Below are positions 1 to 64,000 of a stretch of 64,000 nucleotides of DNA, in pieces. The first letter of the stretch is position 1, and the number at the start of each line of letters is the position of its first letter. The stretch comes from Anthoceros angustus (Eukaryota > Plantae > Anthocerotophyta): contig MU008221.1 in the NCBI GenBank assembly GCA_010909165.1, forward strand, positions 62,001-126,000. The letters run 5' to 3'. The notes beneath the pieces are model-generated. The model saw only the letters and a program-made list of their open reading frames with translations, ran no database searches and was not told the DNA's origin. The position numbers and the translations under genes are program-made.

Positions 1-237
1 TAGGTACCCTGTTATTGTTATCCAGTTACAAATCGGCCAAACGCCAAACGCAGAAAGAAAATAAGAAATTCGGTCAAACGACAGGAGCTGTTGCTGTTTC
101 TGAGCAGCATCCCCTGAACGTTCCTGCCAAAGCCCGTCAGGTCGGGTAGCGTGAAGGAGAGTGGAACTCTTTCCCCGCTAAGAAACCCCTCGGCAAGCAG
201 AGGCTGAGGTTTTGTACCATAGTCCCAGTGCACGGCC

Positions 238-1093
238 ATGGCGAGCGAGGCGCGGGAGATTCTGGTGGCGATCGTTCTGTTCGATAGGATCACTATCCTG
301 GATGCAGTGGGGCCATACGAAGTGCTGCACCTTCTGCCTAATGTGCGAGTCGTGTTTGTGAGCCACCAACCGGGTGTCTACTATTCAGAGATGGAATTCC
401 TCGGTCTGCCTGCAACGAAATCGTTTGAAGAGGTGCCCGCTCCTGACGTTCTCGTAGTACCTGGAGGCTTCGGCACGCGCAAGCTGGTGACCGATGTAGT
501 GATTCTCGACTGGATCAGGAAGGTGCTTGCCGTCTCGTCCCTTGCATTCTAACAACCCACATTCAGGCGTTTGTGCAAACTTAACAGGTTGAGCCCCTCT
601 GCCCAGGTTCATGATGGCACCTTGTACACAACCTCCGTTTGCACGGGATCTCTACTTCTTGCGGCCGCCGGACTGCTCCAAGGATTGGATGCAACCACAC
701 ACTGGTCGTGCTACAACCTCCTTGCCCAGTACGGAGCCAATCCCACGAAACAGCGGGTGGTTCGACAGGTGATGCCTGCAACCGTTCCTCTTTGATGTAT
801 CGCGTGGTTCAAGCGCATCCAACTTGGATGATGGACACCACCGAATTGTCGCGTGTGTGCAGGGGAAGATCATAACGGCCGCAGGAGTTTCTTCTGGGAT
901 AGACATGGCTGTCCAACTCGCTGCTCTGCTCACAGATGAACTCACTGCAAAGGCTGTGCAGCTGGCAATCGAATACGACCCGCAGCCACCTTATGATAGT
1001 GGATCTGTTGACAAGGCCAGTGAGGAGGTGCGAGCCAAAGCTGGGGAGCTCGGCATGAGACTCCGCAACCGAGACGCAGCATTGCATTCCTGA
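238..1093 (+). CDS. DJ-1/PfpI (ThiJ) family protein, isonitrile hydratase/InhA-like; exons 238-522, 607-768, 863-1093
   Basis: GT-AG joins give one frame: LDAVGPYEVL...PDVLVVPGG...SVCTGSLLLAAAGLL...ATTHW...GKIITAAGVSSGIDMA...QLAIEYDPQPPYDSGS; nucleophile Cys in SVCTG. Confidence 0.9.
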
Positions 1094-1257
1094 AAATGCT
1101 CCACGTGTGGAAAGATGCCATTCAAGTAAAACCATGTCATATAGTTCTGTGACTACAAATGCCTCCAACCCCTCTACATAACAAAATCGCTAGCTCCTGA
1201 AGGCTACTACTTGCCTCCATGGTACCATCATCTTCGGCCTGAATTCATACGAGTGCA

Positions 1258-1950
<693 letters not shown>

Positions 1951-2191
1951 GGCGCCGGACGCCGCAGCGCAACACAGCTCAGGGCAAAACCTAAAGCAAC
2001 TGAAAGGATTCTGCGCTGGTCTGTCTCTCACTAAATAGAAGAGTCGACGTACGTAAAAGTACCTACGTATATTGCTATACCTAGGTGTGTATACGTACAC
2101 CTGTATGTACGTGAATTCGTTGTCTCGAGACCCGACTTCTCCCGCCAACAAGCGTAGTGAAGTCTCAGCGCTCGCTGCTGTTTTGCAAGCG

Positions 2192-3560
2192 ATGGCGATG
2201 GACGGAGTTCGCATGGGCATGCGAAGGATGGCGGATAAGGCTAGGACTCTGTCAACTGTAAGCTCTGTTGCCCTCTTGTTCAGCTCTATGTTTCTTGGTG
2301 GTCTTGGTAGCTTCTGGCACCGTTCAAGCTGGTGCTCAGCATCTGATGTCGAGCACTTTTGCAGGAGATGGATGCCAGCACGATGAAGATCCGATTGTTG
2401 GCGGAAGACCTGGAAAAGCATCACAGCAGCGATATGGTTGTTGACCCTGCCCTCTCCCCGGCTTGTGCTGTTTCCAATTGTTCGATTCTGCCTCACCGTT
2501 GATCGTTGATTGCCAGGTTAACAAACTTGAAGCTGCTACCCTTGAAATGATAGAATGTGCTGATTTTCTCAAACATCACTCTGGCGCGCTTCAATTCCTC
2601 ACTGAATCCTACCAACCTGGACCTCAGGTAACTAGGTTTCCGTGGAGGTGCTACTTTTGTAATTAGTTTCCTGCGGCGTCTCACAAATTTCTTTCCCTTG
2701 TGAAGTGAAGCTGACAGATTTTGTGAGCTTGCTAGAAGAGAAAAGAAGGGAGCTTGAGCAGGCTTCACCATGCGATCCACAGAATTCCCGCTTTTACAAG
2801 CAGTTTAAGGAAGCTGTTTGGGTAAGTACGCTGATTGGAGGATAACTAGGTCTAAGTAGGGCAGCATTGTTGGAGGTTGCGGATTGCCGATGCCACTGGG
2901 TGTGCAGAATGTTCACCATTCTGGAGAGCCTATGCCGGGGCAGGAGTTAGAGGACATTGTGATGACGACATCGGAATTTGGATTAAAAAACCATACCTGC
3001 CCTATCAGCGGAAAGCCTGTGACAGAGCTTGTGGACCCTGTCCGGAGGTATATCCTATTGAATGTGAAGCATTTGTGAACAATAACTCAGGATCTGATGT
3101 AGCAAGATATTGTGCCGGCATAATATGGTAGTATTGTGTCCTCTGGCTGTTGCAGTTCGGCCTGCCAACACATTTTCGAGAAGTCAGCCGTCATGGAGCT
3201 CATCAGGATGGCTGGAAGAAGGATTTGCCACTGTGCAATCGCAGGTAAAAATGGGGACTCATGGCCCTTTATGGATCGCTTTGGTACTTGTGGTCTGCTT
3301 TGTCTTGTCCCCAGCAGAAGGTGCTTTGTAGATATTTTTGGCTTTTTGAAAGAGTACTCATTATGTCTTGGGCGGACATTGTAGGCTGCCCGAAACCTCT
3401 TACCTTGGCTGAGCTCATATGCGACGAGTACCTGCTAGTGGAGATTGCAGAACTGCGGACTCGTAGTTGCGAAGGAGCCCTGTCTGGAGCACAAGACTTT
3501 ACTGACCTGGATGCCGTTGTGGATTTAGACGTAGTGGAAGACACCCAGGAAGACGAGTGA
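2192..3560 (+). CDS. MMS21: SUMO E3 ligase MMS21/NSE2 (SP-RING), multi-exon
   Basis: EDIVMTTSEFGLKNHTCPISGKPVTELVDPVR / HIFEKSAVM..CAIAG / CPKPL..LICDEYLLVEIAELR / acidic DFTD tail; internal exon limits approximate. Confidence 0.88.
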
Positions 3561-3794
3561 AAAATGATCGACTGTTTTGGGCTGGCGCAATAGGCGACAC
3601 AAAGCAAAGTCATGTGACGTACATAGGAGTTGTTATCGACAGCTAACACCAGCAGCTGAGCCGGGTGGCCAAGGGACCTGCTCAACTGCAGACCCAATTT
3701 TGAGAAGCATATCCGTCGCTGGAGCTTAGCTCTTGATGAGACGGAGCACATTGCGACTCGTCATGCTGCTTTTTTCATACAGATGTAGGAGGTT

Positions 3795-6700
3795 TCAATT
3801 TGATGTCATAGGGTTCTCCTTCAAACTAAGGTTTCCATGTACAAGATGCCCCACCTGCTCGCTAAGTTCAGTCAGAAGTTGGTAGATCACAGCCTCTTGT
3901 TGGTGACTGTGGTCACCCGCCAGAAATGTGTGGACCGCCTGCTTGTGCTCGATCCAGCTCTGGCCAGGCTCCTTCCATGCACGTGCAATTTCTCTCAACT
4001 CGTATACTTCGTTTGCCGAATTCCACAAACCGGCATCAGCGTATATATTTGCCATAAGAACGTAGGCTGCACCATGCTTGGGTTCTCCACTAACCGCGCG
4101 GTCAAAGGCATACCTTCCTAGTACCACATTGCCATATTTCTGGCAAGCACCAAGCAAACACAACCACAGCGGCAAATCAGGCTGCATTGGCATTTGTGCA
4201 AGCAGCTTTTCTGCCTGGCTAAAGCACCCTGCACGACTCACAAGATCGATCACACAAGCGTAATGCTCCAGCGTCCCTGGTATCCCATAATCTCTGACCA
4301 TGCTTTCAAAGTACTGTAACCCCTTGTCTACTCTGCCAGCATGATTGCACGCAGACAGCAGAGCCAGGAATGTGGCCGCCTGGGGTTTTACGCCGCCTCT
4401 GCACAAGTCTTCATAGCGTCGCATGGCCATCTCCAAACTCCCTAGTCGAGCATACCCAGTTATCAATGCAGTCCATGACACCACATCCGGCTGAGCAAGT
4501 GACTCGAACACAAGTTCAGCATTCGACATGCTCCCACATTTGCCATAAGCATAAATCAGACTGGTAGCCACAGAAAGCCTGCCAGCAAAACCACTTTCAA
4601 CAATAGTTTTGTGGGTCTCAATACAGACTTCTAAAGCTCCGGTACTACTGCATGCTTCTAGAACAGCAAGAAATGTACACTCATGCGGCTTCACACCATC
4701 TGCTTGCATCCCGGCATATAGTTGCAGAGCCTTTTCTCCTTGGTCTTGCTGAGCATAGGCTGAAATCATAGCAGTCCACGATACCACATTGCGGTGGGTC
4801 AACATGTCAAACACACGTTGAGCATCCTCGATGCTCCCACACTTTGTATACATGGTAATCAAAGAGTTGGCAACAAACATGTTTGATTCAAATCCCTTCT
4901 GCGCAGCAAGAGAATGCATTTCTCTTCCCTTCCGCAGGGTCTCTACTTTCACATGTCGCCGGTTTACCAGAGCACCTTCCTCCTCCTCTGCCAGGCTACC
5001 ACATGCTTGGAGAATGCTAACGAAGGTCCATGCATCAGGACTGACTCCTTCCTCCTGCATGTGCTGATACACCTTCAAGGCCTTCCCTCCCTGTTCCTGC
5101 TGAGCATATGCTCCAATCATGGCAGTCCATGACGCCACATTACGTTGAGACAATTTGTCAAATACCTGTTTCGCATCCTCGATACTCCCACACCGCGCAT
5201 ACATACTAACCAACATGCTACCAACATAAACATCGGAGTCAAAAACTCCCATGCTTCCAGCGTGTATTTTCTTCCCCTTCTCAAGACACTGCACTTTCAC
5301 ATTTTGCCTGTCCACCACAATGTATACCTCCTTCTCTGCAAGGCTGCCACAGGCTTGGAGAGCACTGACATACGTGCGAGCATCTGGCAAAACCTCTAGC
5401 TCTTGCATTTGTTCAAAGATCTCCAAAGCCTTGCCTTCTTCATCCTGCTGAGCATATGCAGCTATCATCGAAGTCCACAACACCACGTTGTGTCGTGGAC
5501 ATCTGTCAAATACCAGCTGCGCATCCTTAAGGCTTCCACATTTTGCATACATACTGATCAATGTGCAACTAACAAAGATGTCAGAATCAAAATTCATTCT
5601 TCTAGCTTCTGCATGGACTTCCCTCCCTTTCCTAAGGGACTGCACCTTCACAGGTTGACCATCAACAAGCTGCCCTTCTTCCTTTCCTGGGAGGCTGCTA
5701 CATGCTTGGAGTGTGCTCACAAAAGTCCGAGCGTCTGGCCTCACGCCTTCCTCTTGCATCTGCCAATAAATCTGTAAGGCCATTTCACCTTGATCTAGTT
5801 GAGCGTATGCAGCAATTAGCGCATTCCAAGACACCACATTGCGCTGAGACAGTCTATCAAAGATCAGTTGCGCATCATCAATGCTCCCACACTTTGCATA
5901 CATGCTCACTAACGTACTACCAACGAAAACGTCCAATTCAAAACCCCTTCTACTTGCACCAGCGTGTATCTCCTTCCCCTTCTGCAGAGATTCTACCTTC
6001 AAAACTAGACCATTCAAAACAGTACCCCCGTCCATTTCTGCAAGGCTCGCACAGGCTTGGAGAGTGCTAACAAAGGTCCGTGCATTGGGCTTCACCCCTT
6101 CAGCTTGCATTTCCTGATATAACTGTAAGGCCCTTTCTCCTTGGTCCTGCTGAGCATATGCCGCAAGCATTGCGTTCCATGAAACTACATTGCGGCAAGA
6201 CAATCCATTGAACACCTGCTGCGCATCAATGATGCTTCCACATTTTGCATACATACTAACCAAACTGCTGCCAACAAACACATCTGATCCAAACCCACAG
6301 GCCAGAGCTGCAGCATGAATCTGCTTCCCCTCTTCCAGATCTTTTAGCTTGGCACAGGCTTTAAGTACCATGACAAATGTATAGTTGTCAGGCTGCACAC
6401 CTTCCTGTTGCATCTGCTGGTAGCATGTCAGAGCCACCCGACAATGTCCAGCATTGCAATACCCTGCGATGATGGCTGTCCATGAGAAGGCTGTTCGATA
6501 GGACAATTGTTGGAACAACTGAACCCCGTCTACAAGGCCCCCACAGTTTACTAGTGTAGCAACCAGAAGTTCGGACAAGAAGCTGTTGAGTTCCAAACCA
6601 CGTTGTGCCATATGCTCTTGTACACGCTTGGCCTGAGGAAGGGCCCTTTTCTTCCCGCAAGCATGCAATAGGCTCTGATACATGCGCAGGGAAACGCCAC

Positions 6701-6797
6701 TTTCCTGCTGGTCCAGGTGGAACAAGAGAACCAGTGCCTTGTCTAGCAGTCCTTCCTTGCATAACGTGCACACTTCATGTGCATCTCCAGAGATCAT
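3795..6797 (-). CDS. PLS-class PPR protein with E1/E2/E+ domains and no DYW deaminase domain (organellar RNA-editing factor type)
   Basis: 1000-aa ORF with repeated P-L-S motifs (NVVSWNAMLAAYAQ, LVSMYAKCGSIxDA); E motifs, PG box KEPGQSWIE...FLAGDHSH, then stop; N-terminus could extend through an upstream exon. Confidence 0.95.
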   Translation of the reverse strand: MISGDAHEVCTLCKEGLLDKALVLLFHLDQQESGVSLRMYQSLLHACGKKRALPQAKRVQEHMAQRGLELNSFLSELLVATLVNCGGLVDGVQLFQQLSYRTAFSWTAIIAGYCNAGHCRVALTCYQQMQQEGVQPDNYTFVMVLKACAKLKDLEEGKQIHAAALACGFGSDVFVGSSLVSMYAKCGSIIDAQQVFNGLSCRNVVSWNAMLAAYAQQDQGERALQLYQEMQAEGVKPNARTFVSTLQACASLAEMDGGTVLNGLVLKVESLQKGKEIHAGASRRGFELDVFVGSTLVSMYAKCGSIDDAQLIFDRLSQRNVVSWNALIAAYAQLDQGEMALQIYWQMQEEGVRPDARTFVSTLQACSSLPGKEEGQLVDGQPVKVQSLRKGREVHAEARRMNFDSDIFVSCTLISMYAKCGSLKDAQLVFDRCPRHNVVLWTSMIAAYAQQDEEGKALEIFEQMQELEVLPDARTYVSALQACGSLAEKEVYIVVDRQNVKVQCLEKGKKIHAGSMGVFDSDVYVGSMLVSMYARCGSIEDAKQVFDKLSQRNVASWTAMIGAYAQQEQGGKALKVYQHMQEEGVSPDAWTFVSILQACGSLAEEEEGALVNRRHVKVETLRKGREMHSLAAQKGFESNMFVANSLITMYTKCGSIEDAQRVFDMLTHRNVVSWTAMISAYAQQDQGEKALQLYAGMQADGVKPHECTFLAVLEACSSTGALEVCIETHKTIVESGFAGRLSVATSLIYAYGKCGSMSNAELVFESLAQPDVVSWTALITGYARLGSLEMAMRRYEDLCRGGVKPQAATFLALLSACNHAGRVDKGLQYFESMVRDYGIPGTLEHYACVIDLVSRAGCFSQAEKLLAQMPMQPDLPLWLCLLGACQKYGNVVLGRYAFDRAVSGEPKHGAAYVLMANIYADAGLWNSANEVYELREIARAWKEPGQSWIEHKQAVHTFLAGDHSHQQEAVIYQLLTELSEQVGHLVHGNLSLKENPMTSN

Positions 6798-7424
6798 CGA
6801 AGTCCTACAAATGTGAACATTCCTTGCTCTTATCAGGAAATCAGATTCACCTAGAATGATTCAAACAGCATCTTGACATGAGTGACACATAGAGTCCTCC
6901 ACAGCGTGTTTAAGGAGAGCACTTCTCTCACCCAGAAGTCCAAGTAGATGTTGTACAGCAGAAGACCCCCATGGTCAGTCGTGCATCAATTAAGGTCACG
7001 ACCAAGCAAATGGTTATGAGTGTGAGCCGTCTTGAAAACTCCTCTGCATCACAAGAAACAGTAAGCAGCTCACGTAAGCCATAAAATGCATGGTCCGAGG
7101 CAATCCGAGTACCCCTACTCGCACACCCAAATTTGCTAAGATGTCAGAAAGACAACGTCCATACTCACATGGAGGACATTTTGACAACGAAAGCCAGGTA
7201 CTGTGCGCGCTGAAAAGGAAACCAGAACACCCCGGCCTGGCAGTTGAATATAAAAGAACGATAACCATTCCAATCACACCAGCAATGCCTGCACACGGAC
7301 CATATGAGATCAGTCCTGCCACAGACAGCAATGACTACATGCACTTGTGAGGTATCCTAACCAGCTTTCCAAATAGCCCAACTGACTAGATGGATGCACT
7401 TGCCGATGATGATAATCTAAAAAC

Positions 7425-7532
7425 AGGAACCTTGAGAAATGATGTCCATTGACGTAGCCACTGTCCATGGATCTGCTCTCACTGGGTACAAACTGCCATG
7501 AGTTATCCCTGAGAACCATCGCAGCCTCGTAG
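7425..7532 (-). pseudogene. Degenerate copy of the last coding exon of RCE1
   Basis: Reads EAAMVLRDNSWQFVPSESRSMDSGYVNGHHFSR vs [33 protein letters not shown] at ~8865-8970; DNA aligns by eye. Confidence 0.8.
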
Positions 7533-8027
7533 CTCTAGCCCTCCCAAAGCTCATATCACCGATTGCCTGCCTTTGAGAGTCGTTTTTCAGAAGCCATTCC
7601 GCAAAACCGTCGCGCTTCGAGGAGAACTATTATCCAAGCGTGTAGTGCTGCACACCTCGGATGGCACGCTCGAGAACAGCTAGTTGGCGACTTGGCACCT
7701 CATAAACTGGTAGGCCTCTCTCTATTCAAACGGACCACAGATTCTAAAGCGAACTTGCTGCCAACTATGTATTGCATTGTCTGCAGGAGCGGGCATGCCT
7801 TGAGGAGGTCGAGACGGTCCAGCATCATGTCGTGATGTGTGGACTGAGGAGTTCCATATTCACAGTGTACAAATGGCGACTTTCATAATTCATTTACTCT
7901 AAACCGGCGACCAACTGCCAAAAGTATCAAGCCTCGAATGGTGTTCAAATGGCTTAGGCCAAATGGACACACATTTACGCCGAATGTCGCTATTAAGCAT
8001 CCTGCACTTAGATCGGTACTTAGATAG

Positions 8028-8265
8028 GGTGCGTAAAGGGAGTGGATGCTTGGTGCAAGGGTGCCTAAAGGGAGTGGATGCCTATGGTGCAAGGGTGCTT
8101 AAAGGGAGTGGATGCGCTTGGTGCAAGGGTGCCTTTAAGGGAGTGGATGCCTTTGGTGCAAGTAGCTTAGACACTCTATTTTACAAGTTGTTAAGTACCA
8201 AGTCCCATGACAAAAATCCATCCTTAGTGGACTTAAATAAAATTCTTCTTCCTCTTCTTCTTCTC
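8028..8265 (+). mobile_element. Dispersed repeat, probable 3' end of a non-LTR retroelement: four ~31-33 bp tandem units, then AATAAA and a (TTC)n tail
   Basis: AAGGGAGTGGATGC..TGGTGCAAG units; 8155-8260 matches the reverse complement of 31431-31577. Confidence 0.6.
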
Positions 8266-8859
8266 GAATTATCCCTAAAAATTAAAAAAACACCAAGTTT
8301 CCAAGGACTTACGATGTGATTCCCATGTCCACATGGCTGAAACTGCCGACATGGCTGAAACTGCTCTATGACGTGTCTCCTGTACACATGTACCATGAAA
8401 AATATCCGACACGGAGATATGTACAGTGGTTCTGCGTAAAGAGTCGGATGGACGCCCACGGGTTTTGTGGCGACCACATCGGACCCCTTTCGCAGGGCAA
8501 ACAATCGAGCTAATTGACAACCTAATGACGTGAAGCTACTGACCATAAATAGATTGGAAAGAGTTATGATGTCCTCATTGATCGGCCCAATACACCTGCA
8601 AATCTTGCACAGCTAATCACTATGGACACCATACTGTCCGCTCCCCATAGGCGAGTGTTGAACCTCAAAAGTACCACGTGAAGGGGAGGATTGAACTCGC
8701 AAGAAGGCTAATAGCTACAGTGGTGCCACCCCGGATTCCAAAGACATCTGCTGTGTGGGGTATCTTACAAAGCTTCTAGAGTAGCCCAACTACTTGATAA
8801 TCGGAACAGCTCTACATAATGGTTATGAGACAAACCTAACACCTACTTTATATACTACA

Positions 8860-10159
8860 CTACACGCACCTTGGAAAATGATGTCCATTGAGGTAACCTC
8901 CACCCATCGTTCTTTTCACGTTGTTTTCAAACTGCCGGGCATTCTCTCTCAGAACCTCCGCAGCCTCGTGGTTTAGTGGATCATCAGGGTTCGGGTCCTG
9001 AAAGTGACGAGCGGCAAGTTGGTAACCAAGACTATCAAATTGAGCTGGACAGTAAGGCTCAAAAATTTGGCAAACAGACAGCCGTCCATGCAATCGCCAA
9101 TAAGTAACAGAGATTGCAATACGTACCAGAAACAGATATTGCAAGCCGTATATGATGGAGTTGACGCTCAGCACTGGTTTCCAATCCTCTCGAAGAATGT
9201 TCAGGCACACATTGCCTTCCAAGTCAATGTTCGGATGATAAACCTGGCAGACGGGTAATAAGAATCAAGAAGCACTTAGTGGACTTCTGCACGTTCCATC
9301 TACTACATGATTGAGTCCTCTTAAGGCTTCCACTACAAGGTAAAAGAACCACAGAAGACGAGCTGAGACGGACACGGAGAAGTGAAACAAATTGAGGAAT
9401 CCAAGAGGTTGTACCTTGGTCTTGCATTTCACTTTCGGAGCTTCATGCGGATAAACCTGGGAGATATTAAAGCTGAAGACAAAAGTTCCTCCCCTGGACA
9501 AGCAACAATGATCACAACAAAACTGTCAGAATCCAATTGCCAAAGAAAACAACGCATAACAACCCCCAGCATCAGCCGCAGGATTTGGTGCCCATGACGG
9601 ACAAGCTAGGGTTCCAAAGATCACTCTGTCCGGGGGTGATATTGAGTCCCAAATTGAATTCAGAAAATGCAGGACAACGGGAAAGGTCTGCAAGGCTTGT
9701 AGGAAGCAACACACCATGACCTAAGTTGGTGATCACTATCGCACAGGGAATGTGAAGGACACGATTCAAACTTACTGGTAGTAACCCTCATCAGGGCGAA
9801 TTGTGATCTCAAAGTTCAGGAGATTGTCCTTGCCCTGGGGAAAAGATATGGACGTGGTTTTCAACAAGTTCAGCTCGCTGATATCTGCAGCAGCGGACCA
9901 CACGATTAGACAGTGCACCCACAGCATCCTCACACGGCACCATCGAGCAGGAAGGCAATCGCTGGTCACCCTATCCGGGCCGGCTGAAATACCCCAAACA
10001 TGAATCGAGACGGAAGCAAAGGCACCAAGACATGAGATCTTCTCACGCACCCTTCTGCACCCGCAACTCCCCAGCGCTCTGCTTTTTGATCGGTGTCCTG
10101 CCATTAGCGCTCTCAGCGGCTTCCTTCTGCTTTTGCTTCACACTAAAAAGCTTGATCAT
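8860..10159 (-). CDS. RCE1: NEDD8/RUB-conjugating enzyme Ubc12, 5 exons
   Basis: [16 protein letters not shown]...ELRVQK|DISELNL...[10 protein letters not shown]|[21 protein letters not shown]|[24 protein letters not shown]|[13 protein letters not shown]. Confidence 0.96.
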
Positions 10160-10583
10160 GGTGGAGGCCCGTCGCCCGCAGCTCCGCCGGATGGCACAGC
10201 GTTTGCACCGCAGTACCAGAAATGGATGCAGAGGGGGAGGGAAAGCTGACGCCAAGGCTGGACAGGGCACCAAAAACTCCCACTCTCCTACTTAGGCTGG
10301 GTGTGCATATTTGTAACCCGAGCCGACGAGTTTGGGATCGCGGGATGCGCCATTCACACGTGACCAGACCGGAACAATTCTTTTCTCCCCGAGAAATACA
10401 TACCGGTAATTCCAAAAGCTTTCTTTTCCTTTCTCATTGATTGATAATGAATTGACGTTAACGACTAGGTTTCACAAGACCAAATACACTCTTGAATTGA
10501 GTACCTCCGCTCCTGGAGATAGTCATCCAAGTATTTTACCGAAACACCATCAAATATTCCGAATTTTGTGAAACTATTTGTGG

Positions 10584-10680
10584 TCCAAGAAGTCATCTTT
10601 TTAAATCCAAGAAGTCATCTTTTTAAATCCAAGAAGTCATCTTTTTAAATCCAAGAAGTCATCTTTTTAAATCCAAGAAG
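10584..10680. repeat. Tandem repeat, 22-bp unit TCCAAGAAGTCATCTTTTTAAA x4 plus partial
   Basis: Directly visible perfect copies. Confidence 0.95.
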
Positions 10681-11049
10681 TTATTTTTTTCTCTTTCCTT
10701 TGGTAGTTAGACTTTAAAAATATACTTTTAAACTAGCTATACTATAGAACTCTAGAGCGGTTTAGATTCTTGAAATGTATGCATAGAAATAGTTATAATA
10801 TAATAGTAAAAATACGATCAATATTCAGCGATTGACATACTTCATTTTCTCTATGTATTAGATATGGACATATCACTCTTTGCAAGGGTTACAAACTTTT
10901 TGTTTTCTTTATTCCATATCATATTTATTGAAAAACATAAAACATCCTCCAAACATACATGAGATTGATATCTCAAGATGACACTCCATCTCTCAGGGAA
11001 AAGAAAAATCCCATTATTATTAATTTAAAATGCCGTTCATCTATCAACC

Positions 11050-14000
11050 CGGCGCGGCTCAGGTGCTTCGCAGCGGAGGGGCCTAGTTCGGTGCGGAGGG
11101 GCCACGTTCGGCAAGGCGGGACCGGTTTCGTGGTGTCAAGGCCCGCCGGCGCGGAGGGGCTCGGTTTGGCACGGCGGGGCCTGGTTTTGGTGCACCGCGC
11201 CGGGGATTTCTCCGGCGGCGGGGCCCGAGTTTAGGATTTCCGGCCCTGACAGAGGCCTTTAGCCTCTTGAGCGTCCGCCGGCCGGTTTTGGGGACCAGGT
11301 AGGGGCCGCCTTGACTCCCAGTGGGTCGATGCGTTGACAAGGCTAAGGGCCATCGGTTGCTTTGGTGGTGGATTGACTGGGCCGTCATGTTTTGACGGGC
11401 CCCATGTTCTTATGGTTTCTGCAGGGAGTAGCGGGTGCGGGTGTTTGTCCGACTATGGGTTATCGAGGGTCCCAGTGGGTTGTGGCCTCTCTGGGCAGGG
11501 GCCTTTGGCCAGTCTATTAAGGCTCACCGTATGGAGTGCACACTCCATATGTCTAGTAAAGGCCGAGAACATTTTTTTTGCCCAACCCCCAATGCCTACT
11601 CGAGCCTCATACCCCCGGGCATCGTTCGAAGGTTGTTCCTTGCTTTCTGTTCTCCTACTTGTCCTATGCAACTTTGCTTTTGGCTTCTATTGGTTGGTTT
11701 TTTTTGTGCTCTCCCAAATGGTGCAGTCCACCCTTCCTGTGACCGTCAAGGACATTCCCTATCCGGTATGTGCTAAGCTTTGTTATGGGGTTAACGAAGA
11801 GAAATATCACATTGGGCACAAGGACTTCGATCGTACAATGTGGGAGGTTCAGGTGAGGCTTGCTTCCACCCTCGCTACTACGCCCTCCCCTTGGGCCGCC
11901 TTCTGAGTCTTAGCAGTGGCTGCGGATGCAATCGAATCATCTGCTTGCCCTGTACGAGATGTGTTTTCTCAGAGCCCGCCTTTTTCCGGCGTCTCCAGAG
12001 GCGCCTTCATGATGACGTTCGCCTTTCTTACCGGCTTTCCTTACAGCACCGAGCGGCGGACCCCGGGGATGAGGTGGCCTAGACATTGTTCCTTTTTTTC
12101 CCTCTGTGGTGTCTTCACTGCTCCAGGGGTGGTCCTTCAGGTGACAGGAGGTGGCTTCCTCGTCTCCGCCAGTTCTGGGCTAGGAAGTGGGAGGCCCTGC
12201 AGGAGGAGGGCGAGCATGCAGCGAGATCCAGTCTGGAGTCGGCCAAGGTGGACCAAGTTTGTCGGGACTCACCAAGGCACGTCTCAAGAGGTGTCTCCTG
12301 CTAAGCCAGGTTGGGGAATACACCAGGGCTACCCGAGCCCTTTGCCCGAAACCAGTGGTGCCAGCATCTAAGGAGACCATTGTTGTTCTCCGCGCCCTTT
12401 ATCTCGCCCCTGGTAACCTCATCCCATAAGATATCGTGGATTTCCCTGATAAGGAGCCTTATTGTTTCGATAGGGCGGTCTTCGGCAGGGCCCTTACCAC
12501 TGCCCCGCGGCTTTCATCGGATGGTCTATCAGGAACTGTGTACGACCACCTTTGGAATTATTTTGCTCCGAGGATCGTGGCAAGGGGCAAAACCCCCCAC
12601 CGGATCTGTTAGGTGTTGGGTGCCGGCAGGTTACTAACTTATTGAGCAACCCACGCCTGGGGTGCACTGTATCGCCGTCGGGGAGGCGTTTCTGTGCCTC
12701 ATAAGACACAACATTATCATTCAACTCCGGGAGCAATTCTAGGTGCACCTTTGCCCCCACCAATTTCGGATTGCCACTCCAGGGGGCTAAGAGTAGGCGA
12801 TCTTCAATGTGGAGGTGATTCTGGAGTCACATCACGATTAGGTCGCATTGCAAGTGGACGTTGAGAACACTTTCAACATTGTCTCCAGGGCGGTTATCTT
12901 CATTGAGCTCAAGCAGGCTAGCGGGCAGCTCGCAAGTCTCATTCCATTTGTCCGCTCTTTTTACGGTTCCCCATCTAACCTCTACTATCAACACGGGCCA
13001 TCTTCGGAGAGCCTCCGTGCTCGACTCAGCGATGGGCACGAGGCAAGGGGACCCCTTGGGAGGTGCCCTCTTCACCATGGCGCACTTCAGGGCTCTGTCC
13101 ACTCCTGCCTCCGCAGCCTGGGAGTGTCTCTTTCTGTCAGTGGTTGATGATACTCGTATCCTAGGGCTAGGGGGCCAGGTCAGGGAAGCTTTCGAGCTCC
13201 TCTCCTTGGAGCTCTCATGCCTGGGCTTGAGGGTTAAGATTTTGAACTGCAAGGTTTGGTCCCCTCTGGCATTATGCCCTCTCTCCAATATCCGGGGAGA
13301 AGGGGAGGCGGGGGAGGATGGGGAGGGGAGGGGAGGATGGTGGGAGGCGGGGGAGGATGGGGAGGATGGGGAGGCGGGGGAGGATGGGGAGGCGGGGGAG
13401 GATGGGGAGGAGGAGGAGGAGGAGGGGAGAAGGCGGGAAGGGAGAGAGGGGGGACTTCACAAGGACTTCGTGTATAAGGAGTCTCGGTGGGACTCCCGGA
13501 CTTCATTTAGTTATTCGTGGATGCGGATTTGGCGGAGGATGTAGGCAACTTTTGCTAGCGGACTAGCAGGGTGCACGCTTATAACCCAATGTCGTTGTAG
13601 TACTGGGGTTCGTTCTACAGGGAATGGACTCGTGCTTATTTTGCCTAAGCTCTACAACTAGTTGCCCGAACGGACTTCATCATGTTGGGTCCAGCAGACT
13701 CCGCAAACCCTAGGCGTGTGCCGCTCCGCAACTCGATGGACCAGACGCGCGATCTCCGGACCTTTCCACAAACTCCGCTCATGGCATCTCAGAACACCGT
13801 TTAAGGTCCGGCACTGCACGATTTAACGACGCGCCCCGCTCGTCTTTAGCGCCAACAAGACGACCTCCTTACACTCCATCTTCTACCCCCACAACTCTCG
13901 ACTCCGCTTAACAATAACTCCAATACAATGCCCAGGCCACCACACCGTGCTTCCTTCTCCTTTCCCACACACAGCTAGTATCTGCAACACCAACGCGCCG

Positions 14001-15010
14001 GCGTATTCACACCGGACCGCCTTTGCTCCTTCCTGCTGCTTCGTATTCTGTGAGGTAGTGGCTTCTTAGCCTACAACCCCACGGCCTCCGCCCCAGCAAC
14101 CTCCTAGTATGGCAGCCACCAAGGATGGCCTCGCACCGGGGAAACTCCCTCGGGCACCACCTGAGCTTCGGTCCGAACCTAGTCTGCACCCACCAAGCGT
14201 GCTAGCGGAGCTCGTCACTAGCGCTCTCGGAACATCCACTTGCCATCAATTAATCCTGCAGGTAACATACACCCCGCTCCTCGAACACGGGAGGGCAAGA
14301 GCACACGGAGCACGAAGTTGGGACTCAGGATAGTCTGTGGATCTCGGGCGCTAGGCCTCCTTATATACCCCCCACACCCTAATCTAACCCGCCTATGTAT
14401 GTACCTTAACCCTGGGTCGTTGTAACTGCCAGGCCGTAGCTCATCATTCCGCTGGACTTCTTCCACCGGCCGCTCTCCCGCTAAGCAGCAAATTCGTTTC
14501 CAAAACTCGCCGTCCGGACTACGTCGACTAGATTAACCGTTTAAGGTCCGGCGGACCAATCGGTAAGCGGAGACCGCTCTGGACTACGCTGTCCGGACCA
14601 ACTCTATCCATCCAACGTGACCAACCCGCCAGGCACACTTTAACGGACTTACTCCGGCAAGCTCCCCCTTCGCCAAATCAACGTATCTCGATGAACCAAT
14701 CCAGCACTCGCCGGAGGTCTCTCCTTTCCTCTGTGGTGGCTTTCTTTCGACACCGGGTATCAATTGCCCTACAAAGGGCGGTGGTTAACGCTGTTTACAG
14801 AACAGCAATGAGCGCAGGAGACGCGGCGTCATCGGCACTAGTCATACGTAGGGCTTTCCTTATCTCAGACCATGACATTCTTGGAGCGGTAGGTAGTTAT
14901 AGATTCGACATTCGTGAGGGCTAGCCCCCTTGGCCTTCGGCCCTCTTGTCGGTTGTTCCCTATCAGCTTGGGGTGGATGGGTCTTCCCATTCTTCTTCTT
15001 TATAAAGTCT
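11050..15010 (+). mobile_element. Degenerate non-LTR retrotransposon, CRE-like clade; ~13284-14700 replaced by unrelated sequence
   Basis: Frameshifted RT motifs: QVDVENTFNIVSR, GTRQGDPLGGALF, SVVDDTRILG, LGLRV..KVWS (12840-13265); N-terminal PLWCLHCSRGG and GEYTRATRAL; C-terminal FRHRVSIALQRA (14740-14780); 5' boundary approximate. Confidence 0.78.
13293..13452 (+). repeat. Purine-rich low-complexity tract (GGGGAGGCG/GGGGAGGAT units)
   Basis: Directly visible, almost only G/A. Confidence 0.95.
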
Positions 15011-15484
15011 CCAGACTTCGTTTATGTATCTTGGCATCAATATTGGAGAATGTTACTCTCACCTAAAAGTACATTCGTTGTCTCCGCATTTGAGAGCAAA
15101 TTAAGAGCACGATAATTCAATAACTTAGTTTTACAGCTTAGATGTATCAAGGTCACTAATTAATGGATATGATATTTTATTTTTATTTTTAACAACATGT
15201 TTTAAATATCGATAATATTAAATATGAAATAAATGCAATAGTTGTTGAGGAGGACTACTATGGCTTACCAAAGAGGACTGAGGGAGGCCGATGTTCTTTT
15301 CTTTTCTGTACAATACATCATTCCGTATATATATGCGTCGGTATACAATATGAGCCATATCCAAAACTTCTAAAAGAGTGGCCTACCTCGCACCAAAGCA
15401 GGTTGACATTGCGAACATCTGATTTCTCTTTTGTTTCCATGTGATGATCAAGCCACCATGATTAGCCTCGATCAAGCCCACCAG

Positions 15485-15606
15485 GCTTGCCAAGCCGCAA
15501 TGATCGGGCTCAATTAAGCCCATCTACAAGCCCACTCGGTGCGCGCTTGCCAAGCCGCAATGATCGGGCTCAATTAAGCCCATCTACAAGCCCACTCGGT
15601 GCGCTT
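15485..15606. repeat. Perfect 60-bp tandem duplication
   Basis: GCTTGCCAAGCCGCAATGATCGGG...CTCGGTGCGC twice. Confidence 0.95.
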
Positions 15607-16579
15607 ACAGATGTCCATCCTAGTACACCGAAGGCAGCCTCCGGGCACCAAATTAGATGCGGAAGAAAAAAGTTGTGAAGGAAAGGTATGAAGAGGATGG
15701 GGAAAGAAAGAAAGAGCTACTCTCTTTGGATGTCCGTATTGGTAGACCACATACTACTAATTTTAGAATAACATCTTTTCTAGAACACTTCATAAATTTT
15801 AATTGAGGAAGACTACGGATTTTACAACATAAGTCTTTTAAACCACTTTATAAATTAATTAATAATAACATTCATATCATGTAAATATCCATACATAGCA
15901 CATAATAGAATGTCAAATATCCCCTTTCACTCAGCATGTCTCCCGTGTGGACGAGTCCTCCAATTAGCTTTGAAACATTGGTAGGAAAACAAAGAAACTT
16001 TGCTCAGCTCGTCTAACATTAATAGCCCTCTAGCTTGTCTTGACATAAGTGTAACTTGGTGGTTCACGTGTACACTCCTCGGTCTTCTTTAGTCATTCCA
16101 CACAATCCTTTGGGTCCTTGCGTATTCTAAACTACTCCACCCGCAAGAAATTTGTAAGTTTTGGGTACCACTAATTTTGCAAAAGTTTTGTACCCAATAC
16201 TCTCATAAGGCATATTTGAGATGATGACAACCTTCGTCTCCGTGATGTGAATGGCATTTATTTGCAAAATTTTTCTACACAATACCCACATAGAACACAT
16301 TTGAGATGATGACAATATTTGTCTCCATGATGTAATTAGCATTCCCCTTCAAATATCCCTGTTTGACATTGTCACAAGCAGTTCTCTCAACATCATAAGA
16401 GATAACATCTTGTGCAAACTCATAGTCTTAGCCTTTGAGTCCCCTTTTCCTGCGTTGTTCCCCTCAATATGACAATATGTGAGAATTTAATATGGACTAT
16501 CTTCTTTAATAGCCCATCTTATATGTCATATAGTAGGCTAATTCGAAGTTCATGTCATGGGCTATACGACGAGCCACAA

Positions 16580-17029
16580 CTATCTATCTACATGATGAGC
16601 TACAACTTGAGTTATGCGAGCGGCCATGTCAATGAGCCTCCCTAAGGCGGATCTGTCTTGGCGTCTCTCTTGAGCCACCTCGGGGACCATTTGAGGGAAG
16701 AGGTGAGCATCTTGACTCACCTCAGGGACCATTTGAGGGAAGAAGTTAGCATCTTGACCCACCTCAGGGACCATTTGAGGGAAGAAGTTAGCATCTTGAC
16801 CTACCTCGGGGACTATTTGAGGGAAAACGTTAGCCTCTTGAGCCACACCAGGGACCGTTTGAGGGAAGAGGTTAGCAATGAGATGTCTACATAAGGGACA
16901 ATTGGGTTGTCTAAGTATCCATGACTGAAGGCATGGCTGATGAAATATATGAAAGCATGGTGTTTTGACTAAAATAATTTCTTTTGGTCCCACTAAATGA
17001 TCTAGACAAATGCTACACTTGGCCATCAT
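16580..17029 (-). CDS. Small intronless RING-H2 protein followed by five 14-aa tandem repeats
   Basis: CSIC...CFHIFHQPC..W....NCPLC (C3H2C3); ANxFPQMVPEVGQD-type repeat x5 (42-bp unit). Confidence 0.75.
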   Translation of the reverse strand: MMAKCSICLDHLVGPKEIILVKTPCFHIFHQPCLQSWILRQPNCPLCRHLIANLFPQTVPGVAQEANVFPQIVPEVGQDANFFPQMVPEVGQDANFFPQMVPEVSQDAHLFPQMVPEVAQERRQDRSALGRLIDMAARITQVVAHHVDR

Positions 17030-18033
17030 GATCGATAGATAAATAGATGGATTTTTACACACTACAAAGTCTCACATGATGGAAACTAACATGCCCTACA
17101 ACTTGAAACAAGGAAACAAGTCGTGGATTCTATAACTAAATCATAAAGTGAAAAAAAGAAAAGAAAATAAAATTGGTTGAGAAAATGCTTTTTCTCCTTC
17201 TAGAGTTGATCTCACAGTAGGTCATCAAAATACAATCGCCCTATGCAAACTGGGTCCCATATGTATAGGCTTCTACTTTATTATTATTTCCATCCCAAAA
17301 GCATTTTTTAGGAAGTTAGGGTCTTTTCACGTTTACTTATATTCTCACTTCTTAATTTAGGATAGGCTAGAATCAGAAGGTTTTGTTATGATGTTAAAGA
17401 AGGAATTATTTTTTTAGTAGATTTTTCAAAAATGGAAAAGATAATGAGGAGGAATATGGACAGAGAAAGATGGGTTCGTCCAATCTACTAAAGGACATTA
17501 AAGGAGACCCCATGGACATGAAAGAAGACCCACGACATGAAAGGAAACCCGCGAGTAGTAGAAAAGGAGCAACTAATCTCTCTGTCTCCTCTAGCTTCAT
17601 GGCCCTAGTGAGCCGCCTGCTATAAACATCATGCCCTCGTTTATGCAGTGTGCGGGGCCGCTCTTGTTAAGGTCTACGGGACTTCTCTAGCTCCGAATTC
17701 GCTAAAATTAAGTTCTATGTCTAATCATGGATCCAAAGTTTAAGGTTTTGTTTGTCGACCAAGCGCTGGGCTCGTGTCTAATCATAGTTTCAAGTTTAAG
17801 GTTTTTGTCGGTCGACTAGGCCCTAGGTTGGTTCCGTTCTTCCTTGCACGTGTGGCGCATATGCATGTGCAGCGCTTGGAGGGCATGTTCGTGGTAGCCA
17901 GCTGTGATAGCGGTCATTTGGCTTGGGGTGAGCGGTGGTAAACAGGTCATTTGTCAGGGCGCGCATTACTTTAAAGTGCCAAGGAGCAAACCCTGCCCAT
18001 TACACGGGGAGAAGTGCGCCCGCATGTTGCAAT

Positions 18034-18236
18034 GCGTGACACATTGTGGCGTCATATGTCCAACTCACGACAAGAAGAAACCACTGCTCACATCCCGTGT
18101 CACATTTGGCGGCAGACGACCAGATCATGAAGGGCGTGACACATTGTGGCGTCATATGTCCAACTCACGACAAGAAGAAACCACTGCTCACATCCCGTGT
18201 CACATTTGGCGGCAGACGACCAGATCATGAAGGGCG
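18034..18236. repeat. Perfect 100-bp tandem duplication
   Basis: GCGTGACACATTGTGGCG...GATCATGAAGG twice. Confidence 0.95.
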
Positions 18237-18583
18237 GAAGATGCAATAGTGTACATATTTATGCGGCTCACTTCAGCAGGTGCACATTAGGAAGTAGAGA
18301 CCCAGCACACCAGAATCAGCAGGGCAGCACACAAGGAGAGAACGATGGAGATGGAGCAAGAGCCTCCACGTTCTTCATCACTCCGTCCCATGGCCGTGTC
18401 CCTTTCCTCCGCTAGTAGAACCAAGAGTCTTGTTAGCTGGTTCGCACTTGACTGACCTACTAACACCTGTGAGAACATCCAGCCGTGCATCAGAGCAGAT
18501 GGAAGAAATCCCGCACCACCTCCTTCGCCTGCAGATGCTAGAAAGGAAGACGCAACTAGATTTTTTCCACCACCCTCCCCTGT

Positions 18584-21366
18584 TCAACCTGAAGCAAGCG
18601 CCTCAGTTGCTGCCTCCTGTTCCTCATCATCGACACTGGAAAACTTGTAACTGTCATATACCTGCAGAAACATTTCTCTGCAAGGCACTACGGATTGCAG
18701 CTTGATGCAGGCCAGGAATGCACCCGACAGCTTTCTGTGCAGACTGTAAGCCTCGTCGGGGGGTGGAGTCAACCTGTGCCTCAACATCGTAGCACCCAAG
18801 GCTGAAACTCGTCTCGTCAGATCCGTTGATCGGAAATCATACCCTCCAAAGTTTGCAAATGGTAATCCCACCACGAAAGCAGCTTCCACGTGTGCGTCCA
18901 GCATTAGCTTGGATTCCTGGCCGGTGAGGAAGCCCAGCTTCACGGACATCTCGATTACCTTGGATCGATCTTTGTCTGCACAAGCCCGGACCTGTTTGTA
19001 CATGGCCACGTTAGAAAAGGCCAAACAAGGGGTGCCCTGAATAAGGAGAAGTGAAGGTTAGTCCTACCATCTGAAGATAATTGTCAACAAAATGCTTTGG
19101 GTAGTCACGTGCAGCTCCGAAATCGATGAGGTTAATCGTGTCGGTCGACTCGTCGTACAGAAAATTGCCCCAGTTGGGATCAGTCTGCAGCATAGCCACA
19201 GCAGGTCCTATGAACTTATTAACAACTGGTTAGGATAATGTACCACGCTGTTTCACAGGGCACACAGTTAGGTGAAAACTTGCCTGCATGAATCGAAACT
19301 CAAATAGTTCTGTGAGGGTCAGCCTCAGAAGCCGAAGGGCCACACTATTACGAGTCTCCTGACTTAGTTTTGCCACTTTATCAATAGACACTCCTATTCG
19401 CGCACAAGCAGAAAAACAGAGTCAGGTCAAACTGCTTCCATGCCCTCCACACATGAATAAATTGCTGAAATGAGTGACTAGTCAGGCAGGCCCTACCAGG
19501 TACAAGTTCAGATGTCAGCACCCGCATGCTACTAAACTCATCAATCACTTCTGGCACGTGCAAACCCTTCTGACTTGATAGAAGTTGTTTGAATCTCTTC
19601 TGATTCGATGCCTCTAGATCATAGTTGCATTCTCGAGCCAGTTCGTCTTTTGCAACCTGAAAGAGATATGCAGCAATACTGAGAACCCAAGCCAGTGCTT
19701 GAGACCATTAACTTTCAAGCAAAAAGCAAATGAGGTTCCTCCAAGTGTTGGGCTGTGTGGCTACCTTCATGGCCTGATCCAAGTAGAGACCTTCAGGAAT
19801 TAAGTTAGTGTAATCCAGCAGCCGCTTCACATTTTCGATATCACTGTTGATGCTGTCTGCAACCCCAGGGTACTGCACTTTCATAGCAACAGTGCGCCCA
19901 TCTTTCAACACTGCTCTATGCACCTGGTCCCACAACACCTTGAAAAATCAGGAACGAAGACTTCCTCAAGCGACAACCGGTATGAGGACACTCAGTATAA
20001 TGAAATCTGTTTTGAACCTCGAGACACGGTAAAAGCTTGCAAATCCAGTACCTGGCCAATGCTTGCTGATGCAATAGGTTCATCTTCAAAACTATCCAAT
20101 CGATCTCGCCAATCAGGCCCCAGCTCATGTACAAGAACCTTGTTCAACTGCCGCCTTGGCATCACATCTGCTCCTTGCCGGACACTTTCAAGTGCTGCCA
20201 AAACCTGCACTGATGTTAGAGCTTCCCATCATGCCACCCAGCATCAACTGAGGGCTAGCCATAGCCTTTCCACAGTGCAGCATTCTGTCAAATATGCCAT
20301 CAGCCACATGGCAGAAGCATACCTGAGGGGGAACAACTGACTCATCCTGTATGCTTAGCATTTGTCCCAGTTTTAAAGCAGCTCCTCGCATACGGCACAG
20401 TGCAAGTGCTAGACGCTCAGCGTTCTGCTCAGTGATGAATGGAGAGAGGCCAGCTGCTCCAGCAGTTTTTCCCTGCCCCTCCCATAGCCTCTTAGCTGAC
20501 TCTTGCAGAGTGCCCCAAGCCAGACCTGCTCCTAGTCCTGCAAACCTGGCCATTATAGCCCAATTAGTGGCAGTAATGAACACATGACAACTCTAAGAGG
20601 AAGACAATCCTCCCTAGTTAAGAAGGGGGCCAGAGAACCGTAGTGGATCTCACCCCAACACTCTTCCAAGGGAAGTCGATGGTACATGTCTCTCCCTTGG
20701 TCTCCGTTTCTTCATCACTGGTTCACCAGCTCCTGGACGGCCCCCTGCAGCAACCTTCCGCAGTGCTACGTCCAGTTCCGCATCCTGGCGCGTAGATGCT
20801 GAGCTTGTGCCTCCGGTTGACGCCTGCTGTTCTGCCTCCAGTCGGGCCGCGGAGTCAACATCTGCAGAAGTAGCCCATTCATCCCTCTGCATGCTATCAG
20901 GCTTTGACGTTGCTGGATCAATGGTAACACCCAGTGGTCCTTCATGCCGTTCGAATTCATTCATTTGCTGCTGATGCGACTCGCCATGCGCATTTCGACT
21001 TGCTCTCTCATTGAGCTGTGATGACACAGTCCTTGGGGATGTCTGAGTCGCAACCTCCCTTTGCCCCTCTTTTCCCGTATGTCCTTCTGCAGCAGACTCT
21101 TTGGCCACTCTAACATACTTGACATCTTCATGGCTGACGGATGGATCCAAGCCCTGATAAGAATGAAGGCGACCCCTTGTCAATCCAGTCAATTCTGTTG
21201 CAGCCTCAACTAGGCTCTTCACAGTTGCGACAGCAGATCCTCTCACATCTCCAGCTCTAAGCCTGTTGATGACGGGAGCTGCAGAAACAGCCTCCCTCAC
21301 CACCAAGCCCACACCAGCAGCAAGCCTGATAAATTCTTCCAGGCGGGACACTCCCTGTCTGGCCAT
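18584..21366 (-). CDS. ABC1: Mitochondrial ABC1/COQ8 atypical kinase, multi-exon
   Basis: [36 protein letters not shown]|[51 protein letters not shown]; exact 3' end uncertain. Confidence 0.93.
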
Positions 21367-22151
21367 TACTCTCCAACAACCAAACCTTCGTTACCAAATG
21401 ACAAAGGATCTCCAGCAGAGACACTAGGATTAGGGTTCATTCCTCTGCCAATTTGATGGTCCAAGCAGGATGCATGCCCAAGTTACGCAGATTCTTCCCC
21501 ACGGACCACGTCTTAGACCGTGTCGCGTCCCACATTATTCCGCCAGCAAGGAAGTCCGAGATCGGAAGTCCTTCACCGGGAGGTCAGATCTTCAGGTGTG
21601 GACCTGCAGGACCTTCACAGCAAGCAACGGGCGCATCTCACAGAATTGCCTTCCCCCTACGCTTGTTGGCTTGCCACTTCACCCAATCGGGCATCATCCA
21701 CAATCCAAAGCGTGATCCAAGGCACACATTGGATCGCGATACGAATGCGCTTCTCTGCGGCGGAATCGAAGCATTTGATCGCAACTCCGCACCTAATTGT
21801 TTCGATGGTAAACGTGGAACTCGTCGGGCCGCACAAAGATCACGGACAAGTGTCATTGCCTCATGGTAGTATGAGCGAGCTTGTGTGGCAAGTCTGCGAT
21901 GCAGACCGTGGCTGTTAGGTCTTCAGACGACATGATTCACATGAACTCGGTTGGTTATGTCTGATCAAGCTGCGCTTTCACAGAAGTATGCCGCATTCGA
22001 TAGAGTTGGTTTCCAGTGGAACAAGATCAACGGCTACACGGAGACGTTGCAGCAGCCTGGAAAAAGGTTTCTTTAAGACAACGAAACCGGACGACAAGCA
22101 TGCTGCCGGTACAGACAAGCTCAGGCAGGAGTCCGACTCCTGGTGAGCATG

Positions 22152-22676
22152 TCATACAATGGCATTTGCAAGACTGGGTATCCTTGGCCACAAACCTGCA
22201 TACTCCCTTCCAATAGGGACGGTGATGGCAGATCCTGCATGACACCATCAATCGCTAGGCTGAGAAGGTAACAAGCTTGGGAACCAACTTTTTCACACTC
22301 TGTGAGCTCAGCTACGTCTCTTGGCAGATCCCTCACACGGCTGCAACGACATACGCTTAACACGTCTTGAAGAACCATACCTTTCATCACGACTTTGGAT
22401 TAGCACTGACTCCAGTTGTGTCTGCCAGCGGCACCAGCAGGTATCAGTGGCCAGCAACATCAGCGGCTCCTCACACCCAAATCCCAGGACAGTCTCACAC
22501 TCGAAGTACATAAAGGCACCACCATCCTTTCTCCTCCAGGGCTTCCGCTGCCGGACGATGACAGCTGGCATCACCGTCCTCCGGGGATCGGGCATCTCGC
22601 TCCTCACAGTGGCCATGACCATGTCCCCATCAGCTGCAACAGGGAGCCTGTTCCTTCACACCCTTCACCGACGACA
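22152..22676 (-). pseudogene. 5'-truncated, intron-retaining RPL23 pseudogene
   Basis: [41 protein letters not shown]; degraded exon 3; exon 4 [26 protein letters not shown]; indels, first half missing. Confidence 0.9.
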
Positions 22677-23105
22677 AGACTCACCTTCCTCAGAATTAGG
22701 ATCCCCCAAATCATGCTGCATGTCTCCCTCTGCAGTAGGGGGGCCTACCCTCTTGTGGAATCCTCCTCCTGAGAGTGATGACTTCCTCACCCAGAAGGAA
22801 GGCTGTTGGAAAATTGATGTATGGAAACCCAAAACCTTGAAGCTGCTTTCTCAGCCATAAGGACCACAGTACAGGCAGAATACCTCGCTTCCACAAGGGG
22901 TCAGCTGCACATGCGGCGGATGAGAGCTGAGGGAGAAACAGTGTTCCAGATCTAGGGTGTGCGTAGAATATCGTAGTCTCCTGGTGCAATGTTTTGACGC
23001 TCTGGAATATCGTGCAGGTTTGGAAGATAGTGCCTGTCTGGCACCTTGTAGTGGGTCAGAGGATGGTGGAAACGGCAGGGCTTCCTCTATTCTCGCTAGA
23101 CAATT

Positions 23106-24526
23106 ATGGAGACTGTGTGCGTCACCGGCGCTTCAGGATTCGTTGCCTCCTTGCTTGTGAAGCGCCTGCTGGAGAAAGGCTACAGAGTGCGAGGAACAGT
23201 CCGTGACTTGGGTACTGCAGACTGGCCTCTCGCTCGTTTAGTGAAGGTATTCCTTCTGAAGTGTGTAACCTTGGTGTGCATGCATGATGGCACACACGTT
23301 GCAGGAAACGAGAAGAAGACTGCGCACCTGTGGGCTCTGCCCGAAGCAGCAGAGAGGTTGCAGCTCTTCAGGGCGGAGTTGACGGAGGAAGGAAGCTTTG
23401 ATGAGGCCATCAAAGGTTGCACGGGTGTGTTCCACACAGCCACTCCAGTCTTGTTCCATGAGACTGACGACCCAGAGGTGACGACGTTGAAATCTGCTGT
23501 GCTTCTTCGAGACTGGCTGTTGCATAACTTGAGTACCTGGGATGGATGTGGTACGCAGAGGGATTACATCAACCCAGCTGTGCAAGGGACACTGAACGTA
23601 CTCAAGGCCACTCTGAAGGAAAGCTCTGTGAAACGTGTGGTTGTCACCTCATCCATTGCGACTATTCGAGCGAGGAAAGACCTTCCCGATCGCTTCTTAG
23701 ATGAGAATGATTGGAGTGAAGAAGATCACTGCCGTGCAAAAAAGGTTCTTCCCGTTTGCACATGAAACCTTGCCAGGTGGAGGTTGTATCTTCCTCTGCT
23801 GTGGACTTCCTGACATCCGCCTCCTGTCACAGAATTGGTATGCCCTGTCCAAGACGTTGGCTGAGAAAGCAGCATGGGACTTTGCAAAGAAGAACAACAT
23901 CGACCTAGTCGTTGTGATTCCGTCCTTCATCCTTGGTCCGTGCCTGCCACCAGACCTGACTGCCAGCATGATACACTTTGAGGCACTATTCAAAGGTCTG
24001 TCATACCAACATGCAGAGCCTGTTGTTCCAATGCTGGCAAGACCTGGCCTGACCTGACCTGACCTGACTTGACCTTCCTCTTACATGCAGGTGATCTGGC
24101 TCGCATGAACAACCACACCTACTCACGTCTCGTCATTGTCCATGTCGAGGATGTGGCGAAAGCTCACATTTTGGTGTATGAAGAGCCATCAGCAAATGGG
24201 CGTTACATCTGCTCTGCAGTGAACTTGACCAGTGCTGAGGCTGTCACAATGTGGCAGCAGAGATACCCTGGATTCAGTCCTCAAATCGAGTAAGTGAAGT
24301 CCTGGAATGAAAATGGCTATAGCTTTTGGCTTCGGAGTGACTTGTGGCCATAGTAACATCTGTGCCTTCATTTCGAGCTTGCAGAGCCGATCAGCTTGCA
24401 AAACCATACTATCCTGGCATGAGTAACCAGAGAATCGTGGATCTGGGACTGCAGTTCCGGAGCCTCGAAACCATATTTGACGATGCTGTGGAAGAGCTCA
24501 GAAGGCGAGGTTGCGTGTCTTATTAG
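23106..24526 (+). CDS. NAD(P)-dependent reductase of the CCR/DFR/TKPR family (TKPR1-like), 6 exons
   Basis: VCVTGASGFVAS, GVFHTATPV, PAVQGTLNVL, VTSS, WYALSKTLAEKAAW (YxxxK), VHVEDVAKAHI..GRYIC. Confidence 0.92.
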
Positions 24527-25758
24527 AGCCAAGTAACCTGGGAAAACGAATATCTTCACCCCAGAAACATCAATGAAAGCTGATGTCTCGACAAGAGTCA
24601 TCTTCTCTGTCAAGTTTTCAAGGGTGCTCTCCGTCCGCCTCCGTCAGTGGCTGTCGCTAATAGACCACCCTAATAATAATAGGGTGGTCCCGTATGTGTG
24701 CGACGGACAGAGGAGGGTGAAAACTCAAAGCGAACGCCACTTGAAGCTGAAACGCGAATTGTCGATCGTAGCTATGACCTGAGCACATGGGGCATAGCAT
24801 GGACTCATGGCTAGACAGTGACGAGACCAGGAACCGGCGCGTGGCTGATTACCATTTCTGATGATAGAGATGGAAAAGCCCGTGGTGAGGGCAAATCACG
24901 TCAACCTGTCAACAAACAGAGAATGGATCTAACAATAGCCTTGCAGGCTTACAGAAGGGAGTAGAGTGAACTTGTACAATTTCAATGCCTGGCATAGTGA
25001 CTTCTTGAGTCCCAGCCAGACCTTGTGTCAAACACCTGCATGTAGCAGAATCTACAGACAACAGATTCAGGGATTCAATGCAGGAACAGATTCAGAGGTT
25101 CAATACCAAGCAACACTAATTGCGACAAGAATTTGCTTACATTGCTCGATATGCAACACCGAGTATCCAATCGTTTGTCGAGTAGCAGTTGATGAACCTC
25201 CCGACCTTTCGAGCAGTCTCCCAGCGCTGTTGGTCTAGAGGAATAGGTGCGCCATGAAGCACAACGCATTCAACTATACCAGCTGCAGAGTCTAAAAACA
25301 GCAAGGATGTCAATCCTCGCACTGCACATTGCAGTCATGACCTCTGCAGTATAGGAAGACCTCTACAGAAACACTTCAGCTTAAGCCACGTCACTCACCA
25401 GCAGCCCCTCCTTGTTTAGCCAGTGTCTCGAAAAAAGACAAAATCAGCCGAGCGCCCACAGAGACACCCATCAACGTACAGGCCTGCCATGAAGAGGGAA
25501 ACAGGGTTTGGTCGAGAGTTGAATGAAACCAAGGCTACTTGTGCTGGATAAGGCACCGACAAGCTCTCAACCTGTTTCCCCGTACCCCATCCAGCAGGAT
25601 CTTTGCCAGAGGCTTTCCCGCTCAGTCTGATCTGCGAAAGCACGTTTTCGTGACAAGGTCAGTGTTTCCCACCAAGATGTGCAAAGCGCATTGCAGCTTG
25701 ATAGAATGTCGACCACCCCACCTGTCGACCGCAATGGACCACTTGCTGTCAATGAAAT

Positions 25759-25953
25759 TGTTAGAAATCTATAGGATTGGTGCAACACATCACATATTAG
25801 AGTTATGAGTATAAGTCCTAGAAGTATATAGGATTATCCCAGGAGCGAGATAGGGTTTCATACTATCGAGAGTATGACAAGGCCAAAGGCTATATATGTA
25901 TGCATAGCACACCATTTCTAATGTCTTGAACACAGGAATTCTGTTTTCTAACT
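25759..25953 (+). repeat. 5' LTR of the Copia element
   Basis: Starts TGTTAGAAAT, ends TTCTAAC(T), followed by the PBS. Confidence 0.95.
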
Positions 25954-28900
25954 TGGTATCAAAGCATGGTTCAGGAGATGCGTAAAGTACTCTGCACCAC
26001 CCTGTGTGGGACTCTTGCCACTTGTCTTCTATTGCATTGTTTGTAGTTATACAGACTAAGTGTCCGTGAAAGCTCGTTTGCAATTTTGTGAAGCTTGGTA
26101 GTAGTTTTGGTGCGAGGAACTTTTGTCTTGTCTTTGTATAGCTTTCAGAGGTGTGCATATGGAGACTACGCGTCAAGTGGAGAAGTTTGATGGCAGGAAC
26201 TTCACATTATGGAAGTTGAAGCTAAAATCTCTTCTCATTGACAGAGGATTGTGGAAGTTTGTGGAAAATGGACTTCGGATGGCGCTTCGAAAAGGATATA
26301 GACAAGGATGCGAAAGCCTTGGCTAATATTATCTGAATGTGTCGATGACATTCTCTCACAATTGAGCGAGTGTGTCTCTTCGCAGGATGCATGGAAAATT
26401 CTTTGCACAACGTATGAGAAGAAGAGCATTGTGAGCGAAATGCTGCTGGAAAGTCAATTCTCCAACTTCAAGATGGTGAGGCGACATTCAACAACATGTC
26501 AACAAGTTGAAAAGCTTGGTTGATCAAATGAGGGAGGCGAGATCAAACCTTGAGGAGGGTAAGGTGATCACTGTCGAGTAGTTTGCCACCATCATGTAGG
26601 CAATTTTTATTGTCTTATAGGGCATCCGTGATGCGTCAAGTGACAATCAACCAACCTTTGATGAGGTGGTTAGATTACTCCTACAAGAGGAGCTTGATGG
26701 TTCTTTCCGGACACAAGGCAAAGGCTTGGCACTCTTCTCAAGAAGAGCACATCACGGTGGAAGACCTCAAGCCAAGTCTCTAGAAGGGACAAAGGATACA
26801 GATGCAAAGAGAAAGGTGAAAGGCTTTTGTTATTATTGCAGAAGCCCAATCACCACGCAAAGGATCAGAAATAAGATTGGCGAGACTTGAAGAAGGAAAT
26901 CATCCCAAGCTAATCAAGTCGTGAGAAGGACCAAGAACACATCTTGGCGTGCTTCACCGAAGAGATCAAGCGACTTCATCAAAGAAGGATGAGAGTTTGT
27001 ACCTTGACTCGGTGCATCCCAAAGATTATAACCTTCCTTGGTTCTCAAGCTACGAGGTATTGCGGAGGGGCATACGGTGGCGCTTGGTGACAATAGGTCA
27101 CATGACATCAAGGGAAGAGGAGTGTTACGAGTCCATCTTCCGGAGGACAACATGTATTAAGGCGTGCATCATGTGCCTCATCTTGCGAGGAATCTTCTTT
27201 TCGCAAAATTGCCGATCACAGTCATGAGGTTGTGTTCAATTCCAAAGGATTTGGATCCAATCGGCGGCTGAGTTATCGAATGCTAAAGTGATTGCTAGGC
27301 GTCCGAATAGGAAATTTGTACAAGTTGTGTGCTTCGTGGGAAGGCAAGCTTGCACCTTTATGGACGATTCGCAAAATAGCATTGGATCTATTGATTTATG
27401 GCATCAACGTCTAGGGCACATTGGTGTGGACAATATCAGTTGATGAAGAACCAACATATGGTTCTGAGCTTGGATTTGAAAGAAGTGGGTGAGCAATTAT
27501 GCCAAGGGTGCATAATGGAAAGCTACACCGAACTAAGTTCCCAAGATTGCGGTGACGAGCAAAGATGGCGCTAGAGTTGGTACACACGGATGTGTGTGGT
27601 CCAATGAAAATCCACTCATGGCGGAGCCCGCTACATTCGGTGTTTGTGGATGATTTCACTAGGAAGACTGGACATATCTTATGAAGGAGAAATCCGGTAT
27701 TTACACTCTTCAAGGAATGGAAAGCCATGGTGGAGAACGCAAGTGGACAACGTCAAGACTTTGCGTGGTGACAGCGGAGGTGAATACATCTCCACTAACT
27801 TCCAACGCTTTTGCAAGGAGCATGGAATTGGAAGGCAACTAACCATCCCTCACACACCGGAGCAAAATGGAGTGGCGGAGCGCAAACTTAGGAGTCCGTG
27901 GAGGCTAAATGCATGTTACATCATAGTGGCTTGGAAGTACGTTTTGGGGTGAGGTCATGTTACAACCTATGTTTTGAATCGAGTTCCAACCAAAGCTATT
28001 GTTGGAATGACCCCGAGGAAGCGTGGTGCAGCGTCAAGCCCGACATAAGCCATTTGAGGATCTTTGGTTCGATGGTTTATGCTCACGTTCAAGCAAACCC
28101 GAACAAAATGGGATCCAAAAGGCGTGAAGTGCCTTATGCTTGGATACTCTCGAGATTAAGGGCTACGGTTGTATGATCTTTCAAGGAAGAAGATCATTTT
28201 AGCGAGGACGTTGTATTTAATGAGGTTGTGGAACCCATCAAAGGAGTGGGAGCTCCAACCCCGGTTATCATGAAGGATCCGACGGCGTATGTTGGCGACC
28301 ACGATGAGGATTACTATGATGACACTCTTGAGCAACCTGCTCCTGAGCCCAACGAACTTTCTCAACAATGCGACATAGAGGGGGGAGAAAGGGAAATTTC
28401 TGATGTCGCGATTGGAGAAGTAGACGAAGATCAAAGCATTGTCGTAATTGACGAAGAAGAGGAAGCTCGAAGTATTCGAGAGAGACAACCAATCTTGAGA
28501 AGATCAACGAGACAATGGAAACCTTCGCAGAAGATCTTGGAATCCATGAATGCATGTGTGTATGAGGAGGCATGGTTGGCGGATCTTGGCGAACCACAAA
28601 GCCTAAGGAAGCATTGGAAGGACCAAAGGCAAAGGAGTGGAAAGAAGCCGTGGGCGGTGAGTATAACTCTTCTCAAGAACAAAACTTGGGCAATCACTCC
28701 TCTACCTCACGGAAGGAAGAGCATAGGATCAAGTGGACATTCAAGATTAAGCGCAAGGCGATGGAAGCATGAGCCCTACAAGAAAAGGAGAAAGAGAAGA
28801 TAGATAAGACTCTCTATCAACGTGCGTTGGCTGTCTTACATATTTGGCAACAGGACAAGGCCCGACATTGCAGAGGCGGTGGGAGTTGTGAGTCGATTCT

Positions 28901-29477
28901 TGGCCAACCACGGACAACGACATTATCAAGCAGTCAAGAGGATATTCAGATACTTGCGCGGCACAAAACATTGGAAGTTGCAATACCAAAAGGATCGACA
29001 TGAAGACGCCGGTGGTTGGATTTTGTGATTGATTGTGGAGATGTCGATGGCCGCAAGTCTACCAGGATATGTATTTATGCTATTTGGGGAGCCATTTCAT
29101 GGAGTAGTAGGCGTCGACCCTCTTGTAGCTGTCCTCTGAGCGGAGTACATGGCAATATCTGCGCAACAATGGAAGCAATATGGCTCGACGATTGCTCGAA
29201 GAAATGGGATTTAAGCGAAGGGTGCAACAACCATCTTCAACGACAATCAAGGTTGCATTTACTTAGCAAAGAATGCTACTTTTCACGCAAGGACGAAACA
29301 CATTGAAGTAAAGCATCACTTCATTAGAGAAAGTTCAATCCAAGGAGATAGAGCTAGCGTATTGTCCCACTGCGGACATGCTGCGGATGTTTTGACCAAA
29401 AGGATTGACTTTAGAGAAGCACGTTAAGTTTAGCAAGATGTTAGGCTTAAAAGAGTAGCACGATGTGTTGAGTGGAG

Positions 29478-29673
29478 TGTTAGAAATCTATAGGATTGGT
29501 GCAACACATCACATATTAGAGTTATGAGTATAAGTCCTAGAAGTATATAGGATTATCCCAGGAGCGAGATAGGGTTTCATACTATCGAGAGTATGACAAG
29601 GCCAAAGGCTATATATGTATGCATAGCACACCATTTCTAATGTACTGAACCTGGGAATTACTGTTTTCTAACA
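29478..29673 (+). repeat. 3' LTR of the Copia element
   Basis: TGTTAGAAA...TTTCTAACA, preceded by a degenerate PPT TTGAGTGGAG. Confidence 0.95.
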
Positions 29674-30759
29674 GAAATCAACAGCACTTAGGAGGATTGC
29701 AACTAATTACTGTTTTCTAACAGAAATCAACAGCACTTAGGAGGATTGCAACTGGCCAGGCCAAGGCAGTGACTAGCCCAGCCAGGACAGTCATCATTGC
29801 TCCTTGCCTCATCACCTCCCTTACAACAGCTTCATTAAACCAGGTTAGCATCTCCCCAGACCATACACAACTACATATTCAACCCTCGCAGATTAAGGAA
29901 CGTAATTAAGGTCATCCAGTCCTCGAGAGACAGCCAAACGCTGCGCATGCCATGGCAAGCCCCAACTGTGAGGTTCCAAGAGATAATGCGGAGAAATAAA
30001 CCATCGAATTCCACGAAGAGTCTGGCGAAAGCAAAGCACTATACCCCTTGCTGATGATTGTCGCCCACGGGAATAATCTCAAACTCACTGATTCCACCTA
30101 TTCTACGGGCCATCTTGGATCCTGCTGGCCCACCACCCGCAGCTGCAACAAATATTCCACTGCTGTAGTGAACCAATTCCTGTGCGACCTCAAGAAAAAC
30201 AATGCCCCTTCACTTGTGCATACCTCCGAATGAAGCAGCCACAGCAACAGAGCCAGCGGCAGTCCCTGCAGCTGCAAAAGCAGCTGCCCGACCAGCCGTT
30301 CCAATTAAAGGCATCATAGGCCCCAAGACAGGTGCAATGCTGGCCAGGCCAGCAGCAATGGCTGATGCTACCAAACCTGCTCAGAGAGTGGAGTGCATCC
30401 TGTTGGGTACATCGTGGTAAGGGCAGACCTACCGACTGTATTCAATGCCTAATACTTCGGCTCACAACCTCCAGTTAATGCCAGGAGTGCTCCCCCGGCC
30501 GGAGCAGCAGCACCACTGATGAAACTTGGTTGACGGATGATGCAAGGCACGCGCGCATGGGATGAGGGTTATCATACCCTGGAGCTTGGCGTGGTAGGCA
30601 CGGTGCGGAGACCGGGAACCAGCGGTGGTGAACGTGCGCCTCGGGAAGCTCGCAGCCATTAGGTTGTAGAGATCTTTAGCTTCTTCGCATGGCGGCACTC
30701 CTTCCAAGTCAAGCTCTTCGGACAAGCCCGAGCCTGGCAGACGGGCAGGATCGAGCAGA

Positions 30760-31225
30760 CGAAGACTCTCATTGTCTTTCATGCTATGCTGAAATTGTGT
30801 GCAGCTAAGAGGGATTTGGTTGTGGTGCGACGAGATCACGATCTTACCGTGAAGGGTACGAGTGTACAGCCTAGAGGACGCCACGGATGTGTTCACCAGG
30901 GTGAGCAAACCAGATACCTCGTGTGGTTTTGCAGAGAATCTCTGCACATGCTAAACATGGGACACCTGACGAGGTCATGCAACTGTATCATAAGATGCGT
31001 AGCTCAGGCGTGAAGGCGGATGCTCATGTCTTTGTAGCTGCTCTTCAAGCTTGTGCGCTTGCTGTGGGCTCAGAATCTGGCTGAAAAGTACGCTGTGATG
31101 GTTTGCTTAGTGGCATTCCTCCTTGCGTGTTTGTTGGCACCTGTCTAGTGGACATGCATGTGAAATTGGGCAAGTTGAACGATGCACACAGGGTTTATTA
31201 CAGTTCGGCTTCACAGGATGTGCGG
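30760..31225 (+). pseudogene. PLS-PPR N-terminal fragment, frameshifted
   Basis: MLKLCAAKRDLVVVRRDHDLTVK; HAKHGTPDEVMQLYHKMRSSGVKADAHVFVAALQAC; VFVGTCLVDMHVKLGKLNDAHRV. Confidence 0.85.
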
Positions 31226-31430
31226 CTCCGGCTCCTGCATCGTCTCATTCGTCTACGATCACGCCTCGGACCGTTGATACCAACTCCAATTCTCGGTCGC
31301 ATGGACGGCCCTGAAAGCTGGGTATACAAATCAAGGCCTGTTTCCTCTGCATCAGGACAAACAGCCCGCCGGCGCCGGCGCCGCCGCCCGGCGAACCCGA
31401 GGGGAGCGTCACACTTTGGGGAGCTCCCAT

Positions 31431-31580
31431 GAAGAAGAAGAAGAATTTTATTCAAGTCCACTAAGGACGGATTTCCGTCATGGGACTTGGTACTTTAACA
31501 ACACTAAGGACGGATTTCCGTCATGGGACTTGGTACTTTAACAACTTGTACCATGGTGTGCCTAAGCTACTTGCACCATG
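31431..31580 (-). mobile_element. Second copy of the (TTC)n-tailed retroelement end, with an internal 43-bp tandem duplication
   Basis: Reverse complement of 8155-8260; GCTCCCA on both flanks is a possible TSD. Confidence 0.65.
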
Positions 31581-31623
31581 GCTCCCACAAGTGCCACCTC
31601 TAGCTCAACAATACTTAGTTAGT

Positions 31624-31712
31624 CCCCCTTAGCACCGTGCCCTTGGTTGGGTTGTTCCCTTTTGTTTTTGGGGTAGATGGGTTTTTTTTTCTCTTTTCTT
31701 ACATAAAGTCTT
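31624..31712 (+). mobile_element. Isolated 3' end of the CRE-like LINE family
   Basis: CCCCTT..GGTTGTTCCCT..TTGGGGTRGATGGG..TCTT..ATAAAGTCT aligns with 14926-15010. Confidence 0.6.
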
Positions 31713-31843
31713 CACCTTCCCCACTCAACAATACCATATCAAGGCTCCCACAAGTTACACCTTTTTCTAGACAATCCCATAGCAAGACCACCACAACTTA
31801 TCCATCTTTCTTGGAGGCAAGAACCTTTCTTGTCCGAAGAGGC

Positions 31844-31969
31844 TGTCGCAAGCTCTTACAAGCTCATAAACAAATACATGCTACACGTTGAAACCTTATA
31901 ATATGTTGTCGCAAGCTCTCACAAGCTCAAAAACAAATACATGCTGCACACTGAAACCTTATAATATGT
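31844..31969. repeat. Imperfect 63-bp tandem duplication
   Basis: TGTCGCAAGCTC...GAAACCTTATAATATGT twice. Confidence 0.9.
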
Positions 31970-32481
31970 AGTCCATTTACACATACTACCAAATAACCCA
32001 CCGTCAACCCACGACTTGTACAACAGCACCCAACTATTATTTTTTACTTTTTAAATCACACAAGAGTGCAACGAAAAATTAGAGAATACTCACCATTCAC
32101 ACATTTGCACTCCGGCACTTGACACTCTTTCCTCCATCTTCTCCTAGGCGGTTTTCAACATTAGAGAGTTTTGACCATCCACACAAATATAAGCTCCAAT
32201 CTTTCCTTCTCACTCTCACTCTAATTAAATATTCAAGTCAAGACTTTCCAGTAAAATGTACTTCTGTAAACACATGTATACTACCCAATAGAGAATGTCT
32301 CACACAAACAAGTCAAGTGATTGTCTTAAGTCTTAGAATCAATCTCCTTACATTCTTTCTTCCTCCCTAAGAAACCACTTCATATGAGACCTACTTCGAA
32401 CTTAAATTCTCACCTCCTTTATCTACCGATTCAATCTCCTTTATGTACATAGTAAACTAGACAGTACACAATCTCCAAGTA

Positions 32482-33020
32482 TAGTCGGGCCCCCCTAATT
32501 GGGAACTCTATAAATGGGATTCCTCTCTAAATGGGACCTCCCATCCTACTCCCTTTAGTTTACAATGTAACAAATGGGACTTTTCCCTAAATGGTAGTTG
32601 GGACCTTTTCAAACATACATTCATATTAGTTTCACCTCCCTAAATGGGATTTTTAATTTTTTTACTAAAAAAATTAAAAAAAGAAAGAAAAAGGAATCGA
32701 TTATTTCATAGCATAATAGACTTTTGGGTGTGATTGAAGACTCTTAAGCTAAGCTTTTTCCTTTATGATAGGTAGAGGTTTTTTTATGTTGCTTAGAGAG
32801 AGAGTGCTAGCTTTCAAACAACTATATAGAGAAGTGATAAAAGTTATTTTTAGTGAAAACTATCAATCAAAATTAAAATTTTCTATTTTGGGTATTTTTG
32901 ATTTTTTTAATTTTATCATATTATTATTATTATTAAATAGGGAAAATATAATCGGGACACCTCCCTTAATGGGACCTCTAAAGGCACTCCGAACCAGTCC
33001 CAATTATGGGGGGTGGAGTG
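32482..33020. mobile_element. Tc1/mariner-pogo-type MITE candidate
   Basis: Imperfect TIRs (TA|TAGTCGGGCCCCCCTAATTGGGA ... TCCCAATTATGGGGGGTGGAGTG|TA); TA flanks; repeated subterminal AA(A)TGGGA motifs; AT-rich core. Confidence 0.6.
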
Positions 33021-33635
33021 TACGTAGTGTATGCTTTCCTTCATAAACGTTTCACAAATGCTCTTTTGGAGGACCTTGTCTTTTGGCACATGTGCAGCTC
33101 GGTCCGAGCGTGCATGTCTCGATTTTTTTTCATTTAGCATTTAAAAAATATATGAAAACAAATCCGAGGGAGAAATCTTCTGATTCTGCTTGTCTAGATG
33201 GCTAGTTGTTGGAACCCAAATGGTCTTCTCTGACAGGACATTCCTGTCCACCCGAGCACTTGCGATATGCTAAAGATGGTAGACTTGTGAGCCAAGTGGC
33301 GTCAGAGTGTGATGGGGATGAGAAAGCTTGGTTACATGTAAAGAGTACATATCCATAATACTGGGCACCGGGTTTGGGTTTCAATGAGACCCGACCAGGT
33401 TGAGGAAAAGCTGGCCCAGGGCCTGCTGTCGATGTCTTTCACGGTACGGTCGGATATTCTGTAATCTTCTTGCTTCGACATGTGGCCAATGTCTGCGAGC
33501 TTCTTGTGAGGCGTTGCGTGCGTTTTGGTGGCGTTCGATGAGCAGCAGCTCTTCGCCCATCTCCCTGCGCCCGAGCACGCCCATGAGATGACAAGGTTAT
33601 GCAGCCAGGGGTTGTTTTCATCTTGTGAGGAAGAC

Positions 33636-35011
33636 ATGGCCGTCAAAATTGAGGAGAAGAATTCTCGCCGCCTAGTTTCCTCCTACGCCTCCTTTCTCTT
33701 CCACCTCACGTCCTTCTGCCTGTGAGTCTCTTGCTCAACGTGGTGGACAGCAGCAGCTTTCTTCGACTTGTAGTCGTGGTTGTTAGCTGTACACTGAGGG
33801 GGTTGAATTGTGTCAGAACACTGGTGTGTAGTGTGGACTAGGTGAGCAATTCGGTAACACGCGAATTTCTTGTGTGCGTCTCAGATTCCTGTACATGTTT
33901 TGTTGGCACTTCGGCAGCAAGGCTGGTTCACTCCCACAAGCCAGAGGCTTCGGGTGGTTTTTTAAGGTGAATTCTATCTCTCAATGGCCTCTTCACGAGG
34001 TGATGGGCGTTGCCGCCCTTACAGTCATGCGTGTGAAAGATTTTTCTCACGACAGATGCACTTTGGTGTGCAGTATCTGACGTTCTGTGGATTCACGTTG
34101 CAACTCATAAGCCTGCTCTTCTGTGTGCTTTCCCATCTCTTCCCTCAGGTCTACTCTAATCTCTGGGAGAATATGTTCTTTACTTCGTTGCTCCTCGTTG
34201 AGCTTCTGAGTGAGCTTGAGCTCAGTAGTGACAACGGTTTATTCCTCTAGTGCAGATCAGGACACTGAGGGCCTATGCAGATGATCTCTCATGTGCAAGT
34301 TTTGTGATAGCAAATGTTGTCTCTTGTTTATACTGGTCCATTTTCGTGGCAACAACAAAGCCTGTGGAGGGAAGTGGGCTCAAAGTCCTTGGCCTGTAAG
34401 TTGCACATGCCACCCTCGGCAAGGCTTCCGTGTCTCTACTTCATTTGAATCCCTACAGCATTTCTTCAGGCTATGGGATAACTGACCGGCAAATTTGTGG
34501 TGTGCAGAGAGTTAACCTCCCCATTCTGGGTCACTCTATTCATGCATGTAGGGAACGCCGTTGTGGCGTGGATTGATGTTCTCATATCCGAACGCAGTTT
34601 CAGGTGCTGTCTTTCACTACTCCCTTGTACAGTTGACAGCGGCTTTTCCCTGGGAATGTCAAGAATGTCTGCTAACACTCGAAGACTCCTGGTGCAGAAA
34701 CGTGTCTTTTTGGATCGACATTGTGTTTTCCATGTCCTATGTCCTCTGGCTCCACATTTGTGCAGCTCGAAACAAGGTGAGTAGTTTTAGCAGACTTGTC
34801 GTACCACAGGGCATCATTCCCCATGAGAAACTGAGCCTGAAATTGCTAAGTGCAGGTGTACCCTTACCCCTTTCTCAATGCCCTCCCTCAGCCGGCTGGC
34901 TTCATTGGAGTGACTCTGGCTGGTTTCACCGGAGTCTGTCTCTTCTCTAGGATAGGCGCAATTTTGGCCAGACAAATGTCACCGCACCTGGGGAAGTTCA
35001 AGAATTTGTAA
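33636..35011 (+). CDS. FAR-17a/AIG1/ADTRP-like multipass membrane protein, ~7 exons
   Basis: GFGWFFK|YLTFCGFTLQ, LYWSI, LFMHVGNAVVAWID, YVLWLHIC, VYPYPFLNAL; internal exon limits approximate. Confidence 0.8.
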
Positions 35012-35186
35012 CCTCTCATGAGTCTCATTGCTTCTGCATATCCACAAACGTGGTAGCTAGAACATTGCGACTCTGCAGGCTGCCGGTGTGTTCTATCAAC
35101 CTAAAATCAAACCCTAGCCTTCACAGCTAGAACTTCGTGTTGGCACTGGTACATTTCTTTAACCATTGATCACCTTCGCCAAATTT

Positions 35187-36371
35187 TCAGTTGCATTTGG
35201 CTCCAGACGATGATTCATTACTTCCTACCTGCATGCCAAGCTCCAGCGAGGCCAAGCGGGCGCCTTCCAAGCGCGCAGCAATCTTGCGCACGGCGATGTC
35301 GCGGGCGAAGTCGGGGGACCCGTGCTTCGGCTTCACGTCGCGACTGAAGGGGGAGAATCCGCAGTCGTCGGTGGCTCCCAGGCGGTCGATGGGGATGTAC
35401 TTTGCCGCTAAGAGAAGATCGCTCCTCACCTGCTCAGGAGTCTCCACTTCCGGGTTGAGCGGGTTGATGACGCCGATGAAGCAGACCTGGGGGACGCCGT
35501 CGGCATCGCCGCGGCTGTACTTGCCGCACAGCTTGTACACGCTCTCCTTGTCCTCCTCGCTGGCGACCTGGATGAGAAAGTATCCGGCATTGAGCTGGAA
35601 CATCCGACTCAGCAGAAGCTCATACGGCACTTCCTTGCTATGCACAGAATCGCAGTCCCCGCCGGGGCAAGTGTGGATGCCGATGTTGCGTCTCTCCTGC
35701 GGGGAGAAGCGGTCCAGCACGCGGTTGTTGAGCGCGATGAAATCCTGCAGCATGTCGCGGCCGGTCCAAGGGTTCCGCGAGTCGTTCTTGTTCGCCAGCC
35801 GGCCCTCCGTGAAGTCGATGGACACTCGCACCGCGGCCGCTTGGAATCACTGCCGGATGTCCTTCTCCACCTCCGCCACCACGTCGTCAAGAAACTGCTC
35901 CCGGCTGTAGTGCTGGATCTCGCCTTCCAGCGGGTAGAGCAGGGACATCATGGACGCCGATATCACGGCCTGCTTCACCGGCCGCTTCGCGATGGCCACG
36001 TTCTTGGCCACAAACTGCGACGCATACGTCTTGTAGCGGAAGGGCCTGGAGGTGAGCCGCGGAAGCTGGCGGTGGTGGCCGTCGTCGAAGATGGCGAAGA
36101 ATTGGCCGTCCCCGGCGAGAGTGGACGCCAGGCCCGTCCCCGCCAATGTGTCCGTGATCGGGTAGGTCGCAAAGCTCGATTCCCGCTGCTCCCCGTCCGT
36201 CACGATTGGCTCTCCCACGGCCTCCAGCCGTCGAATTGAGTCCTCCGCTGCCTCGTTCTGCTCCGCTTGCAAGGCCTCCAAGGTGATGCTGCCCTTGTCG
36301 TATGCCTCGAAGGCCTCCTGCAGCTTAAGTGGCCGCGGCAGTGAGCCTACCAGCTCCGTCGGGATCGGCAT
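35187..36371 (-). pseudogene. Intronless microbial-type cobalamin-independent methionine synthase II (single-domain MetE-like) with one in-frame TGA at 35847-35849
   Basis: The two ORF-track ORFs share a frame: MPIPTELVGSLPRP..TDGEQ..PVKQAVIS..DIRQ*FQAAAVRVSIDFTEGRL..HTCPGGD..IGVINP..VETPEQV..DDCGFSPF; HxC and DCG zinc ligands intact; functional status unresolved. Confidence 0.88.
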
Positions 36372-37119
36372 GTCGCTCCTCCTCGAAGAATGATGCAAGT
36401 CGAAGCAATTCACTTCTTTCAACATGCAAAGTCCTGCTCCTGCTCTGGCTTCAGCTGCAGCACCATCTCCCGAGGACACGTCGAGGTCCCTGGAAGGATA
36501 AGAAAGACAAAGGAAGCAAGTGCGTAGCATCCATTCCGCCAACCACGTGCCCTGAGGACACGTTCGGACAGTATACCGGGACGTTTCGTCAACCAACAAC
36601 GTCCTTTGGCAATATACAATTCACAGACAGGGAAGATCGCCGCGATGAGGTCCCAACGATGAGTATAGACTACAGGTGAGATCATAAGGGTCCATGCCCT
36701 GCGGAGAGGACATCCTTCTCAACGCTGTAACACGTCTGTGAAGCCGCTGTGCCCTTGCAGGCTTTGGAGGTGTATCGGAATGCAGAAATTTGGGAATCTT
36801 ATAGCCTGAGAAGGTCGAATCCCGCCGCCTTTGCGGCGCCTGGAACGGAAAACGAACGACGGAGACTACACGGCTACGTCTGTACCGGGGTCACCATCAC
36901 GTCAGCAGCAGAAGTGATACAACACGATATACATATGTGAATTCGACATATGTCGACTTTTACGCTAAGTTTCACACATTAGGTGATCTAAATACAACAG
37001 ACGCGTTTGCCAACCCACGTTTAGCTTAGCTGAAGCTGTCTGAATGCTACCTCCACGTATAATGCAGGCAGAGGTTTAATGTACAGGCGCATCGAGCACA
37101 AAAATCAAGAATATCGGAT

Positions 37120-38512
37120 TCACTTCGGTGCTCCCCTTGGTAGCCTATTGGCAATTTCCTACAGAACAACATCATCCGATTAATGCCTGACCAAGGAGGA
37201 GGGCGACGTAAAGGACGAGAAGCCGCACAACCTACCTGGAATAACTCGTTCACGTTGTTCGCTGTTTTCGCGGAAGTCTCTATGTGGAACATGCTGTTAG
37301 CTTCAGCATAAGCCAACGCATCCTGTTGATAATGGTGAAAAGGGAGTGAGGATGAGACTGAAACCCACAGCAGTTCTAACCAAACACTCAAACTCAGTAC
37401 TAGCCCCCTCCGTACCTCTCGCTTCACTGTGCGCTGCTCTTCAAGATCAGCTTTGTTTCCGACAAGAGCCATCACAATGCCCGGGGTTCCATGCTTTTGC
37501 AGCTCCTGAACAGATGTCAGCAGTTTCATGGATTAAGCAGAGCTTCATGAATGCACAGCCAATATTGGACGACCTGAGAGTTACGGCACCCACCTTCACC
37601 CAGAATTGTGCTTTGTTGAAGGTTTCAGGACTGGTGATATCGTACACAACAACTGCTGCTGACGCTCCCCTGTAGTACAGCGGTGCAAGTGAAGCATACC
37701 TGGATGGGAACCAAGAAGCGCATAAGATCACAATCAGGTTGAAAATGGACAGTGCTGCGCCATCCCTACCACATCCAACACCAACGGATGGCTTCCCCAT
37801 GCCCTGCACATGACCTAACCTTTCTTGGCCTGCAGTGTCCCATATCTCGAACTTGACAGTCGTGGAATCTTGCAAGGCAACAGTTTGTGACAAAAAAGAC
37901 GCTCCCACAGTGACCTACACCGCAGGCAAAAAAAGGCATAGAATGTATACATGACAAGCCGCTCTTCATTGCAACTTTATGAAACGAGCAGTGATGCAGT
38001 GAGTACCTTAGAGTCCGGATCAAACTGGCCCCGCACAAATCTCAGAACAAGGCAACTCTTGCCAACTCCTGAGTCCCCTAGAAGAACCAACTGCAACACG
38101 CCCCTCACAAAAGTAAGACGTCAGCAATCACCTCCTCGAGCTCAAGCTTGACTGACCGTCTATCAAGCCCTCACAAAACCTACCAACCCATCCAACCTAA
38201 GCTCTGACAAGCACAGTTCCCAACCCATCCAGCAGCTGCCCAGCTCGCAACACACCTTAATTCTCAAAGTCTTGGAATCAAATGGATCAGCTTGCTCTCG
38301 TCTGCCATCTGACAGTCGCCCTTGCCCCTTCGCTGCACCCAACCACGTCACAAAAGCCACACCATGTGCGTGAGAAAGGACGCAGACACCAGCTCCTCAT
38401 GCAGAAACCCCCTCCGGACAAGGGTTTCCAAACGGATCCAAAACGGGCCTTTTCAGCCGAGTGGAGAAATTTGGTTTGAGAGCCAACCTGGAGTAGATCC
38501 TGCGCAACCCAT
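37120..38512 (-). CDS. RABF1: Plant-specific Rab5 GTPase RABF1/ARA6
   Basis: N-terminal MGCAGS (myristoyl/palmitoyl type), [32 protein letters not shown]; no C-terminal prenylation Cys (ends RLPRGAPK*). Confidence 0.95.
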
Positions 38513-39331
38513 AACGGGCAGAAAGCGGCCAGAAACCAGCCCAGGCGAGCTCGGCGGGTATCAGCTAGCTCCGGGACGTGCCAACCTGCTGTGCATATGT
38601 TAGCACCCTTTCAGCTCGAATTCACAATCCAAACACTAAAACGTCAAAATCCAAAGAGCCTTGCCCCTTCCAGCTCTCATTCACCAAATTCAGAGGACGG
38701 AGGGAAACCCACCTGCGGCTGAGGGCTCCGGTCGTGAAAGATTCGTTGGTGAAAATGCTTCAATCGTGAAAATCCATCCGAGCTTTATTCCGCAAGAAAA
38801 GCAGCAGGGGCAAGGGGGCAGACTGTGGCCGGATCCCGGATCGGGACATGAATCACGGGCGCGCACAGAATCGCACAGCAGCTGGGGAAAGGAGAAAAAG
38901 GCAAAGCAACCCACGTGTCACGCGCTTTCATGCGTGGAAGCTCCCGGCTTCCGGCTCGCGGCACTTGGCGTGTGCATAAAGCCCGAACCAGAACCAGAAC
39001 CAGAACCCCAACCCGAACCCGAACTCGAACCACCATCCTGTGTGAAACCTCTTTGGAGTGTAATGAAGAACATACATAACTCTGCAACTGCTGACAGTCC
39101 CGCCATGGTGAATGCGCCCTTCTCGTGACCTCTCATGGCCGGGACGGGATGGTATCTGTTGCTTTCAGAGCCCATCCAGCGTGCTCCATGTTGGAGCGGG
39201 GTCAGAGGTGTGTCGGAGACGCTTAGTCCTGCAAATCTGTGTCTGAAATGCCGCAGAGGTAAGCAAAGCTGGCAGATTGTCTGCATTTGCTGCCGAAGCT
39301 GCTGCGGGACTCGATCCCGCGCTGGCTGGAG

Positions 39332-40932
39332 ATGGTGAGGTCGGCGGGGATGGTGGCTGGACTCTGGGTGATGCTGGTCGGGGTTACTCTCTTGCAGGGG
39401 GAATCGAGAGGGTATTCGATCAGCCCTTGCCCTCCAGCTCTGGTGGTGTTCGGGGATTCGCTGTGGGACACTGGAAATTTGGCTGCCAAGTATCCTGACA
39501 TGGCGCCGGATTCCCCGTATGGAGAGACGTATTTCCGGCACCCTAGTGGTCGATATTCGGATGGCCGCCTCGTGGTTGATTTCTTTGGTGAGATTGCTGT
39601 CAGTGACATTTTGGTTTTGAATTATCGGAGCTTTCACTTCTCTGCATTGGAGAGTTGAGGCTTGTAGTCTTGACACAGTTTGTTGGCTTGGAACGGATTG
39701 CAGCGGAGGCGATGCAGCTGCCGTTGCTGAGTCCGTACTTGAAGAGTGCAGGATCCGACTACAGGCATGGTGTGAATTTTGCGGTGGCGGGGTCTACTGC
39801 GACCAATTTTTCGTTGGTGAATCCGTTTGATTTGACGGTGCAGTACGGATGGTTTCAGGAGTTCAAGAAGAACGGAGTAGATGTCCGCGCGGCGGGCCCA
39901 GGTGAGGAGGATTTTAGTGAGCACGTATGTATGTGTTGTAGGACAAAGTTGTGTAGCACTCCATCTTGTTGGCAGTTCCGGAGGGTGACTGATATGAGGT
40001 AGTCGGGGATGCAGGCACAGAGGTAATCCAAGATGCGTTATATGTGATCTCCATTGGAAGCAATGACTACACCTATGCGCATTTGTATATTAGAATGGCA
40101 CAACGAGAGATTCTCAGCCTGTTAGTACCTGCTGTTGTAGGATCTATCCGCGCAGTAGCACAGGTCAGCTGGATGGTGGTTTGCTGAGCTTGGGAGCAGA
40201 TGATGGCTACTACTTGTGTTGATGCTACCATTGTATGTACATGAACTTGATGATGTCCCATGCCTGATGCAGAATCTGCTGGATGGAGGTGCTAGACGTT
40301 TGATGATCTTTAACATACCACCAGAGGGGTGCTCAGCACTGATTCTCACCGTGTTCCCTGGTTCGCCCTCGGACTATGATAAGAATGGCTGCCTCACCCT
40401 GCACAACTCTATTGCCCAGGCTCACAATGCCATGCTCAAAGACGCGGTCGACACTCTCCGGCACCAGTATCCGGATGCAACCATACTCTACGCGGATTAC
40501 TACTCTCTTGCATATGACATCCTGAGCAATCCAAAGCAATATGGTAAGGAGTTGTGGAGCTCAGCTTCCATGTGTAGGCAATATGTAGGAATCGCAGGAC
40601 TCTGCAACGGGAACAAACACCCATTTAACACAGGTGAGCTTGTTGAATGGTGTTCAGGTTTCGGCAAGGCCAACCTTACTCACGCATGCTGCGGACGAGG
40701 AGGGAGCTACAATTTCAATATTGCAGTGAGGTGTGGACAGACGGGTTTCCTATACGGGCAAAGAGTGCATGTAGGGGCGTGCACGAATCCCCAAGACTTT
40801 GTTCAGTGGGACGGCTTCCACTTCACCGAGGCCTTCAACAAGGTTGCCTCCAAAGCCTTCTTGGCTGGGAAGTTCTCCATGGACACTCCCCAAACCGCCG
40901 GTTATGCATTCGAGTGCCCAACCAAGGAGTAA
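39332..40932 (+). CDS. Secreted GDSL esterase/lipase
   Basis: Signal peptide, FGDSLWDTGN, GRYSDGR, GVNFAVAGS, IGSND, WDGFHFTE. Confidence 0.95.
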
Positions 40933-41256
40933 CTAGGAACTGACATGTTCATGTTCCATGGCCATCGTAGATTCATCGTTGCATTGCACATGCCGATACT
41001 TCTCTCTTGAACCTCCTGAGCGTATCGAATCACGTTAATGCCTCTGGAGGCATGCACCGAGTCCTGTCCTACCTGTTCTCTGCCTGTGAGGCTGTGCCAT
41101 AATGTGCAGGATATGCCATCCAGTGCCACCCACGTAAACAATCAGAGTGTCTGCTGCTTTAACGCTGGACAGCATTTCCAGTGACAAACATTTCAATATG
41201 TGAGAAGAGGGCAGAGACACAAGTGCAGGAAGTGCAGCCCAACCTGGTGCAAAGCA

Positions 41257-42437
41257 CTACTTAATATCAGAACAGGCAAGAGGTCCGAGAGGTTCTCTCA
41301 AGCAAGCTCCTATTGCTGTCACTGCTGCCTCTATAGATGCATCTTCTCCCTGCAACACACACCCATAAGCATCAACCATAGGATCCAGCAGGTTTCTTTC
41401 AAGTTGAAGCAGCAGGGTTCGAGACGAACATTCTCACGCCAGTAGAAGATGTTGCCGTATTTTCCAGCAAGCCGGGACCAGAAGCTCCGAGGCACAGCTA
41501 GATCGACAGTGGCACCTACGTTGAAGTTAAGAATGTTCCCTGTCCATGCCAAGCTATCATCAGTACGCAAAAGGCCATGCTTCTTCAGCAACAGCTCTTA
41601 GAAAGCTCCAGGAACTTGCCTAAGCTGGGATCAGCGACGAACACGATAGTGTCGTCATCAACCTTCCAGAAGTCCTTCACAGCCAAACCTATCACCACAG
41701 CAATGAGGTCACGGCACCATCCACACATCAGCAACACCAGCAAGAGCTGGGATAACGCTATGCCAGCTGAAGCACATATGCAGACCAGGTGTGTCGGGAT
41801 AATTTTGAGCAAGAACCCTGAGCTTGAAGCCAGTGTCCTCTTCAATGCTGTTAACTGCTTCCACAATCCGTCCCTCCTGCACACAAAAACCTCACAGGAA
41901 TGACTCCTCCTCCTCTAAGCTTATCTGAAACAATGGCTTGGGATGGACGCCAACGCACTTGGCCGCCTGACAAGAATCCAGCTACATCAATGACCGGGGT
42001 GAACTCCTTGGGAAGCAGCTCCGGCTTGTTAACGCCTTCAAACCTGGCTTCAGCGACCTCCACTCCTGTACAGAGACGCCTGACCAAAGATGAGAAAGTG
42101 GTCGGTCTTCGAGACTCGCATGCCTCAGAGCAAGGCAGGGGATATTACCGCTTCCAAAACAGAGAGCAAGGCTGAGTGAGGCCGCCAGAGCAGCATTCAC
42201 CGCCCTGCGAGAGGACGCGACCAAAGCCTGAATCGCAACCTGGCGGGCGGACACTGACGTCCTCCGGACTGCATCAGGCTCGGTGGCTTCAAGCCTTTGT
42301 GTTACATCAAATCCTCCCGAGATCTTGAAAGCCGCATTGCTGCAGTCGCCGTCCCGGCTGTAGCTGCAACTGACGGCCGAAGCTCGGCAGACGCTTTCGG
42401 CTGTTCGCACAGGCAGGACGGCGGATGAGGCTGCCAT
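41257..42437 (-). CDS. Thylakoid lumenal 15 kDa protein 2-like (TPM domain)
   Basis: Transit peptide with RR motif and AEA site; ARFEGVNKPELLPKEFTPVIDVAGFLS, DTGFKLRVLAQNYPDTPG, GNILNFNVG, KYGNIFYWRE. Confidence 0.9.
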
Positions 42438-42776
42438 GCTTCCGTTGGGAAACTTGAGGATGGATGGTCCAGTGCTGGACTCCGGAGGTTCCAGCTTCCT
42501 GGAAGAGCTAACGGAGAGGTGACGTGGCCGGATGGTTTTCACGGCATAGCTATTAGGAGAAAGGTAAAATTGCCCCGCGAAGAAACAGAGCTATTACATA
42601 GGAACTGTGTACCACCACGGAAATTGCTGCGCCAAGAAACGGTACTACTATCACCCGTGGAGTGAATTTAGGGGTACTAGTCCTAGTCCGCAGACAGTAT
42701 GTACTACTTAGAAATGTTCGAGTCTTACGCAGCGATCTAGAGGGTGCGGGAGAAACCAGGTATCCCCAGCACATAG

Positions 42777-44328
42777 CTAGCTGAAGACCAGCCAGATGAG
42801 TATCAGAAGAAGGACGATCAAGAATGCGATCATTGCAATTTGGCCCTTAATTCCCGCTTTCTTCATAACCACTTCCAGCTTTTTCTGCACAGCAGGTTCA
42901 TCCCATCAGCGACATAATTGTGCTGTAGCTAAATCTGAAGCAAGAAGTGAGCAAAACAGAGTCATTAAATGGCACCTGCACAAAATCGACTCTGCTCAAG
43001 GTGATGTCCATATCCCGGCCAAAATCGTCCATGAGTCTCTCCTGAAGGCAGTTTGTGGATTTACACATGGAGTCAGACAGCCAAGGCAGGATCCTTACAG
43101 GTCACAGATGACACCTCTACAAGGCTCGAAACAACCCTTTTTTACGGGCAAGCTTCCAAAAGCATGCAGCAAGGCATACCTGTCCAGCAAGCTCTTCATG
43201 AATAGTCAGTCCAACCCCTCCAAGGCGCTCCACACTTGCACTTAGCTCATCCAGGTCTTCATCTTGTTCCCTGACAGAAAGTGGCGACAGGACATTAGGC
43301 ATTAAGGGAGGAATTCCGCAGTGGTTTAAAAGAGAGAAACAAGCCTCGGTAAATTTGTCAGTAGGAGCTTACTTCAATATGAGAGCTTGTCTGTCAGATT
43401 CACTTCCGATGAAGCTTTCATTATCAACAAACACCGCCTGGCTGGTGCCACCACGATCGTTTGGCATCCTCAACAGCTCCCGCCGGTTGACAGATCCAGT
43501 TCCAGGTTTCCGTTGTGATACATTTTGCATGGCTTTCCGCAGGCTCGCAATCTGTGCAGAAAAGGCAGGAGTTATGCCAACCCCACTCAGTGCATCACCA
43601 AGCAACATCATCAAATAAAACCAGATTGCGAGCAGAAAAACTCCTCCCTCCCTCACCTGGGCACGAGTAGAGCTTGTCCATCTCCTTCGCCGGTCGATCT
43701 CGGCAGCATCGACGCTGAATCTCGCTGGATCCCTCTCTGCCACTGCTATGGCCCTATCAAGTTCATCCACCTTCACACCCCAAAACCGGCTCCTCAACAA
43801 CGGAGAAGTGGAAATACACAGCTGTGTCCCTCAAGCTTTGCCTTGGTGAAATCTGCAATTGCGCAATGCATTTCAAAAGCTGGACTACCAGGAAGAAAGA
43901 CACCCTACGCCGCATCACGGCTCCAGCCTCCCTACTCCACCCACAAGCATCCACAATCCGATCCGCACAGTACACACATCACACATCGGGCCCGTAGCAG
44001 CCTCACCTGCCAGTCTATGCTCTCAAAGCCCGAAAGCAGCTCCTTAGCCAGCTGAGCGGTCTCGCTTGCGCCAGCGGGCAACTGCTCCCATTTCGCAAAA
44101 TCTCTTTGCAGATTGTTCGTCTGCACTACGCGGGGGACAGCGTTACAAGGCCATCCCAGCTAAGGCAGATCTGAAGCAAGCAAGCAGGCGGAGCAGGTCC
44201 CGCCAGCTGGTAGGGAGTTCCGCTCAGAAAGCAAATGTGACATGACATAGATCCAAGCGAATGCGTGCGCAACTCACCGAAACCTGGATCTCCTCCTTCA
44301 CCAGGTAGAAGGGATCCAGAGCCGACAT
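42777..44328 (-). CDS. SYP61: Syntaxin-6 family Qc-SNARE
   Basis: MSALDPFYLVKEEIQ, IDWQ|VDELDRAI, EIDRRRRW, QDEDLDELSASVERLGGVGLTIHEEL, C-terminal TM. Confidence 0.95.
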
Positions 44329-45075
44329 GACTGCTGCTCCTCCACGCCGATCCCCTTGGCCAGCTTTTCACGACAGTCTACCCTACGGAAACTTCCACTC
44401 CTTCCGACTCAGTACTGCTGAACACGCCATTGGCGGTTACTTTACTAATTTTGTTAATCTAGAATCGTAGAGGATTCAACCGTTGTTTGGCTAGCTGCTT
44501 GGGAGTTTCACAGTCCTCGCGATGACTCCGTCCTATGCATGGGCCTCGACTGCAGGCTGGAGGAGTCCAACACCCTGCAAGGGTTTAATATTGTATTTAA
44601 ACCAGATTATTATTATTCTCAAAACATAAGTTTTGAATACATAAATTTATAAGGACGAAAAATCGAGGTCAAGGTAAAGATTGGAGATGAACTTTGATTA
44701 TTGATGTTGATGTTTTGTATCTCATTGGTATGAGGTGGCCTTTAGAGATATGAGGATTTCAAATAAGTAAAATTTACACAAAAGAGGCTTCAAATGACAA
44801 AGGGTATGAAAAGAGTAGTCAACATTAAGAATGGGTAAGTACTTAAGTTAGGAACCAACATTGATTCTCACTTTTGAACTTGAAAGAGCTTTTCCATCAC
44901 AAGTACAAGTACAAACGTTCTAGTCATGGCACATGAAAAATTTTGATGTCCATTACTACTAGACAAAGAGTTTGGGCGTGGCATTCCTTGATAACATAAC
45001 TTCAATCCATATATTGAGAATATTTATTTTAAATTGAATACGGAGACTGTATTGAAAAGCAGAGGTGGAAAATCT

Positions 45076-45203
45076 CATCTACAACTAGATGGAAGGGATA
45101 AGCCCTCAAAAAGGGCCCCAAACCAGGGGGACTAGCCATCCCATCTACAACTAGATGGAAGAGAAAAGCCCACAAAAAGGGCCTCAAACCAGGGGAACTA
45201 GCC
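45076..45203. repeat. Imperfect 66-bp tandem duplication
   Basis: CATCTACAACTAGATGGAA...AAACCAGGGG.ACTAGCC twice. Confidence 0.9.
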
Positions 45204-45321
45204 CCAGCAATCGTATATATCTTTCAAGCAACTACTTGCCAGCTAACGCCATCCAAAAAACGCGCCCAATCTCCCCTCATGGAGGGTCGCAGAACTGAAT
45301 GGTTATTTATACCGTATGCCA

Positions 45322-45640
45322 AGGGGTGGTTCAGCAGGATAATTATTTTGAAAAAAAATAAGTTTCAAAATAGATATTTATATTTTTAAATTTTCAATAT
45401 TTATGAAAAAACTACTTTTATTAAATTTCAATATTTATTAAAATACATAGGTATTTATATAGAACTAATGGATATGTATAAACCTCCCCTAAATAGGCCC
45501 TAATTTTTCACACAATTCTTAGTTTCCTTGTTTTCGGCATCTTAAACTCATAAATTTTTACATATTCAGCATTTTAAGTATAATAATTTTTGGATTTTCA
45601 AATTTTACTATTTTTAATTAATTAACGCCGAATCACCCCT
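45322..45640. mobile_element. MITE-like AT-rich element
   Basis: Imperfect inverted ends AGGGGTGGTTCAGC / GCCGAATCACCCCT; no clear TSD. Confidence 0.45.
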
Positions 45641-46166
45641 CATGTTACGTTAATCTGTCTAAAGGATGAGCTAATTCCACCAAGACATGATAATGAAAAT
45701 TTCTTCGTTTTTTAGGAAAAAACGATGGGGAAAAACCATCCAACATAGGACAATGAAGGTGGACCCCGGGGTTCAAGGTCAAAAAGAGATGAAAATAGAT
45801 CATGAAGCCAGAGATTGAGATGTAGAAGATGGGATGTATTGTAATTAAATTATTAATATTTTCATGTACAAATCGATTTATTTCTTTTGACTTCCCAATA
45901 AATTATCCACATTAGAAATTAGTACTCTTAACTCTTTTGTAAGGTTATGGATAAGGTTATATTGAGTCGTTTCATTCTCTTGATGACGAGTTTTGGAAAA
46001 TCTTACGGAAACCTAGTAAGATATAACAAAGTTTTGGATCTCAATATATTATGAACGCTTTATCAAACATAATTAGTTTTTACTTATTTCCTACTAACCT
46101 GAATAATCATCAAAACAATGAGAAAAAATCTTCATGCTCTCGATTTTTTGTAAATTCAAGGCTTAC

Positions 46167-48434
46167 CTAAAAAAGAACCATCAGTATCCAATTGGGCTTT
46201 AAGGGACACAATATAAAGTATTTTTATGAAATGGTAGAAGTCTCACACCAAAAATACCTGGATTTCATCCTCCAACTCCTTGGCAGGCTTGTCTAAATCT
46301 GCTTTTGACATAAGTAAAAACTCATTTTCGTGGACATATGATGTGTTAAACCAGAAATAAAAGAGCCTTATCTGTTGAAAATGAGAAGATGAAATCGTAA
46401 GATACAATTACAAACATATTACTTATAATTTGATCAATGCTCATTCTTCTCTCCATGTATGCACAAGCATAAACATGATCACAATATAGATGATAAAATT
46501 CCTCAGACCTATCTAAGAGCGATGAATGAATACCTCTGACCTATCTAAGAGCGATGAATGTACAGCATGAACCTCAACTTTTACATCTCCCGATAACCAA
46601 ATACTTCTCAATCCAATCAAGACATATTGATCTTGTTTATTTATAAACATAACAACGCCATCATCCTATATCAAGCATATGAAAGTATGTGTATACGAGT
46701 TAGTTAATATCATTTTAGAAAATTTCAATTACAAAACTTGTGGTCAAGGGTTATATACCCCGGTATATAGAATAAGTTCCAATTTATAGCTTCCAGAACC
46801 ATGGTTTGAATAAACTCTGATGTGAAATACTGTTATGAAAATGTGTACATTGTTAGATGACACATTTCTTTTATTTTTTTTAAATTTTTATTACAAAAAA
46901 ATATGATATATTTGTAGTTTACAAAGAAAAGTAGTAATTTGAGCCAGAAACATAAAATCTGACTACTAAGTAAGTTAACTTACAATCTCTAAAAACCTTT
47001 GAGGAAGTAACAAAACATTACATGATATATTCCTAATTTACAACGAAAAGTAGTAGTAATTTGACTTTAGTACTAACATAGTTAGACTTTATGTTCCTAG
47101 ATCAGATTAAGTCTCTAAGTTAACTTACAGTCTCTAAAAACCTTTGAGGAAGTAATAAAACACATCTGACTTAATTGTAATTCAACTTCTGGGCGGGGTC
47201 CTCGTTTTATCCTTTCATAAAAGTAACAAACATATCGTTTCTGGCTAGGAATAGTGACCCCCTGGTTTAAGACATGAACCTCTTTATTGTCATATTATTT
47301 TACTAAAACAATATAGCAAATTCACTGCATGACTCTTGAAACAAAAGTATTGCACCATCACTTACTTTCGAGTTTTTTGTTCTTTTTTCAGCGAAATGTT
47401 TCAATGCTGCATTTGGATCAGCACATTGTTTGCTATATAAGAGATATGCACATATCATCATTCCAGTTCTTCCCTACAAGAACAAAGTGAAGCATCCCCT
47501 TCATAATATAACGCAAAGTAACTATAATGCCATAGCTTCATACTATTTCATTAATTATTTCTTTTATGTAGATCCCTACATAAAAATTTGCAAGTTTTAC
47601 CTTCCCAGCTTTGCAATGTGTTACTGCCACATTGTTTGGGTCTTCATGTAGAAATTGATCCTGAAATAGTACTTCTAAATAGACTATATCCATCTTAAGA
47701 AAGTTATGCATCATGAATAGAAAAGGAAGTATTCAAACACTAACTTACCACTTTTTGGCAATATAGCAAAATAGTTTCTAGAGGTGCTGGATTATGATCC
47801 TCAAAAGGTATTCTATCAACTGTACAACAATAATTAAAATAAATTAAAAAATCCTAACGAATGTTCTTCTATTGAACAAAAGAGCTACATTGGTGGTATC
47901 TAAAATTTGAAAACTCACAATGGCAACCAAGTCTTGATTTATCATATTCTTTCTCAGAGCATCTACAGTGTCAAATGTTGAAGGTTGAGATTCTCAGCCT
48001 TGGAAGACAAAAAAGATTTTGCACACAACTTTAAGGTTAGTGTTTGCTTATTGTTATATTATTGAACATCAAGAATTCTATTAAATAAAAACTTGAATAC
48101 TGAACGATATACTAGACCAACACATATTCCATACTTACAAATTATAAACCATATAATGTTTAGAATGAAATTGCTCTAGAAAACGCTCTACTTCATACAT
48201 TGGGTTTCGAAATATGCCCTCTGTGCCTTCTGACGGAAATCCCATTGCAATGAGTCGAGGTGTAATATCTAGATATTGAAACATAAAACGTTTATTCCTA
48301 TATGGGCATAAAAGAGATAGCTCTTTCAAATGAACGAAGTGGACAGTAGTCTTACAACTCAGATCAAGATCAAAGCCCTGGGCAATATATCGACGTTTTT
48401 TCTTGGAGACCATTCCTCGTACCATGTTCTCCAT
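46167..48434 (-). CDS. PTEN: PTEN phosphoinositide phosphatase (phosphatase + C2 domain), ~11 small AT-rich exons
   Basis: Manual splice: [19 protein letters not shown]|[15 protein letters not shown]|CSEKEYD..|..PFEDHNP..|..HCKAGK|[13 protein letters not shown]..|[11 protein letters not shown]..|..|..SGDVKVE..|[14 protein letters not shown]; frame intact; last exon and stop uncertain. Confidence 0.9.
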
Positions 48435-49336
48435 AGTTTTGAAAGGTGAAAATCTGCCAGTTAGTGAATGACGATGAGAAAAGTGTTCTGCAGAGGATTG
48501 ACCCCAACATTCACAGCCACAAGGAACGAGAATTTGTTTTCAAGAATCAAGTAGAACAGGAAAAACTTCGTACTCCTCCGTTAAATGCAACAGCTTTTCC
48601 ACCATATTTGAAGACGGTGGTGTCTCTTCCATTTGAGTCGCGAGGTTGTGAAGGCAAACGGATGGCACCGGCCTCCAAATGTTCAGCGACTTTCCAGCAA
48701 CCTGTTGTAACAGCAAATGTCCGCACCCTACAGAGTTTGCTAGGAGAAGGATTTCAGTGCTCTAACCCGGAGGAGGACCGAAGCAACACAAAGTCGTAGC
48801 CCTTTACCCATGATCCTGGAGGTACCATGTGTGAACTTTCAGACCACCTCGATAAAGTCTACCATGTATCACCAATCTTAGCCTCGTGCAAAGATTCTGA
48901 TGAGCAGCGGTAGATCAGCCATACTCACTGTCAAAATGACAAGAGGCGTCCCGAATACTGGCGAGCCTACGGAATTGTAGGTCGAAGCTTTAGTGGAGCA
49001 GGGCCGAGCTCCTGATTACGAGCAGGTCCCCCTTCAGAATAGTCCCAGATAACATGTCAACGGGTCTCCAAATATATCGCTGAGGGACTAGAAAGACCTT
49101 TTGCTGCAGTTTGCCAGGTTGCATAATTCATCCAGAGTTGTCAGAAGTCTCCTTCGCATCCTGGAACACGCCATAGAGATTACCCATTGGCCAAAGCTGA
49201 CAACCATGCATACCTGACAATCGCTCCACACTGTTTGCAAGAAACAGACAAGTTAGGGTGGGGTGACTTACCTTCAACACGGAGGCTCACTGTAACGTCC
49301 TGCGATCGTGCTCAAACAGCTGGATGCAGGCAATGC

Positions 49337-50896
49337 TCAGTCCCAAATGCAAAGGAATCCCTGTTTGTCGCCACTAACCAATGGACCGCCCCCACCCCGA
49401 TTACTCCAAGCGCATACATGCACAGGGTTGTTGTGAGCTCTTAGGCGGTAACTCTCTTTGGTATTGACAACCCACACAAAGACCGAGCCATCTACAGACC
49501 CGCAAGCAATATAGCTTTCGTCTGCACTCATACACGAGCGGGTCCAGTTGGTGGCCACTCCGAAGCCAGCAGCAGAGTAAGAACCCTGAGTCCCTAGATG
49601 TCGTAAATCAAACACCCTCAAGCTGTTATCTCTGCCAGCGGTCAAGACATAACGGCCAGTCTTGGACACGGTAACAGACGTAACGGCCTGAGGGCCTGCA
49701 ATAGCAAGAGCCCCTGTCCTTCTAGTTCGAATATCCCAAACACGGAGACTCCCATCAAGATGGCCAGAGCACACACAAAATCCATCCGTTGTCGCAGCCA
49801 AGGAAGTGCAATGACTCCCGCATGCCCAGCTCTCCAGACCATAACCCTTGGCCAGATCCCAGACCTTAATAGTTCGGTCATCCGCCGCACTGACAGCCTT
49901 GCAGCTAGTGGATTCCACAAAATCAGCAGCAGAAACGCGCGCTGTATGCCCCGTGAGCGTATGTAAGAGCCGACCAGAATTAACCTCCCAGAGAAAAAGC
50001 GTGTCCTCGCTGGACGCCGCGAGCACAAGCTGATCGTCACTGGAGATCGCCATATCAAGAATGGAACCGAGAAATCCTTTCAACGAGCCAGTCGCAATGC
50101 TTCTATTCGAATCCCAAACTCTGATACCTCGGTCATGACCTCCGCTCAACAGCACGCCACTTCCGCGCGCAAACACCAGAGCACTACATCCACCTTGATG
50201 CGCCTTCACCAGCCGGCGAGCCTTCTCAGGAACAGAAGATTTCACTTCATCAGCCTCCAAAATCTCCCAGTCTTCGCTCTCCTCCGACTCCGATCCTCCC
50301 CTTCCCTTCCCGCGCACCGATCCAGCAACATGCTCCCTCGCATACTCCTCCAATTCCTTCGCCTTACGAGCAGCGGAATACCTAGCATCGGATTCACTCA
50401 GCACCTGCATAAACCTGGCACTCTCGTCCACCATGCGGTCAGCCAACAGCTCATTCTCCGCCACCTGCTCAGCCACAGCCTGCTCCACTCGCGCCACCTG
50501 ATCCCTCAGCAGAGCCATCTCCAGCTTCAACGAATCAATGCGCCTCTCCGCCAAAGCTTTCTCCTCTTCCAGCTCCTCCATGCTCCGCACGCTCTGGCTC
50601 CTGGCATCTTCCAGCTGCGCCACGCGCCACACCGTGCGCGCATTCAGTCGTCGAAGCTCCTGGACCGCCGTATGCTCGTCCCTCAGCTGGTGAGCCCATC
50701 GTTCTCCCGCCTGGCGGAGCTGTGTCAGCTCCTCCTCCAAATCCTCCACCATCTTCCTCTGCCGCTGCAATGATCCGCAATAAATCTGCCCCATCAAAGC
50801 CTGGCACGCGGGGCCATGCGCCAGCTCCTCGTCGGCATGCCGCCTGCGCAGTGCCCGATATGCCTGCCTGATGGCTGCAGCATGGCGTTCCTCCAT
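49337..50896 (-). CDS. ATG16: Autophagy protein 16 (coiled coil + WD40), intronless
   Basis: ALRRRH..EE.AHGPA N-terminus, coiled coil with ENELLADRMV, WD40 repeats, NWTRSCMSADESY..GSVDGSV. Confidence 0.88.
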   Translation of the reverse strand: MEERHAAAIRQAYRALRRRHADEELAHGPACQALMGQIYCGSLQRQRKMVEDLEEELTQLRQAGERWAHQLRDEHTAVQELRRLNARTVWRVAQLEDARSQSVRSMEELEEEKALAERRIDSLKLEMALLRDQVARVEQAVAEQVAENELLADRMVDESARFMQVLSESDARYSAARKAKELEEYAREHVAGSVRGKGRGGSESEESEDWEILEADEVKSSVPEKARRLVKAHQGGCSALVFARGSGVLLSGGHDRGIRVWDSNRSIATGSLKGFLGSILDMAISSDDQLVLAASSEDTLFLWEVNSGRLLHTLTGHTARVSAADFVESTSCKAVSAADDRTIKVWDLAKGYGLESWACGSHCTSLAATTDGFCVCSGHLDGSLRVWDIRTRRTGALAIAGPQAVTSVTVSKTGRYVLTAGRDNSLRVFDLRHLGTQGSYSAAGFGVATNWTRSCMSADESYIACGSVDGSVFVWVVNTKESYRLRAHNNPVHVCAWSNRGGGGPLVSGDKQGFLCIWD

Positions 50897-51104
50897 CCTC
50901 CAAATCCTCCCCCTTCCATCCGAGACCCGCAGCCCGCGCCATAGCTACCACGTTCTTATACATATCCATTCCAGTCCGTGAAGCCGTTTCCTGTCGCTTG
51001 ACTTGGAAAAAGGTTACATTGGCGACAGGATCGCAATTTTACGCAACCCCACTCTTACCTCAAGTGTATCTATCTCATTGGTTTGCGATACAAGCAATGA
51101 CCTT

Positions 51105-51563
51105 CAGGTTTGTTTGTGAGCAGCATGAAGAGAGTTTACAACAAAGCGATATGGTGATGACGAGCTCCTGACTGCAGTTTGAGAGGTACTGACAACGGCG
51201 AGTGCAAAATCGAGGCCCTTGGAGGGCCACAGAGAACGTCCGCAGATAGTGCAAAGAATGAAACGTCGAAGGTCGACCATTGCGGCGGGCATTTTCACTC
51301 TCGGCGTGGCCTTGCTGTTCTCCAACTCCTCCTTGCTGCAAGGCAGAGTCGCATCTTCAGGTCTTGGATCTCCTCCTTCCTCGATGCTGGTCTGACTGGG
51401 CAAATAGTGCTCAATTTGCGGCTGAGATCCCCACGACTCCCTAATTTGGTTGTTCCGTCTGTGGAAGAAGGAGCTGGCTTCTAGATTTCCAACGGTCTCT
51501 ACAAGAATTGTAGTAGCTCTTCATCAAAGCTTGCTGTTCAGGAATGGTACCCCGAAGTGACCG
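51105..51563 (+). pseudogene. Truncated duplicate of the upstream region, exon 1 and intron 1 of the PRXL2-like gene
   Basis: Aligns with 57900-58381; MKRRRSTIAAGIFTLGVALLFSNS; homology ends a few bases into exon 2. Confidence 0.88.
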
Positions 51564-51845
51564 CAGCGCTGACGAACCAAAGCTAGGAGCGCTCCAAGAA
51601 GATCGACTGAAGCGAGAGATAACCAGGAGTCGGCGGTTTCAAAAGGTCCAGTTCATGGCCAGTGGCAAGGAGTATCGAGTGGATGGGATTGGGGTTTTGT
51701 TTCCCACGCAAATTGCAGGTAAAGGATGCGGGGTACTTGGCGGCTTTACCCGGTCCGTAGCGGGTACGAGGGTTGGTGATACCATCAATAACGCAGCCCG
51801 GAGAGCTGGGACGCCGCGAACATGAAAAGCAGCCTGTGGCCATGC

Positions 51846-54800
51846 TCAGATCACCAGGGCCTGGAAGGTGCGAGTTGCTTCCTCCACGATTTCCAGCTCC
51901 CTCGCCAGCTCCGCCAATTTGGCGTTGTCCTCGGCCTGCACACTGGCTGGAGCCTTCGCGTAGCCCGCGCTGCTGATTGCGGTTGACAGTGTTTCCTGTT
52001 GCCTGTCATGCCAGCGACAGCCGAGCGGCACACACCTTGAGAAATGTACAATGGGCGGATATAGGAGTTTGGATTCTTTGGAATGGCAGGCCAGCCAGAT
52101 CTCACCTCAGAAGCTCATCTTTCCTCTTCTTCAACTTGGCTATTTCCAACCCAGCATTCACCAAACCTTTGACGACCAAGTACACGGACACAGTTGCGTT
52201 CACGATTGCAACCGCGCATCCCACTGGAGGTTGTTCCGAGTCTTTCCAGACCTGGATTAAAAAAAATGGATGCCAGACTTCACTCAAGTCAATCTTTGAA
52301 GACTGGGAAGGTTTAAGAAGCACGGCACCAGGACAGTGAGATACAGACCTTAACAGTTACACATGCCAAGGTTGATATCACGGGGACACCATTGCTGATC
52401 AAGTCCGCTAGTATAGCAGAGTCCTGGACACCACAAATAACTCCGCCCTGAAACAGTGACAAGCATGCAGGAGACAAAGCAGGAAAGGTTAGGTAACCTA
52501 GCGTGCTTGCTAAGCTCAGGAACGCTAATCGGGCATTGTTCATGGATCGTCACCTCTGCGTCATCTGCAAACCATTCGCCATCCGCAACCCTCTTGCGGA
52601 CCTCACAATCGATTCAGTCAGTCCCATCTGTGCCTCAACTTTTAGATTTGACCAATCCTGGCACACATGCAATGTTTAGTGGGCACACAAAGGTTCACAA
52701 CCAAGTTACACAGCCTTGTAACCAGGTACCAGCTTCAGTAGCAGCAATGGTTGGATAACCAACCTCGTGCACGGATGGATACTCTGCAACCATGATCGAC
52801 GACACAGCTTCTTTCCGCGGCAGCCTTTGCCATAGCTCCTCGGTTATGAATGGCATAAGTAGATGAAGGAGCCGAAGGCCTGTGTCCAGGCATATCCACA
52901 CAGTGTCTTTTACACCAGTCTTGATAGCAACAACATCTGCCTCATCGCTGTTTGTTGACAAACGTGGCTTTATAATAAATACATCACATACCTGATACTG
53001 CCACCCGGAATAAATAGCCGTCGTTGCTTTTGTCAGGTCATAGTTTGCAAAAGCATCATTTGTCCTGTAGATTGTATGATTCAGCACTGACAGGATCCAT
53101 TTACAGCTAAATGGCAAAGAAGCCACATCCACAGACTTGGAAGGGACGAAGTCTGATCCGAGTTTTATTAATGCAAAGCGGATGGCATTCCACAGCTTGT
53201 TGCACCATTGCCTATGGCCTACCACCCGCTGAATATCGAGGTTCATCTTCATTGGCTGCAAGAGGGCACAAAGTTTACCACCATGATCAGAAGCGCCACC
53301 TCAGAATATGAACTTTAATGAATGAGGGTTTTTCTTACCTGCATTGTGTAGGAGACAAGGGCAAACCGAAGAGCATCAGCACCACATTCAATGATCCCAT
53401 TTGGATTATCTACCACCAGATTTTTTTGATGCCCTCTCTACTTCAGCTTGCTCAAGGTTACCCTGTGTGGGCTTGCTCTGAAGGCTTTCCAAGCTAATAC
53501 CCGAAATAACTTCTAAGGGATCAATTACATTTCCCAAAGAATTCGACATTTTGCGACCCTGGGCATCCCTCATAATCGCGTGAAGGAACACCTGCAAAGA
53601 ACCCCTGCTGTTAGAAATCATACAAAGAAAGAGTCAAGTCAATTATGAATCTCAATGGTAAGTACAAAACACAAAAAAAGGCTCACCTGTTTAAATGGGA
53701 CTTCATTTGTCAGCTTCATGCTCATTATTACCATCCTAGCGACAGAATATCATGTCCGGTTTCAAGCAGTGATGTTGGGTAGAATGTGCCCATATCCGCC
53801 GTTTCCTCTGGCCACCCCATCACAGAGAAAGGGAATAACCCAGACGAAAACCATGTGTCCAAAACATCAGGATCTTGTTCCAGCCGGAACTTCTTCCCAG
53901 CAAACTTCTTGTTGGCATTGGCCTTGGCTTCCGTTTCGTTTCTACCGACGACCCAGTGATCACTATAAGACCCAAGTCCTTCCAGCTCATCATTATCAAA
54001 ATGAGCATACCATGCAGGGACACGATGACCCCACCACAGATGCCTTGATATGCACCAAGGCCGAATGTTCCTCAGCCATCTGCAATATTGAACACGATGT
54101 GTTTCACTTTCTGCAAGAAAGTCCACTTTCTGTGAAACAACATACGATCAAATTCCTCGCCAGAGAATCTCCAGTCATGCACATAGGCTGCTACTAGCTA
54201 ATGTACAACTCAGTCAACATAAGCTCCCTTTGGTGTTCAGAAACCTGCTCGCACAATGCAGGACGTGCAAGACTGTGCATATTTCATCAAGCACCAACTT
54301 GGATAGCTTACGCATGCCAGGTGTCCTCAAACAGCTTTGGTAGGATTTTGAGTTTGCCTTCCTTGACCGCGTTGCTAGCATCCTCAGCCATTTGACCACT
54401 GCGGTTTGACCAAGGGCTCCACTACATCATTGCTTCGGGAACAGATTCCTAGCTTCATAGGATTGTCTGCGACTCTCCTATCAAGTCCCTGCGACACAAA
54501 CAAACCTCATCAAGTTCAAGAATGCATAGTCCCACTTCACGAAGCGCAAAACCTGTTTCCCTATTCATTCACCATACCACAAAGGATACAACGTCCCACC
54601 TTGGATTCCAATGCTTTGAGGACTTTCACTCGAGCATCGAAGCGCTTAAGGCCGTCAAATTCTTGTCCCCCGCTGCTGTTGATCTTGCCATCATCTGTAA
54701 AGATGTTGATAAACTCCAAGTTGTGCCGCTTACCAACCTCGTAGTCATTTGGGTCATGTGCTGGGGTGATCTGCACAACATAAAGTCACATGCTCAGCAT

Positions 54801-56684
54801 GAAGGAACCTAAACCCCTAACAGCTGCACAACCAGGTAAACGGCAGGTGCAACTAATTCTAGGCCCACCTTTACTGCACCAGTTCCAAATGCCATGTCCA
54901 CCAGCTCAGCATCTAAAATAATTGGGATTCTTCTCCCGTTGAAAGGGTGTATTACATATTTTCCACGCAGATGTCTATACCTATCATCATTTGGATGAAC
55001 TGCTACCGCTGTATCACCAAGCATGGTCTCTGGTCGGGTTGTTGCCACTACAATTTCACCACTCCCATCTTCCAACGGATATGCGAAGGATGTGATGGTA
55101 CCAAACTCCACTTTCTGATCATAACCTGGTACCTTAATTGCTTCCCTCTTCTCTAGGTCCTTATAGTCCACCTGATAAGCCAATTGGGTTGATTGGATCA
55201 AAAGGTGAGTCCACCTTAAAGATACAAGTACTGGGAGAAAGTCAGGAACACTAAGGAGAATATTGTTTGAAAAGGCTGCAAAGAGGTACCTCTATATCCG
55301 AAATTGCAGTCTTAAGGGTACAATCCCAGTTTACAAGTCGATCATCTCTGCAGTGCAAAACTGTAAGGCACAAGAAGAGAAAGCATACGCACAGCAGATG
55401 ACAGTTGGCGCTGATTTAGAGGTGACCTGATATAGAACTGACCTGTATATCAGGCCCTCGTCATAAAGGTGTACAAATGCTTCAGTTACAGCTTTGGACA
55501 ACTTGGCATCCATTGTAAAACACTGCAGCATGCTCTGGCGTATCACTCTACATTCACTCCTTCAAGTCACAGGGCCTCACAGTTTGGAAGCTGTATACCT
55601 TCGCCTCAAACTTTTCCCTACCAATGTCATGCCTTGTCAAATTACTTTCCTTCATGATCTTCTTCTCCACAACTACCTGCAGTAGTCAAGGTTGCAGATG
55701 GTTGAAAAGGAAAGTGACCTAGCTTTGACATCCCTTCGAACTTAAACCCTGAACCCCACACCTCACTAGTGGAACCAGCAGTGGGAAGGCGAACGTTGGT
55801 ACCTGAGTTGCAATGCCAGCATGGTCCATGCCTGGAACCAAAAGCGTATTGTAGCCTCTCATTCTGTGCCATCTGACACGGAATCCTAAGAGAGCAGAAA
55901 AGAAGTTGGTGAACCAACCAGTGAGCTCTTAGACACTGCTTCTGTTCCAAACCAGAAGGCATCATCTCTTACCTGGATGGCAGCAGTTAAGGCATGCCCA
56001 ATGTGCAGGGCACCAGTCACGTTTGGCGGGGGTACTACCTGCAGTAGGAACCACGCTTAGGCTGAGCCACATACGTGATTCCACAGCCTACTAAGCAGAA
56101 GTGAGGAAAATGCTTACAATCACAAACGGCGGCTTGGTACTGGTGTTGTCGGCCACAAAGAATCCCGATTCCTCCCACCACTCATACCACTGCATCAACA
56201 ACCGAAGTATGAAAACCACAACAGAAGCCAAGCATTTAAAAAGTTTGTATCACCAGAGCTGCATGCCAAGGCTGACCTCCTCTCCACAGCCTTAGGGCTA
56301 TAGGACGGGGCCATGAGAGCCGCCAGCTGCTTCTTCTGGCCAGCCGGCGTGGGAGGATCAGCCACCACTTCCTCTGCAGCTGCAGGCCGCTTGGCCTTGG
56401 TCTCCTTCTTCTTCCCTGGCCCATTTGGTGCGGCCTTGGCAGCTTTAGCTGCCTCTGCCTTCCGCGCAGCTTTCTGCTTCTTCAACTCCTTCTCCCTGGC
56501 CTGTAGACAATGCTGGAATCTGAATCAAACAGGGAGACAAGATCCTGCCTCACACAACACACAATGCGGCTCTGCCACAGGTCAGCAGCAGCTGGCGGCC
56601 GCACCTTCTCCTCCTTCTTCTTCTTCTTCTTCTTCTTCTTCTTGCGCTCGGATCTTCATCTTGACGGCCCTGTCCAGCCTCCAT
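51846..56684 (-). pseudogene. Intron-containing cytosolic valyl-tRNA synthetase pseudogene
   Basis: [52 protein letters not shown]; KMSKS changed to KMSNS; frameshifts or deletions near 56645, 54400, 53420; an expected exon near 55560 not found. Confidence 0.88.
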
Positions 56685-57399
56685 GGCCGATCACCAAAGC
56701 AATAGCTGCTGATCGCCCAGGACGGGTTCTCGAACAGGACCCAGTCGCTGCCCAAATATGAGAGGAGCGGAAAACCTCTGGCTTTGATCTTTGATACTGT
56801 CTTCTTCCTGCTGATACTCTTCTTCCTGAGCTGCTGTTTGCGCAAACTAAGTTTTGCTAGCGTGGGGCGGAAGCATGGATAGGCGGAAGCAGCCCAACTT
56901 GTCGGTGACTGGCACTCCTGGCACAGGCAAGACGTCCACTTGTTCATTGTTGGCCAGTGCTACAGGCTTCAATCACGTCAACGTGGGCGAGATCTATCAC
57001 CCAAAAAACACTTCATGATGGATGGGACGAGAACTTCGACTGCTACGTTGTGAACGAGGATCTGGTACGACAACCCATCCATGCCATGCCAACCATGTTC
57101 GCTATGTTTTCACACTGCGCCTTCCTGATGGATATTGCCAGGTCGATGGTCGTTGACAGGAGCAGGAGCGCTTGTGGCAACAATATTTTCTAGACCCTAC
57201 CATGTGGTGGGATAAGAGACGAGATAAGAAGAGCTCTGGCGTAAGGAGTCTGGTCGGTTGCTGTTGTTTGACAACATGTTTAAGCCAGCTTGGGTTGATG
57301 AGCAGCTGATTTCCTTGGAAAAACTCTGAGGCCGTTGGAGCCCTGGAATCTTTATCGCAGCCAGACTCTGCTATTCCTCAGCCTCTGCCTTTCCTCAGT

Positions 57400-57670
57400 C
57401 TCTGTTAATTTTTTCTGTGCTAAAACTGTATACGGCTAAGGATCTGGTTGTTGGGCGACGAGTTCATGACCTCACTGTCAAACTCGGGTACGAGTGGGAT
57501 GCATACTTGGGGAACCATATCTCGCGCATGTATTCATGTCGAGGAAGGCTAGAGGAGGATGGATGTGTTCACCAGGAGGGTGCCATAATCTCTGCATATG
57601 CTAAGCATGGGAAGCCTAACGTGGGCATACGACTGAACCTTGAGATGCGTAGGTCAGGACTGAAGGCGAT
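57400..57670 (+). pseudogene. PLS-PPR N-terminal fragment related to 30760-31225
   Basis: LKLYTAKDLVVGRRVHDLTVK..DAYLGNHISRMYSCRGRLEE..AIISAYAKHG..EMRRSGLK. Confidence 0.82.
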
Positions 57671-58061
57671 GCGTAGGCCTCGGACCTTTGTGTACCGCGG
57701 TATCTTTAGGCCTAGCCGGAACAGACTACCTATAGGATTGATCAGGTGGGTACTGCTGATCACACATGAGGGTGATGGAATGGCAGTCATTACAAAGGTA
57801 TACACTTAACCACCTGACTAGCCATGTCTAAGGAAGGCTACGCTGCAAGCACTTGTTGGTGCCATGTACAGGTTCTATGGAACCATAATGTCTAAAGTAC
57901 AGGTTTGTGTGTGAGCAGTGTGAACCGAGTGTACGAAGAAGTGATGAGCTGATAACGAGCTCCCGACTGCAGTTTGAAGTTTGAACGTGGTTTTGACAAG
58001 GGCGGGCGCAAAAGCAGGGCCTTCGGAGGGCCAACTTGGTGGTCCACTAACAGAGCAAAGA

Positions 58062-59265
58062 ATGAGACGTGCAAGGTCGACCATTGCGGCGGGCATTTTC
58101 ACTGTTGGCGTGGCCTTGCTGTTCTCCAACTCCTACTCCTTGCTGCAAGGCAGATCCGCTTCTTCAGGTCTTGTACCTCTTTGTACCTCGTTTCTGGCGT
58201 GTGTAAGCAAATTGTGCTCAATTTCCTGCTGAGACCCACACGAGTCCCTAGTTCGGTTCTTTCGTCTGTTGCAGTAGGAGCTGGTTTTGAGCGGTTCTGG
58301 GTTCTCTTCAAGAATTGCAGTAGCTCTTCATTACTTGTTGTCAACGCTTGCTTTTCAGGAATGGCTACGCCTGAAGGACCGAATGACCTTGGAAAGGCAA
58401 TTCGTGATATCAGCATTGACAAGGTTAGGGGCCCTGGTGAGGAGAAGGCCGTGAAAGTGGGCTCCTTCTGGAAAGATCAGGCGAGTGTGACTGACAATCT
58501 GCGCTCCTGCTTTGAATTCTGAGGCAACTTGGAAAAACCTAGAATTGATGTCCGCAGACAGCTGTGATTCATGTACTTCGGCGATTTGGTTGCCGCCTGT
58601 GTCGGAACAATGCTGAGGAGCTGTCAAGGGTGCTGCCTACTCTTGAAGCCAACAACGTTCGAGTTGTGGCTGTTGGTATGTGGCGATCCTACGCGTCGGT
58701 GCAAGTACTTGTGGGTCGTTTTGAACAGGAGGAGGGTGGGTTTATTGTTGCTCGATTTCCTCGGGTTTGCAGGCATTGAAGAGCTCGGTCTGCAAGAGTT
58801 TCTGGACGGTGGGTTTTGGAAGGGAGAGCTTTACATCGATCACGGCAAGAAGATAGCAAAGGCTTTGGAACTCAAGTCTGTTGGTTATCTCAGTGCAGTC
58901 AACATGCTCATTATGAACAAGGACGTGAAAAAAGCCTTGGACAAGAGCAAGGACGTCCCAGGCAATTACAAGGGAGATGGACTGTGAGTAATTCATCTTG
59001 AACCGTTGTCGTTTCTGCTGCTGCTTTAGACTGTTCTCTCTGTATAGATGCTTACAGTCTGGTCGATTTTGTCAGGCAACTTGGAGCCACGTTCGTGCTG
59101 TCTAAGGAAGGAGAAACTTTGTTGGATTTTCGACAGAAGAACTTCGCAGATCATCCATCCAGTGTATCCATTCTGGAGGCTTGCGGCTTGGACCCAAGTC
59201 TCATTAAGGATGTCCCAGGTGGTGGCAAGGGGCAAGAGGCTTGTGGCGATGCTTGTAGCACATGA
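58062..59265 (+). CDS. Peroxiredoxin-like 2 / prostamide-PGF synthase-like thioredoxin-fold protein (AhpC-TSA_2), 5 exons
   Basis: Hydrophobic exon 1; LRRFGCRLCR (CxxC); GIEELGLQEF..FWKGELYID; GNYKGDGL|QLGATFV; FADHP. Confidence 0.9.
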
Positions 59266-59537
59266 TAGTTGGACGTGTACGTCTAGTCGACAAATAAGAC
59301 TCAACAAGCACTCTACAACAGAATGGTCTTCAGCTCTCGACCGATTGGTTCCAATGTTTTGAAGCTGAGAGAAAGCTGGTAGACACTACATAGAATCTGA
59401 GCTTCCAGGGTCTCACGCAACGCCTACCGAGCCTCAACAAGAGCTTGTGGCAGATGAGCATACCTCAATGTCCTGCATCCTAAAAGGCTTCAATTGACCA
59501 GGAACAATGCAGTCTGGCCCAGTTGGAGTGCCACGGC

Positions 59538-59654
59538 CAGCCATCGCCGTGAGCCAGCGAGCTGAAGAGCAGCTCAATGAGAAGGACTGGGAGGACTGGA
59601 CAGCTATCGCCGTGAGCCAGCGAGCTGAGGAGCAGGTCAATGAGAAGGATTGGG
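59538..59654. repeat. Imperfect 63-bp tandem duplication
   Basis: CAGCYATCGCCGTGAGCCAGCGAGCTGA...AATGAGAAGGAYTGGG twice. Confidence 0.9.
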
Positions 59655-61934
59655 CACCTGATCAAAGTCGAGATGAGACTGCTGGCATACGAGCAATGGC
59701 CGCAGCAGAGCACTCGTAGGGCATGCCTAGGACAACCGATAGAGCTAGATGAAGGAACTAGGTTTAGAACTAGAGGTTAGACTGAACAGGATTGAATTAA
59801 CTCCTAGTCAGTTAGTAACCAGTCCAGTAGTTAAGCTAACTCAAGTAAAGAAACGGTCAGAACCCGGGATGCGAGGGCTACAAGAACGAGGTGAGTTCAA
59901 GAGCGGGAGTAAGGGCGGATTCGCACGTGGGCACCTCCGCTTTCGGAATGACATTTTGGCGGAAAAGGGCCCGCCATGAGACCATCTTTAACTTACAGAA
60001 GGCCTGCCCTATGTTTATGGTAGGGGGGCTTTTTGTAGGTGGTTGTAATTGGTTCCGGCTCCGAAAAGAAGCTACGATGGGCTGCATCCGGTGCAGCCCG
60101 GGTATAGCCGGTGTTCATTTTGGGTCTTCAACACTGAGATCTGCAAATTCACATCTCGCGAGGAGCTCCTGTCTCGCGAGTCTCGCGATTTTGAGAGGAG
60201 CTCATGACTTGCACCAATTTTTCTTGATAACCTAGGAGTGGAAGATGGAGCGGCTTGCTTCTTCCTCCACAACATTACCGAACTGATCATCAAAGGCATT
60301 GTCTGTGGTGCCTTCTCCTATGCCGTGTGGAGCACCGGCCGAGAATGCCAGGCTTATGTCTTCAGTCCCATGTGTGAAGACACCAGAGACTTGCTGCGAA
60401 AAGTTCCGGGTTCGGTTTGCCACTTTACATGCGGACGCCCCGCCACGTTTAAAAACTTACGGAACAGAGCCGGAAGCGGGTTCATGCGAATCCGCCCTAA
60501 GGCGGCATCCTTACCCCTAGGATAAAGGAAGATGGGGAGTGTGCTGGGAAGGTGTGAGGAACCACATCGGACCTTGATCACCCCGAAGTTCAGCTTAGTA
60601 GGTTTGTTTTTGTGCACACATCTCGTACTACCCCTACTTCCGCTCACATGCTTTACCGTACTCTAGCGCTTGTCCACGGGTTGTGAAACCTCAGCCGCCC
60701 CCTCAAATACCCCGTAGCGGCTCCTCGTCGGTTTCCCATTTCCCCGACCACTTGCATGCGGTTTAGTCCATTAGCGCTTGCATGTCTGTCCTTTGCCTGG
60801 TGCATCCGGACCTCGCCTGGAGTCAACCCCTGCATTCGCTCCGGGCTTCCTCCGGAGGTGCCAACGTCCGCCAGCCTCCTGTCCGTTGCTGGACCATGGT
60901 CTAGAGATTACGCCTAATACGTAATCCGGCCAAAAAGAGGCCTTATTTCTAACCCCACTCCCATTCGTTACACAAATGCTCCACGCAATTCATCTTGCCC
61001 CCTCAGCCTCCTGCGCCCAAGCTTTCTCGTGATGAATTTTTTTATTAATTAGGGTATTATTCATTAGGACACCTAGAAATCCCAAGAATTTAACGTTATT
61101 TAATTCTTAGGGCTAGAAGTAGTTACTTTATTTAGGACCTAGGGTACATTCTTCGAACAGGTTGCTCAATCAGGGCTAACTTGTACTTTTCCTGTGGTAA
61201 CCAGGTTTCGGAGGCAGACGTGGTGGTTATTCACCCTACTCGTGACACCATCTCCGCCCAGGTTATCACTAACCATCCTGGCTGGGCTGTCGCGGGTGCT
61301 GCAGCTTTCAAGGTCAGAAAGTATAACAAAATGCAAGCGGGCCACTTCTTCATTACGCTCGCACTCGAAACGTATCCTACCACGCCCCCAAGCATGGCGC
61401 GGGGTTGTCTCTTTCTTATGTCACAGTTTACTTCAGACAGCGAGTCTCAATTGTCTTTCAAAGGGTCCTTCGACAGCAATTCTTCACAAGATGGCGACGG
61501 TAGGTGACGGTTCTTCCTCGTCCTCCGTAGTTTGCAGGCCATTTGTTCTTCCTGCATATGATGTTTTAGGAACGGTAGGTAACATTAGGTAAGAAGCTTA
61601 GGCGCTCCTTTTTACCTTGACCCCCGGGGTCCACATTCGTTGTCCCCTGCTAGATGAGTTTTTTCCCATCGTTTTTTCCCTCAATAACATACATAACCTT
61701 TATTTGGTTATTGGTTATATTGGTTACAACCACCTCTATTTCATAAACAATGTTGATGTCCTGCCAGATGCAGAGGAAGAGCTGACTTTTGAACCGCATC
61801 AGAGGAAGCTCCCTCAGTTCTAGGCAAAGGAGGTTTGTATTAGAGAAAAGGACTGCTTAAAAGCCCAGATTATTGCATTGAGTGCAAGGAGGTTGAAGAT
61901 GACAATTGGCGAAGTTATGGATGATGATCACTCT

Positions 61935-62085
61935 TCTGCTGCTGTGTTGCAGACCCTCTGTTGTCATTGCTCCTGCCTTCTACTATTGCTGCTGCTGGTC
62001 CTGCCCTCTTCTGCTGCTGCTGCTGGTCCTGCCCTCTGCTGCTGCTATTGCTCCTACCCTCTATTGTTACTATTGTTGTTGCTGC
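61935..62085. repeat. (CTG)n-rich low-complexity repeat
   Basis: GCTGCTGCTGGTCCTGCCCTCT units. Confidence 0.85.
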
Positions 62086-62889
62086 CCTTTGCAAGATGCT
62101 GTGTGCGACTTTCGCAAGCGGACCAGCCGAGCGCACACTATGTCCCGTATCGCGTATGAAGTGGTTCGATCCCAAGGGAATGTTTCATGCCTACACCTCC
62201 AACCCCCTACTTCTAACTTCTTTGGGTTGAACTCCGACAAGTCAAACCCCGTCACTAGCAAATCTGCACCGGACTCCAAGTCCGGCCCAGGCCTGCTTGG
62301 TCGTCTCACGTTTTAGGAAACCCTCGAGATGACGAACGGCGTCTCATGCCCATCGGCGCTCAAGGGCTGCCGCCTGGAAGTGCCTAGGCGAGAGGCGCAC
62401 ACGGTTCACGTGGGTCACTAGGCGTTGTGTTATTCGATGGATTAACAACCAACGCTATAATTTTTCAAGAGGGGAAATATACATACCCGCTTCGATTGGA
62501 ACAAAATCCCTTTGACGGATTAGACAACCTCTTCGAAGTGCTGGAACTGCCTAGTTATGAAAATCAGCATACTCTTCGTTAGTCCAAATGTTCAGTAAAG
62601 GGTAGAATTTATAGCAGTAACCCCCCCTACGGACCAAAACATGGCACTGGCTGGCCGGCGTCCTCATGAATCCAAACCAGCCCAACTGTTTTACTCACAT
62701 TTGTGAACATAAAAAACGGTTTGACTTAAAAGGTTCGGAGACAACAAAGACATACAAGAAGTTGCCATACAGGCGTTACAAGCTATGATTAAAATCTACT
62801 ACCTCAAATGCATGAAGGAGGAATTGCTACACGGAGTCTACGATGGTCCCTCATTAGGGCTTATTTGCGAGTCGACCATCTCCTACGCG

Positions 62890-64000
62890 GAGACTGAGTC
62901 CAAAACAACTGCCACATTACGTATACGTTCCATCTCCTGGGCGTCAAAGCTGTCATTCTCCCCTAATGTATGCTTGTCTTCATTGATATTATTCTTTGGG
63001 TCGGCCCAGAAGAGCAGTAGAAGGCAAAGTTCGTGCGGGCACAAGTAAGCGGTGGGCGGGAGGAGGAAGTAGAGGTGTGAGGTCAAGGTAAGTGGTTGCT
63101 GACCTCTGAACATTGTCAAGTAAAGAAAAGTAAGTTAAAGGTAAGATAAAGGTGAAATATAGTTAAATATAGATATAGAAGGTAAAACATTATTTTATTG
63201 AAACTTTGACTCTCTCACATCTCTCAAAAGTAACCAAGTGTACCACAGCCATATGGTACTAAAGTATACCACCCAACCATGCTTGGACCCTCCAACAGCG
63301 ACGTTTCATGTCTCCCTTCTCTCTAGCAGCAGAAGCAAGCTTAGAGCTCGGATCCCCTGAATGGAGGTGAGGGATCCTTGCACAATCTCGCTCCAAGCTA
63401 CTTTAGATAGGAATCCTGCAATTTGAGCAATATCCCTGCTAACTTGAGAAGTTCCTATGAGAATGGTTGATTTGGAGCAAGCATCATGCTCACGAATTCT
63501 CTTTCTTAACATTTCCTGGTAGACAAGGTGCGTTGAATTCTCTTTTCTACATTAGTCGATTTGTCTTGATGCTTGCTCAAAGCGGTTGAGACAAATTGTG
63601 GCCGATGTAGAGATGGTGCCTCGTCTGGGACAGGCACTGAAAATCGACTTCACGGCTTGATTAACGGTGGAGGCTAGAATCGAGATCGAGTCCAAAACAA
63701 TCGCCACATTACATCGTTCCATCTCAAGGCGTCAAACATCATTCTCCCTAATGTATGCTTGTCTTCATTGATATTATTCTTTGGGTCGGCCCAGAAGAGC
63801 AGTAGAAGGCAAAGTTCGTGCGGGCACAAGTAAGCAGGTGGAGGCGGGAGGAGGAAGTAGAGGGTGTGAGGCCGAAGGTAAGTGGTTGCTGACCTCTGAA
63901 CATTGTCAAGTAAAGAAAAGTAAGTTAAAGGTAAGATAAAGGTGAAATATAGTTAAATATAGATATAGAAGGTAAAACATTATTTTATTGAAACTTTGAC
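62890..64000. repeat. Direct repeat of at least 320 bp (62890-63210 and ~63682-64000; second copy runs off the window)
   Basis: GAGTCCAAAACAA...TTTTATTGAAACTTTGAC present twice, offset ~790 bp. Confidence 0.92.

Follow-up and report, generated by a model that had tools for sequence, protein, structure and literature searches.

What is a GC-rich, intronless gene resembling a bacterial methionine synthase doing among the spliced genes of the hornwort Anthoceros angustus, where did it come from, and is it still in use? The gene lies in the window analysed here, a stretch of 64,000 nucleotides (positions 62,001 to 126,000 of the forward strand of contig MU008221.1, assembly GCA_010909165.1). A sequence-only reading of the same DNA had described a single-domain, methionine synthase-like frame, had proposed that it was acquired horizontally, and had suggested that it could supply an alternative route of methionine synthesis or thiol alkylation. 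We analysed the origin of the gene, its surroundings in related plants, its protein family, its history of selection and the state of the present copy.

The locus and its reading frame

The transferred gene occupies the minus strand from an ATG at 36371 to a TGA at 35189-35187, and its 1185 nt make 394 sense codons plus the stop (Table 1). It contains no intron, the RNA contig being unspliced across 34854-36454, and it stands out in composition: GC is 0.62 in 35500-36500 compared with ~0.47-0.50 on either side, the GC of the whole window is 0.485, and the GC3 of the gene is 0.83. The earlier description of an intronless frame of ~394 codons, richer in GC than its neighbours and flanked by spliced genes, is accurate in frame length, composition and surroundings. 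The frame is not open, however. An in-frame TGA at codon 175 (35849-35847) splits it, a fact missing from the observations listed earlier and hinted at only by mention of a 'repaired ORF', and the list of open reading frames has two entries at the locus, 35847-36599 and 35187-35831. The two pieces were searched separately (N-terminal query, 35850-36371, 174 residues; C-terminal query, 35190-35846, 219 residues), and the break at codon 175 was entered as X in alignments of the whole protein. No paralogue of the gene was found within the 64-kb window.

Plant genes lie on both sides. The Ras-family small GTPase gene upstream has a CT..AC intron at 37158-37234 (as read on the forward strand, for a minus-strand gene). 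On the other side, the coding frame of a convergent plus-strand gene stops near 35010, leaving ~177 nt between the stops of the two genes; when its exons were scanned one by one, a single exon gave a weak match to Far-17a/AIG1 (Pfam E 0.061).

Table 1. Features of the transferred gene and its neighbours, in positions of the window.
Feature	Position	Strand	Basis
Ras-family small GTPase gene, 3' part, spliced, upstream of the transferred gene	36512-37908	-	Pfam E 1e-14; its RNA contig ends at 36512
Probable 5' untranslated region	36372-36454	-	RNA contig end at 36454, 83 nt before the ATG; contigs carry no strand
Bacterial leader relic with Shine-Dalgarno-like GAGGAGGAG before the ATG	36372-36385	-	DNA similarity to bacterial loci stops here
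Whole transferred gene, interrupted at codon 175	35187-36371	-	Bacterial P0099 aligns to 36371-35232, 84% over 380 residues (tblastn)
N-terminal piece, codons 1-174, with Ser10 (VGSLPRP) and Glu61 (DGEQRE)	35850-36371	-	80-84% identity to bacterial 380-residue proteins; alignments
In-frame TGA, codon 175	35847-35849	-	TGC (Cys) in close bacterial relatives; single third-position change
C-terminal piece, homologous to bacterial codons 176-380	35232-35846	-	85-87% identity to bacterial proteins; alignments
Asp186, His233 and Cys235 (35675-35667), Gln268 (35570-35568), Cys337 (35363-35361)	within C-terminal piece	-	Alignments
CAG where bacterial relatives have a stop (TAG or TGA)	35229-35231	-	Comparison with bacterial loci
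Plant-specific C-terminal extension, 13 further codons and the present TGA stop	35187-35228	-	Without bacterial counterpart
Convergent plant gene, last four exons	34253-35010	+	Three GT..AG introns in RNA contig; reading frames

The gene came from a soil actinobacterium

In a search of 5.8 billion proteins, both pieces matched 380-residue proteins of soil metagenomes and metagenome-assembled genomes (MAGs) at the identities given in Table 1. All matches that carried an organism name were bacterial MAGs, from Solirubrobacteraceae, Thermoleophilaceae and unclassified Actinomycetota, with single cases from Kofleriaceae and Chloroflexi. The top match by E-value, P0001, was set aside as irrelevant; it comes from a 4.5-kb contig, where it lies beside TetR and Pirin genes, and represents a bacterial gene that was duplicated or misassembled. 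Orthologues from sister species, for which we looked with searches over 120-383 and 137-437 residues in a collection without sister-species proteins, did not appear, nothing exceeding 87% identity. Among 185,579 bacterial and archaeal genomes (one per species), relatives are encoded in at least 590 stretches. The best ~30 of these loci belong to Solirubrobacterales/Thermoleophilales or to unclassified Actinomycetota (77-85%), and those of Acidobacteriota, Alphaproteobacteria, Desulfobacterales and others lie at 65-76%.

Phylogenetic analysis led to the same group. A maximum-likelihood tree of 89 rows (88 bacterial rows and the window gene) placed the window gene inside a 48-row clade composed only of Actinomycetota and unnamed metagenome proteins (support 100/99), within a 39-row clade rich in Thermoleophilia (91/96), and next to two metagenome proteins (94/82); the placement did not change when fungal and distant rows were added. 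At the DNA level, similarity to bacterial loci is 77-79% and is limited to 36385-35225. It takes in the 14-nt leader, whose Shine-Dalgarno-like element is as in the bacterial loci. At the other end, the relatives have their stop directly after residue 380, and the CAG found there in the window lengthens the frame by 14 codons. The donor median GC3 is 0.94 versus 0.83 in the window gene, which has been ameliorated in this respect.

The gene is joined to plant DNA in more than one species. Contigs of four public runs from three organisms were aligned to 34200-37400. DNA contigs from the same organism as the window (X1) cover flank and gene at an even depth of ~17, and RNA contigs with spliced joints (X2) cover 34854-36454 without any difference or gap. 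Organisms B and C each contribute one contig, of 12.2 kb and 4.2 kb respectively, that is ~93-96% identical to the window and runs from flank through gene to flank, and the flanking genes are the same two plant neighbours. Because the gene sits between the same plant genes in B and C, the insertion is older than the split of the three organisms. Two of the checks proposed beforehand, a similarity search with phylogeny for the donor and, with contigs in place of long reads, sequences spanning both flanks, gave clear answers: Solirubrobacterales-type matches within a Thermoleophilia-rich clade, and flank-gene-flank contigs from organisms A, B and C. Horizontal transfer from a Thermoleophilia-type soil actinobacterium is real, as had been proposed, the gene being nested in Actinomycetota and joined to plant genes in the contigs of three species.

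A single-domain relative of the MetE catalytic domain

The bacterial proteins are 380 residues long, and the window frame opens at the same Met. The N-terminal Meth_synt_1 domain is absent, and the length is not the 750-770 residues of a two-domain enzyme. Scanned apart, the N- and C-terminal pieces gave no Pfam match, and their NCBIfam matches were weak (E 1e-7 and 7e-6, far below the cut-offs). Full-length bacterial orthologues, 83-84% identical, match PF01717 (Meth_synt_2) over residues 4-339 with 31.5 bits against a cut-off of 21. None of the curated NCBIfam methionine-synthase cut-offs, those of MesA/PRK04326-like, MesD/PRK09121 and YxjG-like (PRK06233 and PRK06520) proteins among them, was reached by a full-length orthologue (best scores 64.3 vs 576, 56.5 vs 406, 55.6 vs 313 and 52.9 vs 392). 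By these scores the resemblance to methionine synthase is real but distant.

Profile and structure comparisons point the same way. A profile of the family matches 1ypx (E 1e-14), 3rpd (1e-12) and MetE of Thermotoga. The fold was examined by proxy, on an AF2 model of P0099 (the nearest homologue, 84% identical to the window protein) rather than on the window protein itself; the model has a pLDDT of 84 and a pTM of 0.87. With this model, Foldseek retrieved 3rpd as the best match (E 5e-17, TM 0.71/0.77), followed by MetE of T. maritima, Neurospora and Candida. The predicted structure is a (beta/alpha)8 barrel like the C-terminal domain of MetE.

In MetE-type enzymes, Ser433, Glu484 and Asp599 hold homocysteine, and His641, Cys643, Glu665 (Asp in MesB) and Cys726 bind zinc (E. 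coli MetE numbering; PMC7857596). In the alignments, the homocysteine triad corresponds to S10, E61 and D186, which do not vary within the family and are retained in the window (GSLP/GSFP; DGEQR/HGEFER; SIDF versus LQLDD/IQIDE). The zinc ligands would be H233 and C235 (IHTCPGG) and C337 (DDCGFSP), likewise without variation across the family and retained in the window, and aligned with mHiCrG and qCGfa of 1ypx. The position of Glu665 is occupied by Gln268, which in a sequence alignment falls on the Glu of 'fLEy' in 1ypx; this Gln occurs without exception in 31 diverse family members, and the window has it too. Altogether, 134 of the 380 columns are invariant across phyla. The expectation of a single-domain, MetE-like protein was therefore well founded, given the 380-residue length, the Ser/Glu/Asp triad, the zinc motif and the fold of the homologue model.

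In bacteria the gene has no fixed partner. When neighbours were clustered for ~80 bacterial loci, no partner gene was conserved in more than 9 of them, the most frequent being TetR, MetK, a PfkB kinase and one gene without a Pfam family. metK is adjacent in 8 of the loci and the PfkB kinase gene in 7, which ties the family to the methyl cycle to a modest degree. No riboswitch turned up when 12 bacterial loci were scanned with Rfam, the only match being a tmRNA. We infer a zinc-dependent thiol methyltransferase, acting probably on homocysteine, with a putative methyl donor that is not of the MetE type.

The closest known counterparts, and the enzymes whose mode of action the family would share, are the core methionine synthases (MesA-MesD and core-MetE; PMC7857596, PMC7005905). 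Like the window family, they consist of one (beta/alpha)8 domain of ~340-380 residues without an N-terminal folate-binding domain, and they have the same zinc motif (His-x-Cys...Cys) and homocysteine-binding triad (Ser/Glu/Asp). Both 3rpd (MesD) and 1ypx (Listeria YxjG-like), the top matches by structure and by profile, belong to this group. However, the window family is only 19-20% identical to them, the NCBIfam models for their families score far below the cut-off, and their Glu665 zinc ligand contrasts with the invariant Gln. MesD has a conserved partner gene beside it (MesX, DUF1852), whereas neither a MesX-like nor a corrinoid-protein gene was seen beside the bacterial genes of the window family. 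Canonical MetE of plants, fungi and bacteria (EC 2.1.1.14, ~765 residues) shares the fold of the catalytic domain, and the orthologues score above the PF01717 threshold, but the window protein is half as long, lacks the Meth_synt_1 domain and is 13-16% identical in structural alignments. The family is a large, single-domain branch of the MetE catalytic-domain superfamily that stands, by its profile scores, outside every named family.

Selection and transcription in the plant

We next asked whether the gene had been of use to its host. It could instead be neutral bacterial DNA that was never used and that appears in RNA only through a long 3' end of the convergent plus-strand gene. The broken frame would suit this possibility, as would the RNA contig over the gene, which is fused to plus-strand exons with GT..AG introns, and the contigs carry no strand information. 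A fusion of this kind is expected for overlapping convergent 3' ends.

The substitutions argue against a neutral insert. We collected host-direction changes, defined as sites with G or C in at least 90% of 30 close bacterial genes and A or T in the window; since they go in the direction of the host, they most likely arose in the plant. Such changes affect 47 of 327 third positions (14.4%), 8 of 205 first positions (3.9%) and 4 of 126 second positions (3.2%; chi-square p 2e-5), so that they are four times rarer at first and second than at third codon positions, and the majority amino acid is kept in 41 of the 59. Amino-acid differences were polarised against the sister sequence and the remaining members of the clade. 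The window branch defined in this way includes a part that belongs to the unsampled donor, and some of the constraint signal may hence be bacterial. There are 38 changes on the branch, and they avoid conserved columns: those conserved at 95% or more number 188 and received only 2 of the changes, against 18.8 expected (p 4e-9), and 29 of the 38 are to residues used by other family members.

The comparison with organism B agrees with this. Over the piece 35197-36710, the 43 gap letters make up nine indels, all of them at 36423-36554, upstream of the ATG. The frame has no indel in 1175 nt, against nine in the 339 nt just upstream, and its substitutions amount to at most ~3-4% versus 6-7% in the flanks. 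The gene was long kept by purifying selection in the plant.

Some signs of a weaker hold are also present. The terminal branch of the window gene is ~3 times that of its sister (38 versus 12 assigned changes). Ten residues are unique to the window, 2 of them in conserved columns (p 0.058), numbers too small to decide the matter. Two of the ten, G109R and G179A, replace invariant glycines, and G179A lies four codons past the stop, near A177Q. Together with the long terminal branch, these glycine changes suggest some relaxation.

The ends of the RNA contigs bear on the same alternative. The contig over the gene and the RNA contig of the GTPase end 58 nt apart, a spacing that, with the distance to the ATG in Table 1, fits a transcript of the gene's own. 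We consider it rather probable that the transcript is of the minus strand and belongs to the gene itself; the RNA could also be a long 3' end of the convergent gene. With the codon-position bias, the avoidance of conserved columns and the indel-free frame all against it, a never-used insert is unlikely, and we retain the reading of a gene that was once maintained by selection.

State of the present copy

The TGA at codon 175 arises from one C-to-A change, TGC to TGA. Among 41 bacterial loci with the 380-residue gene, 27 have TGC at this codon, and the column reads Cys in 60, Ala in 27 and Ser in 1 of the 88 bacterial rows of the tree alignment. The same TGA is present in the assembly, in the X1 DNA contig and in the X2 RNA contig, and it is therefore not an assembly error. 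Over the whole stretch, X1 shows a single substitution, which is synonymous and lies at 35313, and X2 shows none. In X1, the contig graph forks at 36090-36194 into alternative short paths, some with 1-2 nt gaps, and their depths add up to about the flank depth; these paths may represent a second allele with indels in the frame.

Could the gene nevertheless still function here, the TGA being read through or recoded, or the halves being made separately and assembling? The frame has no defect other than the TGA, none of the catalytic residues that are invariant in the family has been lost, the region is found in RNA contigs, and the stop falls at a column that varies between Cys, Ala and Ser. On the other hand, an Rfam scan of 34000-37200 at E up to 1 found no SECIS-like element, nor any other family except a chance lncRNA match, which speaks against recoding as selenocysteine; selenocysteine machinery is not known from land plants. 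A second half begun at the first Met after the stop would drop the strand that carries Asp186. The substitutions A177Q and G179A, at or next to invariant positions, look like decay, and the alternative paths at 36090-36194 come from DNA contigs of the same material. A functional product from this copy is quite improbable on this evidence.

Since the TGA is found in assembly, DNA and RNA contigs alike, this copy is most likely a recent pseudogene, or else a null allele in the sequenced material. Its recent date follows indirectly, and the stop could be older and shared with sister species. The suggestion that the gene could provide this plant with another route of methionine synthesis or thiol alkylation is not supported as it stands, given a frame cut by a TGA in all three kinds of sequence, the lack of a SECIS element and the failure of its family to reach any curated methionine-synthase cut-off.

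Improbable alternatives: a fungal, vertical or contaminant origin

The earlier expectation that relatives occur in both bacteria and fungi proved correct, with relatives found in bacterial genomes, in an Ascomycota-rich Atlas cluster and in a Rhizoctonia protein. This raises the possibility that the donor was a fungus, or that the gene is an old eukaryotic one inherited vertically. The nearest ESM Atlas cluster (features 0.98; shape TM 0.93) is mostly Ascomycota, and the Rhizoctonia protein shares 67% identity with P0099. However, in a tree with this Rhizoctonia protein as its one fungal row, the protein groups with other Actinomycetes and not within the 48-row clade (99) to which the window gene belongs. 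Above 87% identity, moreover, the search of 5.8 billion proteins returned no match with a fungal or plant name, and the ribosome-binding-site relic before the ATG is a bacterial feature. Neither a fungal donor nor vertical inheritance can be considered anything but very improbable. Because the Rhizoctonia protein lies outside the clade of the window gene, the hornwort copy and the sampled fungal copy are separate acquisitions.

Bacterial contamination or a chimeric assembly, which the 84-87% identity to soil bacterial proteins, the high GC and a published screen of the species (the supplement of PMC7027989, where only candidates with 30-70% identity were retained) might bring to mind, is excluded for practical purposes, since in contigs from four runs and three organisms the gene is continuous with the plant DNA on both sides, with even depth across flank and gene in X1, an ameliorated GC3, a lost bacterial stop and no bacterial neighbour genes.

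Discussion

Taken together, the results are probably best explained by a single transfer from the donor described above, an insertion shared in synteny, a period of selection and a later inactivation. The donor would have been a soil actinobacterium in the class Thermoleophilia, either one of the Solirubrobacterales or a close relative of that order. From it, a single gene would have entered the nuclear genome of a plant ancestral to several related species, probably Anthoceros hornworts, and would have landed between the Ras-family GTPase gene and the convergent gene, which may encode a membrane protein. The transferred piece would have been essentially the coding sequence with its ~14-nt leader. 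It would have encoded a 380-residue, single-domain (beta/alpha)8 protein whose zinc site is of the His-x-Cys...Cys type and which retains the Ser/Glu/Asp triad used by MetE to hold homocysteine. On the zinc, the protein would activate a thiol, homocysteine being the likeliest, and would then methylate it; because the N-terminal domain is absent, the donor would not be methyl-tetrahydrofolate-triglutamate bound in the way of MetE. In the plant, purifying selection would have kept the gene while its third codon positions drifted toward the lower GC of the host, the bacterial stop was lost with the gain of 14 codons, and the region came to be transcribed. Finally, the C-to-A change at Cys codon 175 would have left a pseudogene or a null allele in the sequenced material. 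Within this account, the transfer with its donor clade, the shared synteny, the earlier constraint and the stop itself are established; the chemistry, the sense-strand transcript and the date of the inactivation are what we infer.

The stop might also be no more than a null allele of one accession, with Anthoceros hornworts keeping a working, folate-independent, MetE-like homocysteine methyltransferase from Thermoleophilia. We regard this as improbable. If true, this would give land plants their first example of a 'core' methionine-synthase-type enzyme. A link to cobalamin from bacterial partners would then be possible, as the characterised core enzymes take their methyl group from methylcobalamin, and the plant gene would open a way into an enzyme family of bacteria and fungi that is very large and highly conserved and has a His-Cys-Gln-Cys metal site. 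Hornworts are reported as the land plants in which B12-dependent metabolism has been retained, and the MetE of the hornwort itself as vertically inherited (PMC11439496).

Transfers from bacteria to hornworts have been described before. PMC7027989 reports 19 genes in 14 families, three of these families from Actinobacteria, and bryophyte-wide catalogues of horizontal gene transfer exist (PMC12513842). The present gene resembles the reported cases in being intronless, GC-richer, of a soil-bacterial type, placed among plant genes and common to related species; it differs in that the window copy is broken by a stop. The available parts of PMC7027989, PMC8075897 and PMC11439496 do not mention it, and the supplement text of PMC7027989 outside Supplementary Table 31 has no entry for methionine synthase or PF01717. 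Because it retained only candidates with 30-70% identity to their best hit, the screen in PMC7027989 would have excluded the gene.

The finding adds a well-documented, fairly young transfer from a bacterium to a hornwort, one that a 30-70% identity screen of the species would have missed. It also draws attention to an abundant and extremely conserved single-domain, MetE-like family in soil bacteria and fungi, present in at least 590 species genomes and with more than a third of its columns invariant. For the plant itself, the gene appears to have been caught at an informative moment, after long selection and then a single disabling mutation, so that the dynamics of gain and loss of a transferred gene may be tested across species and accessions of Anthoceros.

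Differences between the DNA and RNA contigs

At position 35313, the contig from the DNA run (X1) carries A, as against G in both the assembly and the contig from the RNA run (X2). On the strand of the transferred MetE-like gene this changes CCC to CCT, a synonymous substitution at Pro353. Since X1 and X2 differ here although the run table lists them as one sample, more than one genotype was probably present among what was sequenced. Within 34200-36119, the alignment of X1 to the window contains 11 gap letters in X1.

The contig graph of the DNA run also splits at 36090-36194, where it divides into pairs of short alternatives, each path being 44-56 nt long; one pair has depths of 5 and 12.9, another 8 and 10.7, and a third 9.9 and 4.6. 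Gaps of 1-2 nt relative to the window occur in some of these paths, and the gapped paths fall in the most conserved part of the transferred-gene frame; one loose end fits the loss of GA from a short GAGAG run near 36117. The split paths may stem from a second, indel-carrying allele present in the material that was sequenced.

Beyond the frame, the spacer separating it from the Ras-family gene has nine deletions, 43 nt in total, in one related species (organism B), and both the DNA and RNA contigs break at the low-complexity stretch within it.

Features of the spacer next to the transferred gene
Feature	Position	Location	Source
Indel-rich spacer	36423-36554	Between the 3' end of the Ras-family gene and the transferred gene	Interspecies comparison
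Low-complexity GCAG/GGAGCAGG-like stretch	36432-36472	Inside the spacer	

Conservation and distribution of the 380-residue family

The bacterial family of single-domain MetE-like proteins shows unusually high conservation across phyla: 134 of its 380 columns are invariant in a set of 88 sequences spanning Actinomycetota, Acidobacteriota, Pseudomonadota, Thermodesulfobacteriota and Gemmatimonadota. An invariant Gln occupies the place of the usual Glu at the zinc-ligand site. In the AF2 model of the nearest bacterial homologue (P0099), the three loops of low confidence (66-79, 238-245 and 340-347) belong to the most conserved segments of the family. NCBIfam holds no model dedicated to it.

Relatives are also found in eukaryotes outside plants. 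A protein of 392 residues from Rhizoctonia (Basidiomycota) has 67% identity to the nearest bacterial homologue and groups with Actinomycetes, and a Dictyostelium relative shows 39% identity. Together, these two relatives suggest that the family entered eukaryotes by repeated transfers.
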